DNA from: an uncultured Flavobacterium sp. | GTDB taxonomy: Bacteria; Bacteroidota; Bacteroidia; Flavobacteriales; Flavobacteriaceae | Reading direction: 5' to 3' | Assembly (NCBI GenBank): GCA_964021805.1 | Contig: CAXHZP010000008.1 | Coordinates: 917 to 64,916, forward strand | Length of the DNA stretch: 64,000 nucleotides | Shown here: positions 1 to 64,000 of the stretch, piece by piece | Layout: each line of letters opens with the position of its first letter | How positions within the stretch are numbered: position 1 is the stretch's first letter | The notes under the pieces: model-generated | The model's database searches: none | The model's input: the letters and a program-made list of their open reading frames with translations, nothing else | Told to the model about the DNA's origin: nothing | Program-made: the position numbers and the translations under genes

Positions 1-395
1 ATTATAGTCTAGCAACAAAATATGCAGAAATTAAGTTAAGTGAGCTTAATATTGGTATTGGTCCTTTTGTTATAGGTCCAGTAATTGAACGCAAAATAGG
101 ATTAAGTTCCTTCTCAAAAATATCTCTAAATCCTACAAGGTTTTTCGCGGCTTCATGGGCAAAAGACAATGGATTATATGCTGAAGTATTTGAAAATATT
201 TCAGAATTAGATTTAGCAGTTCAAACCTTTGCAGAAGAACTGTGTAGCTTCAACCAAGAAGCTATGAATGAAATAAAAAAATTATTTTGGAGAGGTACAG
301 ACCATTGGGATACATTACTACTAGAACAAGCAAAAATTAGTGGAAGATTGGTGTTGTCTAATTTCACAAAAGAAAAATTGAGTAAATTTAAATAA
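1..395 (+). CDS. Enoyl-CoA hydratase/isomerase family protein, C-terminal part (truncated by window edge)
   Basis: Manual translation from nt 3: YSLATKYAEIKLSELNIGIGPFVIGPVIERKIG...WAKDNGLY...KEKLSKFK*, stop TAA at 393-395. The LSELxIGIGP crotonase-type motif is present. Confidence 0.8.
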   Translation, partial: YSLATKYAEIKLSELNIGIGPFVIGPVIERKIGLSSFSKISLNPTRFFAASWAKDNGLYAEVFENISELDLAVQTFAEELCSFNQEAMNEIKKLFWRGTDHWDTLLLEQAKISGRLVLSNFTKEKLSKFK

Positions 396-742
396 TACTT
401 TTTTCCTTTTAAGTATTTGATAATTTTATGGAAAACTACATACTACTTTGTTAGTCTTTTAAAATAATCACACCTTCTTATTAGTGATTAGAAGTGTTTT
501 CATCTTCATTTTATTTATTGAAAATATATTATATTTAATTATTTCATTAATTTTTTAAATAATAATGAGATATTTTTAACGTTTTCAACAATTTGATGTT
601 AATATTTTTTAAAAAAAACTTAATTTTTATGAATATGATAATATTACTTTCTAAAAAAGTGATATTCATATTTTCACTTCTTTCGTAATTATAGAAATTA
701 CATTTTTCTGATTTTTACCCCCTTTTTTTTAACAACCCACTT

Positions 743-766
743 GCTTACGAAAACATTTTCGTAAGC
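743..766. promoter_or_regulatory. Palindromic operator-like site GCTTACGAAAA-CA-TTTTCGTAAGC (LacI-family-like)
   Basis: Perfect 11-bp inverted repeat with a 2-nt spacer, too short a loop for a terminator, ~80 nt upstream of the porin start. The core resembles LacI/PurR-type operators. Confidence 0.55.
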
Positions 767-844
767 CTCAATCCCTTTGTCTATTTGGTTTTGCGAGTTT
801 TTTATCTAAAATTCGCACCATCTTAATCTAAAAAAAAAAAGACA

Positions 845-1849
845 ATGACTAAATTTAAATTAACAATGTTAACCTTGGTTTTATTTTCAAGTATTAATGT
901 ATTTTCTCAAGAAAATGAAGAAGAAAGTGGATTTACAGTTACTGGTAGTGTAGATGTATATCACACAAGTAATTTTAAAAGTGGCTCACCCGGATCAATT
1001 GGTATTTTGTATGCAGGAAGTGCTGCAGCAAACGGTTTTGGATTAGGAATGGCCAACACTGTTTTTTCATATGAAAAAGGAAAATCTGGAGTTGTAGCAG
1101 ATTTAGCTTACGGACCTAGAGCTAATGCCGCAAACGCATATGAAGGTGCTATTAATCAGTTATACGCTTACTATAAAGCATCAGATAAAGTAACTCTTAC
1201 CCTAGGACAATTTAATACTTTCTATGGATATGAAGTAATTTCACCTTCTGGTAATTTTAACTATTCTGTATCTTATTTGTTTAATGCAGGACCGTTTTCT
1301 CATACAGGTTTTAAATTAGACTATGCTGCATCTGATGACTTATCTTTTATGTTTGCATTAACAAATCCGCATGGTATAACTTCTGGGGCTAATCCAACCA
1401 ACGATTATCAATATGGTTTTCAAACTGGATACAAAGGGCAGTTTTTTAATTTGGCCTATGGAGCAGATGGTTTTGGTTTTACAGATGTTCTGTACTTAGA
1501 TTATACAGGTGGTTTTGATTTGTCAGATACCTTCTTCTTTGGGATAAATGCTGCTTACTCAAATTCTAGTGATGCAGATGCTGGTTATCAAGGAATAGCT
1601 CTTTATCTTCAAAATGAATTTTCAGATACATTTTCTTTGGGTTTAAGACCTGAATTTTACAAAACTACATCAGGATCAGGTGATGCTTCAGTGACTGCTT
1701 ATACTTTAACAGGAAATATTACTCTTACTGAAAGTTTGAAACTTATTTCTGAATTAAGATATGATTCTTCAGATGATATGTTAATTCCTGGATTTCCAGC
1801 TGAAAAAAATATGACTGGTGGTACCATTGCAGCGGTATACTCTTTCTAA
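845..1849 (+). CDS. Outer-membrane beta-barrel porin (BBP2-like), linked to ammonium uptake
   Basis: Signal peptide, alternating beta-strand pattern, GQFNTFYGYEVI and NFNYSVSYLF motifs, C-terminal YSF. Directly upstream of amt. Confidence 0.8.
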   Translation: MTKFKLTMLTLVLFSSINVFSQENEEESGFTVTGSVDVYHTSNFKSGSPGSIGILYAGSAAANGFGLGMANTVFSYEKGKSGVVADLAYGPRANAANAYEGAINQLYAYYKASDKVTLTLGQFNTFYGYEVISPSGNFNYSVSYLFNAGPFSHTGFKLDYAASDDLSFMFALTNPHGITSGANPTNDYQYGFQTGYKGQFFNLAYGADGFGFTDVLYLDYTGGFDLSDTFFFGINAAYSNSSDADAGYQGIALYLQNEFSDTFSLGLRPEFYKTTSGSGDASVTAYTLTGNITLTESLKLISELRYDSSDDMLIPGFPAEKNMTGGTIAAVYSF

Positions 1850-1876
1850 AAATAAATTAACTAAAAACTCGCAATT

Positions 1877-3238
1877 ATGACTAACTTTTTACCAACTTTA
1901 ACTTCAAAATTACCCAGTGTAATGCAGGCTACAGCTTTAGATAGCTTAACTGTAGTGACTGGAATAACTCAAGAACAGTTAACAGCTGCAGTTGATGCTG
2001 CTGTTAAATCTTCCACTGAGGCAATCAATGGAGATATGGGAATGCTATGGATGCTTCTCTCAGGAATTCTTGTATTCTTTATGCAAGCAGGATTTACTCT
2101 AGTAGAATCTGGTATGACTAGATCTAAGAATGCTGTAAATATTGCTATGAAAAATCTATTAGATATCTGTGTAGGGTCTTTAACATATTGGATTATTGGA
2201 TATTCATTAATGTACGGTGATACCTCAAATGGATGGTTTTTCTGGAGTGGTCTGTTTCAGGGTGAGGGTGCAGATTTATTTTTCCAAACGATGTTTGCTG
2301 CAACAGCTGCAACGATAGTTTCTGGAGCTATAGCTGGTAGAACAAAATATTCTACTTACGTAATTTTCTCAATAGTAATGACAGCAATTATTTATCCAAT
2401 ATCTGGAGGATGGCAGTGGCAAGGTTCTGGTTGGTTAACCGAGTTAGGTTTTATAGATTTTGCCGGTTCTTCAATTGTACACTCTGTTGGTGGATGGGCA
2501 GCGTTAGTAGCTGCTATTCTTGTAGGTCCAAGAATTGGAAAATTCTTAGACGGAAAAGTAATGCCTATTCCTGGTCACAACCAGGTGTTAGCAACCTTAG
2601 GAGTTTTTATCCTTTGGCTAGGATGGTTTGGATTTAACGGAGGATCACAATTAGCGTGGGGTGGTGCAGATGCTATTGGTGCTTCTAATGTAGTTTTAAT
2701 AACAAACTTAGCAGCAGCAGCAGGTGGTTTAGGAGCTTTAATTACTACATGGATATGGTATGGTAAGCCTCATTTAGCGCAAACTTTAAATGGAGCTTTG
2801 GCAGGTTTAGTAAGTATCACTGCAGGATGTGGAAACATGTCTTCTGTGGGAGCTGCTTTAGCCGGATTAATTGGAGGTGTTTTAGTGGTTTTCTCGATTG
2901 AGTTTATTGAGAAAAAATTAAAGATAGATGATGCCATTGGAGCAGTTTCTGTTCATGGTGTAGTTGGTGTTTGGGGAACTATTGTGATAGGATTATGGGG
3001 TATCGATGGTGATACTGGAATAGGACTTTTTAATGGAGGTGGAACGTCTCAATTAGGTGTTCAAGCACTTGGTTCATTGGCCTATGCAGTATGGGCTATA
3101 GCTTTATCTTGGATTGTATTATTTACTTTGAAGAAAACTATTGGTTTACGAGTTAGTCAAGAAGTAGAAGAAAAAGGACTAGACTTAGCTGAACACGGAA
3201 CTATCGCTTATCCAGGAAAAAGAAATCGAGGAGAATAA
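1877..3238 (+). CDS. amtB: Ammonium transporter
   Basis: FFMQAGF, FQTMFA, DFAGSSIVH, GWFGFNGGS, IDDAIGAVSVHG and GLDLAEHG motifs; both conserved His residues present. Confidence 0.97.
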   Translation: MTNFLPTLTSKLPSVMQATALDSLTVVTGITQEQLTAAVDAAVKSSTEAINGDMGMLWMLLSGILVFFMQAGFTLVESGMTRSKNAVNIAMKNLLDICVGSLTYWIIGYSLMYGDTSNGWFFWSGLFQGEGADLFFQTMFAATAATIVSGAIAGRTKYSTYVIFSIVMTAIIYPISGGWQWQGSGWLTELGFIDFAGSSIVHSVGGWAALVAAILVGPRIGKFLDGKVMPIPGHNQVLATLGVFILWLGWFGFNGGSQLAWGGADAIGASNVVLITNLAAAAGGLGALITTWIWYGKPHLAQTLNGALAGLVSITAGCGNMSSVGAALAGLIGGVLVVFSIEFIEKKLKIDDAIGAVSVHGVVGVWGTIVIGLWGIDGDTGIGLFNGGGTSQLGVQALGSLAYAVWAIALSWIVLFTLKKTIGLRVSQEVEEKGLDLAEHGTIAYPGKRNRGE

Positions 3239-3302
3239 TAAATACCCCTAAAACATAATTTAAATTTCGATTAAAAGAAATATAAATAGTTTTTAATGAA
3301 GT

Positions 3303-3330
3303 GAAAATGCATTGATACCAATGCATTTTC
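3303..3330. other. Perfect 12-bp stem hairpin between amt and gltB
   Basis: GAAAATGCATTG-atac-CAATGCATTTTC; function (terminator, stabiliser or operator) unresolved. Confidence 0.5.
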
Positions 3331-3383
3331 CTGCGTTTTACATTTTAATAAAAATTAGTAGTAACAAATAGAGGTTAGAAAAT

Positions 3384-6300
3384 ATGAAAGATCAAGGATT
3401 GTATTTAAGTGAATTTGAAAGAGACAACTGCGGAGCGGGTTTTATTTGTAATTTGAAAGGACAAAAGTCTAATCAAATTATACATGATGCTCTAGAAATT
3501 TTAATAAAATTAGAACATAGAGGTGCTGTAAGTTCTGATGGAAGAACAGGAGATGGTGCAGGAATCTTAATTGATATTCCTCATGAGTTCTTTTCTCGTG
3601 TATGTGATTTTGAACTACCAACGCCTGGAGAATATGCTGTTGGGCAAGTTTTTTTACCTAAGAAATTTAATCAAAGTAGTTATTGTCAAGATGTTTTTGA
3701 AAAAGAATTAAAAAACCAAGGTCTGTGTGTTTTAGGTTGGAGAGATGTTCCAGTAGACACCTCAAATTTGGGAGTTATTGCGGCTAGAACTCAACCAAAA
3801 ACAAAACAATTATTTGTTGGTAAAGGTGCTGATGAATTAACAGAATTGCAATTCAACGCAAAACTTTTCGCCGCTAGAAAAATTACTGAACACACTGTAT
3901 CCAAATCTAAAATTTCAGAGGCAAAATATTTTTATTTACCTAGCTTTTCTACTACTACTATTATTTATAAAGGCCTTTTAATTCCTGAGGATATTGGTCG
4001 TTTTTACAGTGATTTAAGACAGCCAGATTTAGTAACTAGGTTGGCATTGGTTCATCAACGTTTTTCTACCAATACATTTCCTTCTTGGGATTTAGCTCAG
4101 CCTTTCAGATTTATGTGTCACAATGGAGAGATAAATACCTTAAGAGGAAATGTGAGTAGAATGTTGGCCAGACAAGAATTAATGAAAAGTGATCTTTTTG
4201 GTGATGATATAAAAAAAATATTTCCAATTATTACTGATGGTAAATCTGATTCAGCCTCTATGGATTTAGCGGTAGAATTATTGTTGATGACTGGGAGATC
4301 TCTACCAGAAGTGATGATGATGATGGTTCCTGAGGCTTGGGAAAAAGATTCTTCGATGAATGAGGATAAAAAAGCATTTTATCAATACAATGCTTGTATT
4401 ATGGAACCTTGGGATGGTCCAGCATCAGTACCATTTACAGATGGAAATTTTATAGGAGCTTTGTTAGATAGAAATGGGTTAAGACCTTCAAGATACACAG
4501 TTACCAAGAATGGAAATGTAGTAATGTCTTCTGAGATTGGTGTTTTAAATATAAAACCGGAAAATGTAGTTAAACATGGTAGATTAGAACCAGGAAAAAT
4601 GTTTTTAGTAGACATGAATGCTGGTCGTATTATAGAAGATGAAGAAATAAAAAAAGAAATTATTTCTAAAAAACCTTATAAGAAATGGGTGAACGAGAAT
4701 GTGCTTCCTTTGATAGACATTCCATATACAAACAATAACATACCCACTGAAGTTTCAGATTATAAAACTAGACTAAGACTCTTTGGATATACAACTGAAG
4801 AAATTTCTACCATTATTTCTCCAATGGCAATTTCTGCTAAAGAAGGAATTGGTTCTATGGGAACAGACACTCCTTTAGCAGTCTTGTCTGATAAACCTCA
4901 ATTACTTTACAACTATTTTAAACAGTTATTTGCACAGGTAACAAACCCTCCGTTAGATGGTATTCGAGAAGAAATTATTACAGATATTAGTCTAGCCATT
5001 GGTTCAGATGGAAATATTTTTGATCTCTCTCCAGATCAAGCAAAGAAACTTCTTATTCAAAATCCTGTAATCTCCAATGAAGATTTGGATAAAATTAAAA
5101 ATATTGATCACACAGATTTTAAAGCAACATCTATTTCAATTTTATTTCCATTAGATGAAGGCGTAAACGGAATAGAGAGAGCTTTAGATGCCATGTTAGA
5201 TAAAGCAGTAGAAGCGGTAGATGCAGGTTCTAATATTATTATTTTGTCAGATAGAGGAGTTACCAAAGAAAATGCGCCCATACCAGCTTTGTTAGCATGT
5301 TCCTACTTACATCATTCTTTAAGTAGAAAACAAAAACGTTCTAAATTTGGTATTGTAATGGAAACTGCAGAGCCTAGAGAACCACATCATTTTGCTACAT
5401 TATTTGGGTATGGTGCAAGTGCTATTAACCCTTACATGGTAAATGAAATTATTACTCATCAAGTTGAGACAGGTGAGATAAAAGGCATAAATGCTAACCT
5501 AGCGGTTAAAAATTTTAACAAAGCTATAGGAAAAGGAATCTTAAAAATCATGAATAAGATAGGTATTTCTACATTACATTCTTATAGAGCCTCTCAGATT
5601 TTTGAAATTTTAGGATTAAAAAAAGCATTTACTGAAAAGTATTTTCCTGGAACCCCATCTAGAATTGGCGGTATTGGATTATATGTTCTTCAGAAAGATA
5701 TCTATAAAAGATGTAAGTCTGCATACAGAGATTTAGAAATAGATAAGGTTTTAGACCTTGATATTGGAGGAGATTATCGATGGAGAAGAGGAGGAGAAAG
5801 ACATATGTTTAATCCTACTACAGTTTCTAAACTACAACAAGCTGTTAGGCTTAAAAGTAAAGAAAGCTATCAAGTATACTCAGAAAAAATAAATAAGCAA
5901 TCTAAAGAATTAATGACCTTAAGAGGGTTGTTCGAATTTAATAATCTTGATCCAATACCTATAGAAGAGGTAGAACCATGGACAGAGATTGTAAAACGTT
6001 TTAAAACTGGAGCCATGTCTTACGGTTCAATTAGTTCTGAAGCTCACGAAAACTTAGCTGTAGCAATGAATAGAATTGGAGGAAAATCTAATTCTGGTGA
6101 AGGGGGTGAGCATAAAATTCGTTTTAATAAATTACCCAACGGAGATTCTAAGAATAGTGCTATAAAGCAAGTTGCATCTGGAAGGTTTGGGGTAAGTAGT
6201 AATTACCTAACCAATGCTAAAGAGATTCAAATTAAAATGGCGCAGGGAGCAAAACCTGGTGAAGGAGGTCAATTACCTGGGAAAAAAGTATTACCGTGGA

Positions 6301-7889
6301 TTGCTGAGGTTAGAAATTCTACACCATACGTTGGACTAATTTCTCCGCCACCTCATCATGATATTTATTCTATAGAGGATTTAGCTCAACTTATTTTTGA
6401 TTTAAAAAATGCTAACAGAGAAGCTAGGATTAATGTAAAACTAGTATCTAAAGTAGGTGTTGGAACCATCGCTGCTGGTGTGGCTAAAGCTAAAGCTGAT
6501 GTTATTTTAATTTCTGGTTTTGATGGTGGTACAGGAGCATCACCACTAACCTCATTAAAACATGCTGGTTTACCATGGGAATTAGGAATAGCAGAAGCGC
6601 AACAAACTCTAGTAATGAACAATCTAAGAAATAGAGTTATTCTAGAATGTGATGGCCAGTTAAAAACTGGAAGAGATGTAGCCATTGCATGTTTATTAGG
6701 TGCTGAAGAATTTGGTTTTGCAACGGCACCACTTGTGGCATCAGGTTGTATAATGATGCGTCAATGTCATTTAAATACCTGCCCAGTTGGGATAGCAACT
6801 CAAGATCCTGAATTGCGTAAGAATTTTAAAGGAACACCAGAACACGTAGTTAACTTCATGTACTTTGTTGCTGAAGAATTAAGACAAATTATGGCTTCGT
6901 TAGGTTTTAGATCTATCAAGGAGATGGTTGGGCAAACTCATAAAATTAATGCCAACCCATCTATAGATCATTACAAAGCTAAAGGGATAGATGTTTCTGC
7001 TATTTTACATCAACCAGATGTTGAGGGGAACCATATTTTATACAATACTGAAAAACAGAATCACAATTTAGACAAGGTACTTGATATAAAAATAATAGAC
7101 AATGCAAAAGCAGCCATTAAAAATAAAATAAAATCTAAATTTGATTATCCGATTCAAAATACAAATCGTTCTGTTGGAGCTATTACGAGTAATGAAATTT
7201 CAAAATTACACGGAGAGGATGGATTACCAGAAGATACGTTAACGCTTAACTTTAAGGGATCTGCAGGGCAAAGTTTTGGAGCTTTTGCTACCAAAGGATT
7301 AACTATGATAGTAGACGGGGAAGCTAATGATTACTTAGGTAAAGGCTTATCTGGTGCTAAAATAGTTGTTAAAAAACCAGCTGAGGCAGATTTTATTGCC
7401 GAAGAAAATATTATTGTTGGGAATGTGTGTTTTTATGGAGCTATTAAAGGTGAAGCCTATATTAACGGAATAGCTGGCGAACGTTTCGCTGTTAGAAATT
7501 CTGGTGTAGTTGCGGTAGTAGAAGGAATAGGAGATCATGGTTGTGAGTATATGACTGGAGGTCAAGTGATTGTTTTAGGTGAAACAGGAAGAAATTTTGC
7601 TGCAGGAATGAGTGGGGGAATAGCTTATGTATATGACCCATCTCATACATTTAGAAACGAACTTTGTAATTTAGAAATGGTAGAATTAGTTCATTTAGAA
7701 ACCAAAGATCAGTTAGAGTTAAAAGATCATGTTAAAAAACATGTTTCTTACACAGCCAGCTCTCTAGGAAAAAAACTTTTACAAGACTGGGAAGTAAATA
7801 AAATGGACTTTATTAAGGTGTATCCAACAGATTATAAGATTGCTTTAGAAAGATTAGAAAAAGAGGCATTAACAAAATTAACAGCATAA
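3384..7889 (+). CDS. gltB: Glutamate synthase large subunit
   Basis: N-terminal ERDNCGAG amidotransferase Cys, [11 protein letters not shown] domain, 3Fe-4[19 protein letters not shown] domain; 1501 aa. Confidence 0.99.
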
Positions 7890-7891
7890 TT

Positions 7892-9355
7892 ATGGGAGAA
7901 TTAGGAGGATTTAAAAAATACGAAAGAAAACAGGAAGGAAATATAGCTGTTAAAGAAAGGATTAAACATTACAAGGAATTTACAAAACCATTACATATTA
8001 AAGAACAACAAAAACAAGGTTCTCGATGCATGGATTGTGGTATTCCATTTTGTCACAGTGGTTGTCCATTAGGGAATTTAATACCAGATTTTAATGATTT
8101 AATTCATAAAGGAGAATGGAAACAAGCGCTAGAAATACTTCATGCGACAAATAATTTTCCAGAATTTACTGGTAGGTTATGTCCGGCTCCTTGTGAGCAA
8201 GCTTGCGTATTGGGGTTAATTGACGAACCTGTTTCTATTGAAAACATAGAAAAATCTATAGTTGAAAAAGGATTTGAAGAAGGATGGATAGTGCCTCAAA
8301 AACCAACAAAAAGAACAGGTAAAACAATTGCAATTGTAGGATCTGGACCAGCAGGATTGGCCGCAGCACAACAATTAAATAGGGTGGGACATTCAGTGGT
8401 TGTTTTTGAAAGAGATGATCAAATAGGTGGTTTGTTACGTTATGGAATTCCGAATTTTAAATTAGAAAAAGAAATCATTGATAGACGGGTAGATATTTTA
8501 AAAGAAGAAGGTATAGAGTTTAAGACCAATGTAAATGTAGGAGTTAATTATCCGGTAGCTTCTCTTAAAGATTTTGATGCAGTATTGTTATCTGGAGGAG
8601 CAACAATGTCTAGAAGTATTCCAATTAAAGGAAATGAAGCTAAAGGTGTTGTTCAGGCTATGGATTTCTTAACTAGACAAACAAAAGCATTGTTTGATGA
8701 AAAATCACAAAATAACATTATCAATGCTAAAGGAAAAAATGTGATAGTTATTGGAGGAGGTGATACTGGTTCTGATTGTATTGGAACCTCAAATAGACAA
8801 GGTGCTAAATCTGTAACAAACTTTGAAATAATGTCTAAGCCACCTTCAGAGAGAAGTGTGAAAACTCCGTGGCCATTTTGGCCAATGCAGTTAAAAACAA
8901 GCTCTTCTCATGATGAAGGTTGTGATCGTAATTGGTTGGTTAGCACAAAAGAGTTTCTTACTAATGATAAGGGAGAATTATATGCTCTTAAAACGGTAGA
9001 AGTTTCATGGAAAACGATTCCAGGACAAAGACCCCAAATCATTGAAAGAGAAGGTTCTGAAAAAATATGGCCTTGTGATTTAGCATTATTAGCACTTGGA
9101 TTTACTGGCCCTGATAAATCTTTACCTGAACAATTGGGTTTAGAGTTTGATACAAGAACAAATATCAAAGCATCTGTAAAAGACTATAAAACTAATGTTT
9201 CAGGAATTTTTACTGCTGGAGATATGAGAAGAGGACAATCTTTAATTGTGTGGGCTATATCTGAGGGACGTCAAGCAGCACATCATATAGATTCCTATTT
9301 AATGGGGGCTTCTCGCTTGCCATTAAAGGATGATAATGATTTGATTGGCGCCTAA
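7892..9355 (+). CDS. gltD: Glutamate synthase small subunit (NAD(P)H)
   Basis: RCMDCGIPFCHSGCP, GRLCPAPCEQAC, GSGPAG, GGGDTG; adjacent to gltB. Confidence 0.99.
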   Translation: MGELGGFKKYERKQEGNIAVKERIKHYKEFTKPLHIKEQQKQGSRCMDCGIPFCHSGCPLGNLIPDFNDLIHKGEWKQALEILHATNNFPEFTGRLCPAPCEQACVLGLIDEPVSIENIEKSIVEKGFEEGWIVPQKPTKRTGKTIAIVGSGPAGLAAAQQLNRVGHSVVVFERDDQIGGLLRYGIPNFKLEKEIIDRRVDILKEEGIEFKTNVNVGVNYPVASLKDFDAVLLSGGATMSRSIPIKGNEAKGVVQAMDFLTRQTKALFDEKSQNNIINAKGKNVIVIGGGDTGSDCIGTSNRQGAKSVTNFEIMSKPPSERSVKTPWPFWPMQLKTSSSHDEGCDRNWLVSTKEFLTNDKGELYALKTVEVSWKTIPGQRPQIIEREGSEKIWPCDLALLALGFTGPDKSLPEQLGLEFDTRTNIKASVKDYKTNVSGIFTAGDMRRGQSLIVWAISEGRQAAHHIDSYLMGASRLPLKDDNDLIGA

Positions 9356-9415
9356 ATTTTTAATTAAAAAAATCTGAAAAAACATCATTAACTGGTTATT
9401 CTATTAAAAAAAAAT

Positions 9416-9423
9416 CATATTTG
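9416..9423 (+). promoter_or_regulatory. Putative -7 promoter element (CATATTTG) of the ilv leader
   Basis: One mismatch to Bacteroidota TAnnTTTG; 8 nt before the leader ATG. Confidence 0.45.
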
Positions 9424-9431
9424 TATGAGTA

Positions 9432-9485
9432 ATGAATACAAAGCAAGAACATATTATTTCTTCAATTATTGGTTTAAATCCGTAA
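9432..9485 (+). CDS. ilv operon leader peptide MNTKQEHIISSIIGLNP (17 aa)
   Basis: Manual translation; two Ile-Ile pairs (all ATT) plus Leu, upstream of a terminator preceding ilvD. Confidence 0.75.
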   Translation: MNTKQEHIISSIIGLNP

Positions 9486-9517
9486 CCAAGGGAATGGTAT
9501 TTTTAAATATAAAAAAC

Positions 9518-9547
9518 AAAGACCTTCTTGAAACGGAGGTTTTTTTT
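9518..9547 (+). terminator. Attenuator terminator of the ilv leader
   Basis: AAAGACCTTC-ttgaaac-GGAGGTTTTTTTT. Its 5' arm can alternatively pair with CAAGGGAATGGT (9487-9498). Confidence 0.75.
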
Positions 9548-9724
9548 ATGGATAAATTTTATAGTTTGAACATCACAAATAAAAACAGTTAATAGTTTGT
9601 TTGTCAAATAATTAAGTAATATTCAAAAGCTATGGATTTAAGCTGATTTAAGTTTGTAATTAAATGACAAGGATTGCAATAAACTAATTTAGAACTATAA
9701 ATAGAATACCTACTGTAAAACAGA

Positions 9725-11404
9725 ATGAAACAAATTAATAAATATAGTCGAAGATTAACACAAGATGAATCTCAACCAGCATCACAAGCCATGTTGTATG
9801 CTGTAGGTCTTTCAGATGAAGATATGCATAAAGCACAGGTAGGTATTGCGAGTACTGGCTATGACGGCAATCCATGTAATATGCACTTGAATAGATTGAA
9901 AGATGAGGTAAAAATAGAGTGTAAAATTGCAGATATGGTAGGTTTAGGTTTTAATACCATTGGAGTTTCTGATGGAATTTCGATGGGAACCTCAGGAATG
10001 AATTACTCATTGGTTTCAAGAGATATTATTGCAGATTCTATTGAAACGGTTATGAATGCACAAAGTTACGATGCATTAATTGCTATAGTAGGTTGTGATA
10101 AAAATATGCCGGGAGCTGTTATGTCTATGTTACGTTTAAATCGTCCTTCCATTATGATGTATGGAGGTACTATTGCCTCGGGAAATTACAAAGGAAGAAA
10201 GTTAAATATTGTATCAGCTTTTGAAGCTTTAGGTCAAAAAGTAGCTGGAGAAATTGAAGAAGAAGAGTATAGAGAAATTATAAAAAGATCGATACCTGGT
10301 GCTGGTGCTTGTGGTGGTATGTATACGGCTAACACAATGGCTTCTGCCATTGAATGCATGGGTTTTTCGTTGCCTTATAATTCATCAATTCCAGCAGAAA
10401 ATCCAAACAAATTATCAGAAGCTGAACGGCATGCTTTGGCTATCAAAAGTTTATTGGAAAAAGACATAAAGCCTTTAGATATTATTTCAAAAAAATCAAT
10501 AGAAAATGCCATTGCTTTGGTAAATGCCCTTGGAGGTTCTACCAATGCTGTACTTCATTTTTTAGCCATAGCTCATGCTGCTGACATTAAATTTTCTTTA
10601 GAAGACTTTCAAAGAGTGTCAGATAAAACTCCTTTAATTGCAGATTTAAAACCTTCGGGAAAATATTTAATGGAGGATGTTCATAGTATAGGTGGTACAC
10701 CAGCAATCATGAAATACTTATTGGATGGCGGTTATTTACATGGAGATTGTATGACCGTTACTGGAAAAACATTAGCTGAAAACTTAAAAGATGTTGTCGC
10801 TATGGAGTTTGAAGATCAGGATGTTATTTATCCAACAGACAAAGCTTTAAAGACCTCTGGAAATATTCAAATACTTCACGGAAATCTCGCAGAGGAAGGT
10901 GCGGTTGCTAAAATATCAGGTAAAGAAGGGTTGTTGTTTGAAGGGAAGGCTGTTGTTTATGACGGAGAACAGGCTGCAAATACCGGGATTTCAAATGGTG
11001 AGGTTCATAAAGGTGATGTGGTTGTGATACGATATGTAGGACCAAAAGGTGGACCAGGTATGCCGGAAATGTTAAAACCAACTTCGCTAATCATGGGAGC
11101 AGGCTTAGGAAAGTCTGTTGCCTTAATTACAGACGGTCGTTTTTCTGGAGGAACGCATGGATTTGTTGTTGGACACGTAACACCAGAAGCACAATCAGGA
11201 GGAGCAATAGGAATCATAGAAACTGGAGATAAAATCAGAATTAGTGCTGAAGACAATACAATTAATGTATTAATCTCTGATGAAGAATTAGCAGAGAGAA
11301 AAGCAAAATGGATTGCTCCAGAACCTAAGCATAAAAAAGGAATTTTATACAAATACGCAAAAACAGTAGCTTCAGCATCTAAAGGATGTGTTACTGATTT
11401 ATAA
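9725..11404 (+). CDS. ilvD: Dihydroxy-acid dehydratase
   Basis: [37 protein letters not shown]. Confidence 0.98.
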
Positions 11405-11415
11405 AAAGAAAATAT

Positions 11416-13149
11416 ATGGACACACAAACCATAAAATCACAAGAAAAATCTACCAAAACTACAGAGCGTATTTCTGGTAGTGAGGCAATTGTAAGATGTT
11501 TAATTGAAGAGGGAGTAGATATTCTTTATGGATATCCAGGAGGAGCTATTATGCCAGTTTATGATGAGTTATACAAGTATCAAGATAAAATTCATCATGT
11601 ATTAACAAGACATGAGCAAGGTGCAACACATTCAGCTCAAGGATATGCAAGAATTTCTGGAAGAGTTGGGGTAGCTATGGCTACTTCAGGTCCAGGAGCA
11701 ACCAATTTAATTACTGGTATTGCAGATGCTCAAATAGATTCTACACCAATGGTTTGTATCACAGGTCAAGTACCATCTCATTTATTGGGATCAGATGCTT
11801 TTCAAGAAACAGATATTGTAGGAATTTCTACACCAGTTACAAAATGGAATTGTCAAGTAACTAGAGCAGAAGATATACCAGAAGCATTGGCAAAAGCATT
11901 CTATATTGCCAAAAGTGGAAGACCAGGACCAGTATTGATTGATATTACAAAGGATGCTCAATTTAACGAGTTTGACTTTTCATATGAAAAATGTACACAT
12001 GTAAGAAGTTACAAACCAGTTCCAGAAACAGATGTTTCTAAAGTTGAGGAAGCTGCAAAATTAATAAATGCTGCTAAAAAACCTCTAATTGTTTGGGGGC
12101 AAGGAATTATTTTAGGTGAAGCAGAAGAGCAATTAAAGGCTGTTGTTGAGAAAGCAGGAATTCCAGCTGCTTGGACAATTTTAGGAGCTTCTGCAATTCC
12201 AACTTCACATCCATTAAATGTAGGTATGGTTGGTATGCATGGAAATTATGCTCCAAATATTTTAACTAATGAATGTGATGTTTTAATCGCAATTGGAATG
12301 CGTTTTGACGATCGTGTTACAGGCAGCTTAAACACGTATGCAAAACAAGCCAAAGTAATTCACTTTGAAATTGACCCTGCAGAAATAGATAAAAATGTAA
12401 AAACTGATGTAGCTGTTTTAGGTAATTCTAAAGTAAGTTTAGATTTATTATTACCATTACTAGAACAGAATTCTCATAATGAATGGCATCAAAAGTTTAA
12501 AGACTTGTATGAAATTGAATACGAAAAAGTAATTAAAAACGATTTATATCCTACAAAAGAAGGCCTAACAATGGCTGAGGTTCTAAAAGAAATCAATATT
12601 CAGAGTGAAGGAAAAGCTGCAATTGTAAGTGATGTGGGTCAACATCAAATGATTGCTTGTAGATATGCTGATTTTAATGTGACTAAGAGTAATATTACTT
12701 CTGGCGGATTAGGAACTATGGGATTTGGTTTGCCAGCAGCTATAGGTGCAAAAATGGCAGCTCCGGATCGTGAAGTAGTATCTATTTCTGGTGATGGAGG
12801 TTATCAAATGACCATTCAAGAATTAGGTACAATTTTTCAGCAAAAAGCAGCTGTTAAAGTGGTTGTTTTAAATAACGATTTCTTAGGAATGGTACGTCAA
12901 TGGCAACAGTTGTTTTTTGATAAAAGATATGCATCTACAGAAATGGTAAATCCAAATTTTGTTGCGATTGCAGAAGGGTATTATATCAAAGCTAGAAAAG
13001 TTACCAAACGTGAGGATTTAGCAGAAGCTGTAGCGGAAATGATGCAAAGTAAAGAAGCTTATTTCTTAGAAGTTTGTGTAGAAAAAGAAGATAATGTATT
13101 TCCAATGATTCCATCAGGAGCAAGTGTTTCAGACATAAGATTAGAATAA
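11416..13149 (+). CDS. ilvB: Acetolactate synthase large subunit
   Basis: GYPGGA, RHEQGA, TSGPGATN, ThDP motif GDGG...NN, GMVRQWQ. Confidence 0.98.
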   Translation: MDTQTIKSQEKSTKTTERISGSEAIVRCLIEEGVDILYGYPGGAIMPVYDELYKYQDKIHHVLTRHEQGATHSAQGYARISGRVGVAMATSGPGATNLITGIADAQIDSTPMVCITGQVPSHLLGSDAFQETDIVGISTPVTKWNCQVTRAEDIPEALAKAFYIAKSGRPGPVLIDITKDAQFNEFDFSYEKCTHVRSYKPVPETDVSKVEEAAKLINAAKKPLIVWGQGIILGEAEEQLKAVVEKAGIPAAWTILGASAIPTSHPLNVGMVGMHGNYAPNILTNECDVLIAIGMRFDDRVTGSLNTYAKQAKVIHFEIDPAEIDKNVKTDVAVLGNSKVSLDLLLPLLEQNSHNEWHQKFKDLYEIEYEKVIKNDLYPTKEGLTMAEVLKEINIQSEGKAAIVSDVGQHQMIACRYADFNVTKSNITSGGLGTMGFGLPAAIGAKMAAPDREVVSISGDGGYQMTIQELGTIFQQKAAVKVVVLNNDFLGMVRQWQQLFFDKRYASTEMVNPNFVAIAEGYYIKARKVTKREDLAEAVAEMMQSKEAYFLEVCVEKEDNVFPMIPSGASVSDIRLE

Positions 13150-13150
13150 G

Positions 13151-13684
13151 ATGAGTACAGAAGAAAAACAACTTTATTCAGTATCAATTTATACTGAAAA
13201 TAATATTGGATTGTTGAATAGAATTTCAGCAATTTTCCAAAGAAGACATATCAATATAGAAAGTTTAAATACTTCACCTTCTGAGATTGAAGGTGTTTCT
13301 AAATTTACAATTGTTGTAAATATGAATGAAGTAAATATTAAAAAAATTCTAGGTCAGATAGAAAAACAAGTAGAAGTAATAAAATCATATTATCATAGTC
13401 TAGATGACATTATTTATCAAATAGCTGGTTTATTTAAAATAAAGTCAGAATTATTATTTGAAGAACGTCAAATACAAAACATTATTAAAGAAAGTAATGC
13501 TAGAATTGTAACAGTTAATAAAGACTTTTTTGTACTTGAAAAATCAGGTAAAAAAGAAGAAATAGTAGAATTGTACAATAAATTAAGTCCATTTGGAATT
13601 ATGCAGTTTACACGTTCTGGGTTAATTGCGGTTACCAAAGAAGAAATGAAAATATCATCATTATTAGAATCATACAACAACTAA
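13151..13684 (+). CDS. ilvN: Acetolactate synthase small (regulatory, ACT) subunit
   Basis: ENNIGLLNRISAIFQRRHINIESL ACT motif; follows ilvB. Confidence 0.95.
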   Translation: MSTEEKQLYSVSIYTENNIGLLNRISAIFQRRHINIESLNTSPSEIEGVSKFTIVVNMNEVNIKKILGQIEKQVEVIKSYYHSLDDIIYQIAGLFKIKSELLFEERQIQNIIKESNARIVTVNKDFFVLEKSGKKEEIVELYNKLSPFGIMQFTRSGLIAVTKEEMKISSLLESYNN

Positions 13685-13694
13685 ATAAATTAAA

Positions 13695-15173
13695 ATGTCA
13701 AATTATTTTAACACATTAACATTAAGACAAAAATTAGAGCAATTAGGACAATGTCGTTTTATGGATGCTTCAGAATTTGAAGACGGAGTAAACGCTTTAA
13801 AAGGAAAGAAAATTGTTATTGTGGGCTGTGGTGCACAAGGTTTAAATCAAGGTTTAAATATGAGAGATTCTGGCTTAGATATTTCTTATACTTTAAGAAA
13901 AGCAGCAATTGATCAAAAAAGACAATCTTACATTAATGCAACTTCAAACGATTTTGTTGTAGGTACTTACGAAGAAATGTTGCCAACTGCAGACTTGGTT
14001 ATCAATTTAACTCCAGATAAACAACACACAAATGTTGTAAATGGTGTGATGCCATTGATGAAAAAAGGAGCTACTTTAAGTTATTCTCACGGATTTAATA
14101 TTGTAGAAGAAGGAATGCAAATTCGTAAAGATTTAACAGTGATTATGGTAGCACCTAAATCTCCTGGATCTGAAGTCCGTGAAGAATTTAAAAGAGGATT
14201 TGGAGTGCCAACATTAACAGCTGTTCATCCAGAAAATGATCCAGAAGGAAAAGGTTGGGCTCAGGCAAAAGCTTATGCAGTTGCTACAGGAGGTCATACA
14301 GCAGGAGTTTTAGAATCTTCTTTTGTAGCAGAGGTAAAGTCTGATTTAATGGGAGAGCAAACTATTTTATGTGGTTTGTTACAAACAGGAGCAATTTTAT
14401 CTTTCGATAAAATGGTAGCAGAAGGAATTGATGCTGGTTATGCAGCTAAGTTAATTCAGTATGGTTGGGAAACTATAACTGAAGCTTTAAAGCACGGTGG
14501 TATTACAAATATGATGGATAGATTATCTAACCCTGCAAAAGTAGAAGCATTTCGTTTATCTGAAGAATTAAAAGATATCATGCGTCCATTATTCCAAAAA
14601 CATATGGATGATATTATGACTGGTCATTTCTCCAAAACAATGATGGAAGACTGGGCAAATGACGATATTAACTTATTAACTTGGAGAGCTGCAACTGGAG
14701 AAACTGCTTTTGAAAAACAAGTAATTACTGATCAAGATATTACAGAGCAAGAGTATTTTGACCACGGAACTTTATTAGTTGCTTTTGTAAGAGCTGGTGT
14801 AGAATTAGCTTTTGAGGCAATGACAGAATCTGGTATAATAGATGCATCTGCATATTATGAATCTTTACATGAAACACCATTAATTGCAAACACAATTGCA
14901 AGAATGAAATTGGCTGAAATGAATCGTGTAATTTCAGATACAGCAGAATATGGATGTTATCTATTTGATCACGCTTGTAAACCTTTATTAACTGATTTTA
15001 TGAAAACAGTTTCTACAAACGTAATTGGTAAATCTTTTAGTTCAGAGAATGGTGTTGATAATCAAGAATTGATTAGAATTAATAAAATTATTAGAAATCA
15101 TCCAGTAGAAATAGTTGGAGAGCAGTTAAGAGCTTCTATGACAGCTATGAAAGTAATTAAGACAGTTGTTTAA
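13695..15173 (+). CDS. ilvC: Ketol-acid reductoisomerase, long (class II) form
   Basis: NYFNTL N-terminus, [25 protein letters not shown]; 492 aa. Confidence 0.98.
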
Positions 15174-15200
15174 ATAAGAAGTAGTTTATTAATCTTTTGT

Positions 15201-16463
15201 ATGAAAACCAAGGTAATTTATAGACCAACAATAGAAGCCATAAAGAAAGCTTCTCTTAACTTGCAAGAAGTTGCTTTGAAAACTCCTTTGGTCAAGAATG
15301 ATTATTATTCTAAAAAATACCAAAATACTATTTTGTTTAAAAGAGAAGATTTGCAACAAGTAAGGTCTTACAAAATAAGAGGTGCTTACAATAAAATATC
15401 TTCGTTAACTGAAAAAGAACGTACCAAAGGGGTTATTTGTGCTAGTGCAGGGAATCATGCACAAGGAGTAGCGCTTTCTTGCAAGTTGTTAAAAATACAT
15501 GGCGTAATTTATATGCCTACTCCAACACCCAAGCAGAAAATTAATCAAGTAAAAATGTTTGGAGAACAATACGTTGATGTTGTTTTGATAGGAGATTCAT
15601 TTGATGATGCAAAATATGCTGCAACTCTTGAAGCAGAAAGACTACAAAAAACATTTATTCATCCATTTGACGATGAAAAAATTATTGAGGGGCAGGCTAC
15701 AGTTGGTCTAGAAATTTTAGAACAAACTAATGAGCCAATAGATTATGTTTTTGTACCAGTTGGTGGAGGTGGTTTGTCATCAGGCTTGTCTTCATATTTC
15801 AAACAGGTCTCACCAAATACAAAAATAATAGGTGTAGAGCCAGAGGGTGCTCCCTCAATGTCTGCGTCTATTGATGCTAACAAAAATATAGTACTAGAAT
15901 CTATTGATAATTTTGTAGATGGAGCCGCAGTTAAAAGAGTTGGAAATTTAAATTTCTCATTGTGTAAAGAAAATTTACATGATATGATCACGATTCCAGA
16001 GGGGAAAATATGTCAAATTATTTTAGATTTATATAATAAGGAGGCTACAGTTGTAGAGCCTGCAGGAGCCCTTAGTATTGCAGCTCTGGATCTTTATGAA
16101 AACGAAATAAAAGATAAAAATGTAGTGTGTATAGTTAGTGGTAGTAATAATGATATTACTAGAACTGCAGAAATTAAAGAACGGGCTTTACTTTATGAAA
16201 ATATTAAACATTATTTTATAATTAGATTTCCGCAAAGAGCAGGAGCTTTAAGAGAGTTTGTTGCCGATATTCTAGGACCTGATGATGATATAACTCATTT
16301 CGAATACACCAAAAAGACCAATAGATACAAAGGGGCTGCAGTTGTTGGGCTTGAGTTAAAGTCAGCAAAAGATCTTCATCCGCTTATTGCCAGAATGAAA
16401 CGTCATAACTTTTACGGTGATTATTTAAATGATAAACCAGATTTATTTCAATTTTTAGTTTAG
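15201..16463 (+). CDS. ilvA: Threonine dehydratase (biosynthetic, short form with one regulatory domain)
   Basis: KREDLQQVRSYKIRGA (PLP Lys), SAGNHAQG, VGGGGL, FPQRAGAL. Confidence 0.96.
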   Translation: MKTKVIYRPTIEAIKKASLNLQEVALKTPLVKNDYYSKKYQNTILFKREDLQQVRSYKIRGAYNKISSLTEKERTKGVICASAGNHAQGVALSCKLLKIHGVIYMPTPTPKQKINQVKMFGEQYVDVVLIGDSFDDAKYAATLEAERLQKTFIHPFDDEKIIEGQATVGLEILEQTNEPIDYVFVPVGGGGLSSGLSSYFKQVSPNTKIIGVEPEGAPSMSASIDANKNIVLESIDNFVDGAAVKRVGNLNFSLCKENLHDMITIPEGKICQIILDLYNKEATVVEPAGALSIAALDLYENEIKDKNVVCIVSGSNNDITRTAEIKERALLYENIKHYFIIRFPQRAGALREFVADILGPDDDITHFEYTKKTNRYKGAAVVGLELKSAKDLHPLIARMKRHNFYGDYLNDKPDLFQFLV

Positions 16464-16515
16464 AGAAGTGTAAATTAGTATCTACAAATCATTAATAATG
16501 TTTTATATTTAATCT

Positions 16516-18096
16516 ATGATGAATATACCAGATCAATATCAAATCAAGAAAACAATTTCTCAAAACACCTATTTAGTTGATGGTGTTTTAAAAACTTGGA
16601 CAGGTGAGACAGCAGATGTGTACTCCACTATTTCCTCAACAGATACATATAAGCCAACATTATTGGGCTCTATTCCTCAGTTAGGTGAAGAGCAAGCAAA
16701 TGAAGCGTTGAATTCTGCTTGTAATGCTTTTGATAGAGGAAAAGGACTTTGGCCAACAATGAAAGTTGTCGACAGAATTGCCTGTATGGACAAGTTTGTG
16801 GCTCAAATGAAAACCAAACGAGAGGAAATTGTTAACCTATTAATGTGGGAAATTGGAAAAACACTCCCAGATTCACAGAAAGAATTTGATAGAACCATAG
16901 ATTACATTTATGATACTATTGAAGCTTATAAACAAATGGATAGAGACAGCGCAAAGTTTAAAAAAAATAGCGGTGTCAATGCTCACATTAGAAGAGGACC
17001 TTTAGGAGTAGTTTTGTGTCTAGGACCTTATAACTATCCATTAAATGAAACTTTTTGTTTGTTGATTCCTGCACTAATTATGGGAAATACAGCAATTTTT
17101 AAGCCTGCCAAATTTGGGGTATTATTAATTTCACCTTTAATGGAAGCATTTCAGAATAGTTTTCCAAAAGGTGTGGTAAATATTATTTATGGTAGAGGTA
17201 GAACCTTGGCTACTCCTATTATGAAATCAGGTAAAATAGATGTTTTAGCTTTAATTGGACATAGTTCATCAGCAAAATCTTTACAAACTCAACACCCAAA
17301 AGTTAATAGATTGCGTTTAGTTTTAGGTCTTGAAGCAAAAAACCCCGCAATTATATTACCAGATGCAGATTTAGATGTGGCTATAGAAGAGTGTATAGCA
17401 GGATCTTTGTCATTTAACGGACAACGCTGTACAGCTTTAAAAGTATTATATGTTCATGAAGATATTGTTGAAAAATTTAACAAGCTATTTTCTGCACGAG
17501 TTGATGAGTTGTCATTTGGAAACCCATGGGAGCCTGGAGTTAAATTAACTCCTTTACCTGAACCAAATAAACCTGCATACATTCAAGGATTGATAGATGA
17601 TGCTAAGAAACACGGTGCCACTATTTTAAATGCTAAAGGTGGTGAAACTTTAGATAATTATATATTTCCAGCTGTTTTATATCCAGTTAATAAGCAAATG
17701 GAAGTATTTCATGAAGAGCAATTTGGTCCTGTAGTTCCTATAATTTCTTTTAAAGATATTAATGAACCTTTAAATGATATTGCAGATTCTAATTATGGAC
17801 AACAAGTTAGTTTATTTGGAAAGGATGTTCACACTTTATCTCCTTTAATAGATAGTTTGGTGAATCTAGTTTGTAGAGTAAACTTAAATAGTTCCTGCCA
17901 ACGTGGTCCAGATGTATATCCTTTTACAGGGAGAAAAGATTCTGCTGTGAGTACTTTAAGTGTTTACGATGCTTTACGTTCTTTTTCAATCCGTACTTTT
18001 GTTGCCTCTAAAGACAATCCTTACAATAATTCTATTCTTGAAGAATTACTAGAAAAGAAGACATCTAACTTTATAAGTACAGATTATATATTGTAG
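16516..18096 (+). CDS. gapN: Aldehyde dehydrogenase superfamily protein, probable NADP-dependent non-phosphorylating glyceraldehyde-3-phosphate dehydrogenase
   Basis: [19 protein letters not shown] catalytic Cys, EEQFGP, and [15 protein letters not shown] typical of GAPN-like enzymes. Confidence 0.8.
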
Positions 18097-18181
18097 AATA
18101 GTTATTTTTAATATGCCATTTTTGTATTTCTTTTAATTAAAAGTTTCTTATTTAAGAAATACATAAAACTTCAAAAAAATG

Positions 18182-18208
18182 ATTTTGGAACCATTGTTGT
18201 TCCAAAAT
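18182..18208. promoter_or_regulatory. Inverted repeat ATTTTGGAAC-N7-GTTCCAAAAT overlapping the arg promoter
   Basis: Perfect 10-bp arms straddling the putative -33 TTG; either an operator or a gapN 3' hairpin. Confidence 0.45.
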
Positions 18209-18223
18209 AATTTTGCATATTTG
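18194..18223 (+). promoter_or_regulatory. Putative arg operon promoter TTG-N19-CATATTTG
   Basis: Matches Flavobacteria -33/-7 spacing; ends 4 nt before the leader ATG. Confidence 0.6.
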
Positions 18224-18227
18224 AACG

Positions 18228-18296
18228 ATGTTAAGTCTAAAAAATAGTACATATATAGTTTCTAACGCAATGCCCAAGAGCTTGCGCCGCCGCTAA
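18228..18296 (+). CDS. Putative arginine-sensing leader peptide MLSLKNSTYIVSNAMPKSLRRR (22 aa)
   Basis: Manual translation. Its only Arg codons are CGC CGC CGC immediately before TAA; it lies directly upstream of the arg operon. Confidence 0.75.
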   Translation: MLSLKNSTYIVSNAMPKSLRRR

Positions 18297-18450
18297 TTCT
18301 TAAAATTAGCATACAACTATATTCACTATTTATTTTTAAACATTGTTCACTTCCCATTTCATATCATTTTTTTTATCTCCAGTTATTGTAAAAGATAACA
18401 AGACTTCTCCGCGTACTTTTTTTTCACGTCGCCCTTAGGGTGTATGCTAA
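18292..18450 (+). promoter_or_regulatory. Putative attenuator switch of the arg leader (alternative pairings around a rut-like tract)
   Basis: GCTAATT(18292-98) pairs with AATTAGC(18304-10), or TTAGCATACA(18306-15) pairs with TGTATGCTAA(18441-50). 18311-18380 has 15 C and 1 G. Confidence 0.55.
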
Positions 18451-18532
18451 ATTTTTGAACTCAGGTGAGTCCGGTTCTATTTTCTATCAAAACAGTTTAA
18501 AATAAAGTTTACAATCAATTCAAATTATCATT

Positions 18533-19174
18533 TTGGAAATTATTATTGCTAATAAATCGCATGCTATTTATGCAAAGATTATTTGTAAAACTATTGCTGA
18601 TTCTGCCAACGTAAGAGGAACAGGAATAGCAAAAAGAACTACAGATTACATCATTCAAAGAATGAATAATCAAAATGCTGTCATAGCACTTGATGAAGGT
18701 AATTTTGTAGGTTTTTGTTATATAGAAAAATGGGGGCATGGCAGGTTTGTAGCTAATTCAGGATTGATAGTGCATCCAGATTACAGAGGGAGAGGAATTG
18801 CTAAACTTATAAAAGAGAAGGTGTTTATTCACTCTCGATTAAAATTTCCAGAAGCTAAAGTATTTAGTATAACCACTGGATTGCCTGTCATGAAAATGAA
18901 TAGTGATCTAGGGTATAAGCCAGTAACATTTTCGGAGCTAACTAAAGATCAATCATTTTGGAATGGATGTCAAACCTGTAAAAATTATGATGTTTTACAG
19001 AGAACATCGCAAAGTATGTGTTTGTGTACTGGGATGCTTTATGATCCTCAAAAGGTAGAGGAACCATCGAAAAAAATATCAATAAAAGTCTTTAAGAGAT
19101 TAAAACAAATAAAGCAAGCACTCTTTTTAACAAAATCTTTTAAAAAGTTCACCAAATTAAAAAATGTAAAATGA
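18533..19174 (+). CDS. GNAT-family N-acyltransferase, probable Bacteroidota N-acyl(succinyl)glutamate synthase (ArgA function)
   Basis: RGTGIAKR, FVANSGLIVHPDYRGRGIA acyl-CoA motif, FWNGCQTC..CLC; first gene of the arg operon; TTG start. Confidence 0.8.
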   Translation: MEIIIANKSHAIYAKIICKTIADSANVRGTGIAKRTTDYIIQRMNNQNAVIALDEGNFVGFCYIEKWGHGRFVANSGLIVHPDYRGRGIAKLIKEKVFIHSRLKFPEAKVFSITTGLPVMKMNSDLGYKPVTFSELTKDQSFWNGCQTCKNYDVLQRTSQSMCLCTGMLYDPQKVEEPSKKISIKVFKRLKQIKQALFLTKSFKKFTKLKNVK

Positions 19175-19205
19175 ATCACCAACTACAAAAATTAAATTAA
19201 AAATT

Positions 19206-20390
19206 ATGAAAAAGAAACTTGTATTAGCATATAGTGGTGGATTAGATACGTCTTATTGTGCTGTTTATTTTTCTAAATATTTAGATTATGAAGTTCATGC
19301 TGTATCTGTAAACACAGGAGGTTTCACTGAATCAGAAATTGAAACCATAGCGGAGAAGGCTTATGCTATGGGCGTAAAAACATATCAAAATATCAATGCA
19401 GTTGAATCGTACTATCAGAAAGTGGTGAAATTCTTAATTTTTGGGAACGTTTTAAAAAACAATACCTATCCATTATCTGTAAGTGCCGAAAGAAGTATTC
19501 AAGCAGTAGAAATTATTAAATATGCTAAAAAAATAAATGCAGATTATGTAGCTCACGGAAGCACAGGTGCTGGTAATGATCAAGTTAGGTTTGATTTAAT
19601 TTTTCAAACACTAGCTCCTGAAATAAAAATTATTACTCCTATTAGAGACCAACATTTAACAAGACAAGAAGAAATTCAATTTTTAATAGCTAATGGAATA
19701 GAGTTGACTTGGTCTAAAGCCAAGTATTCAATTAATAAAGGGCTTTGGGGAACAAGTGTTGGAGGTCAGGAGACACTTACTTCTCATCTTCCTTTGCCTG
19801 AAGAAGCTTATCCATCACAGTTACAGAAAAAAGATGAACAACAAGTGCAATTAACTTTTTCTAAAGGAGAACTGATTTCAATTGATAACCAAGAAGGAAC
19901 GCCGCAAGATGTCATTGAAAAACTAAACAAACTAGCCTCTAAATATGCAATAGGAAGAGATATTCATGTAGGTGATACCATTTTAGGAATTAAAGGAAGG
20001 GTAGGTTTTGAGGCAGCAGCAGCTAATATTATAATTAAATCGCATCATTTGCTAGAAAAACATACCCTAACAAAATGGCAATTACAGCATAAAGAATACT
20101 TGTCTAATTGGTATGGGACTCATTTACATGAAGGATTATTTTTAGATCCAGTGATGAGAGATTTAGAATCTTTTTTAGAAAATAGTCAAACACAGGTTTC
20201 AGGTCATGTTTATGTGAGCTTAAAACCATATCATTTCACAATAGATGGTATAGCATCTGAAAATGATTTGATGGATACTGATTTTGGAACCTATGGCGAA
20301 GAAAATAAACGTTGGACAGCAGATGAAGCAAAAGGATTCATTAAAATATATGCAAATCAAAGTATAATCTTTCAAAATACACACAAATGA
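19206..20390 (+). CDS. argG: Argininosuccinate synthase
   Basis: LAYSGGLDTS, HGSTGAGNDQVRF, IKGRVGFEA. Confidence 0.97.
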   Translation: MKKKLVLAYSGGLDTSYCAVYFSKYLDYEVHAVSVNTGGFTESEIETIAEKAYAMGVKTYQNINAVESYYQKVVKFLIFGNVLKNNTYPLSVSAERSIQAVEIIKYAKKINADYVAHGSTGAGNDQVRFDLIFQTLAPEIKIITPIRDQHLTRQEEIQFLIANGIELTWSKAKYSINKGLWGTSVGGQETLTSHLPLPEEAYPSQLQKKDEQQVQLTFSKGELISIDNQEGTPQDVIEKLNKLASKYAIGRDIHVGDTILGIKGRVGFEAAAANIIIKSHHLLEKHTLTKWQLQHKEYLSNWYGTHLHEGLFLDPVMRDLESFLENSQTQVSGHVYVSLKPYHFTIDGIASENDLMDTDFGTYGEENKRWTADEAKGFIKIYANQSIIFQNTHK

Positions 20391-21364
20391 TACAAGCAGG
20401 AATAATTGGAGGAGCTGGGTATACAGCAGGTGAATTAATTAGAATTTTATTAAATCATAAAGAAGTTGCAATTAACTATATCTATAGTACCTCAAATGCT
20501 GGGAATAAAGTGAGTGCTATTCATCAGGATTTGGTAGGTGATACAGATTTAATTTTTTCTAGTAAAATTAATTCAAATGTTGATGTACTATTTTTATGCT
20601 TAGGACATGGAAATTCAAAAGATTTCTTAGTTAAGACAGCTATTTCATCATCTACAAAAGTTATTGATTTAAGCACAGATTTTAGGCTTAAAAATGATGC
20701 TATTTTTCAAGGAAGAGAATTCGTGTACGGGTTGCCGGAACTTCATAAAGAAAAAATTAAGAATGCTGATAATATTGCAAATCCAGGTTGCTTTGCTACT
20801 GCATTACAACTGGGTTTGTTACCTCTGGTATCTAATCATTTAATACATGATGATATTCATATAAATGCAGTGACTGGTGCAACTGGCGCTGGAACCTCAT
20901 TATCAAAAACTTCTCATTTTACATGGCGAGATAATAATTATTCTTACTATAAACCTTTTGATCATCAACATTTAAAAGAGATATATCAATCGGTAAAACA
21001 GTATCAAGATGAGTTCTCCTACGGCATTAATTTTATTCCAACTAGAGGTAATTTTTCCAGAGGAATTTATGCCACTATGTACACTCAATTTTTAGGGAGT
21101 TTAGAAGATGTGATTAGTGTTTATAATCAATTTTATAAAGATGCTGCTCTAACTTTTGTTACCCATCAAGAATTGCATTTAAAGCAAGTTGTTAATACTA
21201 GTAAATGCTTAATTCATATATCTAAGCATAAGAACAAATTACTAATAACTAGTTGTATAGATAACCTATTAAAAGGTGCGTCGGGTCAAGCAGTTCAAAA
21301 TATGAATTTAATGTTTGGATTTGATGAATCTGAGGGTTTGAAATTAAAAGGAACATATTTTTAA
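20387..21364 (+). CDS. argC: N-acyl-gamma-glutamyl-phosphate reductase
   Basis: GGAGYTAGEL, IANPGCFAT, DNLLKGASGQAVQNMN. Confidence 0.97.
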   Translation: MIQAGIIGGAGYTAGELIRILLNHKEVAINYIYSTSNAGNKVSAIHQDLVGDTDLIFSSKINSNVDVLFLCLGHGNSKDFLVKTAISSSTKVIDLSTDFRLKNDAIFQGREFVYGLPELHKEKIKNADNIANPGCFATALQLGLLPLVSNHLIHDDIHINAVTGATGAGTSLSKTSHFTWRDNNYSYYKPFDHQHLKEIYQSVKQYQDEFSYGINFIPTRGNFSRGIYATMYTQFLGSLEDVISVYNQFYKDAALTFVTHQELHLKQVVNTSKCLIHISKHKNKLLITSCIDNLLKGASGQAVQNMNLMFGFDESEGLKLKGTYF

Positions 21365-21376
21365 AATAAATAAATT

Positions 21377-22177
21377 ATGAAAATAGCAATCATAGGGACA
21401 GGTAATTTAGGGTGCTCTATAGCCACGGGGTTAATTACTCAAAATGCAATTACCTCATTGTATTTAACCAGAAGAAATTTAGAAAATATTAAAGAATATA
21501 AAGGGTATTCAAATGTCTTTTTGACTTCTGATAATAGAAAAGCAGTTAAAAACTCTGACATTTTAATTTTTGCTGTACAACCTGGACATTTAGAAGGAAT
21601 TTTAAATTCTATTAAAGATTTGCTCACAGAGAAGCATGTTATAATTTCTACAATTACTGGTTATTCTGTTTCAAAAATTGAAGATAGTATAGGTATAGAT
21701 AAGTATGTTGTAAGAGCCATGCCTAATACTGCCATAGCTGTAAGTAAATCTATGACTTGCTTGAGTAGTAATAAAAAAGGGGCAGAAAGAATTAAAATAG
21801 CTGAAGCTATTTTTAACAGGTTAGGTACATCGATAATTATTCCAGAAAATCAAATGCAAGCAGCCACGGTAATATGTGCTAGCGGAGTGGCTTTTTGGAT
21901 GCGATTAATTAGGGCAACAACTCAAGCTGCAATTCAGTTGGGGTTTGATGCGCATGAAGCACAAAAATTATCTATGTATACCTCTGAGGGAGCAGCACAA
22001 TTATTAATAGCAACTGGAAATCATCCAGAGGAAGAAATAGATAGGGTAACCACTCCTAATGGATGTACTATAGAAGGATTAAATGAAATGGAACACAAAG
22101 GCTTAAGCTCTTCTTTGATTCAGGGAATGGTAGCATCTTTTAATAAAATAAATAGTATTAAAACAGATCAAATATGA
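21377..22177 (+). CDS. proC: Pyrroline-5-carboxylate reductase
   Basis: GTGNLG, VRAMPNT, VTTPNGCTIEGL. Confidence 0.95.
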   Translation: MKIAIIGTGNLGCSIATGLITQNAITSLYLTRRNLENIKEYKGYSNVFLTSDNRKAVKNSDILIFAVQPGHLEGILNSIKDLLTEKHVIISTITGYSVSKIEDSIGIDKYVVRAMPNTAIAVSKSMTCLSSNKKGAERIKIAEAIFNRLGTSIIIPENQMQAATVICASGVAFWMRLIRATTQAAIQLGFDAHEAQKLSMYTSEGAAQLLIATGNHPEEEIDRVTTPNGCTIEGLNEMEHKGLSSSLIQGMVASFNKINSIKTDQI

Positions 22178-23301
22178 GTTTATTTAATGTATATCCGTTA
22201 TTTGACATCAGGCCTGATACAGCTAAAGATGTTTTTATTTATGATGAAGATGGAGTAGAGTATTTAGATCTATATGGAGGGCATGCCGTTATTTCTATTG
22301 GTCACTCTCATCCGAAATATGTTTACAATATTGCCAAACAAATTAATAAAATAGGATTTTATAGTAATTCTATACAAAATCCTTTGCAAAAAGAACTCGC
22401 TGAAGAACTGGTAGAGGCTTCAGGGTGCAATGATTATCAATTATTTTTGTGCAACTCGGGTGCAGAAGCGAATGAAAATGCATTAAAACTAGCATCTTTT
22501 CACACGAAGAAGAAGAAAGTTATTGCCTTTAAAAATGGTTTTCATGGAAGAACTTCAGCTGCAGTAGCAGTCACAGATAACTCCAAAATAATTGCACCAA
22601 TTAATGCACAACAAGAAAAAGAGCTATTTGATTTGGGAGATATTACTGGGGTAGAGAATGCATTAAGTAATAATGATGTTTGTGCGGTTATTATAGAATG
22701 CGTTCAAGGCGTAGGTGGATTAGATGAAAGTACAACGAGTTTTTATAAAAGGTTGTATCATCTATGTAAAAAATTTAATGTGGTACTCATTGCAGACGAA
22801 GTTCAATCTGGTTTTGGAAGAACTGGTGATTTTTTTGCGTTTCAAAAACATAAAATTATCCCTGATATTATATCCATGGCAAAAGGAATGGGTAATGGTT
22901 TTCCAATTGGCGGAATTTTAATTCATCCAAAAATAAAAGCTTCTTTTGGTCTATTGGGAACAACCTTTGGAGGAAATCATCTAGCCTGCATAGCTTCTTT
23001 AACAGTTCTGGAGGTAATCAAAGCAGAAAAACTTCAAGAAAATGCAAAGATGATTTTTGATTATTTTAAAAAGAAAAGCCAATCATTGCCTCATTTAAAA
23101 GCTGTAAAAGGGAGAGGGCTAATGCTGGGGTTAGAGTTTGATTTTCCTATATCAGAACTAAGAAAAAAACTTATCTACAAGCATCACATTTTTACAGGAA
23201 ATGCTAAGAACCCGAATGTGTTAAGAATTTTGCCATCTCTAACTATACAGAAGAAGCATGTAGACGTGTTTTTTACGGCTCTAAAAACAGAAGTATTATG
23301 A
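22174..23301 (+). CDS. argD: Acyl-ornithine aminotransferase (class III)
   Basis: NSGAEANENA, FHGRT, DEVQSGFGRTG, MAKGMGNG; arg operon context. Confidence 0.93.
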   Translation: MSLFNVYPLFDIRPDTAKDVFIYDEDGVEYLDLYGGHAVISIGHSHPKYVYNIAKQINKIGFYSNSIQNPLQKELAEELVEASGCNDYQLFLCNSGAEANENALKLASFHTKKKKVIAFKNGFHGRTSAAVAVTDNSKIIAPINAQQEKELFDLGDITGVENALSNNDVCAVIIECVQGVGGLDESTTSFYKRLYHLCKKFNVVLIADEVQSGFGRTGDFFAFQKHKIIPDIISMAKGMGNGFPIGGILIHPKIKASFGLLGTTFGGNHLACIASLTVLEVIKAEKLQENAKMIFDYFKKKSQSLPHLKAVKGRGLMLGLEFDFPISELRKKLIYKHHIFTGNAKNPNVLRILPSLTIQKKHVDVFFTALKTEVL

Positions 23302-24233
23302 AGAAATATTTAACAATTAATGATATAAAAAATATTGAGCATACTGTTCAAGAAGCTATTCAATTAAAAAACAATCCCTATCAATTTGAAAATTTAGGCA
23401 AGTATAAAACCTTGGTAATGCTTTTTTTTAATGCTAGCCTAAGAACTAGGCTAAGCACTGAAAAAGCTGCGAAGAGTCTTGGGATGGATGTGATGGTTCT
23501 AAATATTAATGATTGTTGGAATTTAGAGTATGACAATGGAACTATTATGAATCTTGCTAAAGCAGAGCATATTAAGGAAGCTGCTAATGTTATATCTCAA
23601 TATGGAGATATTATAGCTATTAGAGCATTTCCTACCCTTACAAACAAGGAAAAGGATGAAACAGAGCAGGTGCTTCATAGTTTTGTAAAATATGCTTCAG
23701 TACCAATTGTTAATATGGAAAGTGCTACGGCACACCCATTGCAGGCGCTTGCTGATGCTATTACTATTAGTGAATTTAAAACAACTTCAAAACCAAAAGT
23801 TGTCTTAACCTGGGCGCCTCATCCAAAAGCATTACCTCATGCTGTAGCGAACTCTTTTATTAAAATAATGAAAGAAATAGATGTAGATCTTTTGATTACG
23901 CATCCAAAACACTATGAATTAAATTCCAATATTACTCAAGATGTTCCTATAATCAATAACCAAGAAGAGGCTTTGAAAGATGCGGATTTTGTATATGCTA
24001 AAAATTGGAGTAATTATCATGATTACGGTAAAATTGTATCTGTAGATGAAAACTGGATGCTAACTAATGAGAAATTAGGAAATGCAAAGTTTATGCATTG
24101 TTTACCAGTAAGAAGAAATGTTGTTGTAGAAGATGCAGTTTTAGATGGTGAAAACTCGCTGGTGATTGAACAAGCAAATAATAGAACTTATGCGGCTCAA
24201 ATAGTGTTAAAAAATATTTTAAAAACATTGTAA
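23298..24233 (+). CDS. argF: N-acylornithine carbamoyltransferase (ArgF'), probably N-succinylornithine-specific
   Basis: SLRTR carbamoyl-phosphate motif, HPLQ, HPKALP, HCLPVRRN (AOTCase/SOTCase signature), KAEH at the specificity site. Confidence 0.9.
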   Translation: MKKYLTINDIKNIEHTVQEAIQLKNNPYQFENLGKYKTLVMLFFNASLRTRLSTEKAAKSLGMDVMVLNINDCWNLEYDNGTIMNLAKAEHIKEAANVISQYGDIIAIRAFPTLTNKEKDETEQVLHSFVKYASVPIVNMESATAHPLQALADAITISEFKTTSKPKVVLTWAPHPKALPHAVANSFIKIMKEIDVDLLITHPKHYELNSNITQDVPIINNQEEALKDADFVYAKNWSNYHDYGKIVSVDENWMLTNEKLGNAKFMHCLPVRRNVVVEDAVLDGENSLVIEQANNRTYAAQIVLKNILKTL

Positions 24234-25012
24234 TGAAAACACTAAAAGTTATAAAAATAGGCGGAAATATCATAAATAACGAGGTTAGTTTACTCTCTTT
24301 TTTAAAAGATTTTTCAAGTTTAAATGGACCAAAAATTTTAGTTCATGGAGGAGGTAAATTAGCTTCAGATTTATCTAACAAAATGAATATTCCAGTTCAA
24401 TTAATAGATGGAAGAAGGGTTACAGATGCAGAAACTTTAGACATTATAACCATGGTTTACGCCGGTAAAATAAACAAAAATATTGTAGCTAAACTACAAA
24501 GTTTTGGATGTAATTCTGTTGGGTTTTCTGGCGCAGACGGAAATACAATTATTGCTAATAAAAGACCTGAATCTCCAATAAATTATGGTTTTGTAGGAGA
24601 TGTAGTAAAGGTTAATATAAGTGTTATTAAAATATTGATAGACAATAATATAACAAATATTTTTTCTGCAATATCTCATAATGAAAAAGGACAATTGTTA
24701 AATACAAATGCAGATACTATTGCTTCCGAATTAGCGATTGCTTTTTCGAATGATTATAAAGTTGAATTGTATTATTGTTTTGAAAAAAAAGGGGTACTAC
24801 AGCGAACAAATGATGAAAACTCTGTGATTAAAGAAATAAATAATCAAACGTACATAGAATTAAAAAAATCTAACATAATTAATGAAGGCATGATTCCTAA
24901 ATTAGATAATTGTTTTTATGCGCTAAATCATAATGTTTCAAAAGTTTGTATAGGGCATCCTACCATGCTTTTTGATCATCATTCTAACTTTACAACCATT
25001 CAAAAATTATGA
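24233..25012 (+). CDS. argB: N-acylglutamate kinase
   Basis: VIKIGGN, VHGGG, LNTNAD, GMIPKL. Confidence 0.95.
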   Translation: MKTLKVIKIGGNIINNEVSLLSFLKDFSSLNGPKILVHGGGKLASDLSNKMNIPVQLIDGRRVTDAETLDIITMVYAGKINKNIVAKLQSFGCNSVGFSGADGNTIIANKRPESPINYGFVGDVVKVNISVIKILIDNNITNIFSAISHNEKGQLLNTNADTIASELAIAFSNDYKVELYYCFEKKGVLQRTNDENSVIKEINNQTYIELKKSNIINEGMIPKLDNCFYALNHNVSKVCIGHPTMLFDHHSNFTTIQKL

Positions 25013-26100
25013 GAAAAGAAAAATTAATTTTAGAGGCCATTTCACTATTAAAAAGTTTAATAAAAACACCTTCATTTTCTTCTGAAGAACATCATACAGC
25101 TTTGTTAATAGAATCTTGGTTTCAAGATTCTGATATCTCTTTCAATAGAACTAATAATAATATTTGGGCCATTAATAAATATTTTGATGAAACAAAGCCA
25201 ACCCTTTTGTTGAACTCTCATCATGATACTGTGAGACCTAATAATGGATACACCAAAGATCCTTTTGACCCAATTATTAATGCTGGTAAACTATACGGCC
25301 TTGGTAGTAATGATGCTGGAGGATGTTTGGTTTCTTTATTGGCAACATTTTCTTTTTTTTATCATCACAAGAATTTAAAATACAATTTGGTTATGGTAGC
25401 TTCAGCAGAGGAGGAAAGTAGTGGAGAAAATGGATTAAACAGCATGCTGTCTATTATACCTGAGATATCTGTAGCTATTATCGGAGAACCTACCTTGATG
25501 CAATTAGCCATTGCAGAAAAAGGATTGATAGTTTTTGATGCCAAAGTAATTGGTACCCCTGGACATGCTGCTCATAAAAATGATGATAATGCCATTTATA
25601 ATAGTATAGAAGTGCTAAAGTGGTTTCAGGAGTATACATTTGAAAAGCATTCGGAAAGCCTAGGAGATGTAAAAATGACAGTTACCCAAATACAGGCAGG
25701 TAAGCAACATAACGCCATCCCTTCTGAAGTAACTTTGGTGGTAGATGTTCGTGTAAATGATAGGTATTCAAATAAAGAAATTGCTGAGATTTTGGAAAAT
25801 GAATCTCCCTGTTCTACCATTGTTCCAAGGAGTTTACGATTAAACTCTTCCTCTATATCAGTTGAACATGACCTAATTAAAGCAGGTTTAGAATTGGGTA
25901 GAGAGACTTATGGATCTCCAACATTATCCGATCAATCTGTTTTAAGTTGTCCTTCTTTAAAATTGGGTCCTGGAGACAGTACGAGATCACATACCGCGGA
26001 TGAATTTATTTATTTGAAAGAAATTGAAGAGGGGATTACCCTTTATATTAAATTATTAGAAAAAACATTAATAGATACTAAAGATGAAGCTCTGGGATAA
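25009..26100 (+). CDS. argE: M20 family deacylase (ArgE-like; probable N-succinyl/acetyl-citrulline deacylase)
   Basis: NSHHDTV, GSNDAGG, AEEE, GEPT, HTADE; arg operon context. Confidence 0.85.
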   Translation: MRKEKLILEAISLLKSLIKTPSFSSEEHHTALLIESWFQDSDISFNRTNNNIWAINKYFDETKPTLLLNSHHDTVRPNNGYTKDPFDPIINAGKLYGLGSNDAGGCLVSLLATFSFFYHHKNLKYNLVMVASAEEESSGENGLNSMLSIIPEISVAIIGEPTLMQLAIAEKGLIVFDAKVIGTPGHAAHKNDDNAIYNSIEVLKWFQEYTFEKHSESLGDVKMTVTQIQAGKQHNAIPSEVTLVVDVRVNDRYSNKEIAEILENESPCSTIVPRSLRLNSSSISVEHDLIKAGLELGRETYGSPTLSDQSVLSCPSLKLGPGDSTRSHTADEFIYLKEIEEGITLYIKLLEKTLIDTKDEALG

Positions 26101-27358
26101 AGGAATAAAAATAGATGAAAAAATAGAACAGTTTACTGTTGGGAATGACAGGGAAATAGATATGCACATAGCAAAATATGATGTAAATGCTTCATTAGCA
26201 CATGCAAAAATGTTGTTTTCTATAGGTATTATAACAGCAATAGAACTTCAGCAATTAGAGAAAGGATTGTCAATTTTAGAAAAACAAATCCATGAAGGAA
26301 CATTTGTTATTGAATCTCAATTTGAAGATGTACATTCAAAAATAGAATTTGAATTAATCAACATGTTTGGAGAGGTTGGTAAAAAAATTCATACAGCACG
26401 GTCTAGAAATGATCAAGTATTGGTTGCTTTGCAGTTGTACTATAAAGATCAATTACAAACAATAAAAGGGCTAGTGGGTACTTTTTTTGATACATTGTTA
26501 AACCTTGCAGAACTTCATAAAAAATGCTTATTACCAGGGTATACACACCTTCAAGTAGCTATGCCATCTTCATTTGGGTTATGGTTTTCTTCCTATGCAG
26601 AGGTAATTGTAGATGATGTATATCTTCTAGATGCTGCTATTAAAACAATAGACCAAAATCCACTTGGTTCTGCGGCAGGTTATGGAAGTTCATTTCCAAT
26701 AGATAGAAATTTTACAACTACAGAACTTGGTTTTGGTGCACTTAAGTACAATGTTATAGCTGCACAAATGGGAAGGGGTAAAAATGAAAGAACAATTGCA
26801 GCTGCATTGGGAGGTATTTCAAACACTTTATCTAGGTTTTCAATGGATATTTGTTTGTATATGAGTCAGAATTTTGACTTTATTACTTTTCCAGATTCAT
26901 TAGTCACAGGAAGTAGTATCATGCCACATAAAAAAAATCCTGATGTATTTGAATTAATAAGAGGAAAGTCAAATAAAATTCAAGCTTTGCAGATAGAAAT
27001 GACTTTAATTACAAATAATCTTCCGAGTGGCTATCACAGAGATTTTCAACTTCTCAAGGAAAATATGATTAATTTAATTGAGGAAATGAAAACCATTTTA
27101 GAAATTTTCAATTATTCGATACAGCAAATAAAAGTGAAGAAGATAGATTTTTTAGATGATAAATATAAGTATTTAAGTACAGTAGATTCTATCAATAATT
27201 TAGTGATGAAAGGACTTTCTTTTAGAGAGGCATATCAACAAATAGGGGCTTCAGTAACAAACCGAACTTACGAGTATACGGTTGGAAAAGAACACACCCA
27301 CATTGGTAGTATTCATAATTTATGTCTAAATGATATTAGAAAAAAATTTCCTAAATAG
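26084..27358 (+). CDS. argH: Argininosuccinate lyase
   Basis: KLWDKG, HTARSRNDQ, PGYTHLQ, GSSIMPHKKNPD. Confidence 0.97.
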   Translation: MKLWDKGIKIDEKIEQFTVGNDREIDMHIAKYDVNASLAHAKMLFSIGIITAIELQQLEKGLSILEKQIHEGTFVIESQFEDVHSKIEFELINMFGEVGKKIHTARSRNDQVLVALQLYYKDQLQTIKGLVGTFFDTLLNLAELHKKCLLPGYTHLQVAMPSSFGLWFSSYAEVIVDDVYLLDAAIKTIDQNPLGSAAGYGSSFPIDRNFTTTELGFGALKYNVIAAQMGRGKNERTIAAALGGISNTLSRFSMDICLYMSQNFDFITFPDSLVTGSSIMPHKKNPDVFELIRGKSNKIQALQIEMTLITNNLPSGYHRDFQLLKENMINLIEEMKTILEIFNYSIQQIKVKKIDFLDDKYKYLSTVDSINNLVMKGLSFREAYQQIGASVTNRTYEYTVGKEHTHIGSIHNLCLNDIRKKFPK

Positions 27359-27360
27359 TT

Positions 27361-28479
27361 TTAAATAATGGTAGATTGTCCAAGGTGAATATTAGTAAAG
27401 TTCACATTAGTATCATTAGGATTGTTAATGAAGTCTTCTATGAAATCTCCAACCTTAGAAGTAGTAACCATGTCTGTTTTTGTATTTAAATCTGGTGTTG
27501 TGATTTGTAATTTCAAAGATTTATCTACAGCCTTTCTTACTAGAGCAGCTTCTTTGGTTAATTGAAAATGGTCTAATAACATAGCAGCAGATAAAATTGA
27601 TGCGATAGGGTTGGCTATACTTTTTCCAGTTGCTTGAGGGTAAGAACCGTGTATGGGTTCAAATAAGGCATATTTTTCACCAACTGAGGCAGAAGCTAAT
27701 AAACCTATTGATCCACCAATTACACTTGCTTCGTCACTAATAATATCTCCAAACATATTTTCTGTAAGAATGACATCAAATTGTTTTGGGTTTAATATCA
27801 TTTGCATGGCAGCATTATCTACGAATAGGAAGTCTAGAGCTACTTCTGAATATTCTTTTGCTACCTCTCCAACTACTTTACGCCACAACCTAGAGCTCTC
27901 CAACACATTAGCTTTGTCTACTAGGGTTACTTTCTTATTTCTGTTTAAAGCTGCTTTAAAGGCTAAATGTGCTATCCTTTCAATTTCAAAACGATTGTAT
28001 TCACACAAATCTGAAGCGGTGTTCCCATCTTTACTTAGTTGCTTTTCTCCAAAATAAATCCCACCAGTTAATTCTCTGTAGATACTAATATCTGTACCTG
28101 AAATGATTTCTTTTTTTAATGGAGACTTGTCTAGAAGTGTTTCGTATGCTTTTACCGGACGGATGTTAGCAAATAATCCCAAAGATTTTCTAAGTTTTAA
28201 CAAACCTTGCTCTGGTCTTACTTTTGCTGTGGGATCGTTGTCATATTTAGGATGTCCTATAGAACCAAATAATATGGCATCTGTAGACATGCAAAGTTCT
28301 AGTGTTTCGTCAGGTAGAGGATTTCCAGTTTTGTCTATAGCTATTGCGCCAACATTAGCTTCTTCAAAAATAAATGTATGGTCAAATTCTGAAGCTATAG
28401 CTTTTAATACTTTAACTGCTTCATTGGTTACTTCCGGTCCAATTCCGTCTCCGGGCAAAAGGGCAATTTTTAATTTCAT
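27361..28479 (-). CDS. leuB: 3-isopropylmalate dehydrogenase
   Basis: GDGIGPEV, RELTGGIYFG, DKANVL, NMFGDIISDEAS, EPIHGS. Confidence 0.98.
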   Translation of the reverse strand: MKLKIALLPGDGIGPEVTNEAVKVLKAIASEFDHTFIFEEANVGAIAIDKTGNPLPDETLELCMSTDAILFGSIGHPKYDNDPTAKVRPEQGLLKLRKSLGLFANIRPVKAYETLLDKSPLKKEIISGTDISIYRELTGGIYFGEKQLSKDGNTASDLCEYNRFEIERIAHLAFKAALNRNKKVTLVDKANVLESSRLWRKVVGEVAKEYSEVALDFLFVDNAAMQMILNPKQFDVILTENMFGDIISDEASVIGGSIGLLASASVGEKYALFEPIHGSYPQATGKSIANPIASILSAAMLLDHFQLTKEAALVRKAVDKSLKLQITTPDLNTKTDMVTTSKVGDFIEDFINNPNDTNVNFTNIHLGQSTII

Positions 28480-28533
28480 TTTTTTTAAGGTTTCCGAGAA
28501 TAAATGGAAATATAAGATTTTTATTTATAGTAA

Positions 28534-29121
28534 TTACTTTCTTTGTGATTCAAAAGCTTCTATCAATTCTTTTTTACTTAATAAATAATCAATATCATCA
28601 TACCCATTGATCATACATGTTTTTTTGTAAGGATCAATATCAAATGTTTCAAATTTATTAGTATCAGAAATAGAGATAGTTTGATTTTCTAAATTTACTT
28701 CAATTTTAGTATTAGGATTTTCATGAATAGTTTTCATTAACATAGCTAAAAAAGAAGGAGTTACCTGTAAAGGCAACAAACCATTATTCAAAGCATTTCC
28801 TTTAAAGATATCTGCAAAAAAACTAGAAACAATAACTCTGAATCCATAACCAACAAGAGCCCAAGCTGCATGTTCTCTACTTGATCCACAACCAAAGTTA
28901 TCACCAGCAATCAAAATACTTCCTGAATATTTGGTATTGTTTAAAGAAAATTCTGTGTTAATATTTCCATTTTTATCAAATCTCCAATCTCTAAATACAT
29001 TATCACCAAATCCTTTTTTATCTGTAGCTTTTAAAAACCGAGCAGGAATAATTTGATCTGTATCAATATTTTCTATGGCTAATGGAATTGCTTTGGATAT
29101 AATTTTTGTAAACTTTTCCAT
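28534..29121 (-). CDS. leuD: 3-isopropylmalate dehydratase small subunit
   Basis: [24 protein letters not shown]. Confidence 0.98.
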
Positions 29122-30503
29122 TAATTTAAATGTTTTGTTATGTCTATAATTTTACCTTCAACAGCAGTAGCTGCTGCAACTAAAGGACTCGCTAAAATAG
29201 TTCTAGATCCTTGACCTTGTCTTCCTTCAAAATTTCTGTTAGAAGTTGAGACACAATACTCACCTTTTGGTATTTTATCGTCATTCATCGCCAGACATGC
29301 AGAGCATCCAGGTTGTCTTAACTCAAATCCAGCATTGTCAAAAATTTCTTTTAAACCTTCTTCAATTATTTGAGTTTCCACTTGCTTGCTTCCAGGAACC
29401 AGCCAAGCAGTTACATTTTCTGCTTTTTGTTTTCCTTTAATAAAATTAGCGGCTACTCTAAAGTCTTCAATTCTTGAATTTGTACAACTACCAATAAAAA
29501 CATAGTTAATGCGCTGATCAATTAACGATGATCCCGCCTCAAAATTCATATATTCTAAAGACTTTTTAAAAGAACTATTATTTTCCTCAGGTATAGTTTC
29601 TGTAATTTTTATACCCATTCCAGGATTAGTTCCATAGGTAACCATAGGACCAATATCATCTGCATCAAAAATATATTCCTGATCAAAAACAGCATCAATA
29701 TCTGATGGTAAGGTTTTCCAATAGGCTACTTTTTTGTCAAAATCTGTTCCTTTAGGAGCAAATTGTCTATCTTTTATATAATTAAAAGTTGTTTCATCTG
29801 GAGCAATCATTCCACCTCTAGCTCCCATTTCAATACTCATGTTACAAACGGTCATTCTGCCCTCCATACTCATTTCTTCAAAAACATTACCTGCATACTC
29901 ACAAAAATACCCAGTCCCAGAATTGGTACCAAGTTTAGAGATTATATATAAAATAACGTCTTTTGGAAGCACTCCTTTTTTGAGCTTTCCATTAACAGTT
30001 ACTCGTAAACTTTTTGGTTTCTTTAAAAGCAAACATTGGCTTGCAAATACTTGAGCAACCTGGCTAGTTCCAATTCCAAAAGCAATGGCGCCAAAAGCGC
30101 CATGAGTGGAGGTATGGCTATCTCCACAAACCATTGTCATACCCGGTTGAGTTATTCCAAGTTCTGGAGCCATTACATGGACTATTCCATTGTATTTGTG
30201 TCCTAATTCATAAAGCGTAATATTATTATCAGAACAGTTTTTTGATAGCTGTTCTAACTGATTTTTAGACAACTTATCTTTTATTGGCAAGTGCTGATTT
30301 ATTGTAGGGGTATTATGATCTGCAGTGGCAATAATTTGATTGGGTCTAAAAATAGGTATTGATCTTTCCTTTAGTTCATTGAAAGCCTGCGGGCTGGTTA
30401 CCTCGTGAATAAGATGTTTATCTATATAAAGTACTTGTGGGCCTTCTTTGATTGTATCTACAACATGTTGGTCCCATATTTTATCAAAAAGTGTTTTACT
30501 CAT
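29121..30503 (-). CDS. leuC: 3-isopropylmalate dehydratase large subunit
   Basis: [41 protein letters not shown]. Confidence 0.98.
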
Positions 30504-30528
30504 CGTATCTTTCTAGTAAGGTCTGTGA

Positions 30529-31704
30529 TTAAACTTTTAATATTTGATTAGAAATGCTAGTTGATTCTATGATTTGATGAATATCTTCATCATTAACTTC
30601 TTTCTTTTTATCAGCGAAACTTAAAAAATTAGAGTATACAATGTCTAATTGTAATTTTGTTAATTCATAACCTGCAATTTTTGCTCTGTAAGCCAATGCA
30701 GCCCTTCCGCTTCTGGCTGTTAATACAATGGCAGACTCTGTAACCCCAACATCCTTGGGATCAATTATTTCGTAGGTCTCACGATTTTTGATAACGCCAT
30801 CTTGATGGATACCAGAACTGTGAGCAAAGGCATTAGCTCCAACTATTGCTTTATTCGGTTGTGTGTAAACACCCATGCTTTCACTAACTAATTGGCTTAA
30901 ACCATACAAATGCTTGGTATTTATATTGGTGTCTAAATTTAAATAGGGGTGTTGTTTTAAAATCATTACAACCTCTTCTAAAGCAGTATTACCCGCTCGT
31001 TCACCAATACCATTAATAGTACATTCTATTTGTCTAGCTCCATTAATAATACCCTCTATAGAGTTAGCAGTAGCTAATCCAAGATCATTATGGCAATGAC
31101 AAGAAATAATTGCGTTTTCTATACCTTTAACATGCTCCTTTAAATATTTTATTTTAGCACCGTATTCGCTGGGTAGGCAATATCCAGTTGTATCTGGTAT
31201 ATTTAAAACTGTAGCTCCAGCTCTGATAGCTTGTTCACAAACTCTAGCAAGAAATTCATTATTTGTTCTACCAGCATCTTCAGCATAAAACTCAACATCT
31301 TCAACAAATGTCTTCGCATATTTTACTGCTTCATAAGCTCTGTGTAAAATATCATTTTTATTTGAGTTGAATTTGTATTTAATGTGAGATTCTGAGGTTC
31401 CAATACCTGTATGGATTCTTGGTCTTTTAGCATATTTTAGGGCTTCAGCTGCAACTTCTATATCTTTTTTTACTGCTCTAGTAAGTCCACAAACAGAAGC
31501 ATTTTTAACAATTTTTGAAATTTCTTCAACAGATTTAAAGTCACCTGGGCTAGAAACTGGAAATCCTGCTTCAATAACATCTACACCTAAAATATCAAGG
31601 CGCTTTGCGATAATTATTTTCTGGTTTGTATCTAGCTTACAACCAGGCACTTGTTCTCCGTCTCGTAATGTTGTGTCAAAAATTTGAATGGTGGTATCTG
31701 ACAT
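30529..31704 (-). CDS. leuA: 2-isopropylmalate synthase, short form lacking the C-terminal regulatory domain
   Basis: [26 protein letters not shown]; only 391 aa. Confidence 0.95.
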
Positions 31705-31733
31705 TTATTAAAATATATTTTTGTATTGCCTTA

Positions 31734-31741
31734 CGAATTTA
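31734..31741 (-). promoter_or_regulatory. Putative -7 promoter element (TAAATTCG) for leuACDB
   Basis: Variant of TAnnTTTG, ~30 nt upstream of the leuA ATG. Confidence 0.4.
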
Positions 31742-31851
31742 TATTTTGGATAGCTCTTAGACTTGTTTTAATTTTATATTATTACGATGTTCAAAAAGAT
31801 AATTAATGCTTAAAAAGCTAATAAACAACAACTTAGTAGATTATTTTAAAT

Positions 31852-33399
31852 ATGACTAAATCTCAAAAAGATAATTTATTTCAATTAGTTAAATCGCTTT
31901 CGAAATCTGAAAAAAGACAATTTAAATTGTATGTAGGGAGATTGGGGGTAAATACTGATTCTAAGTTTTTAAATTTATTCAATTTTTTAGACAAGGCGAT
32001 TACATATAATGAAATTTCTATTTTAGAAAAGGCCGGAATAAAAAAACAGCAATTAGCAAATGTTAAAGCACACTTATATAAGCAAATTCTAATAAGTTTA
32101 AAATTGAGTCCATCACATCAAAATGTTCGTTCTCAAATTAGAGAGCAACTAGATTTTGCCTCAATTTTATACCACAAAGGATTGTATAAACAAAGTCTTA
32201 AAATTCTTGAAAAAGCTAAAGAGTTTGCTATTTTAAATGAAGAAAAAAATCTTGCATACGAAGTTGTTGAATTAGAAAAGGTTATTGAATCTCAGTATAT
32301 TACCAGAAGTATAAGTAATAGAGCTGATGAACTAACAATTCAAGCCAAAGAGTTAAGTGCTTTAAACGTGGTTGCTAGTAAATTATCTAATTTATCACTT
32401 CAACTTTACAGTATAATTTTAAAATCTGGGTACGTTAAAAACAAAGAAGAGAATAGTTATATCAAAAATTATTTTTACAAAAGATTGCCAAAATATGATA
32501 TAAGTCAATTGGGTTTTAGAGAAAAATTATGGTTATATAAAGCTTACTTATGGTATAGTTTTTTAACTCAAGATTTTTTAAATTGTTATAAGTACGCATC
32601 AAAATGGGTGACTTTGTTTTACGAGAACCCAATAATGATTAACTCACATCCAGTATTTTTTTTAAAAGGGAATAATTATTTATTAGAATCTCTTTTTTTT
32701 ATAAGAAGAAAAAAACGTTTTGAAAAAACACTTTTAAGTTTAGAGAAAATTATAACTAGTGATGGATTCCCCAAAGATAACAATATTGAGGCTCTAAGTT
32801 TTTTGTACATAAATCTTCACAAAATAAATTTATATTTTACAGATGGAAACTTTGATGAGGGTTTAAAAATTATTCCCAAAATTGATTCACAATTGGTTTT
32901 ATTTAATAATAGAATAGATGAACACCATGTGATGACCTTCTACTACAAATTTGCAAGCATGTATTTTGGTTCAGGAGATAATGATACCTGTATCTTTTAT
33001 TTAGATAAAATTATTTCGAATAAATCATTATCCATGAGGCAAGACTTGTTGTGTTTTTCCAGGATCTTAAACTTATTTGCACATTACGAGGCTGGATACG
33101 ATTATCATATTGATACTTTACTTAAAAGTACTTATAAGTTTTTACTTAAAATGAATGATTTACATGAGGTTCAAAAAGAAATGATTAAGTTTATTAAAAG
33201 CCTTCAAAATATTTATCCGCAAGACATTAAAAAGGCGTTTATAAAATTACATTCAAAACTAAAAACTTTTGAAGATGACCCATATGAGAGTAGAGCTTTC
33301 TTATATCTAGATATTATCTCCTGGTTAGAAAGTAATATTCAAAATAAACCCATAGGAGAAATCATAAAAAATAAATATTCCCTAAATATTGATAGGTGA
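31852..33399 (+). CDS. Conserved Bacteroidota hypothetical protein (predicted all-alpha, TPR-like)
   Basis: 515-aa ORF beginning LFQLVKSLSKSEKRQFKLY; amphipathic helical repeats; no signal peptide. Confidence 0.75.
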   Translation: MTKSQKDNLFQLVKSLSKSEKRQFKLYVGRLGVNTDSKFLNLFNFLDKAITYNEISILEKAGIKKQQLANVKAHLYKQILISLKLSPSHQNVRSQIREQLDFASILYHKGLYKQSLKILEKAKEFAILNEEKNLAYEVVELEKVIESQYITRSISNRADELTIQAKELSALNVVASKLSNLSLQLYSIILKSGYVKNKEENSYIKNYFYKRLPKYDISQLGFREKLWLYKAYLWYSFLTQDFLNCYKYASKWVTLFYENPIMINSHPVFFLKGNNYLLESLFFIRRKKRFEKTLLSLEKIITSDGFPKDNNIEALSFLYINLHKINLYFTDGNFDEGLKIIPKIDSQLVLFNNRIDEHHVMTFYYKFASMYFGSGDNDTCIFYLDKIISNKSLSMRQDLLCFSRILNLFAHYEAGYDYHIDTLLKSTYKFLLKMNDLHEVQKEMIKFIKSLQNIYPQDIKKAFIKLHSKLKTFEDDPYESRAFLYLDIISWLESNIQNKPIGEIIKNKYSLNIDR

Positions 33400-33464
33400 T
33401 TTTATCAGATTCATAAAAGTACTCTGTAAAACTACTTTTTTTTTTCTCAACTAAATTTAAGTTA

Positions 33465-33472
33465 TACATTTG
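33465..33472 (+). promoter_or_regulatory. -7 promoter element TACATTTG for the thr leader/thrABC
   Basis: Perfect TAnnTTTG; ends 4 nt before GTG 33477. Confidence 0.6.
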
Positions 33473-33476
33473 ATCT

Positions 33477-33572
33477 GTGATACAAACTATAGGATATATA
33501 ACTAATACACTACAAAACAATAAAATAGTCAATTTATTTGTGATTATTTTCATTTCTACTATTACCCTTTAG
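33477..33572 (+). CDS. Putative thr operon leader peptide MIQTIGYITNTLQNNKIVNLFVIIFISTITL (31 aa, GTG start)
   Basis: Manual translation; 8 Ile + 5 Thr, clustered as IIFISTIT before the stop; upstream of thrA. Confidence 0.6.
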   Translation: MIQTIGYITNTLQNNKIVNLFVIIFISTITL

Positions 33573-33586
33573 GGGTATATTTTTTT
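33563..33586 (+). terminator. Terminator-like hairpin overlapping the thr leader stop
   Basis: TACCCT-tta-GGGGTA followed by TA and T7. Confidence 0.5.
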
Positions 33587-33662
33587 CATATAAAACAGGT
33601 TAATAATTCGAATTTCGATAGCATCGAAAAATCTATATAAATTTTCTCAAAACTTTTATAAA

Positions 33663-36104
33663 ATGAAAGTATTAAAGTTTGGTGGTTCATCAGTCGCCAA
33701 TTCAAAAAACATAGAAAAAGTAATAAATATTGTAGCTAATTCATCTGCAGAACAAAGTGTGGTAGTTGTAGTTTCGGCTTTTGGTAAAACAACAAATGCC
33801 CTAATTAAAGGGGCTACATTGGCAGCGCAAAAGAATGAAGAATATCTTAAAATTCTAAAAGAATTAGAAGATCATCATTTTAAGGTTGTTAAAGACTTGA
33901 TACCAATAAAACGTCAAACCCAAGTAAATAGCCGTATTAAACAATTGTTTAATCAGTTAGAAACTATATACGAAGGTTGTTTTTTACTCAGAGAATTAAG
34001 TCCAAAAACGTTGGCAAAGGTTTCAAGTTTTGGTGAATTGCTATCCTCTTTCATCATTGCAAAAGCTGCTAACGAAAATTTTGCTACAGTTTATAAAGAT
34101 AGTCGAGAATTAATTGTTGGATCAGATAATTATAACAATGCTGTTGTTGATTTTCCTGCTACATTTAAAAATTGTAAAGAATATTTTTCTAACAAATCAC
34201 AGAAAGTGACTATTCTTCCAGGTTTTGTAGCTAGAACCATTCATGGAAAAACAACCACTCTTGGAAGAGGAGGGTCAGATTTCACAGCATCAATCATCTC
34301 TGCTGCATTAAATGCTTCGGAATTACAAATTTGGACAGATGTAAGTGGTATGTTTACCGCTAACCCATCTATTGTAAAACAAGCATCTGTAATTGATCAC
34401 ATATCTTATCATGAAGCTATGGAATTATCTCATTTTGGAGCAAAAGTAATTTATCCACCCACTATTCAACCAGTTTTAAGTAAAGAGATTCCTATAGTTA
34501 TAAAAAATACATTTCAACCAGAAGATTCAGGTACTTTAATTACCAAAGAAACAAGTATAAATAAACCAGTAAAAGGGATTAGTCACATAGAGGATATCTC
34601 TTTAGTAACTCTTGAAGGTAATGGCATGGTTGGTGTTCCTGGTTTTTCTAAACGTTTATTTGAAGTACTTTACTTACATCAAATTAATATTATTTTAATT
34701 ACTCAGGCTTCTTCAGAATTATCTATATGTCTTGCAATTTCTGACGATGACGCTTCTAAAGCAAAAACTATTATTGATGAGATCTTTGAATATGAAATTA
34801 AATTGCAAAAGGTAAAACCCGTTAAAATTGAAAAACAGTTGTGTATTATAGCCTTAGTTGGAGATAACATGAGAAATTATCATGGGTTAAGTGGTAAAAT
34901 GTTTAGTGCTTTAGGTAAGAACAACATAAATATTCGAGCAATAGCTCAAGGTGCATCAGAAAAAAATATTTCTGCTGTAATAGATAAGCTAGAAGCAAAA
35001 AAAGCTTTAAATACACTACATGAGCGTTTCTTTGAAGAAAGAGTTAAAGAATTAAATCTTTTTGTTACAGGAGTAGGTAATGTAGGAGAGAGATTTTTAG
35101 CTCAAATAAATCAACAAAAAAAATATATTAAAGAAAATTTAAAGTTAAAGATTAGAGTGATAGGTATTTCTAATTCTAGACAAATGTTTTTTGACGAAAA
35201 TGGTGTAGATTTATCTAATTGGAAAGAACTTTTAAACAATGGAGAAAAGGCAGGGATTGACACTTATTTTTCTAGAGTTTCACAGCTAAACCTAAGAAAC
35301 AGTATTTTTATTGATATTACTGCCAATCAACATGTTTCAGAGATGTATGAAACCTATTTACGTCAAAATATTGCAGTGGTAACTTGCAATAAAATTGCCT
35401 GTGCTTCTAGTTCTGAAAACTACAATACTTTGAAAAATGTTTCTCGAAAATCAAATGTTTCTTTTCTTTATGAAACTAATGTTGGAGCTGGCTTGCCTAT
35501 TATTGATACGCTTAAGAACTTAATTGCCTCAGGAGATAGAGTTCATAGAATTCAAGCAGTACTCTCTGGAAGCTTAAATTTTGTATTCAATAAGTTTGAT
35601 GCATCAACAACTTTTTCTTCAGTAGTAAAACAAGCCGCTACTGAAGGATATACCGAACCAGATCCAAAAATAGACCTTAGCGGTATTGATGTGGCTAGAA
35701 AAATTTTAATTTTAGCCAGAGAAAGTGGTTTTGATTTAGAATTAGAAGATATAGAAAACAATTCATTTTTATCAAAAGAAAGTCTTGATACTAAAAATAA
35801 TGCTGATTTTTATCTTTCATTAGAGAAAGATGAATCTCAATTTCAACAGTTATTTTTGGAATCAGAAGCAAAGAACTGTCGTTTAAAGTATGTGGCAGAG
35901 TTTAAAGATGGAAAAGCTAACGTTGGTTTGCAAGAAATTGATTCTTCTCACTCATTTTACGATTTAGAGGGTAGCGACAATATTGTGTTATTTTATACAG
36001 ACAGGTATTCTGAGCAACCTTTAATTATAAAAGGAGCTGGTGCTGGAGCGGATGTTACAGCTTCTGGTATATTTGCAGATGTTATTAGAACAGGAAACTT
36101 GTAG
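33663..36104 (+). CDS. thrA: Bifunctional aspartokinase/homoserine dehydrogenase
   Basis: VLKFGGSSV, LGRGGSD, two ACT domains, GVGNVG, YETNVGAGLP, GAGADVTA. Confidence 0.98.
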   Translation: MKVLKFGGSSVANSKNIEKVINIVANSSAEQSVVVVVSAFGKTTNALIKGATLAAQKNEEYLKILKELEDHHFKVVKDLIPIKRQTQVNSRIKQLFNQLETIYEGCFLLRELSPKTLAKVSSFGELLSSFIIAKAANENFATVYKDSRELIVGSDNYNNAVVDFPATFKNCKEYFSNKSQKVTILPGFVARTIHGKTTTLGRGGSDFTASIISAALNASELQIWTDVSGMFTANPSIVKQASVIDHISYHEAMELSHFGAKVIYPPTIQPVLSKEIPIVIKNTFQPEDSGTLITKETSINKPVKGISHIEDISLVTLEGNGMVGVPGFSKRLFEVLYLHQINIILITQASSELSICLAISDDDASKAKTIIDEIFEYEIKLQKVKPVKIEKQLCIIALVGDNMRNYHGLSGKMFSALGKNNINIRAIAQGASEKNISAVIDKLEAKKALNTLHERFFEERVKELNLFVTGVGNVGERFLAQINQQKKYIKENLKLKIRVIGISNSRQMFFDENGVDLSNWKELLNNGEKAGIDTYFSRVSQLNLRNSIFIDITANQHVSEMYETYLRQNIAVVTCNKIACASSSENYNTLKNVSRKSNVSFLYETNVGAGLPIIDTLKNLIASGDRVHRIQAVLSGSLNFVFNKFDASTTFSSVVKQAATEGYTEPDPKIDLSGIDVARKILILARESGFDLELEDIENNSFLSKESLDTKNNADFYLSLEKDESQFQQLFLESEAKNCRLKYVAEFKDGKANVGLQEIDSSHSFYDLEGSDNIVLFYTDRYSEQPLIIKGAGAGADVTASGIFADVIRTGNL

Positions 36105-36134
36105 GGTATATGAAACTAATTAGAAAATTTTAAG

Positions 36135-37055
36135 ATGAAAGAAATTAAAATATTTACACCAGCTACAGTAGCTAATATCTCATGTGGTTTTGATATTCTT
36201 GGTCTTTGTTTAGATACTGTTGGAGATGAAATGATTGTTAGAGAGGTTCCTGAAAAAGGAATAAAGTTAACCAAAATCACAGGTCAGAAACTGCCATTAG
36301 AAACACATAAAAATGTTGCTGGTGTTGCAGGTTTAGCATTACTTGAACAGGTAGATGCACCTGTTGGTTTCGAAATAGAAATATATAAAAAAATAAAACC
36401 AGGTAGTGGAATAGGTAGTAGTGCTGCAAGTGCAGCTGGTGCCGTATTTGCAATTAATGAATTATTAGGGAAGCCATTTTCTAAACAAGAGTTAATTTAT
36501 TTTGCTATGCAAGGAGAAAAATTAGCTAGTGGTACTGAACATGCAGATAATGTATCACCAGTAATTCTTGGAGGCTTTACCTTGGTTAGAAGTTATGAAC
36601 CACTAGATGTTTTAAAAATTAATTCTCCTGATGATTTATACGTGACTATTATTCATCCTCAAATAGAAGTGAAAACATCAGATTCAAGGGCTGTTTTAAA
36701 AAATCAAGTATCACTAAAAAAAATGGTGACTCAAATGGGTAATTTTGGTGGTTTAATTAGTGGATTATACACTAATAATTATGATTTAATAGGAAGATCT
36801 TTGCATGATAAAATTATAGAACCTAATCGTTTAGTTTTAATTCCAGAATTTGATAAAGTTAAAAGAGGTGTTCTGCAAGCAGGTGCTTTAGGTGCTGGTA
36901 TTTCTGGTTCAGGACCTTCCATTTTTGCACTAAGTAAAGGAGAGGAAACTGCTAAGTTTGTTGGTAAAACGATGGCAGAAATTTACAACAACACAGACAT
37001 AGATTATGATATTCATGTATCAAAAATTAACCAACAAGGAATTAAAATTTTATAA
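36135..37055 (+). CDS. thrB: Homoserine kinase
   Basis: PATVANISCGFD, GHMP motif PGSGIGSSAAS, HADNV, ISGSGP. Confidence 0.97.
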   Translation: MKEIKIFTPATVANISCGFDILGLCLDTVGDEMIVREVPEKGIKLTKITGQKLPLETHKNVAGVAGLALLEQVDAPVGFEIEIYKKIKPGSGIGSSAASAAGAVFAINELLGKPFSKQELIYFAMQGEKLASGTEHADNVSPVILGGFTLVRSYEPLDVLKINSPDDLYVTIIHPQIEVKTSDSRAVLKNQVSLKKMVTQMGNFGGLISGLYTNNYDLIGRSLHDKIIEPNRLVLIPEFDKVKRGVLQAGALGAGISGSGPSIFALSKGEETAKFVGKTMAEIYNNTDIDYDIHVSKINQQGIKIL

Positions 37056-37061
37056 ACAAGT

Positions 37062-38345
37062 ATGAGATATTATAGTTTAAATAATTCATCACCTTTGACC
37101 TCTTTCAAAAAGGCAGTTCAAAATGGAATCGCACCAGATAGAGGATTGTATTTCCCTGAAGAAATTATTCCAATTTCTGAAGACTTTATAAATAATATTA
37201 GAGACTATTCTAATGAAGAAATTGCATATGAGGTTATCAAACAATTTATTGGAGATGAAATTCCGGCTAATATCCTTAAAGAGATTATCAAAAAAACTAT
37301 TTCTTTTGATTTTCCTGTTGTTAATTTAGATCAAAATATTGGTTCTTTAGAATTATTTCATGGTCCTACGATGGCTTTTAAGGATGTGGGTGCAAGATTT
37401 ATGTCTCAATGTTTAGAATATTTTAATCGTGGTAAAACGGAAGATATTACTGTATTGGTTGCAACCTCTGGAGACACTGGTGGTGCTGTTGCTAACGGAT
37501 TTTTGAATGCAAAAGGAGTTCAAGTAGTGATTTTGTATCCTAAAGGGAAGGTGAGTGAAATTCAAGAAAAACAACTAACTACTTTAGGAAATAATATTAC
37601 TGCTCTTGAAGTAGACGGAGTATTTGATGATTGCCAAGAAATGGTGAAATCGGCATTCTTGGATAAAAATATTTCTAGAAATTTAACATCAGCAAATTCT
37701 ATAAATGTAGCTAGATGGTTACCTCAAATGTTTTATTTTTTCTTTGCCTATAAGCAAGTTAGCAAACAATATAAAGATATTGTATTCTCTGTTCCTAGCG
37801 GAAATTTTGGAAATATTTGTGCTGGTTTGTTAGCTCAAAAATTAGGATTACCCATAAAGCATTTTATAGCTTCAACAAATATAAATGATACCGTTCCTCA
37901 ATATTTATTAAATGGGAATTATGACCCAAAACCATCAAAAGCTACTATTTCAAATGCTATGGATGTTGGTAATCCAAGTAACTTTATTAGAATTCAAGAA
38001 TTATTTGATAATAACTTGTCTAGCTTAAAAAAATCTTTTTCTTCTTATAGTTTTTCAGATGATGAAACTAAAATAATGATGAAGAGCATATATGATAAAT
38101 TTAATTATATTTCTGAACCACATGGTGCAATTGGTTATCTAGGTTTACAAAAACATGGTCTAGAAACAAATGAGTTTGGTGTTTTTTTAGAAACTGCGCA
38201 TCCAGTTAAGTTTTTAGATATTGTAGAAGAAACTCTTTCAGTTGATGTAGAAATTCCTTACCAAATTAGGCAAGTTATGAGTAAAGAAAAAGTTGCAACA
38301 TCTGTTTCTAATTATCAAGAGTTGAAAAATTTCCTCAGCAAATAG
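37062..38345 (+). CDS. thrC: Threonine synthase
   Basis: FHGPTMAFKD, ATSGDTG, SANSINVAR, VPSGNFGN, TAHPVKF. Confidence 0.97.
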   Translation: MRYYSLNNSSPLTSFKKAVQNGIAPDRGLYFPEEIIPISEDFINNIRDYSNEEIAYEVIKQFIGDEIPANILKEIIKKTISFDFPVVNLDQNIGSLELFHGPTMAFKDVGARFMSQCLEYFNRGKTEDITVLVATSGDTGGAVANGFLNAKGVQVVILYPKGKVSEIQEKQLTTLGNNITALEVDGVFDDCQEMVKSAFLDKNISRNLTSANSINVARWLPQMFYFFFAYKQVSKQYKDIVFSVPSGNFGNICAGLLAQKLGLPIKHFIASTNINDTVPQYLLNGNYDPKPSKATISNAMDVGNPSNFIRIQELFDNNLSSLKKSFSSYSFSDDETKIMMKSIYDKFNYISEPHGAIGYLGLQKHGLETNEFGVFLETAHPVKFLDIVEETLSVDVEIPYQIRQVMSKEKVATSVSNYQELKNFLSK

Positions 38346-38499
38346 TGTTTTTTTACTTAAATCTTTTATTCAACTCATTTTTTTTAATCGTTACATTTAT
38401 GCAATTCATCGATACTTTTAAGTTATTGGACGCTTAAAATAATTAATTTATATTTGTTCTTTATAATATTGTAATATAAGTTTCCCTAAATTTATAAAT

Positions 38500-38919
38500 A
38501 TGAAAAAGGTTTTAAGCATATTATTGGTTGAAGATAATATGATTGAAATTATGAAAATAAGAAGAACGATTACTTTATTAGATCTTCATCATAAAGTAAT
38601 TGAGGCAAAAAATGCCGAAAAAGCTTTATCACTTCTTGAATCTAAAGCTGTTTTTCCAGATGTTATCTTACTAGACTTAAACATGCCAAAAATAAGTGGC
38701 ATTGATTTCTTATCTATTCTTAAAAAGAACAGTAACTATTGTTATATTCCTGTGATTATTCTTACAACCTCTAACAATCAAAAAGATGTATTAGAATGCT
38801 ATAGATTAGGAATTTCTGGTTACATTTTGAAGCCTCTAAAGTATGATGATTATGTTGAGAAAATAAAAGCTACTTTAAATTACTGGACTCATAATGAATT
38901 TATTTTTTCTAATACATGA
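38500..38919 (+). CDS. Single-domain response regulator (Rcp1-like receiver)
   Basis: LLVEDN, LLDLNMP, LTTS, YILKP. Confidence 0.93.
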   Translation: MKKVLSILLVEDNMIEIMKIRRTITLLDLHHKVIEAKNAEKALSLLESKAVFPDVILLDLNMPKISGIDFLSILKKNSNYCYIPVIILTTSNNQKDVLECYRLGISGYILKPLKYDDYVEKIKATLNYWTHNEFIFSNT

Positions 38920-39467
38920 AAGGCATTGTATTTACTGAGTTTCTTGATTTAATAGAGAATAAATTTGGTTTAGAAATGGTTGATAAGATAATTTCACAAT
39001 CAAAACTTGAATCTAAAGGAAGTTATACCTCTATTGGTACTTATAGTTTCTCAGAGATGTTACAATTACTTCATAATCTCGAGCTACAGACGGGTATATC
39101 TAAAGATAATTTACTGTTAATTTATGGAGAGTATTTTTTTAATGTTATAAAAACTAATTATACAGACCTTTTATCATCATTTAAAGATCCAATAGAGATG
39201 CTAGCTTCTATAGAAAATCATATACATGTAGAAGTTAAGAAAATTTATAATGATGCTGAATTACCTACTTTTATAGTAGAGAAAAAAACAGAAAATTCAT
39301 TAATTATGATCTATAAGTCTAGTAGATCTATGCATCATTTTGGATTAGGTTTAATGAACAAAACCTTTGAACATTTTAATTCTAAAGCCACTATTATCCT
39401 TGATAAGATTAAAAATGATGGCTCGGAGGTTAAGTTTATTATTAAGAAATTAAATGAGTCAAGCTAA
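38916..39467 (+). CDS. Heme NO-binding (H-NOX/HNOB) domain protein
   Basis: MKGIVF start, proximal His in HIHVEV, ELPTF, YxSxR motif (YKSSR). Confidence 0.93.
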   Translation: MKGIVFTEFLDLIENKFGLEMVDKIISQSKLESKGSYTSIGTYSFSEMLQLLHNLELQTGISKDNLLLIYGEYFFNVIKTNYTDLLSSFKDPIEMLASIENHIHVEVKKIYNDAELPTFIVEKKTENSLIMIYKSSRSMHHFGLGLMNKTFEHFNSKATIILDKIKNDGSEVKFIIKKLNESS

Positions 39468-42315
39468 AATTGACATACTTCAAAGAGCTCTAGAAAGAGA
39501 AAAAGCTGCAAGAAAATCTGCTGAAGAAATTCTTGATGAAAAATCTAGGCACTTATATTTTCTATCTGAAAAACTAAAGAAAACTAATCTTAAGTTGGAG
39601 GGGCTTTTAGATGAAAAATCTAGTCAGTTGCAAGGAGTTTTTAAAAACATTAATGATGCTTATTTAGTTATTGATTTATCTGGGAATGTTTTAAAAATGA
39701 ATGATATTGCAGTGGACCTTTTTGGGTATGATATCAAAAAAGAAAAGTTTAATGTAACTAATTTAATTTATCATAAAGATTATGATTACACATATAAATC
39801 TTTTGACACTCTAAAAACAGAGGGTTATTTTACAAATTTCACCTCTAGAGTAATTACTAAGCTTAAAGAAATAAAATGGGTGCAAATTAATGCCACACTT
39901 ATTTTTGATAAAAATAATATTCCAATAGCTGCTCAAGGTATTATTAGAGATATTACCTCAGAAAAAAAAGCAGAGGATTTATTAATAGATTCAAAAAATA
40001 GACTTTCTTCACTTATTATGAATCTATATAGTGGTGTTTTACTGGAAGATGAAAACAGAAACATTGTATTAACAAACAATCAATTTTGTAAATTATTTAA
40101 AATTAAATTAAAACCCAAAAGTTTGATAGGACTAAATTGTTCTGAAGCCACTTTACATACTAAACACTTATTTAATGATCCGGAAAATTTTGTAACCAGA
40201 GTAGATGAATTATTAAGGGGTAAAAAACAAGTTTTAGGGGATGAACTCATTATGAAAGATGGCACTACCATTGAAAGAGATTATATTCCTATTAAAAAAG
40301 GGAATGAGTATAATGGGCATCTATGGACTTTTAGAGATATTACATTAGGAAAATTACACAATAAAATTTTACAAAGTCAAAAAGAAAAATACAGTAGTAT
40401 TATTGCCAATATGAATCTTGGATTAGTTGAGGTGAATCAGGATGATGAAATTTTAATGATTAATCAATGTTTTTCGGATATGTCTGGATATTCTGAAAAT
40501 GAATTAATTGGGAAAAAAGCGAAAGAAGTTTTTCTTTCAAAACATGATTGGCATTTCTTAACAGAGCAAAACAAAAATCGTATAAACGGTATTTCAGGTT
40601 CTTACGAGTTGAAAGTAAAAAATAAATTAGGTAAAGAAAAAAATTGGTTAATAAGCGGTGCTCCTAATTTAAATCTTAATGGAGATTATTTAGGGTCAAT
40701 AGGTATTCATTTAGATATCACTGAATCTAAACGAAACATAGAACTTATTCAGGAACAAAAAAGTGAATTAGATGTAATTATTAACAATGCACCAGTTGGA
40801 ATAGTTTTAACTCAAGTTGATAAAATTGTAAAAACAAATGCAACTTTTCAAAAGATGCTTGGTTATTCTGATGAAGAGTTTAAGAGCCTTAGAATTAAAA
40901 ATATTTTAATACCGGAAGATTTCAAAGAGGTAAAGAATGGTTTTGATCAAATAAAAACAGGAGAAATTGATACTCTTTCTTTTAGTAAAAGATACAGGAG
41001 AAAAGATGGTTCAGTAATTTGGGCAAAAACAAACATTAATTCAGTAAGAGATAAAGAAGGTAGAATTAAGAATCAAGTTGTATTGGTTGAAGACATTACA
41101 TCAGATAGAGAAAAAACATTGATTATTGATATGGTTAACAACCTAACAAAATCAATATTGGGAATTACAGATGTATACCAAATTGCTTGGGAGATTGTAA
41201 ATAATATTGCAGAATATCTTGACTCTAAAGATTGTATTATTTATTTGGTAGATCATGAACAGAACACCATGGAGCAAATTGCAGTTTATGGTGAAAAGTT
41301 AGATGATGGCAATAAAATAAAAAATAGGTTAATACTTAAAATTGGCGACGGTATTGTTGGCACTGTAGCTAAGACAGCCAAATCTGAAATTGTAAATGAT
41401 ACATCTAAGGATAAAAGATATATTGTAGATGATGAAGTTAGATTATCTGAAATTACTGTTCCTATTTTGAGTCAAGGAAAGGTAATTGGAGTAATAGATT
41501 CTGAACATAAAGATAAAAATTATTTCACTCAAGAGCATGTTAAAACATTAGAAAGTATTGCTAGTCTGGTAGGAATTAAATTACAAACAGCTTTAAATAT
41601 TAGAGAAAGAGAAAAAGCTGAAGCTCAAAACACCCAACTACTTCAGGAGTTGGAGTTAAGTAATAATGAACTCCAAGAATATGCTCATGTGGTATCTCAT
41701 GATCTTAAAACTCCTTTGAGAAGTATAGATGCCTTGGTTTCATGGATTAAAACTGATAATAAAGATAATTTTGACGCTATAACTAAACAAAACTTAGATC
41801 TAATAGGAATTACACTCGAAACTATGGAGCAATTAATTTCTAATGTTTTAGAATATTCAAGTGCTGGATTTAAATCTGAAAACGAGTCTAATATAGACTT
41901 AAATATTCTTATTGATGATATCAAGAAAATTTTATTTATACCTGAAACTACGACAATTAATATTTTAAATAAATTACCAATTATTAAAGGTGAAAAAACT
42001 AAGTTTCAACAACTGTTTTTAAATTTAATAAGTAATGCAATTAAATTTGGAAACAAAGAAAATTGTATTGTAGATATAGATGTTACAGAAAAAAAATTAT
42101 TGTATCAATTTTCAGTTAAAGACAACGGTATAGGAATTGATAAAAAATTTCACAAGAAAATATTTAAAATTTTTCATTTTTTAAATAAAAGTGACAAATC
42201 AACAGGTATAGGTTTATCTATTGTAAAAAAAATCATCAATCTTTATGAAGGTGATATTTGGATAGATAGCGAGCTTGGAAAAGGAACAATATTTTATTTC
42301 ACAATAAAAAAATAA
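39454..42315 (+). CDS. Cytoplasmic multi-PAS + GAF sensor histidine kinase
   Basis: N-terminal coiled coil, four PAS/PAC repeats ending in DIT, GAF (GIVGTVA..DKRY..SEITVPI), SHDLKTPL H-box, NLISNAIKF, DNGIGI, TGIGL. Confidence 0.93.
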   Translation: MSQAKIDILQRALEREKAARKSAEEILDEKSRHLYFLSEKLKKTNLKLEGLLDEKSSQLQGVFKNINDAYLVIDLSGNVLKMNDIAVDLFGYDIKKEKFNVTNLIYHKDYDYTYKSFDTLKTEGYFTNFTSRVITKLKEIKWVQINATLIFDKNNIPIAAQGIIRDITSEKKAEDLLIDSKNRLSSLIMNLYSGVLLEDENRNIVLTNNQFCKLFKIKLKPKSLIGLNCSEATLHTKHLFNDPENFVTRVDELLRGKKQVLGDELIMKDGTTIERDYIPIKKGNEYNGHLWTFRDITLGKLHNKILQSQKEKYSSIIANMNLGLVEVNQDDEILMINQCFSDMSGYSENELIGKKAKEVFLSKHDWHFLTEQNKNRINGISGSYELKVKNKLGKEKNWLISGAPNLNLNGDYLGSIGIHLDITESKRNIELIQEQKSELDVIINNAPVGIVLTQVDKIVKTNATFQKMLGYSDEEFKSLRIKNILIPEDFKEVKNGFDQIKTGEIDTLSFSKRYRRKDGSVIWAKTNINSVRDKEGRIKNQVVLVEDITSDREKTLIIDMVNNLTKSILGITDVYQIAWEIVNNIAEYLDSKDCIIYLVDHEQNTMEQIAVYGEKLDDGNKIKNRLILKIGDGIVGTVAKTAKSEIVNDTSKDKRYIVDDEVRLSEITVPILSQGKVIGVIDSEHKDKNYFTQEHVKTLESIASLVGIKLQTALNIREREKAEAQNTQLLQELELSNNELQEYAHVVSHDLKTPLRSIDALVSWIKTDNKDNFDAITKQNLDLIGITLETMEQLISNVLEYSSAGFKSENESNIDLNILIDDIKKILFIPETTTINILNKLPIIKGEKTKFQQLFLNLISNAIKFGNKENCIVDIDVTEKKLLYQFSVKDNGIGIDKKFHKKIFKIFHFLNKSDKSTGIGLSIVKKIINLYEGDIWIDSELGKGTIFYFTIKK

Positions 42316-42317
42316 GT

Positions 42318-42635
42318 ATGGAAACCCCTAATTTAGACTACGTAAACAGTTTAGCAAGAGATGATGATAGTTTCAAGGATTTATTGATAGATGTCATAAA
42401 AAATGAATTTCCCGTTGAACAAAAAGAGTACCATGAGAGCTGCAAGAATAACGATTACAAAAAAATTGAAGAAAGTGTTCACAAAATTAAGCATAAAATT
42501 AGTATTTTAGGACTTGAAGAAAGTTATAAAATCGCAGACGAATACGAACACAATCTTAGGTTGAAGTCTAATGACAAAGCCTCTGATTTTAATCTTATTT
42601 TAACAACAATTTCTAATTATTTGAAAACAATATAA
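42318..42635 (+). CDS. Hpt (histidine phosphotransfer) domain protein
   Basis: 105-aa helical protein with VHKIKHKISILG motif, between the HK and RR. Confidence 0.8.
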   Translation: METPNLDYVNSLARDDDSFKDLLIDVIKNEFPVEQKEYHESCKNNDYKKIEESVHKIKHKISILGLEESYKIADEYEHNLRLKSNDKASDFNLILTTISNYLKTI

Positions 42636-42640
42636 TCCCT

Positions 42641-43339
42641 ATGAATTGCATTATAATTGATGATGAAAAAACCGCAAGACTTATTATAAAATCTCTTTGT
42701 TCTCAAACTGAAAACCTTCATGTTTCAGGAGTATTTTCAAGTGCCATAGAAGCTATTAAATATTTGAATGAAAATGAGGTAAATTTAGTATTTTTAGATT
42801 TTCATATGCCAGACTTTAATGGTTTAGATTTCATAAAAACAATAAAAAAGCCAATAAAAATTATTCTAACAACCTCTGATCCAAAATTTGCAATTGAGGC
42901 TTTTGAATATGATTTTATAGTAGATTATTTATTAAAGCCAATTGAGCTGCCAAGATTTCAAAAGGCTATCGCAAAATTAAGAAGTCAATTACAACCTTCA
43001 ATTCCTTCAACTAGTACCGCAGAAATAAAGAATGATTTTTATGTAAACATAGATAGACGTCTTATAAAAATAGATTTACATAGTATCTATCTTATTGAAG
43101 CCAATGGAGACTATATAAACATAAGAACTGATGATAATAATTATATAGTGCATTCAACTCTTAAGAAAATAGAAGAAAAACTTCCAAGTTCTCTATTTTT
43201 AAAGATACATCGTTCCTATATAATAAATGTTAAGAAAATTATAGATATAGAGGATAATAGTGTACTTATAAAAAAAGATATAGTACCTGTTAGTCGTTCA
43301 AAAAAATCTGAATTAATGGAGCGTTTAGATTTATTGTAA
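42641..43339 (+). CDS. LytTR-family response regulator
   Basis: IIDDE, FLDFHMP, DYLLKP; LytTR motifs FLKIHRSYIIN and VPVSRS. Confidence 0.95.
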   Translation: MNCIIIDDEKTARLIIKSLCSQTENLHVSGVFSSAIEAIKYLNENEVNLVFLDFHMPDFNGLDFIKTIKKPIKIILTTSDPKFAIEAFEYDFIVDYLLKPIELPRFQKAIAKLRSQLQPSIPSTSTAEIKNDFYVNIDRRLIKIDLHSIYLIEANGDYINIRTDDNNYIVHSTLKKIEEKLPSSLFLKIHRSYIINVKKIIDIEDNSVLIKKDIVPVSRSKKSELMERLDLL

Positions 43340-43360
43340 AATTTTTAATTTTTGTGACAC

Positions 43361-44752
43361 TTACTTTCCAATACAGAAATTAGAAAAGATATGTCCTAAA
43401 ATATCTTTATCTAGGTCGTATTCTCCAGTAATATTTCCAAGATGTCTTAAACATTCTCTAATGTCTATTGAGAACAGGTCTGTAGAGATTTTTAAATCAA
43501 TTCCTTCTTGCACAGAGTTAATAGCATTAAGCGCATTATTTAATGCTTCAAAATGGCGAGAATTAGTAACGATCGTTTCATTATTACTTAAGGCACCTTT
43601 GTTAACCAAAGAAGTTAATTCTTTAAGTAGGGTAGTAATCCCAATTTTTTCTTTAGCCGAAAGAAGAAGAATGTCTTTCACACTTGTAGTAATCTCTTTT
43701 CTTTGTTTCTCTGGTAAAGAATCAATTTTATTAGCAATTAATAATAGTCGTTTATTGGGAAAACGATTTTTAATAGTTTCAATTTCTTCTAGAAAAAAAC
43801 TTTTAGAGTCAGCAAACTTATTAGAATCTATAAGAAAAATTAATAGTTGAGCATTCTCTGCTTTTTCAAAAGTCTTTCTTATACCTATACTTTCAACAAT
43901 GTCATTAGTTTGTCTAATACCGGCTGTATCTATAAATCTAAAAGCAACTCCTTCTATTATCAATTCATCTTCAATAGCATCTCTTGTGGTACCAGCTATT
44001 TCTGAAACAATGGCTTTTTCTTCATTAAATAATGAATTAAGTAACGTTGATTTTCCTACATTAGGTTCTCCAATAATAGCAACTGGTATACCATTTTTCA
44101 TTGCATTTCCAAAAGAAAAACTATCTATTAATTTTTTTAAAACTGAAGAAATAGTAACAACTAATTCTTTAAATTTAGTTCTATCTGCAAACTCTACATC
44201 CTCTCCAGAAAAATCTAATTCTAATTCGATTAGAGCAGCAAAATCTAATAATTTAGTTCTAAGGTCCTTTAATTCATTTGTGATTCCACCTCTCATTTGC
44301 TGAATTGCTAATTGATGAGAGGCTGAGGAGTTAGAAGCGATAACATCTGCTACAGCTTCTGCTTGACTAAGATCCATTTTTCCGTTGAGAAATGCTCTCA
44401 TAGTAAACTCTCCATTGTCTGCCATTCTACAACCATTTTTAAGAAATAGTTGAATGATTTCTTGTTGTATATAAGAAGATCCATGACAAGATATTTCAAC
44501 TATATTTTCTCCTGTGTAAGAGCTCGGATTTTTAAAAACAGATACCAATACCTCATCTATTATTCTATTGTTATCAATAATATGTCCTAAATGTATGGTG
44601 TGAGTTTTTTGATTCTTCAGTTTTTTGCCGCTAATTGAATTAAATTTTTTAGAGACTATATTAATAGCGTCTTCACCCGAAATTCGAATTACAGAAATAG
44701 CTCCTATACCTGAGGGTGTTGCTAATGCTATGATAGAATCATTTTGAATCAT
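43361..44752 (-). CDS. mnmE: tRNA modification GTPase MnmE (TrmE)
   Basis: IALATPSG, GEPNVGKS, GTTRD, DTAG, NKID, C-terminal FCIGK. Start placed at ATG 44752 rather than the upstream TTG. Confidence 0.97.
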   Translation of the reverse strand: MIQNDSIIALATPSGIGAISVIRISGEDAINIVSKKFNSISGKKLKNQKTHTIHLGHIIDNNRIIDEVLVSVFKNPSSYTGENIVEISCHGSSYIQQEIIQLFLKNGCRMADNGEFTMRAFLNGKMDLSQAEAVADVIASNSSASHQLAIQQMRGGITNELKDLRTKLLDFAALIELELDFSGEDVEFADRTKFKELVVTISSVLKKLIDSFSFGNAMKNGIPVAIIGEPNVGKSTLLNSLFNEEKAIVSEIAGTTRDAIEDELIIEGVAFRFIDTAGIRQTNDIVESIGIRKTFEKAENAQLLIFLIDSNKFADSKSFFLEEIETIKNRFPNKRLLLIANKIDSLPEKQRKEITTSVKDILLLSAKEKIGITTLLKELTSLVNKGALSNNETIVTNSRHFEALNNALNAINSVQEGIDLKISTDLFSIDIRECLRHLGNITGEYDLDKDILGHIFSNFCIGK

Positions 44753-44756
44753 ATTG

Positions 44757-44764
44757 CAAATATA
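44757..44764 (-). promoter_or_regulatory. -7 promoter element TATATTTG for mnmE
   Basis: Perfect TAnnTTTG ending 4 nt before ATG 44752. Confidence 0.6.
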
Positions 44765-44839
44765 CAAGGTTCATAGGTTTTATAAGATAATTGTAACAAG
44801 TAGTTCATAGGAGCGTCAAATAGTTATATTTTAAAAAAC

Positions 44840-45181
44840 ATGATGAAAGAAAATAAACAATTATTAGTAATTATCCATTTGAGTCAATTTTTAGATTTTA
44901 TTACTGGAATAGGAGGTTTTGTTGTACCACTAATTATTTGGCTATTAAAAAAAGATGAAATTTATGAATTAGATTATCATGGTAAAACTATATTAAACTT
45001 CAGAATCTCTATGTTTATTTATACACTAATATGCATTCCTTTTGTTTTTTTGTTTGGAGTTGGTATTTTAGGATTTATAGTTTTAGGATTTATATACTTG
45101 ATTTTTCCTATAGTAAATGCAGTTAGAGCTAGTAATAACCAAATACCGCATTATCCACTTAGTATTAAGTTTATAAAGTAA
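44840..45181 (+). CDS. DUF4870-like small membrane protein
   Basis: HLSQ, PLIIW, HGK..LNF..S, YPLSIKF pattern; three hydrophobic segments. Confidence 0.8.
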   Translation: MMKENKQLLVIIHLSQFLDFITGIGGFVVPLIIWLLKKDEIYELDYHGKTILNFRISMFIYTLICIPFVFLFGVGILGFIVLGFIYLIFPIVNAVRASNNQIPHYPLSIKFIK

Positions 45182-45182
45182 T

Positions 45183-45623
45183 TTAAATAATAGATTGATT
45201 TATGTAGTCTTTATAATCTTCAAAAAATGATTCGAACTTAGACATAGATTCTAGATAAAAGAGGTAACATTCTTTCCAAGTTTGTTTGTTGTAAATACTA
45301 AATTTACTTTGATGTAATTGGTAAATTCTATGTATTCTTTTTCCTGAGTCTAATTCATATTCTCTATCAAATAGTACATTTAGCTTATAATCACGTTCCA
45401 AAATGTTTTTTAATGACAACAATTGTTCAAATAATAAGTCATTAGCAATCTTATCTGGATGCTCAAGATCCAAGACTACCATGGCCTTTTTTCTATCTGC
45501 AACAAATTTAAAACTTAACCCTTTAATTTTGGTATTATAAAGTATCCATTTTCTGGGAAAAGATTTTCCAAAACTAGTCCAAAACTCCTTTCTTAATAAT
45601 GTAGATTGCTCTTTACTAAACAC
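45183..45623 (-). CDS. DUF4268-like protein
   Basis: MFSKEQ..LRKEFWTSFGK..KWILYNTKIKG N-terminus typical of this Bacteroidota family; GTG start. Confidence 0.7.
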   Translation of the reverse strand: MFSKEQSTLLRKEFWTSFGKSFPRKWILYNTKIKGLSFKFVADRKKAMVVLDLEHPDKIANDLLFEQLLSLKNILERDYKLNVLFDREYELDSGKRIHRIYQLHQSKFSIYNKQTWKECYLFYLESMSKFESFFEDYKDYINQSII

Positions 45624-45657
45624 AAATTAGAGTATAAGTTTAAAAAATAGGGTTTTA

Positions 45658-46239
45658 TTAACCATGAACCGTTGCTTTGGTGCCTCTAGATTTCATCATT
45701 TCTGCTTCAAAAGCTAACAAGCTTTTCCATTTTTCATCTACAATTTTTCTATCCATATATTTTCTAGCATATCTTAAAAACAACGTGTAATGATTTGCTT
45801 CTGACACCATTAAATCTTTGTAAAATTTTGAAAGTTCTTCATCTTGCATGTTTTCAGAAAAAACTTTAAAACGCTCACAACTTCTAGCTTCAATGAGAGC
45901 AGCTACTAGTAATCTGTTTATCAAAGCAGTTCGTCTATCTTTTGTTTTTGGGAAGAATTTTTGTAATGACTTAGCATAGTCGTTGTGTTGTTCTCTTCCT
46001 AATACAAAGCCTCTTTTTATCATTAACTGATGAACCATCCTAAAATGTTCTAATTCCTCAATGGCAATATCACTCATATCTTTTACTAAATCTGTCTCCT
46101 CCGAATAGTTTATAATGATAGAAATAGCATTAGCAGAAGCCTTTTGCTCTGCGAATGCATGATCAGTTAGTATTTGTTCTAAATTATCTTCAGCAATTTC
46201 AGCCCAAGATGTAGACGTTTCAAATTGTAGTCCTAGCAT
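45658..46239 (-). CDS. miaE: tRNA-(ms2io6A37) hydroxylase
   Basis: DHAFAEQKA, EELEHF, LIEARSCERF, SEANHY di-iron motifs. Confidence 0.93.
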   Translation of the reverse strand: MLGLQFETSTSWAEIAEDNLEQILTDHAFAEQKASANAISIIINYSEETDLVKDMSDIAIEELEHFRMVHQLMIKRGFVLGREQHNDYAKSLQKFFPKTKDRRTALINRLLVAALIEARSCERFKVFSENMQDEELSKFYKDLMVSEANHYTLFLRYARKYMDRKIVDEKWKSLLAFEAEMMKSRGTKATVHG

Positions 46240-46294
46240 TTACGATATAATTTGTTTTAACTTTAATCTAAGATTATTTAATTTTTTTTAAAAT

Positions 46295-48517
46295 CTATGA
46301 CTTCAGTAGTGAAGCTAATTCTTTTCCATAATTAATAAATGCTATGGTTTCATCTGTTCGAGCTAGCTTTATTTTATCAAAAATAACTATAGATTCTCCA
46401 TTGCTTTCTAAATGATAAATCTGATGATTTTCAAAAAAGTGAATAATTTTTTCTGTAAAAAAAGATCTAATCTCAGATTCATTTTCTCCCATTAGTAAGA
46501 ATTTTTTTGAGAAATCTGGATACATTTCAAAATCAATATCTTTATATCCAGTAAAAGCCATCACACGATCAAATATTTTTCCTAGCACTCCTTCTTTTTC
46601 CATAGTAAAAATGGGTAGTTTTTTATCTAATTTTAATACCATTAGAGTTGTGTTGAAGGTTTCAGCAGTAAAAGCTTTACCCTCATTAAAAGTTACATCT
46701 GCAATTTCCCAAGATACCCCCAAATCTTCATAGGTGCCTTTTAGACAATTGTATTTACTTTCTATAGGTCTAATTTCAAAGAAATGGAATTTTTTTAAGT
46801 AAATAGTATTCCAATCAACTTGACTTGTATATAGATAATCTTTCTCAGTTGCTAAATTTCGTAATCGTTTTTGTCTTTGAGATAATTTTTTAGAAGAATT
46901 ATTTAAACTGATTTTTAAAGCCCTATTATATGTTGTAGAGGAAACATGAGAATCTAGCCCCGTAATGAATACTCTACCGCCAGAATCTCTCTGAGATTTA
47001 AGGAATTCAACTAGATAATCCATGTAGGTAATGCCAACCAGCCTTGTTTCTGATAAATCAATATTAACATTAGCTCCAGAAGGGATTTGAGCTACTAGAT
47101 TGTCAACTTTTAGAATACCTAAAAAGTTTGCTATTCCTCTAATTTTTAAATCAAAGCTTCCATCATTAAGCTTTACCAATTTAGTACGAGATTTGTAAAT
47201 CATCCTGAAAAATTGAGGTATGGATAGTCTTGCTAAAAGCATATGAGTAATTAAGGCCAATAATAAACCACCTAATAAACCAATTAATAGATTGGTGTAA
47301 AGGGTAAGAATCATTGTTCCTATAAAGAAAATAAGTTGCTCAGTTCCTTGGCTGTATGCTTTTTTGAAAACAGCAGGCGATGCTAATTTAAACCCAGTAT
47401 ATACCAATAAGATAGCAAAAGCAGATAAAGGTACTTTTCTCATAATGGGACTTAAAGCCACAATAAAAAGAAGTAATAATATTCCTTGATACATATTAGA
47501 CCATTTTGTTTTGGCACCGTTATGAATATTTACTGTACTTCTTATGATTACTGCAATTATTGGCAAACCACCTATAAGGCCAGCTACCATAGTGCTTAAA
47601 CCAATCCCTGTTAGATCTTTATTTAGGTCAGTTTTTCTTTTGTAGGGGTCAATTTTATCAACAGCTTTGGCAATTGCAAGTGACTCAATACTTGTTATAA
47701 TCAACATAGAAAATACAGTCGTCCAAAATTCAATAGTATTAATTTTATTAAAATTAGGATGCATAATAGAATCCATAATATTATCTGGAATGTCGAGCAG
47801 TAAATGAGGACCTATTTCATAGGTTTTACCTAGAAATGAAAGTGTTTGTTGATCAAAGAAGTTAAAAAGGTATGCAAAAGGAATAGAAAGAGCTATAACC
47901 CACATTGGAGCCGGTAAAAAATGAAAAAAACGGTAACTTATTTTGGAGTGAAGTAATAATAAAAATAATCCTGTAAATGAAATAAGTATGACAAAAGGAT
48001 TAGCTTGAGGTAAATATAAAACTGCATCTATAAGGTTTTGTATAATACTAGGACTATCAGAATGAGTTCCCATTGCTACATGAATCTGTTTAGCAAATAT
48101 GATAATTCCAATTGCTGCTAGAATACCATGTATTACTGAACTATGGAAAACTTCTGCTAATCTTCCCAATTTTAATATTCCTAATAACATTTGAATTGCA
48201 CCAGAAACAACAACTGCTGCTAAAACATAATTAAAGGCTTGACCTGAACCATCATCCATCAAAGCAATACCTAAAAGTATAACTCCAATAACACCTTTTG
48301 CAGGTCCGTTAACTGATATGTGACCACCTCTGTAAAGTGTTGTGACTATTCCTCCAACTACGGCTGAAAAAATACCTGACATGGCAGGTGCTCCTGCAGC
48401 CAAAGCAATACCTAATGAAAGAGGTAAAGCGATGAGCGCTACACTTATAGCAGCAATTAAATCACTTTGCCAATTTTCAATTAATCCCTTAATACCAGTT
48501 TTGGGTTTTATTTGCAT
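46295..48517 (-). CDS. SulP-family inorganic anion (bicarbonate/sulfate) transporter with STAS-like and extra C-terminal domain
   Basis: ALPLSLGIALA, GPA, IRSTVN..GA motifs; many TM helices; long soluble tail. Confidence 0.9.
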   Translation of the reverse strand: MQIKPKTGIKGLIENWQSDLIAAISVALIALPLSLGIALAAGAPAMSGIFSAVVGGIVTTLYRGGHISVNGPAKGVIGVILLGIALMDDGSGQAFNYVLAAVVVSGAIQMLLGILKLGRLAEVFHSSVIHGILAAIGIIIFAKQIHVAMGTHSDSPSIIQNLIDAVLYLPQANPFVILISFTGLFLLLLHSKISYRFFHFLPAPMWVIALSIPFAYLFNFFDQQTLSFLGKTYEIGPHLLLDIPDNIMDSIMHPNFNKINTIEFWTTVFSMLIITSIESLAIAKAVDKIDPYKRKTDLNKDLTGIGLSTMVAGLIGGLPIIAVIIRSTVNIHNGAKTKWSNMYQGILLLLFIVALSPIMRKVPLSAFAILLVYTGFKLASPAVFKKAYSQGTEQLIFFIGTMILTLYTNLLIGLLGGLLLALITHMLLARLSIPQFFRMIYKSRTKLVKLNDGSFDLKIRGIANFLGILKVDNLVAQIPSGANVNIDLSETRLVGITYMDYLVEFLKSQRDSGGRVFITGLDSHVSSTTYNRALKISLNNSSKKLSQRQKRLRNLATEKDYLYTSQVDWNTIYLKKFHFFEIRPIESKYNCLKGTYEDLGVSWEIADVTFNEGKAFTAETFNTTLMVLKLDKKLPIFTMEKEGVLGKIFDRVMAFTGYKDIDFEMYPDFSKKFLLMGENESEIRSFFTEKIIHFFENHQIYHLESNGESIVIFDKIKLARTDETIAFINYGKELASLLKS

Positions 48518-48752
48518 ATAATTGATTATCTAATAGATTTAAATATAAAACTAAATAGCTAAAATACTAAATATCCATTACTGTATTGATTAACTTTTAT
48601 CTGTTTTGGGTTAAATATTAAAAAATAATTTTAAGTATTAAAAAATACATTTCATAGTGCCCTTAAATAGAAGCTTGTAAAATAATTATTTTAATATTCA
48701 AGAATATTTTTTGTGCATGTATTTTTGTATTTTTAATGAAATAATATTTAGT

Positions 48753-50570
48753 ATGTTAGAATTAGCAGGAATAATTATTTTAGGAATATTAGCACAGTGG
48801 TTTGCCTGGAGATTTAAAATTCCAGCTATTCTTCCATTGATATTAATTGGGCTTTTGGTAGGTCCAATAGCAGCAGAGTTTTTAACAGATGATCATACAA
48901 AGTATATAGAACCTGTTTGGAATGGTAGCAAAGGATTGTTTCCTGGCGATGGTTTGTATTATTTTGTTTCATTGGCTATAAGTATTATATTATTTGAGGG
49001 TGGATTAACCTTAAAAAGAGATGAAATAAAAAATGTTGGGCCGGTAATAACAAAATTAATTACCCTAGGATCAGCAGTTACTTTTTTTGGAGCTGGTTTT
49101 TTAGCGCATTTTATCTTTGAGCTAAATTGGGAATTGTCTTTTTTGTTTTCTGGATTAATTATAGTTACAGGACCTACGGTTATTACACCTATTTTAAGGA
49201 ATATTCCACTAAAAAAAGATATCTCTACTGTCTTAAAATGGGAGGGGATTCTCATAGATCCAATAGGTGCTTTAGTGGCAGTATTGGTATTTGAGTTTAT
49301 AAGTGTGGGTGGTGATAGTGGTTTTACTAAAACAGCATTATCTGAATTTGGGAAAATTATACTATTTGGAACTTCTTTTGGTTTCACTTTTGCCCATGCA
49401 CTCACCTTTGTGATTAATAAAAAATGGATTCCTCATTATTTATTAAATGTGGTCTCTTTGTCTACAGTTTTACTTGTTTTTGTTGAATCAGAAATATTTG
49501 CACATGAATCAGGTTTATTGGCTGTTGTAGTGATGGGAATGGTTCTTGGAAATGGCAAATTAAAAAATTTAAAGGAGCTATTGTACTTTAAAGAATCATT
49601 GAGTGTTTTATTAATTTCAATTCTATTTATTCTTCTGGCTGCAAATATTAATATGGAGGATTTAATGCTTTTATATAATTGGAAAACAGCGATTCTTTTT
49701 TTTCTTATAGTTTTCATTGTTAGACCCTTAGGAGTTTTTATCAGCACTTATAATTCAAACTTAAAATTTAACGAAAAGTTATTCATAAGTTGGGTTGGCC
49801 CTAGGGGTATAGTTGCAGCTGGTATAGCTTCTCTTTTTGGAAGTAAGCTTCTAAAACAGGGAGTAGAAGGAGCAGAATACATAACGCCTTTGGTGTTTAT
49901 GATAGTTCTTGGAACTGTTTTATTAAACGCAACAACTGCTCGTTTATTTGCAAAAATCATTGGAGTATTTTTGAATTCTTCCGATGGAATTTTAATTGTT
50001 GGAGCCTCAAAATCTTCAAGACTTATAGCTGAATACATTCAAAATCTTGGAAAAAGAGTGGTCTTAATAGATGCCAATTCATCTTTTATAGAACAAAGTA
50101 GCAACATGGGGTTGGAAGCGTATTCAGTAAATGTATATGATGATGATCTTTCAAACAATATTGAGTTGAATGATATCGGTTACTTAATAGCACTTACAGG
50201 TAGTGATGCAGTTAATAAATATGCATTAAAAAACTTTTCTCCCATATTTGGAGAACGTGGAGCTTATCGATTAGCTACAGCTGATGAAGTTAAGAATCAA
50301 AATTTTGATAATGAAAAACATTTTTTTACTCCCAAAGATGATTTTATAAATTTAAGTGAAGCCGCTAGAGATTATCCAACTATTCATGAGACAGCTATTT
50401 CAACAGAAAACGAATTTAATGAAACATTAGAAAAACTTCATAATCAAATAGAATCTGTACCATTATTTGTTAAAACAATAGATAATAAAATATACACCCT
50501 TTCGGATTTTTATTCTAGGCAGCTAACAAAAAAAGATATTATGCTGGTTTACCTTGGAAATAAAATATAA
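48753..50570 (+). CDS. CPA1 cation:proton antiporter with C-terminal TrkA-N (RCK)-like domain
   Basis: ILFEGG, TGPTV, WEGILIDP, GPRGIVAA; start placed at ATG 48753 (MLELAG). Confidence 0.9.
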   Translation: MLELAGIIILGILAQWFAWRFKIPAILPLILIGLLVGPIAAEFLTDDHTKYIEPVWNGSKGLFPGDGLYYFVSLAISIILFEGGLTLKRDEIKNVGPVITKLITLGSAVTFFGAGFLAHFIFELNWELSFLFSGLIIVTGPTVITPILRNIPLKKDISTVLKWEGILIDPIGALVAVLVFEFISVGGDSGFTKTALSEFGKIILFGTSFGFTFAHALTFVINKKWIPHYLLNVVSLSTVLLVFVESEIFAHESGLLAVVVMGMVLGNGKLKNLKELLYFKESLSVLLISILFILLAANINMEDLMLLYNWKTAILFFLIVFIVRPLGVFISTYNSNLKFNEKLFISWVGPRGIVAAGIASLFGSKLLKQGVEGAEYITPLVFMIVLGTVLLNATTARLFAKIIGVFLNSSDGILIVGASKSSRLIAEYIQNLGKRVVLIDANSSFIEQSSNMGLEAYSVNVYDDDLSNNIELNDIGYLIALTGSDAVNKYALKNFSPIFGERGAYRLATADEVKNQNFDNEKHFFTPKDDFINLSEAARDYPTIHETAISTENEFNETLEKLHNQIESVPLFVKTIDNKIYTLSDFYSRQLTKKDIMLVYLGNKI

Positions 50571-50576
50571 ATAGGA

Positions 50577-52283
50577 TTATAGATCTAGTTGAAAAGTGTC
50601 TTTTAAGTCTTTAAGAAAAGCATTTTTTTCTAGAAGTTTGTTATACTTTTCTTGAGGAGTATATGCAAACTTCTTTTCTATTGTTTCATTAACTACAATG
50701 TTTAAAGAAATACCGTAGTTGTTAAGAGACTCCCTAATAAATTTTATTAGTTTTGGTTTTACTTGTTTTAACTGATCTTCCATTAGCTTATTAGGCAAAA
50801 TAAACTGAATATGAAGGTTTTCTTGACATGTTGGTATGTCTGTAGCTAAAATAGAAGCGATACTTTTTTCACCTTTTTTAATTAAAAATTTTTGAAAGTC
50901 TTTCCAAGCTGTTTGTAATTCACTTTCTGTAAAGGGCTTTCTCGGGTAATCATCATAATTAATTTCAGTAGTATTTTTTTTAATTTCTTTTTTATGATGA
51001 ATACTTTTTAGAGAAAGAGAATTACTTCTTCTTTTTATATTTTTTAAAATTGGTGGTTTGGATGTTTGAGTACTTGATGCTAAAGGCTCTTTATCGACAA
51101 CCTTTGGTGGTGTTTTAATATCATCGTTAGATTTAACATCTAGGGTTGTTTTCTTTTTTAATTGGGGTGATATAGAAGTGAAAAATGTAGCTGGAATTAT
51201 ATAGTTAGATGGTTTTTTTTTTTCGCCATCAAAAGTGATAGAGGCAATTTGCATCAATGTTAATTCAACTAAAAGTCGTTGATTTTTACTTATTTTATAA
51301 TTTAATTCGCATTGATTGGCTTTTTCTATAGAACCTATGAGAAAGCTTATAGACGCTTTAGAGGATTGATTTAAATACTTCTTTTTAGCATTATCACCAA
51401 CTTCAAGTAAGTTGATAGTTGCCTTGTCTTTGGCGACCAACAAATCTCTAAAGTGAGAGGCTAGTCCACTAATAAAATGGTGACCTTCAAATCCTTTAGA
51501 CAAAATTTCATTAAAGTTATTTAACACATCTGGAATCTTATTTTCTAATAACAAATCTGTCATTGTAAAATAAGTATCATAGTCTAAGACATTTAAATTT
51601 TGAGTTACAGCCTCACGAGTTAGGTTTTTTCCAGAAAAACTAATAACTCTATCAAAAATTGAAAGAGCATCCCTCATGGCTCCATCAGCTTTTTGTGAAA
51701 TTATGTGTAAAGCATCATCATCTGCTTCAATGTTTTCTTTTGTAGCTATTTTTTTTAAATAATTTTTTGTGTCTAAAACAGTTATTCTCTTAAAATCAAA
51801 TATTTGACAACGTGATAAAATAGTGGGAATAATTTTATGTTTTTCTGTAGTAGCTAAAATAAAAATAGCATGAGCTGGAGGTTCTTCTAATGTTTTTAAA
51901 AAAGCATTAAAAGCCGCTTGTGATAGCATGTGTACTTCATCTATAATATACACCTTGTATTTTCCGGTCTGAGGAGGTATTCTTACTTGATCTGTTAAAC
52001 TCCTAATATCATCTACCGAGTTATTGGAAGCAGCATCTAACTCAAATATATTAAAAGCAAAGTCTTCATCATTAGATTCAACCCCTTCTTCATTAATTCT
52101 TTTTGCTAAAATTCTAGCACAAGATGTTTTTCCAACACCTCTAGGTCCAGTAAAAAGAAGAGCTTGAGCTAAATGATTATTTTTAATGGCATTCTCTAAA
52201 GTATTAGTTATCGCTTGTTGCCCAATAACATCCTCAAAGAATTGAGGTCTATATTTACGTGCAGAAACGATAAAATGCTCCAT
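50577..52283 (-). CDS. dnaX: DNA polymerase III subunit gamma/tau
   Basis: SARKYRP, GPRGVGKT, ELDAASN, IIDEVHML, SRC. Confidence 0.97.
   Translation of the reverse strand: MEHFIVSARKYRPQFFEDVIGQQAITNTLENAIKNNHLAQALLFTGPRGVGKTSCARILAKRINEEGVESNDEDFAFNIFELDAASNNSVDDIRSLTDQVRIPPQTGKYKVYIIDEVHMLSQAAFNAFLKTLEEPPAHAIFILATTEKHKIIPTILSRCQIFDFKRITVLDTKNYLKKIATKENIEADDDALHIISQKADGAMRDALSIFDRVISFSGKNLTREAVTQNLNVLDYDTYFTMTDLLLENKIPDVLNNFNEILSKGFEGHHFISGLASHFRDLLVAKDKATINLLEVGDNAKKKYLNQSSKASISFLIGSIEKANQCELNYKISKNQRLLVELTLMQIASITFDGEKKKPSNYIIPATFFTSISPQLKKKTTLDVKSNDDIKTPPKVVDKEPLASSTQTSKPPILKNIKRRSNSLSLKSIHHKKEIKKNTTEINYDDYPRKPFTESELQTAWKDFQKFLIKKGEKSIASILATDIPTCQENLHIQFILPNKLMEDQLKQVKPKLIKFIRESLNNYGISLNIVVNETIEKKFAYTPQEKYNKLLEKNAFLKDLKDTFQLDL
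51213..51223 (-). other. A11 slippery run in dnaX (candidate gamma/tau recoding site)
   Basis: Coding strand GAA AAA AAA AAA CCA at codons 354-358; both shifted frames stop within a few codons. Confidence 0.7.
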
Positions 52284-52429
52284 AATCTAAAGAATAAATT
52301 TTGTCTAACAAATGTAAGTATCTACCTTAGTATTTACAATATGCTTTCTTAACAAAAGACTAAAGTTGTAAACAAATTGTAAGAATCATTTAATTTTTAG
52401 ACTACACAATAAATTAATAAATTTCATTT

Positions 52430-53080
52430 ATGAAAAATCAACAAAGTATACTGGCTATCATCGTAGTTTTTTTAATCTTAATTACATATGGTTTCACCAG
52501 AGAGTCAGAACAAAATGAATATCAAGTAAATAAAATTGGTGCCTCAGATAAAGTAGCCTATTTTGCAAGTGGCTGCTTCTGGTGTGTAGAAGCAATTTTT
52601 GAAAGTGTAGAAGGAGTTAATGAAGCTATTTCAGGGTATGCTGGGGGGTTCACTAAAAATCCTACTTACAGATCTATAGGGACCGGAAGAACAGGCCACG
52701 CAGAAGCAGTAGCTGTTTATTATAATCCAGAAATTGTTACTTTTAAAACTCTCGTAGATGTTTTTTTTGGATCACATGATCCTACCACAAAGAACGGTCA
52801 ACATCCAGATTATGGCAGTCAGTATAGGTCGATTGCATTTTATAATACCTCAGATGAAAAGAAGCTCATAGAGGCAGCTATTCAAAAATTAAACAATGAA
52901 ATATACAATAATAAAATAGTGACAGAGGTAACAAAGTTGTCAGTTTTTTACGAAGCAGAGGACTATCATCAAAATTATGAAAAACGAAATCCATATGATC
53001 GATATGTTAGAAATGTATCTATACCAAGATTAAAGCGGTTTCAAAAAAAGTTTCCTGAGTTACTGAAGGCAACACATTAA
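52430..53080 (+). CDS. msrA: Peptide-methionine (S)-S-oxide reductase, exported
   Basis: GCFWC, SGYAGG, TGHAE, QYRS, AEDYHQNY; N-terminal hydrophobic signal. Confidence 0.95.
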   Translation: MKNQQSILAIIVVFLILITYGFTRESEQNEYQVNKIGASDKVAYFASGCFWCVEAIFESVEGVNEAISGYAGGFTKNPTYRSIGTGRTGHAEAVAVYYNPEIVTFKTLVDVFFGSHDPTTKNGQHPDYGSQYRSIAFYNTSDEKKLIEAAIQKLNNEIYNNKIVTEVTKLSVFYEAEDYHQNYEKRNPYDRYVRNVSIPRLKRFQKKFPELLKATH

Positions 53081-53093
53081 AAATACTTTTTTA

Positions 53094-53915
53094 CTACTGA
53101 TCTTCCAATAACACATAAACAATGTTCATGGAGAACTTGGTTCTATTTCTGTTAGATTCACTACTAGATTTATGATTAGTTAGATGTTCTAATGAATTAT
53201 TTTTCATAAGAGAATTTTTTAAAATGGTACTTTTATTATAATTCTCTGAATTTGAAAAGAGTAATGGTATATTAGGTAATATTCTATAATCTAAAACATA
53301 CTCAAAATTATTTATCATGTTTTTTGAATTATAACTTCCTGGATTCATGTAGCCATTTTTAATATCACTAGAACTACCTGCATGTCCAGCTATATATTTA
53401 TCATTTATAGATGGTGGTGATAGACTTCCGTCTTTACTTACATAAATGTTATTTCTTCCATTTAAATTATCAGCTATTGAAAAATCCTGACTATAATCTT
53501 TGTCTAAACTCTGCTTGTAGTTTATTCCATTGTTTGGAGTATGTTGCTTAATCTCAAGTAGATTTAATGGAATATTAGTTAAAGATGTTATGTTAGCATC
53601 ATTCATATTTTCTTGAGACCAATATGTTTTCCTATTGGGATTTTTTTCTTTGTTTCTTCCAATTGCATACAAATCCCATTTAACTGTAGAGGTAATTTTA
53701 ATAGTAGTGGCTGCATTTTTTACAATACCATCATGATATTGTTTGTCTTTATCAAAGACAAAGTCTATTTGATCTGGAGAGCTCATTTCTAACTGAAGTA
53801 TAGGTTTTAGATCTAAAGTTACTGATACTGATTCTTGATACGAATTTTGAGAATTACATTCATTAGAATAACTAATTACACTAATAATCAACATAAATTT
53901 TAAAAAAGTTTTCAT
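53094..53915 (-). CDS. Secreted hypothetical protein (beta-rich)
   Basis: 273-aa ORF with signal peptide; no family I can name with confidence. Confidence 0.65.
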   Translation of the reverse strand: MKTFLKFMLIISVISYSNECNSQNSYQESVSVTLDLKPILQLEMSSPDQIDFVFDKDKQYHDGIVKNAATTIKITSTVKWDLYAIGRNKEKNPNRKTYWSQENMNDANITSLTNIPLNLLEIKQHTPNNGINYKQSLDKDYSQDFSIADNLNGRNNIYVSKDGSLSPPSINDKYIAGHAGSSSDIKNGYMNPGSYNSKNMINNFEYVLDYRILPNIPLLFSNSENYNKSTILKNSLMKNNSLEHLTNHKSSSESNRNRTKFSMNIVYVLLEDQ

Positions 53916-54427
53916 AAGATTTGATATTAAAGATTTATACTATTTTCAATTACTGCTTATTTCTTATTGAAAAAGTAGCTATCAATAACATTCAAGTCTT
54001 TCTTAGAGAAATTTGATGTAGGGTTTATGTAATAGTTGCCTAGTCATGTTACTCAGGTAAATAAATACCAATAAAGAAAACAATACAGTATTATTTAGGA
54101 GTAGGGTAGGGTGAGTTTACAGATAGTCTTAAAAAACCAAATGGGAGAAGTAAGGTATTTAATTTTACGATCTGTTTCACTAAAGTATTTTAGTGATGCT
54201 ATGATTGTTTTAAACAATAAGCTTCAAGAATAGTGAGGTTAATTATAGTTTTAACCATCATATCTTCTTGTGATTAGATCTTAATTTTTTGGGATAGAAA
54301 GGCTTGAGTAGGTAGAAACAATTTTATTAAATTACTATTTTTTTAAAAAATAGCTCTAACTCATTAAAAAAGCAATATAGGTAATTAAATTAATCTGATT
54401 ATAAGTATAAATACCTGTTTTTTGGAC

Positions 54428-54460
54428 AAATAAAACGCTGCAAATTGCAGCGTTTTATTT
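54428..54460 (-). terminator. Intrinsic (bidirectional) terminator after the acyl-CoA ligase
   Basis: AAATAAAACGCTGC-aaatt-GCAGCGTTTTATTT, perfect 14-bp stem 6 nt past the stop at 54467. Confidence 0.9.
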
Positions 54461-54466
54461 AATTAT

Positions 54467-56251
54467 TTACCCTCTATATATCTTTTCATACAAGTCATCA
54501 TAAATATTTTTAATTACTTCTCGTTTCATCTTCATGGTAGGTGTTAGATGACCATCATCTATTGTCCATTCATTTGGGGTTAATTCAAACTTTTTAATTT
54601 GTTCCCATTTTCCAAAGTTCTTATTGCATTGATCTACCTCTATTTGAATTCTATCGATGATAATTTGAGCACTAGCAATTTCTTTACAAGAGGTTCCTAT
54701 TTTGTGACCTTTTCTTTCAATCCAATCTCTTATAAATACAAAGTTTGGTTGTATTAAAGCAGCTGGCATTTTTTCATTCTCACCAACTACCATAACTTGT
54801 TCTATAAATAAAGATTGCTTTAAATCTCCTTCAAGAAGCGGTGGAACAATGTATTTACCTCCAGAGGTTTTAAACATTTCTTTTGTTCTACCTGTAATTT
54901 TTAAAAATCCATCTGCATCTATTTCTCCTTTATCTCCTGTATGGAAATAACCATTTTTAATTACCTCTGCTGTTTTTTTCGGGTCTTTGTAATACCCTTG
55001 CATTACATTTGGTCCTTTTACTAAAATTTCACCATTTTCAGCAATTTTCACTTCCACATGTTTTAAAATTCGGCCTACAGTACCAACTCTGAAACCACGA
55101 ACACCATTTTGTTCCATAAAGCTAACAGATGTTACTGGCGATGTTTCAGTTAATCCATATCCTTCCATAATTGGCATTCCTGCAGCGGCAAAAACTCTGG
55201 TTAATCTTTGTTGTAAAGCAGAAGCTCCAGATACCATTAATTTAAGTTCACCTCCTAAGGCTGCTTGCCATTTTGAGAAAATTAGTTTACGAGCTAATCC
55301 TAATTGTTTTTCATACCACCAACCATTGGCACCATAAGGTTCATATTTTAAACCAAGATCTACTGCCCAAAAAAACAGTTTCTTTTTAATACCGGTTAAT
55401 TCTTGTCCTTTTAAGACAATACTATCATATATTTTTTCATACAACCTTGGAACTGCTGTTAATACATGAGGCTTAATTTCTTGTGCATTTTCAACTAATT
55501 TTTCAACCCCTTCAGCAAAATAGATCTCTACACCACAATATTGGTATAAATAAAGTATCATACGTTCAAAAATATGACATACAGGAAGAAAACTTAAGGC
55601 TTTGTCGTTTCCTTTGGTTAATGGAACACTTTCTTCACTTGTTAAAACGTTTGATACAATATTTCCATGTGATAACATGACTCCTTTGGGTCTTCCAGTA
55701 GTTCCAGAAGTGTAAATAAGCGTTGCTAAATCTTCACTTTTTACTGCATCTTTTCTTGCTTCAACTTCTCTTTGATTTGAGGTGTCTTTCCCAAGCTCTA
55801 GGAGTTCCTTCCAATTTTTTTCATCAGATATCTCATCAAAAGTATACACCTCTTTAAGCTTTGTGTTTCCTTTAATTTTATTAATTTTTTCTACAATAGA
55901 AACATCAGACACAAAACAATAAATAGATTCAGAATGATTTAGAACATATTCATAATCTTCTTTAGATATAGTAGGATATATGGGTACATTTTGAGCACCG
56001 GTTTGAAGAATTCCTATGTCTACAACGTTCCATTCGGTTCTATTTGTGGTAGAAATAACAGCAATTTTATCATTGGCTTTTACTCCTAAACGAAGCAAGG
56101 CTCTACTGATGGTATTTGCCTTATTTATGTACTCTTCACTTGAAGTTGATACCCATTTGCTCCCGTATTTAGTAACTAAAGCATTTTTTAGGTTATATTT
56201 TTTTTGGGAAAAGTAAGGGAAGTCAAATAATCTGCTTATTTCTGAAGACAT
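54467..56251 (-). CDS. fadD: Long-chain fatty acid-CoA ligase (AMP-dependent synthetase)
   Basis: YTSGTTGRPKG, EGYGLTET, FHTGDKG, KTSGGKY. Confidence 0.9.
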   Translation of the reverse strand: MSSEISRLFDFPYFSQKKYNLKNALVTKYGSKWVSTSSEEYINKANTISRALLRLGVKANDKIAVISTTNRTEWNVVDIGILQTGAQNVPIYPTISKEDYEYVLNHSESIYCFVSDVSIVEKINKIKGNTKLKEVYTFDEISDEKNWKELLELGKDTSNQREVEARKDAVKSEDLATLIYTSGTTGRPKGVMLSHGNIVSNVLTSEESVPLTKGNDKALSFLPVCHIFERMILYLYQYCGVEIYFAEGVEKLVENAQEIKPHVLTAVPRLYEKIYDSIVLKGQELTGIKKKLFFWAVDLGLKYEPYGANGWWYEKQLGLARKLIFSKWQAALGGELKLMVSGASALQQRLTRVFAAAGMPIMEGYGLTETSPVTSVSFMEQNGVRGFRVGTVGRILKHVEVKIAENGEILVKGPNVMQGYYKDPKKTAEVIKNGYFHTGDKGEIDADGFLKITGRTKEMFKTSGGKYIVPPLLEGDLKQSLFIEQVMVVGENEKMPAALIQPNFVFIRDWIERKGHKIGTSCKEIASAQIIIDRIQIEVDQCNKNFGKWEQIKKFELTPNEWTIDDGHLTPTMKMKREVIKNIYDDLYEKIYRG

Positions 56252-56339
56252 AAAGTAATTTTAATTTTTATATAAGTTGTGAAGCCAAATTACAAAAAAC
56301 GAATAGATTTCACAATATGATATTTTTGGGTATTATTTC

Positions 56340-58100
56340 TTAAAGATTATATATTTTGTCGTATAAATTTTTATGCTTTTCTAAAATTATTTTTCTTTTC
56401 ATTTTAAGAGTTGGTGTCAGGTGACCAGATGTTGCAGTCCATTCCTCCTTGGTAATTTCAAATTTTTTGATTTGTTCCCATTTTCCAAAATCTTTGTTGC
56501 ATATATCTATTTCTTGTTGAATTCTACTTCTTAATTCTTTATTGTCTTGCAAATTATCAATCTTATATCCTTTTCTTTTTATCCATTCATTCACGTATTC
56601 AAAGTTTACTTGAATAAGAGCGGCTGGCATTTTTTGTGCTTCACCAATAACCATAACCTGTTCTATAAAACGAGATTTTTTTAATTGACTTTCTATAACA
56701 GTTGGAGCAATATATTTTCCTCCTGAGGTTTTGAAAATTTCTTTTTTTCTATCTGTGATTTTTAAAAAACCTTCGGAGTCGAGTTCTCCAATATCTCCAG
56801 AATGAAGATATCCATCTTTAATTGTTTCTGCTGTTAAGTCGTCTCTTTTGTAGTAACCTTGCATTATACAATGTCCTTTCATTAAAATCTCACCATCATC
56901 TGCTATTTTAATTTCTATTCCCTTTAAAGGTTTTCCAACGGTGCCTATTTTCAAAGAATTATTTCTCAAATCATTTAATGTAGCTCCAGGTGAAGATTCG
57001 GTCATTCCATATCCTTCATAAACTGGAATACCAGCTGCAGTAAAAACTTTAATCAACCTCGGTTGAAGGGGGGCACTCCCGGAGATCATAAATTCTAAAT
57101 TATTACCCAGTGCTTCCTGCCATTTTACAAAGATTAGTTTTCTTGCTATCCTTAATTTAAAGTGATACCAAGACCCGTTTTTTTCATAAGGTTCATATTT
57201 TTCTCCTAACGCTAAGGCCCAAAAGAAAAGTCTTTTCTTTAAACCGGTTAAATTACTTCCTTTATCTACAATTTTATCAAATATTTTTTCTAATAATCTT
57301 GGAACAACTGCCATCATGCTAGGTTTAACTTCTCTTATGTTATCACCCAATAACTCAATACTTTCTGCAAAATAGGTGCTAAAACCCATCATTTGCGAAT
57401 AATAACCAGCTGTTCTTTCAAACACATGACTAACAGGTAGGTAACTGATTGTTTTTTTACCAGGACCTTCAATATTTAATCTATCTGCAGTTGCTTTAAT
57501 ATTTTCAACAATATTGTGATGAGATAACATAACCCCTTTAGGTGTTCCAGTAGTTCCAGATGTATAAATAATTGTTGCTAAATCTTTTGGCTTAATAGAT
57601 TTTTTTAACTCCTCTACCTTAGTTTGTGATGTTTCATCTTTTCCCAGCTTTAAAAAAGATTCCCAACCAATATCTGATTGCTTATCTATTCTATACACTT
57701 CTTTTAGCTGAGTTTTATCTTGAACTTTTTTTACTTTTTCGTAGATATCATCACCAGCAATAAAACAATACTTAGAATCTGAATGATTTAATACATATTC
57801 ATAATCCTTTTCTGATAATGTGGCATATAAAGGAACATTTTGTGCACCAATCTGTAAAATACCGATATCCAAAAAATGCCATTTAGGTTGATTTACTGGA
57901 ACTATGATAGCAACTTTATCATTAGCTTTTAATCCTAATTTTAATAAAGACCTGCTTACATTATTAGAAATAGTAATAAAATCTTGACTTGAGTAACTTT
58001 TCCAGTTGTTTTTGTCTTTATAGACTAATGATTTTTCTTGTGGATAATTATTTTTTTGATAATCTATACAATCAAAAACACGTGTTATTTTATTTGTCAT
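56340..58100 (-). CDS. fadD: Long-chain fatty acid-CoA ligase (paralogue)
   Basis: YTSGTTGTPKG, EGYGMTES, LHSGDIG. Start placed at ATG 58100 (MTNKITRVFD), which aligns with the paralogue start MSSEISRLFD. Confidence 0.88.
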   Translation of the reverse strand: MTNKITRVFDCIDYQKNNYPQEKSLVYKDKNNWKSYSSQDFITISNNVSRSLLKLGLKANDKVAIIVPVNQPKWHFLDIGILQIGAQNVPLYATLSEKDYEYVLNHSDSKYCFIAGDDIYEKVKKVQDKTQLKEVYRIDKQSDIGWESFLKLGKDETSQTKVEELKKSIKPKDLATIIYTSGTTGTPKGVMLSHHNIVENIKATADRLNIEGPGKKTISYLPVSHVFERTAGYYSQMMGFSTYFAESIELLGDNIREVKPSMMAVVPRLLEKIFDKIVDKGSNLTGLKKRLFFWALALGEKYEPYEKNGSWYHFKLRIARKLIFVKWQEALGNNLEFMISGSAPLQPRLIKVFTAAGIPVYEGYGMTESSPGATLNDLRNNSLKIGTVGKPLKGIEIKIADDGEILMKGHCIMQGYYKRDDLTAETIKDGYLHSGDIGELDSEGFLKITDRKKEIFKTSGGKYIAPTVIESQLKKSRFIEQVMVIGEAQKMPAALIQVNFEYVNEWIKRKGYKIDNLQDNKELRSRIQQEIDICNKDFGKWEQIKKFEITKEEWTATSGHLTPTLKMKRKIILEKHKNLYDKIYNL

Positions 58101-58124
58101 GGTGATGTTATAAGATGGCAAGAT

Positions 58125-58155
58125 AAAAAAAATAGGTTTCATTTCTGAAACCTAT
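58125..58155 (-). terminator. Intrinsic terminator downstream of purL
   Basis: ATAGGTTTCA-tttc-TGAAACCTAT 10-bp stem; the A-run at 58125-58132 gives a U-tract on the minus strand. Confidence 0.8.
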
Positions 58156-58263
58156 GTTTACTGATGATAAATTCGTCCCCCGATAAATTTTATCATTCAA
58201 TACTTAGTACTTACAAAATAACAAAAATGTAGTCATACTACAGTACGTATAAATACTTGTTTT

Positions 58264-61200
58264 TTATTTTTTTGAATCAATCCATTTTCTAGCATTTTCA
58301 AAAGCTTCCAACCATGGTGAAACTTCGTCTTTTCTTCCTTCTGGATAGTGAGCCCAATTCCATTGAAAAGTAGATCTTTCTATATGTGGCATTGTGACTA
58401 AGTGTCTTCCTGTTTTGTCACACATCATTGCTGTGTTAAAATCTGAACCATTTGGATTATGAGGATACTCTTGATAACTATACTTAGCTACGATGTTGTA
58501 TTTATCTTCCTTATAAGGTAATTTAAATTTACCTTCTCCATGAGATATCCAAACACCTAGTGTTGCCCCTGCCATACTAGATAACATAACAGAGTTGTTT
58601 TCTTGAATTTTTACAGATGTAAATGCACTTTCATGTTTCTTAGAATCATTATAAGTCATTTTTCCATGAATGTCATGGTCTGGGTTTATTAAATCCAACT
58701 CCATCCATAATTGGCATCCATTACAAATCCCTACACTCAAAGTATCTTTTCTTTCAAAAAAGGATTTTAGCGCTTTATTGGCTTTTTCATTGTATAAGAA
58801 AGCACCTGCCCAACCTTTAGCAGATCCAAGAACATCAGAATTAGAAAATCCACCAACGGCTCCAATAAACTGAATGTCCTCTAATGTCTCTCTACCAGAA
58901 ATTAAATCCGTCATATGAACATCTTTTACATCAAAACCAGCCAAATACATAGCATTTGCCATTTCTCGTTCAGAATTACTTCCTTTTTCTCTAATAATAG
59001 CGGCTTTGGGTTTGGTAGTGGTTTTGTCTATAATTGGTAAAATTCCTGTAAAATTTTCAGGAAATTTATAATGTAAAGGTTGTTTTTTAAAGTTATTAAA
59101 TCGATGCTTAGCCAATCCGTTAGCTGTTTGTTTTTGATCTAATAAAAAAGAAGTAGTATACCAAGTGTCTCTTTGTTCTGAAACATTTAAAGAAAAAGTG
59201 TCTTCATGGTTTTTTATTGTTAATACCTCTTCTTTTACAACAGTACCAATCTTAAAAAATTCGATACGTTGATCTGTTAGGGTTTTTTCTATTTGAGGAT
59301 CAGCTTGAAAAATAATTCCAGCATTTTCTGAAAATAATACTTTTATGGAATCTTTTTCAGATAAAGAGGTAAGGTCTATGTTTGCACCAATATTGTTATC
59401 TGCAAAACACATTTCAAGTAAAGATGTAATTAAACCTCCTGAGGCAATATCATGCCCTGAGTAAATTTTATCGTCTTTTATTAAATTTTGAATAGTGTTA
59501 AACGTATTTTTTACAAAAGCTGAATTTTTAACATCAGGAGCTTCGTTACCAATCGTATTTAAAACTTGATTAAATGAACTTCCTCCTAATTTGTATGAAT
59601 CTTGAGATATGTTTATATAATAAATAAAGCTGTTATTATGTTTCAAAACAGGTTCAACAACTTTACTTATTTGATTACAATTAGCAGCAGCTGATATAAT
59701 TACTGTTCCTGGTGAGATTACTTCTTCATTAGAATATCTTTGTTTCATAGATAAAGAATCTTTACCTGTTGGAACATTGATCCCTAAATCTATTGAAAAA
59801 TCAGAAATTGCTTTTACTGCCTCAAATAATCTAGCGTCTTCACCTTCATTTTTGCATGGCCACATCCAATTTGCAGAAAGAGAAATACTTTTTAAATTAT
59901 CTTTTAATGGAGCCCAAATCATATTTGTTAGTGCTTCAGCGATAGAATTTCTACTCCCAGCACCAGGGTTTATTAATCCAGAAATAGGTGAGTGGCCAAT
60001 AGCGGTAGCTACCCCTTCTTTTCCATTATAATCTAAAGCCATTACACCTACATTATTTAGAGGAATTTGTAAAGCACCAACACATTGTTGTTTAGCAACT
60101 TTTCCACCTACGCATCTATCTACTTTATTTGTAAGCCAATCTTTACAAGCAACAGCCTCTAGTTGAAGAACTTGTTCCAGGTAGATTTGTAAATTTTTTG
60201 TTTTGTATCTAGAGTTCTTGTAGTTTCTTTTTATTGTAGTATCAGACATGATGGTTTTAGGAGAACTACCAAACATGTCTTCCAATGCTAGGTCCATTGG
60301 GGTATCTCCATTGTTTTTAGATTCAAAAGTAAATCTATTGTTCCCTGTAACATCTCCAACAGTATACATTGGTGAACGCTCTCTATTTGCAATTTTTTGT
60401 AAAGTATCTGTGTGTTTTTCTGCTATTACCAATCCCATTCTTTCTTGAGATTCGTTTCCTATTATTTCTTTGGCAGATAATGTAGGGTCACCAACGGGTA
60501 ATTTATCTAAATTTATTTTACCTCCCGTATCTTCAACTAATTCAGATAAACAATTTAAATGACCACCAGCACCATGATCATGAATAGATACAATATAATT
60601 TTCATCACTTTCTATCATCCCTCTCACTGCATTTGCAGCACGCTTTTGCATTTCAGGATTAGATCTTTGTACGGCGTTTAGTTCTATTCCTGAGGCAAAC
60701 TCTCCAGTATCTGCAGAAGAAACTGCAGCTCCTCCCATTCCTATTCTGTAGTTTTCGCCACCTAAAATAACAATCTTATCACCTTCTTTAGGAGTGTCTT
60801 TTAGTGCTTGGCTTGCTTTACCGTAACCAATACCACCAGCTTGCATAATTACTTTGTCAAATCCAAGTTTTCTTGCAGCTGATGTGCTACAAGATGAATT
60901 TTCTTCGTGTTCAAATGTTAATACAGATCCGGTAATAAGAGGTTGTCCAAATTTATTTCCAAAGTCTGAAGCTCCATTGGATGCTTTAATTAAAATATCC
61001 ATAGGAGTTTGATATAACCATGGACGTTCTTTCATTTTTTGTTCCCAAAAACGATCATTTGTCAAACGAGAGTAGGAAGTCATATACACAGCTGTTCCAG
61101 CAAGCGGTAAAGACCCTTTTCCTCCAGCCAATCTATCTCTTATTTCACCCCCAGAACCTGTAGCTGCTCCATTAAAAGGTTCTACAGTAGTAGGGAAGTT

Positions 61201-61965
61201 ATGAGTTTCAGCTTTTAAAGAAATAACAGAATCAAATTTTTCTGTTTTATAATAGTCTGGAATATCTGCTCTTTTTGGTGCAAATTGTTCTACAGTAGGT
61301 CCTTTGATAAAAGCAACATTGTCTTTATAAGCAGAAACAATATCATTGGGATGTTGTTTAGATGTTTCTTTTATCATTTTAAAAAGAGAAGTAGTTTTTT
61401 CTTCTCCATCAATGACAAAAGTTCCATTAAAAATCTTGTGTCTACAATGTTCAGAGTTTACCTGTGAAAAACCAAAAACTTCAGAATCTGTTAGTTTTCG
61501 ATCAATTTTTTTAGAAACACCCTCTAAATACGATATTTCTTCCTCGTTTAAAGCCAAGCCTTCTTTAAGATTAAAGGCTGTGATATCATCTATCAAAAAG
61601 ATGGGTTCTGGCTTAATATTTATAGAAAATATATTTTGATCTAGAACTGAGAATTTTTGAAAGATCATTGAATCATACTCATTGAAATCTTTATCAACAT
61701 GATTAAATTCTTCTATTCTTTTAATACCTGAAATCCCCATATTTTCCGTAATTTCAACAGCATTTGTACTCCAGGGAGTTATCATTGCTGATCTTGGGCC
61801 AATAAAAAAGTCATGTATAGATGCTACTAGTTTATTAGTTTCTTTTGAAACTAGCTCAGAGCAAGAAAATAACCAGGTTAGTTTATTTTTATCTTCTTTG
61901 CTTAATTCTTCTGTTGTTTGAACAGCAAATACCTTACTGTTTTGGTTTCCAAAGAAATTGATCAT
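58264..61965 (-). CDS. purL: Phosphoribosylformylglycinamidine synthase (large fused form)
   Basis: NSEHCRHKIF, KAETHNFPT, HDHGAGG, glutaminase GICNGCQ, MPHIER. Confidence 0.98.
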   Translation of the reverse strand: MINFFGNQNSKVFAVQTTEELSKEDKNKLTWLFSCSELVSKETNKLVASIHDFFIGPRSAMITPWSTNAVEITENMGISGIKRIEEFNHVDKDFNEYDSMIFQKFSVLDQNIFSINIKPEPIFLIDDITAFNLKEGLALNEEEISYLEGVSKKIDRKLTDSEVFGFSQVNSEHCRHKIFNGTFVIDGEEKTTSLFKMIKETSKQHPNDIVSAYKDNVAFIKGPTVEQFAPKRADIPDYYKTEKFDSVISLKAETHNFPTTVEPFNGAATGSGGEIRDRLAGGKGSLPLAGTAVYMTSYSRLTNDRFWEQKMKERPWLYQTPMDILIKASNGASDFGNKFGQPLITGSVLTFEHEENSSCSTSAARKLGFDKVIMQAGGIGYGKASQALKDTPKEGDKIVILGGENYRIGMGGAAVSSADTGEFASGIELNAVQRSNPEMQKRAANAVRGMIESDENYIVSIHDHGAGGHLNCLSELVEDTGGKINLDKLPVGDPTLSAKEIIGNESQERMGLVIAEKHTDTLQKIANRERSPMYTVGDVTGNNRFTFESKNNGDTPMDLALEDMFGSSPKTIMSDTTIKRNYKNSRYKTKNLQIYLEQVLQLEAVACKDWLTNKVDRCVGGKVAKQQCVGALQIPLNNVGVMALDYNGKEGVATAIGHSPISGLINPGAGSRNSIAEALTNMIWAPLKDNLKSISLSANWMWPCKNEGEDARLFEAVKAISDFSIDLGINVPTGKDSLSMKQRYSNEEVISPGTVIISAAANCNQISKVVEPVLKHNNSFIYYINISQDSYKLGGSSFNQVLNTIGNEAPDVKNSAFVKNTFNTIQNLIKDDKIYSGHDIASGGLITSLLEMCFADNNIGANIDLTSLSEKDSIKVLFSENAGIIFQADPQIEKTLTDQRIEFFKIGTVVKEEVLTIKNHEDTFSLNVSEQRDTWYTTSFLLDQKQTANGLAKHRFNNFKKQPLHYKFPENFTGILPIIDKTTTKPKAAIIREKGSNSEREMANAMYLAGFDVKDVHMTDLISGRETLEDIQFIGAVGGFSNSDVLGSAKGWAGAFLYNEKANKALKSFFERKDTLSVGICNGCQLWMELDLINPDHDIHGKMTYNDSKKHESAFTSVKIQENNSVMLSSMAGATLGVWISHGEGKFKLPYKEDKYNIVAKYSYQEYPHNPNGSDFNTAMMCDKTGRHLVTMPHIERSTFQWNWAHYPEGRKDEVSPWLEAFENARKWIDSKK

Positions 61966-61995
61966 TCTGAATATGATTGGTTAAATTTAATCTAG

Positions 61996-62003
61996 CAAAT
62001 TTA
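61996..62003 (-). promoter_or_regulatory. -7 promoter element TAAATTTG for purL
   Basis: Perfect TAnnTTTG 30 nt upstream of the ATG. Confidence 0.55.
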
Positions 62004-62220
62004 AAAACTTTAACTCTTAAGTTTATTAATCTAAACTTCTTTTTTCAAAGTTTATAAATCATTTATTAACAAAAATTCAATATATTAATTCCATATATTT
62101 AGTATTGTGTTTTTTAGGTTGATATTTAGTCCTTTAGTTTTTTAAATGCTTTCATTTTTAAAAACATACTCTAAGTTAAACTTTTATAGAAAACCATAGT
62201 CTTAGTATAAATTTTTTACA

Positions 62221-63618
62221 ATGAAAAAAATCTCAAAAGCAGTAAGTTTATTAGGTCTTCTTTTTATTTTAATTAGCGGAACTATAGACTTAGATGACTT
62301 ATTTAACTATGAGAGCCAAAATATTCCATCTTATATAACAAAAGATAATACACCAGAATCCAATCCAATCAACAACCAAATTACTACTTTGGGAAGAGTT
62401 TTATTTTATGATAAAAATCTATCTGAAAATAATACAGTCGCATGTGCTAGTTGTCATCAACAAGCTTTTGCTTTTAGTGACCCCTTAATTTCTAGTGTTG
62501 GATTAAACGAGGGTACTACTGCTAGACACTCTATGCGTTTGGTGAATAGTCGATTTTCAAATGAAGAAAAATTCTTTTGGGATGAAAGAGCAGCTAGCCT
62601 AGAAAATCAAGTTACACAACCCATTCAAGATCATATAGAAATGGGTTTTAGTGGAACCAATGGCGATCCAGATTTCAATGATTTAATAACAAAACTTTCG
62701 GCAATTGAGTATTACCAAACATTGTTTGAGTTTGCTTATGGAAATACTACTATTAACGAAGATAAAATTCAAAGAGCTTTGGCTCAGTTTGTAAGAAGTA
62801 TCCAATCATTTGACTCTAAATTTGATGTTGGACTTAGTGAACAACCTAACCTAAATGCACCTTTTTCAAACTTTACATCTCAAGAAAATTTAGGGAAACA
62901 ACTATTTTTAAATCCACCTCCAAATGGTGGTGCAGGTTGTGCAGGTTGTCATGCACCTCCAGAATTTGATATTGACCCGAATACGTTAAACAATGGAATT
63001 ATTGGTGTAATTGGGAGTACAACCGAGATAGATTTAACCAATACTAGATCACCCACTTTAAGAGATTTAGTAAATCCTGATGGTAGTTTAAATGGTCCTT
63101 TGATGCATGATGGAAGTATGACATCTTTGTTGCAAGTTATTGATCATTATAACAACATACCAAATAATTCTGCTAATACTAATTTAGACAATAGGTTACA
63201 AAGACCTGGCAATCAAACTCAACAATTAAACTTAACTACTAACCAAAAAAATGCCTTAGTAGATTTCTTGAAAACGCTTACAGGTTCAGCTATTTATACG
63301 AATGAAATATGGTCTGATCCTTTTGATGATCAGGGAAATATTTCAATTGTAGGCGGCCAATTATCATCCAATGAATTTATTTTTGAAAAGTCTATTGCTG
63401 TTTTTCCTAATCCAGTTACAACAGATTTAACTATTCAAATAGAGACTGGAAGCTACAGAGTAACTATTTATAGTTTACTGGGAACCGTTATGGTAGACAA
63501 AGAGATTTCAGGTACTAAAAAAATAAACCTTCAATCTTTAGCCAAAGGAGTTTATATGTTAAAAATCCAAGATCTAGTTTCCAATAACTCTTTTAATAAA
63601 AAGTTTATTAAATATTAG
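62221..63618 (+). CDS. Di-heme cytochrome c peroxidase/MauG-superfamily protein with T9SS C-terminal sorting domain
   Basis: Signal peptide, LGRVLFYDKNLS, CASCH and CAGCH, FFWDER, PTLR..MHDGS, C-terminal FPNP..GVYMLKI..KKFIK. Confidence 0.9.
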   Translation: MKKISKAVSLLGLLFILISGTIDLDDLFNYESQNIPSYITKDNTPESNPINNQITTLGRVLFYDKNLSENNTVACASCHQQAFAFSDPLISSVGLNEGTTARHSMRLVNSRFSNEEKFFWDERAASLENQVTQPIQDHIEMGFSGTNGDPDFNDLITKLSAIEYYQTLFEFAYGNTTINEDKIQRALAQFVRSIQSFDSKFDVGLSEQPNLNAPFSNFTSQENLGKQLFLNPPPNGGAGCAGCHAPPEFDIDPNTLNNGIIGVIGSTTEIDLTNTRSPTLRDLVNPDGSLNGPLMHDGSMTSLLQVIDHYNNIPNNSANTNLDNRLQRPGNQTQQLNLTTNQKNALVDFLKTLTGSAIYTNEIWSDPFDDQGNISIVGGQLSSNEFIFEKSIAVFPNPVTTDLTIQIETGSYRVTIYSLLGTVMVDKEISGTKKINLQSLAKGVYMLKIQDLVSNNSFNKKFIKY

Positions 63619-63631
63619 AATAATTTTCTGG

Positions 63632-64000
63632 TTACTTTTTAATAAATTTTCTAGTGATTGAACTACTGTTATTAGATATTTTAATAATATACACCCCACT
63701 TTTTATGATGGAAATATCCATTTTATTATTTGAAGGCTCTATCATATTTTGAATCAATTTTTTTCCTAATAAAGAGAATATCTTTACCGTCACTTTTTCA
63801 TTGCTTCTTACGTAAATATAATTCTCTGTGGCTGGATTTGGATAAATGGATGTTTTTTTATCAAAAGAGTAGTTTTTGTCAGATAGTACACTACCCCAAA
63901 TATCTTGAACATATTCTGGGTGATCTATAAAAGGGTTTCTGTTTCCTTGAAAATCGTAGGCTTCATTATTCCTTAATATTTCTCTATCACTCACTTGGTC
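63632..64000 (-). CDS. Endonuclease I-family extracellular nuclease with T9SS sorting domain (C-terminal part; start beyond window)
   Basis: E..RNN...QGNRNPFIDHPE motif followed by IYPNP..SGVYIIKI..RKFIKK. Confidence 0.85.
   Translation of the reverse strand, partial: DQVSDREILRNNEAYDFQGNRNPFIDHPEYVQDIWGSVLSDKNYSFDKKTSIYPNPATENYIYVRSNEKVTVKIFSLLGKKLIQNMIEPSNNKMDISIIKSGVYIIKISNNSSSITRKFIKK

Follow-up and report, generated by a model that had tools for sequence, protein, structure and literature searches.

The classical leader-peptide attenuators, namely trpL, hisL, pheL, leuL, thrL and ilvL, are those of Proteobacteria. Leader peptides have also been reported in Flavobacterium psychrophilum, where they precede ilvE and hisG (PMC9723704), and a survey of attenuators does not mention arginine (PMC2965389). 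The sensing of arginine limitation by ribosome pausing at rare Arg codons of a leader peptide has been shown experimentally for rbfL from Staphylococcus aureus (PMC13009471). In that case, the leader acts on a biofilm regulator, the ribosome binding site of which it occludes to control translation, and expression decreases when arginine is scarce (PMC13009471). A literature search, with most subscription journals outside its reach, found no description of an Arg leader for a bacterial arg operon. The initial annotation of the present locus had considered such a mechanism to be undescribed.

The locus described here is found in a stretch of 64,000 nt (hereafter the window) that belongs to a 2.09 Mb assembly representing a genome 87.7% complete. 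Its arg operon is preceded by a 305-nt leader that contains two Arg-ended reading frames, uORF1 and uORF2. The following sections address the organization of this leader, its conservation within and outside Flavobacteriaceae, the mechanism by which it might sense arginine and its relationship to described systems.

The leader and its operon

All the features described below are carried by the forward strand. The operon itself (18533–27358) comprises nine genes, as had initially been counted, which encode a GNAT protein, ArgG, ArgC, ProC, ArgD, an acyl-ornithine transcarbamylase (argF'), ArgB, an ArgE-like M20 deacylase and ArgH. The GNAT gene that heads it has a TTG start at 18533, and relatives carry an ATG at the homologous codon (ATGGAAAT...). 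As proC, which encodes pyrroline-5-carboxylate reductase (21377–22177), is located within the operon, between argC and argD, an Arg-sensing leader would control a gene of the proline pathway too.

Directly upstream of the leader, and after two other co-oriented genes, lies a gene encoding a 526-aa aldehyde dehydrogenase (ALDH; 16516–18096). A perfect 10-bp inverted repeat, ATTTTGGAAC-N7-GTTCCAAAAT (18182–18208), is found 86 nt past this gene, where it extends into the −33 region of the promoter of the leader. This palindrome, which is upstream of the promoter, is the sole detection of a consensus terminator scan of the leader region; it was not seen in same-genus loci and is probably the terminator of the ALDH gene. 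RNA-library contigs of two studies start just 5' of it (at 18165 and 18177).

The promoter proposed in the initial annotation, based on the box CATATTTG (18216–18223), appears reasonable, since this box overlaps a perfect Bacteroidetes-type −7 box, TAATTTTG (18208–18215), both being read directly within a −7 region that spans 18208–18223. In relatives, a TAGTTTTA or TACATTTG box is located 4–7 nt 5' of the uORF ATG. As the ATG is located only a few nt from the expected transcript start, the 5' UTR of uORF1 is predicted to be very short or absent.

The first frame, uORF1 (18228–18296), could be read directly as first described: it carries 22 codons (MLSLKNSTYIVSNAMPKSLRRR*) starting with the ATG at 18228, and its CGC CGC CGC run (18285–18293) immediately precedes the TAA (18294–18296), 236 nt before the first gene of the operon. 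An internal ATG (18270), which had been put forward as an alternative start leading to MPKSLRRR, is not conserved in relatives. The CGC run is indeed as atypical as had been suspected. CGC represents a single one of the 121 Arg codons of 12 neighbouring genes (AGA 79, AGG 17, CGT 14, CGA 8, CGG 2), and (CGY)3 is found at just 3 loci of the whole 2.09 Mb assembly (both strands, any frame). Furthermore, RRR occurs within the last five residues of 10 of the 24,245 short ATG ORFs of the genome, uORF1 alone having it spelled CGC×3. A tRNA-Arg(ACG) gene is present in this genome.

The initial annotation, although correct about uORF1, had seen only half of the leader element, since it missed a second frame ending RRP* (uORF2, 18343–18438) as well as two hairpins, B and C. 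In the window, uORF2 is devoid of ATG; a TTG start, inferred from position alone, would give 31 codons. It ends ...PRTFFSRRP*, with CGT CGC at 18427–18432, CCT at 18433–18435 and TAG at 18436–18438. As in attenuators, the Arg codons of the leader are clustered, as CGC×3 in uORF1 and as CGT CGC in uORF2.

The whole leader folds better than shuffled sequences (z = −2.6). In the MFE fold, a long-range helix, P1, closes a three-way domain that includes a hairpin M, the Arg codons of uORF1 and a hairpin S. The 5' arm of P1 (18226–18260) spans the AUG and codons 2–11 of uORF1, and its 3' arm (18315–18345) ends in a U-rich run (18333–18338) and reaches the TTG of uORF2 (18343–18345). Within the domain, hairpin M (18267–18285) lies directly 5' of the Arg codons, and hairpin S (GCUAAUU / AAUUAGC, 18292–18310) has a 5' arm that includes the stop codon of uORF1 and the last nt of its final Arg codon. 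Equivalents of hairpin M were recognized by eye in relatives, where the stop codon is likewise carried, also by eye, by the 5' arm of a hairpin of other sequence. A further predicted hairpin (GUUAUU / GAUAAC, 18382–18399) is located in the middle of uORF2, and a hairpin of different sequence was found by eye at the same place in relatives. Hairpin B (CGCCC-UUA-GGGUG, 18430–18442) follows, its 5' arm corresponding to the last Arg codon and the Pro codon of uORF2 and the TAG straddling its loop and 3' arm. Hairpin C (GAACUCAGG-UGAGU-CCGGUUC, 18457–18477), located 14 nt after hairpin B, carries the apex AGGUGAGUCC and is supported by covariation (see below). It is followed by a U-rich tail (18478–18488; UAUUUUCUAUC, with UAUUUUCU following C), which could be an intrinsic-terminator tract in the window's genome only. 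When 17900–18800 was compared with Rfam 15 by cmscan (E ≤ 10), the sole match was a spurious snoRNA one within the upstream gene; no T-box matched the leader.

The leader was found in contigs of four metatranscriptome studies, at a low depth that shows its presence in RNA libraries only. These contigs cover 18177–18416, 18165–18469, 18258–18428 together with 18453–18763, and 18041–18933, the last one originating from a 97%-identical strain. This strain keeps all the Arg codons and displays one synonymous change (CGT>CGA). The starts at 18165–18177, upstream of the predicted promoter, are those of assembled contigs and not read ends; likewise, pieces end between 18416 and 18469 at positions that vary from run to run, and genuine 3' ends cannot be deduced from contigs.

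Conservation in Flavobacteriaceae and other Bacteroidia

The GNAT protein was used as a query against 60 family genomes, each representing a different genus; 40 genomes, including that of the window, encode this protein, and the upstream DNA of 39 Flavobacteriaceae loci was retrieved. Any ATG-initiated frame of 8–50 codons with RR in the last five residues was counted as an Arg-ended uORF. The initial annotation had proposed to look for an Arg-rich uORF in relatives, and such a uORF was found upstream of the operon at 34 of the 39 loci, against 1/39 for the reverse complement and a mean of 0.78 (maximum 4) for shuffled sequences, although these counts overstate independence, the sampled genomes being relatives. 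As in attenuators, a short ORF with its start codon is therefore conserved in the 5' leader of a biosynthetic operon. The runs found in the uORFs of relatives include 2–5 Arg.

Two classes of leaders were distinguished. Class 1, to which the window belongs, displays a uORF1 of 21–24 codons ending in RRR, RRRF, RRC, RRS or similar, followed by P1. Its second frame, which ends (I/V/F)F(P/S)RRP-stop, is open over at least 30 codons in all class-1 relatives; most class-1 loci carry an in-frame GTG or TTG 30–31 codons before the stop of this frame, and some carry an ATG nine codons before it. Class 2 has a single ATG uORF of 26–27 codons that starts 7 nt after a TACATTTG box, occupies the same place as uORF2 and combines a variable N-terminus with the tail F-x-P-x-RRRP-stop. 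According to these comparisons, uORF1 is an extra upstream stage found in a subset of loci, and uORF2 together with hairpins B and C is the more widely conserved part of the element.

The uORF1 peptides are barely alignable even between loci of the same genus (for example, MHTSNKTNQISLRRRRPMRRR and MISNKNKIRFTAFSSFIRLQRRC). Therefore, what is conserved in uORF1 is the ATG start, the length of 21–24 codons and the terminal Arg run. The Arg codons of Flavobacteriaceae leaders differ from each other at the wobble position only (CGU/CGC), as predicted by a coding constraint. The P1 helix is also retained: in most class-1 loci, the duplex energy of P1 departs from that of shuffled sequences by z scores of −2 to −5, and its arms differ in sequence yet stay complementary across several genera (loci L001, L003, L013 and L014). 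In relatives, the region of its 3' arm reads ACGUAAUUUUAAUUUUUUU, then CAUA-GUG.

Hairpin B, as the RNA core CGY-CGC-CCG-UAA-GGGUG, and hairpin C are common to the sampled loci, except those of one genus (g62). In most relatives, the loop of hairpin B is GUAA or GUGA and includes the stop codon. In an alignment of 42 sequences, 98.2% of the cells of both hairpins are paired and 8 of the 12 pairs show compensatory change; none of 500 shuffles reaches this result, and slid controls collapse. Taken separately, hairpin B has 100% of its cells paired and displays in 2 sequences a compensatory GCAC/GUGC change, which replaces Pro by Thr. Hairpin C has 97% of its cells paired, with compensatory changes in 7 of 8 pairs, and its apex AGGUGAGUCC is nearly invariant across the family. 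A covariance model, R1, was built on both hairpins. Its sole match in the window's genome is the expected one (18421–18482, 59.4 bits). Globally, R1 gives one match per genome, always at the arg operon, and in a sample of 150 genomes of the order it matches Flavobacteriaceae only. The B and C motif is a clean annotation marker for arg operons in marine Flavobacteriaceae.

Genus g62 (loci L047–L050), a large one within the family, carries the GNAT-argG operon behind a different leader, with a uORF (for example, MNKISLHITSLSRTISPGTSPEVRMLSI) that includes two separate in-frame CGG codons and with a hairpin GUACUUC-UCCC-GAAGUAC. Model R1 matches none of its 9 genomes, i.e. the B/C motif was not found in this genus.

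The survey was extended to about 30 other Bacteroidia families, represented by 40 upstream regions. Many of these regions carry a uORF of 35–70 codons ending in ...(V)PFFPRR, FFSRRA, LFPRRRSA or similar; those with 40–70 codon uORFs ending ...PFFPRR-stop, which have a sister-like form of the element, include L055, L067, L069, L071, L082, L085–L087 and L089. In these families, Arg codons vary among AGA, CGA, AGG and CGC, the terminal pair being AGA, CGA or AGG followed by CGC or CGT. Such a varied spelling indicates that the identity of the residue is conserved, and not the nucleotides. In these leaders, the first hairpin is formed by the Arg codons (GACGC) and GCGUC, with the stop in its loop. 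The loop of the second one, CC-UACGC-GG, is a repeat of the codon segment that could pair with the 3' arm of the first (GCGU). From its sequence, this hairpin pair resembles a sister form of the element in which the classical 1:2 / 2:3 / 3:4 layout is more evident; with a ribosome stalled on the Arg codons, segment 2 would become available for invasion of the second hairpin. No U-tract follows the second hairpin in any of these other-family leaders, a C-rich, G-poor sequence being found there instead.

The initial annotation had also suggested that the uORF be compared with the presence of argR, and this link holds. PF01316 and PF02863 have no match in the window's genome (87.7% complete), and PF01316 was detected in 0 of 61 Flavobacteriaceae genomes (55 of high quality), the control from Bacteroides thetaiotaomicron being positive. 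Across the class, just 8 of the 201 Bacteroidia genomes sampled have PF01316, and four of these 8 carry the corresponding gene directly upstream of the GNAT gene of the arg operon. The Arg-codon leader is widespread in Flavobacteriaceae, a major marine family, and probably so across the class Bacteroidia.

Proposed mechanism and alternative readings

It seems fairly probable that ribosome stalling at Arg codons controls the arg operon and that the leader acts as a two-stage arginine sensor read by ribosomes, which would replace ArgR, absent from these bacteria. In the first stage, a ribosome translating uORF1, at or beside the 5' end of the transcript, would have to read three nearly unused CGC codons with tRNA-Arg(ACG); P1 would sequester the uORF1 AUG and end at the start of uORF2. 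The second stage would take place at the Arg-Arg-Pro-stop end of uORF2, whose last Arg and Pro codons would build hairpin B, with hairpin C coming next. If charged tRNA-Arg is plentiful, ribosomes would finish and leave, P1, B and C would fold and few transcripts or ribosomes would reach the GNAT-argG operon. If it is scarce, ribosomes would stall on the Arg codons and keep the helices open, and expression would increase. The spacing is compatible with this scheme: a ribosome with its A site on the first Arg codon of uORF2 and a footprint extending about 12 nt downstream would cover the 5' arm of B and leave GGGUG free, whereas one with its A site on the stop codon would cover GGGUG too.

The initial annotation had already proposed stalling on Arg codons, which conservation supports as the probable mechanism. 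No clean terminator/antiterminator pair emerged. Indeed, folding of 39 leaders with the ribosome footprint held single-stranded did not reveal any convincing antiterminator in Flavobacteriaceae. Under these constraints, hairpin C stays in most leaders in all three situations, i.e. with no ribosome, with a ribosome on the Arg codons or with one on the stop. As no consistent change of C was observed across the 39 leaders, the proposal that this hairpin is a regulated terminator was dropped. Furthermore, most relatives lack a U-tract after hairpin C, which therefore differs from a canonical terminator; neither hairpin C nor the P1 U-run was detected by the consensus terminator scan. The apex of C resembles segment 2 rather than segment 1. 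In a thermodynamic model, one stalled ribosome changes the stage-1 domain from −24.9 to about −11 kcal/mol and P1 stays, whereas a queue of two ribosomes removes P1. The candidate output steps are intrinsic termination at the P1 U-run, or at hairpin C and its U-rich tail in the window's genome, Rho-dependent termination on the C-rich tract and a factor that would read the invariant apex of C.

Two other proposals concerning hairpin C were discarded. A pseudoknot between UCGCC of the Arg codons and GGUGA of the C loop, with 5–7 bp in several class-2 leaders, is unsupported: in L015 and L036, the apex of C changed in a way that keeps the intra-hairpin pair, and no change of the partner was seen. 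[quoted passage not shown]

Codon sensing alone explains neither the invariant apex of C nor the F-x-P-x-RRRP tail. The conserved Phe/Pro tail suggests, from the sequences compared, that the nascent chain contributes, for example by slowing peptide-bond formation before the Arg codons.

According to another reading, which we regard as unlikely, hairpins B and C would form a riboswitch-like or protein-operated RNA domain, to which a small ligand or a protein would bind, the reading frames being secondary or serving as an expression platform. Over the 42 sequences, there is almost no variation in the apex AGGUGAGUCC of C or in the GUAA loop of B while the stems covary, as is observed for motifs that bind ligands or proteins, and the motif is absent from Rfam. 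GUAA tetraloops dock on tandem C-G pairs, and hairpin C may offer such tandem pairs as a dock; moreover, C forms regardless of the position of the ribosome in most folds. However, the 5' side of hairpin B is a series of in-frame CGY codons whose variation is limited to the wobble position, and in class 2 an ATG frame of fixed length always leads into this hairpin. The Arg run of uORF1 exists without any B/C motif, and no candidate binding protein was identified. The other families keep an Arg-ended uORF although the loop of their second hairpin is different; the feature in common is therefore this ORF rather than the RNA sequence.

A direct sensing of arginine by the conserved tail together with the invariant B-C RNA domain, either as a bacterial counterpart of the fungal arginine attenuator peptide (AAP), the nascent chain sensing free arginine within the ribosome, or as an arginine-responsive RNA fold acting jointly with the terminating ribosome, appears quite unlikely, but it would, if true, make the leader more than a plain hunger-codon attenuator.

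The tail also underlies an arrest-peptide model comparable to AAP, TnaC or SpeFL, in our view improbable, in which the nascent chain senses free arginine, arrests the ribosome at the Pro-stop of uORF2 and thereby sets the fate of the downstream RNA. The C-terminal tails are kept at the amino-acid level with synonymous codons (Phe UUU/UUC; Pro CCU/CCC/CCG) and read F-x-P-x-R-R-R-P-stop in class 2, F-P/S-R-R-P-stop in class 1 and P-F-F-P-R-R-stop in other families. A C-terminal Pro before the stop is a slow-termination context, and TnaC ends ...RP-stop; uORF2 offers the same context. Hairpin C has no U-tract and is followed by a C-rich, G-poor sequence that could serve Rho. Nevertheless, uORF1 of the window has no Pro before its stop (RRR-stop) and encodes a peptide that lacks conservation even within the genus, the N-terminal two thirds of all the uORFs vary freely, and an arrest at the stop codon gives the same structure as normal termination in the folds tried. 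In addition, a biosynthetic operon would need the arrest to switch expression off, for which no route is visible, and the choice of codons that this genome rarely uses speaks in favour of tRNA sensing.

Lastly, it is very improbable that the Arg-ended frames are chance ORFs, with Arg codons that would merely result from a GC-rich structural island in a long structured 5' UTR devoid of amino-acid specificity. The genome does provide 24,245 short ORFs, and Arg, Pro, Ala or Gly codons are readily generated by G+C-rich stems within A+T-rich DNA. However, relatives keep the strand, the frame and the start codon, as well as the Arg run in spite of sequence divergence; two separate Arg-ended frames are found in one leader and the element is specific to the arg operon.

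Relationship to known systems

The conserved Arg-codon leader provides a concrete, testable answer to the question of how Flavobacteriia, and apparently most Bacteroidia, regulate arginine synthesis. Repression by ArgR/AhrC and Arg T-box leaders fulfil the same physiological task, i.e. feedback on arg genes. The leader of the window differs from the former in that no ArgR was found in its genome or in 61 genomes of the family, and from the latter in that there is no Rfam match.

In contrast to rbfL, the target is here the arg biosynthetic operon, about 95 nt (from uORF2) to 236 nt (from uORF1) downstream, and arginine scarcity is expected to raise expression. As for AAP (the uORF of fungal arg-2/CPA1), TnaC and SpeFL, short uORFs with conserved C-terminal residues are located upstream of amino-acid or polyamine genes, and, as in TnaC, the uORF2 of relatives ends with Pro-stop. 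However, in the AAP, TnaC and SpeFL peptides, which sense a free metabolite, conservation extends over much of the sequence, whereas here conservation is restricted to the last 6–9 residues, with a run of cognate codons.

The classical attenuators share several features with this leader: a short ORF rich in codons for the amino acid made by the operon itself, regulatory codons and a stop included in a hairpin, additional hairpins before the first gene and, like the Trp codon pair of trpL, Arg codons located 2–4 codons before the stop. The leader differs from them by the lack of any clear terminator/antiterminator alternative in the folds of Flavobacteriaceae, by a long-range helix that closes the first ORF, by a second hairpin that has an invariant apex and usually no U-tract, by two Arg-ended frames in series, the first at or beside the 5' end of the transcript, and by arginine itself. 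It may illustrate an attenuation devoid of canonical terminator, with serial sensing frames, a stop codon at or in the loop of hairpin B (GNRA in most relatives) and a conserved second hairpin unlike a canonical terminator. The leader would add arginine to the amino acids under leader-peptide sensing, and it would do so in a phylum whose setting is unlike that of the model systems, with translation initiated without Shine-Dalgarno use and with different promoters.

Follow-up and report, generated by a model that had tools for sequence, protein, structure and literature searches.

A candidate arginine-codon-reading leader with two short frames in series upstream of the arginine operon of Flavobacteriaceae

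Arginine biosynthesis is a textbook example of repressor control through ArgR. In the Flavobacteriaceae no ArgR was detected in any of 151 genomes of the family, in a search whose B. thetaiotaomicron control was positive. The operon of the uncultured Flavobacterium sp. considered here is preceded by a leader of about 310 nt, within a 64,000-nt stretch of DNA (the window; the parts of the leader and the operon lie on its + strand). By its sequence this leader very probably senses Arg-tRNA, in that ribosomes reading two tandem mini-ORFs would report on the supply of arginyl-tRNA. An earlier note on the same DNA had likewise proposed that the leader reads arginine by means of ribosomes, which holds in outline; however, the conserved sensor is quite probably the second frame (ORF2) with the hairpins H3 and H4, and not the RRR end of the first frame (ORF1).

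The arginine operon and the distribution of its leader

As delineated by a Pfam scan together with the ORF lists, the regulated operon (18533..27358) has the order GNAT-argG-argC-proC-argD-argF'-argB-argE-argH, with an argA-like GNAT protein in the first position, a carbamoyltransferase between argD and argB, and an argE-like M20 deacylase ahead of argH; on the Pfam evidence it encodes the whole arginine pathway. Two -7 boxes of the Bacteroidetes type, TAATTTTG (18208-15) and CATATTTG (18216-23), precede the leader and follow the pattern TAnnTTTG, which we take to be the Bacteroidetes promoter consensus. Family loci show a clustering of the same pattern immediately 5' of their first leader ORF, and the positions of the boxes here would imply a transcript start about 0-8 nt ahead of the ORF1 AUG. 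At 18182-18208, between an aldehyde dehydrogenase gene and the arg promoter, there is a 10-bp hairpin followed by AATTTTG. This hairpin, which overlaps the arg promoter at its -33 region, probably serves to terminate the upstream gene.

At its other end the leader closes with an A/U-rich spacer (18478..18532; G 3.6%, C 14%), which runs from H4 to the GNAT gene. The start codon of this gene (18533) is TTG here and in the nearest relatives, and the aligned position is ATG in all other members of the genus. The distance between H4 and the GNAT start is variable because insertions of 30-70 nt, some of them hairpin-forming, are found between the two in six loci (L018, L057, L059, L068, L070 and L085). 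Near-identical copies of the leader were also encountered in contigs of marine metatranscriptomes from separate studies (runs X2 and X3, over 17900-19600) and related copies in contigs of two other runs (X1 and X8); given the identity or near-identity of such contigs to the leader, this organism or a very close strain was present in those seawater samples. The metatranscriptome contigs break at 18410-18428 and at 18453, differently in different studies, at a T8 run.

Orthologous leaders were assembled from 25 relatives, 30 further loci of the genus and 80 other genera of the family. A covariance model of the H3-H4 element (R1) yields one strong match per genome in 94 of the 151 sampled genera of Flavobacteriaceae; argG is present in 101 of the 151, and the 94 genera with the motif all belong to these. 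The matches invariably lie just upstream of GNAT-argG, on the same strand and 0.7-1.2 kb from argG, and no match was obtained in 136 genomes from 17 other families of the order. When 17900-18800 was searched against Rfam with cmscan at E<=10, the sole hit was a chance snoRNA match outside the leader (E = 4.5), and no specific description of an arginine leader, or of an amino-acid leader dependent on Rho, came out of a literature search on flavobacteria and Bacteroidetes. The control region is uncatalogued and common to most arginine-making Flavobacteriaceae. The motif was not found in seven argG-positive genera (genomes G313, G331, G368, G372, G395, G399 and G400), nor in any of the nine genomes sampled from a large genus of the family (g168), and arginine regulation in all of these may be different.

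Two leader frames and their RNA structures

ORF2 (18343..18438) is a 31-codon leader frame that starts with TTG and ends in S-R-R-P-stop, its Arg codons being CGT (18412-14), CGT (18427-29) and CGC (18430-32). If the frame is set by the last CGC-CCN codons, it is open for at least 20 codons 5' of H3 in all 123 distinct loci of the family, as compared with 25/123 and 14/123 for the other two frames. The start codon is ATG in 66 of these loci, TTG in 46 and GTG in 11, with many relatives having ATG at the very same place, and the TTG start in the present genome counts against the reading that we prefer below. Between two and five Arg codons fall within the last ten codons of ORF2 in the family loci, where CGC occurs 212 times, CGT 160 times and AGA 7 times; CGC and CGT together account for 372 of 399, against a genome-wide Arg usage of 64% AGA and 2.8% CGC. 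In the close clade there was no sign of purifying selection on the peptide outside the Arg codons, and an excess of changes at third codon positions was found for neither ORF1 nor ORF2. The lack of selection at the peptide level is as expected of a leader peptide, yet it provides no added support for translation. ORF2 is quite probably the main sensor, and the comparative evidence favors ORF2 with H3 and H4, rather than ORF1, as the sensor conserved across the family.

Three hairpins are associated with this frame. H2 (18382..18399) is a 6-bp hairpin within ORF2, in which RNAalifold finds five of the six pairs changed on both sides among 20 sequences of the genus; an H2-like hairpin is also seen inside the single leader frame of the Maribacter clade. 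H3 (18430..18442; CGCCC-UUA-GGGUG, P 0.77) has the last Arg-Pro codons of ORF2 as its 5' arm and the stop codon in its loop, and in the family sequences too the loop usually contains the ORF2 stop. Among 98 sequences 92% of the H3 cells are paired, a GU pair has become GC in nine, and there is one double change from CG to AU. H4 (18457..18477) consists of GAACU, a CA bulge, GG, a UGAGU loop, CC and GGUUC, and is followed by UAUUUUCUAUC; six of its eight pairs are changed on both sides, and the lower stem covaries. Taken together, H3 and H4 have 90.8% of cells paired in the 98 sequences and a covariation score of 0.191, as compared with 0.120 in shuffles (0/500 reaching it).

The apex of H4, A-GG-UGNGU-CC, is practically invariant (95-98 of the 98 sequences), and a compensating double change from GC to AU in its apical pair is seen in Psychroflexus. 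The two Psychroflexus loci concerned (L103 and L110) have the variant apex AGAUGAGUUC, in which this G-C to A-U change keeps the apical pairs as GA/UC, and a Mariniflexile locus (L111) has another apex on the same lower stem.

Several further interpretations of these hairpins were tried and set aside. H4 was considered as a DNA operator, but its variation is of the G.U type, its core is asymmetric and it is invariably on the transcribed strand. H3 as a ribosome-occluded terminator would be covered by a ribosome at the Arg codons and at the stop alike, and the U residues that follow it are interrupted. An antiterminator formed by the H3 3' arm and GUCC of H4 would have only four weak pairs, and masking of the 5' arm is without effect; a pairing between UUCUA of the spacer and the 5' arm of H4 is present in some genera and is not conserved; and a comparison by eye of H4 with tRNA, T-box and SD elements gave no support for any of these.

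ORF1 (18228..18296) is a 22-codon frame ending in L-R-R-R-stop, with three CGC codons at 18285-93. Arg-rich frames of the ORF1 type were found in 82 of the 123 family loci. ORF1 is missing from the Maribacter/Muricauda/Zobellia clade, in which an ORF2-type frame lies directly 3' of the promoter, and it is frameshifted in one close relative (G172, locus L031) by a 2-nt insertion at the equivalent of about 18247. In that relative only a short internal frame, M-P-K-S-x-R-R-R, is still in frame with the Arg codons. We regard ORF2 as the apparently ancestral frame and ORF1 as a first stage that would have been added in some clades.

The RNA around ORF1 is predicted to be extensively folded. The local pairing described in the earlier note is recovered: GCTAATT (18292-98), which runs across the last Arg codon (CGC) and the TAA stop of ORF1, pairs with AATTAGC (18304-10) in a 7-bp hairpin over the ORF1 stop (H1, 18292..18310; ensemble P 0.975). 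A hairpin of the form GCUAA-N5-9-UUAGC recurs in several genera, and the local window of H1 has a mean z of merely -0.5 over 82 loci. In the MFE structure H1 forms the tip of a long imperfect hairpin (18222..18349), in which the ORF1 body is paired with the G-poor tract between the two ORFs. The base of this domain is an 11-bp helix between 18222-32 and 18339-49 (P 0.935), which brings together the regions of the ORF1 AUG and the ORF2 UUG and is retained in all eight close-clade genomes, with two independent compensatory double changes. Pairing between the two start regions was rejected as a family-wide trait and is clade-specific, the mean energy being -6.0 kcal/mol for a leader's own regions and -5.1 for cross-species combinations.

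In general terms, however, the folding is a family-wide property: ORF1 with the next 55 nt folds far better than shuffled sequences, z being -6.3 in this leader and averaging -2.36 for the 81 two-ORF loci, of which 62 are below -1; these scores come from mononucleotide shuffles, and thermodynamic predictions are rough for RNA as AU-rich as this. The tract that had been read as unstructured is instead the predicted 3' strand (18304 to 18349) of the long hairpin with the ORF1 body, with z = -2.4 family-wide. The fold around ORF1 is thus predicted to be ribosome-sensitive, with the ORF1 body, and not 18441-50, as its partner. As the G-poor tract with the ORF2 start is predicted to be paired to the ORF1 body, translation of ORF1 would control access to the start of ORF2 rather than the folding of a terminator.

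Composition of the leader and possible means of termination

The composition given in the earlier note is confirmed, with 15 C and a single G in 18311..18380, a tract made up of the U-rich spacer between the ORFs and the first 13 codons of ORF2. Windows of 70 nt with at most one G and at least 15 C constitute 1.8e-4 of all windows of the genome and form 98 clusters, and typical upstream regions of this genome have 13% G and 12% C. In 120 loci the excess of C over G extends from -180 to -1 relative to H3 and is seen again from +60 to +89 after it, with flanks that are neutral or G-rich. In the family the spacer after H4 has on average 5.4% G and 15.1% C, with C exceeding G in 115 of 126 loci, although about 5% of the start regions of this genome are as skewed and G-poor as the spacer here. 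A rho gene is present in the genome. A C-rich, G-poor stretch that a stalled ribosome could cover is found in and next to the uORF, part of it being predicted to be paired. The earlier idea of a plain Rho-loading site does not fit, in that the tract is coding from 18343 onward and there belongs to ORF2. Nor would the tract be a textbook unstructured rut site, being short, translated in part and, with no ribosome on ORF1, predicted to be paired.

No stable hairpin followed by a U tract was found ahead of the first structural gene; as the earlier note had already stated for the spacer, a terminator scan of 18297-18532 returned no hairpin with a T-tract. Two other amino-acid leaders of the same window provide a comparison. 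The ilv leader (9416-9547) has a strong canonical hairpin with T8; it contains more G than C and is free of C>G skew. The thr leader (33465-33662) has a small hairpin at 33563-77, TACCCT-TTA-GGGGTA, followed by T7; this hairpin has the same form as H3 and likewise overlaps the end of its leader frame.

The complete reading that we tentatively favor, with a confidence just short of evenly balanced, is that of a two-stage attenuator that senses arginine codons, lacks a canonical terminator and may be ended by Rho. Ribosomes held at the RRR codons of ORF1 would keep the G-poor tract single-stranded, because it is the ORF1 body that pairs with the tract carrying the ORF2 start, and ORF2 would then be translated. 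When arginine is scarce, ribosomes would stall at the Arg codons of ORF2, where they would shelter the stretch of leader with C>G skew; when it is plentiful, they would terminate and leave, the leader RNA would lie bare, and transcription would end before the first gene or early in it. We infer a factor-dependent termination because no canonical terminator is conserved and because occupancy of H3 leaves H4 unchanged in silico: in folding of 129 loci, the probability of H4 was unaffected by masking of the H3 5' arm. The factor would most likely be Rho, loading on the C>G leader, and H4 with its pyrimidine tail might serve as a pause or release site.

Rho is ranked first because the C>G skew is conserved, rho is present, and tnaC, speFL and cruR provide precedents for a uORF coupled to Rho. 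Rho-dependent attenuation is a reasonable hypothesis and a role of Rho is plausible from the composition of the leader; as the terminating agent, taken by itself, Rho is a tentative choice with somewhat less than an even chance. Bacteroidota have a Rho with a large N-terminal insertion. For the termination step we place a Rho-dependent stop before a weak intrinsic stop at H4, and the latter before the action of a factor or ligand on H4. The two-stage model assigns no function to the invariant H4 apex, which counts against it, and none of the models that we considered explains this apex.

The best surviving alternative, which we nevertheless judge unlikely, is that H4 with its U/C-rich tail is itself a weak intrinsic terminator, possibly aided by NusA/NusG, so that the leader would be a classical attenuator with an unrecognised antiterminator. 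In favor of this proposal the tail here, UAUUUUCUAU, has six U in nine nucleotides and the family consensus of the tail is nC-UUU-C-AAAA. The thr leader joins a similarly small hairpin to its T7, and outgroup families have a hairpin with a U-rich tail at the equivalent place (e.g. L021 and L025). The thr-like tail of the present leader may speak against the Rho model and leave room for an intrinsic stop. However, the dG of H4 is just -4.7 kcal/mol here (family mean -6.4, range -4 to -9), and the nine-nucleotide tail has anything from zero to six U across the family and only zero to three in the Maribacter/Muricauda clade, despite an H4 that is otherwise identical. H4 was not called by the terminator scan, no alternative pairing dependent on a ribosome on ORF2 removes it in silico, and an invariant apical loop is not a property of terminators.

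A second alternative is that a trans-acting factor or small ligand, such as a regulatory protein or free arginine, binds to H3-H4, above all to the H4 apex and its bulged A, and so would provide a second input besides codon reading. We consider it rather improbable. It would account for an apex that is preserved while the stem beneath it covaries freely, and which no cis partner explains: the only cis candidate joins CGCC of H3 to GGUG of H4, both of them invariant, and by eye the nucleotide preceding CGCC shows no covariation with the loop N. The predicted probability of H4 in the ensemble is also low here (0.04-0.14) despite its strong conservation, as if it were stabilised by something. On the other hand, the element is very small, the Pfam scan identified no candidate protein encoded in the operon, and the frames with their Arg codons already supply a sensor. 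As H3-H4 is present in a single copy per genome and always at the arg operon, there is no regulon to back a riboswitch or a protein regulon; a fold recurring ahead of several linked genes, the hallmark of riboswitches, is not what was found, the element amounting to two small hairpins. Less probable still is a combined form, in which the H4 apex (bulged A, two G-C pairs and UGNGU loop) would be the receptor for free arginine or an RNA-binding regulator, acting beside codon reading and with Rho ending transcription.

It is also conceivable, though distinctly improbable, that ORF2 is an arrest peptide (...R-R-P-stop) that stalls ribosomes at its stop codon, possibly in answer to free arginine and in the manner of TnaC, SpeFL, CruR or the fungal arginine attenuator peptide, rather than a reader of hungry codons. 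TnaC ends in R-P-stop. CruR ends in RAPP (PMC12360218), and ORF2 resembles both in its Pro-stop ending. An R-P-stop end is found in 85 of the 123 loci, and the C-terminal pattern F-x-x-R-R-P is kept across genera. Yet the Pro-stop is not obligatory, for 38 of the 123 loci continue in frame for 2-12 codons after the Pro. The R-P can moreover be explained at the level of RNA, because CGCCC doubles as the arm of H3, and the bias towards the rare CGC and CGT in runs of two to five Arg codons is what codon sensing would produce. A stall at high arginine would, in addition, have to shut the operon off, which calls for an extra and unexplained step.

The mechanism proposed in the earlier note is the least probable of all. 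It held that a ribosome stalled at the RRR of ORF1 frees 18304-15 to pair with 18441-50, thereby hiding the C-rich tract from Rho. Both complements of such a switch are indeed present, TTAGCATACA (18306-15) being the exact reverse complement of TGTATGCTAA (18441-50), and when the 20-nt target segment is shuffled, 98.7% of the shuffles give a weaker duplex. In the close clade of eight genomes the sole variable pair, 18312:18444, is U-A here, a compensating C-G in G013, C.A in three genomes and C.C in one. However, the conservation to be expected of a functional pairing does not appear in the aligned leaders: a perfect helix is confined to this leader and that of a single relative, four of the six nearest relatives have a mismatch, the helix is broken in the two most distant members of the close clade, and it is lost further out. 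Among 13 other members of the genus the median energy of the distal duplex is -6.0 for a leader's own segments, -6.1 for cross-species combinations and -6.2 for shuffled ones, and shuffling of the 305-nt leader produces a perfect inverted repeat of at least 10 bp in 9% of cases. Contrary to the expectation that a ribosome on RRR would favor the distal helix, ViennaRNA gives it a probability of about zero both in the free RNA and with RRR masked; about 12.7 kcal/mol would be needed to impose it. The distal partner (18441..18450) overlaps the 3' arm of the conserved H3, with which the helix would compete, by 2 nt, and is itself the ancestral end of ORF2, which reads G-V-C-stop in relatives. The switch also leaves out ORF2, which fills most of the supposed loop.

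Relation to known leaders and significance

The leader shares with trpL, hisL, leuL, thrL and the ilv leaders a short frame with tandem codons for the end product in the 5' leader of the cognate operon: clustered Arg codons lie in short frames, known from sequence, and these stand ahead of the arginine genes. As in the classical attenuators, the hairpins overlap the end of a frame and the logic would be one of starvation, stall and read-through. For F. psychrophilum, candidate leader-peptide elements at ilvE, hisG and the aromatic amino-acid gene pheA, along with the Rfam Bacteroidetes trp leader RNA, have been reported (PMC9723704); the leaders of that transcriptome paper include none for arg, and argG is missing from its supplementary tables. 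The present case differs from the classical attenuators in the amino acid sensed, as the literature search found no description of an arginine attenuator for Flavobacteriaceae. It differs further in having two frames in series, no conserved strong terminator, no recognisable pair of terminator and antiterminator, and a hairpin apex of invariant sequence.

The other group of relevant systems comprises tnaC, speFL and cruR, in which the rut site lies within the uORF or beside it and is shielded by a stalled ribosome (reviewed in PMC12360218). In the leader described here, too, a ribosome stalled on the uORF could shield C-rich RNA within or beside that frame, and a missing intrinsic terminator is likewise combined with the presence of rho. 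In contrast, their signal is a metabolite caught in the exit tunnel, whereas here it would be hungry Arg codons ahead of a biosynthetic operon; the peptides have no sequence similarity, and the dependence on Rho is putative in our case. As far as can be judged from its sequence, this leader would represent a novel form of leader-peptide attenuation, arginine-specific, built on two frames, marked by the family-restricted H3-H4 motif and without a canonical terminator.

A family that is abundant in the sea, and of which no sampled genome has ArgR, instead carries a conserved RNA leader with mini-genes rich in arginine codons. The R1 model of H3-H4 can be used at once for annotating such leaders. 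If our reading is true, arginine joins the amino acids that are sensed through the stalling of ribosomes, and these leaders are a natural case of two leader frames arranged in series. Should Rho be involved, the Flavobacteriaceae would possess a Rho-dependent attenuator of a biosynthetic operon that responds to hungry codons, and this in a phylum that departs from the model organisms in its Rho and in how translation is initiated.
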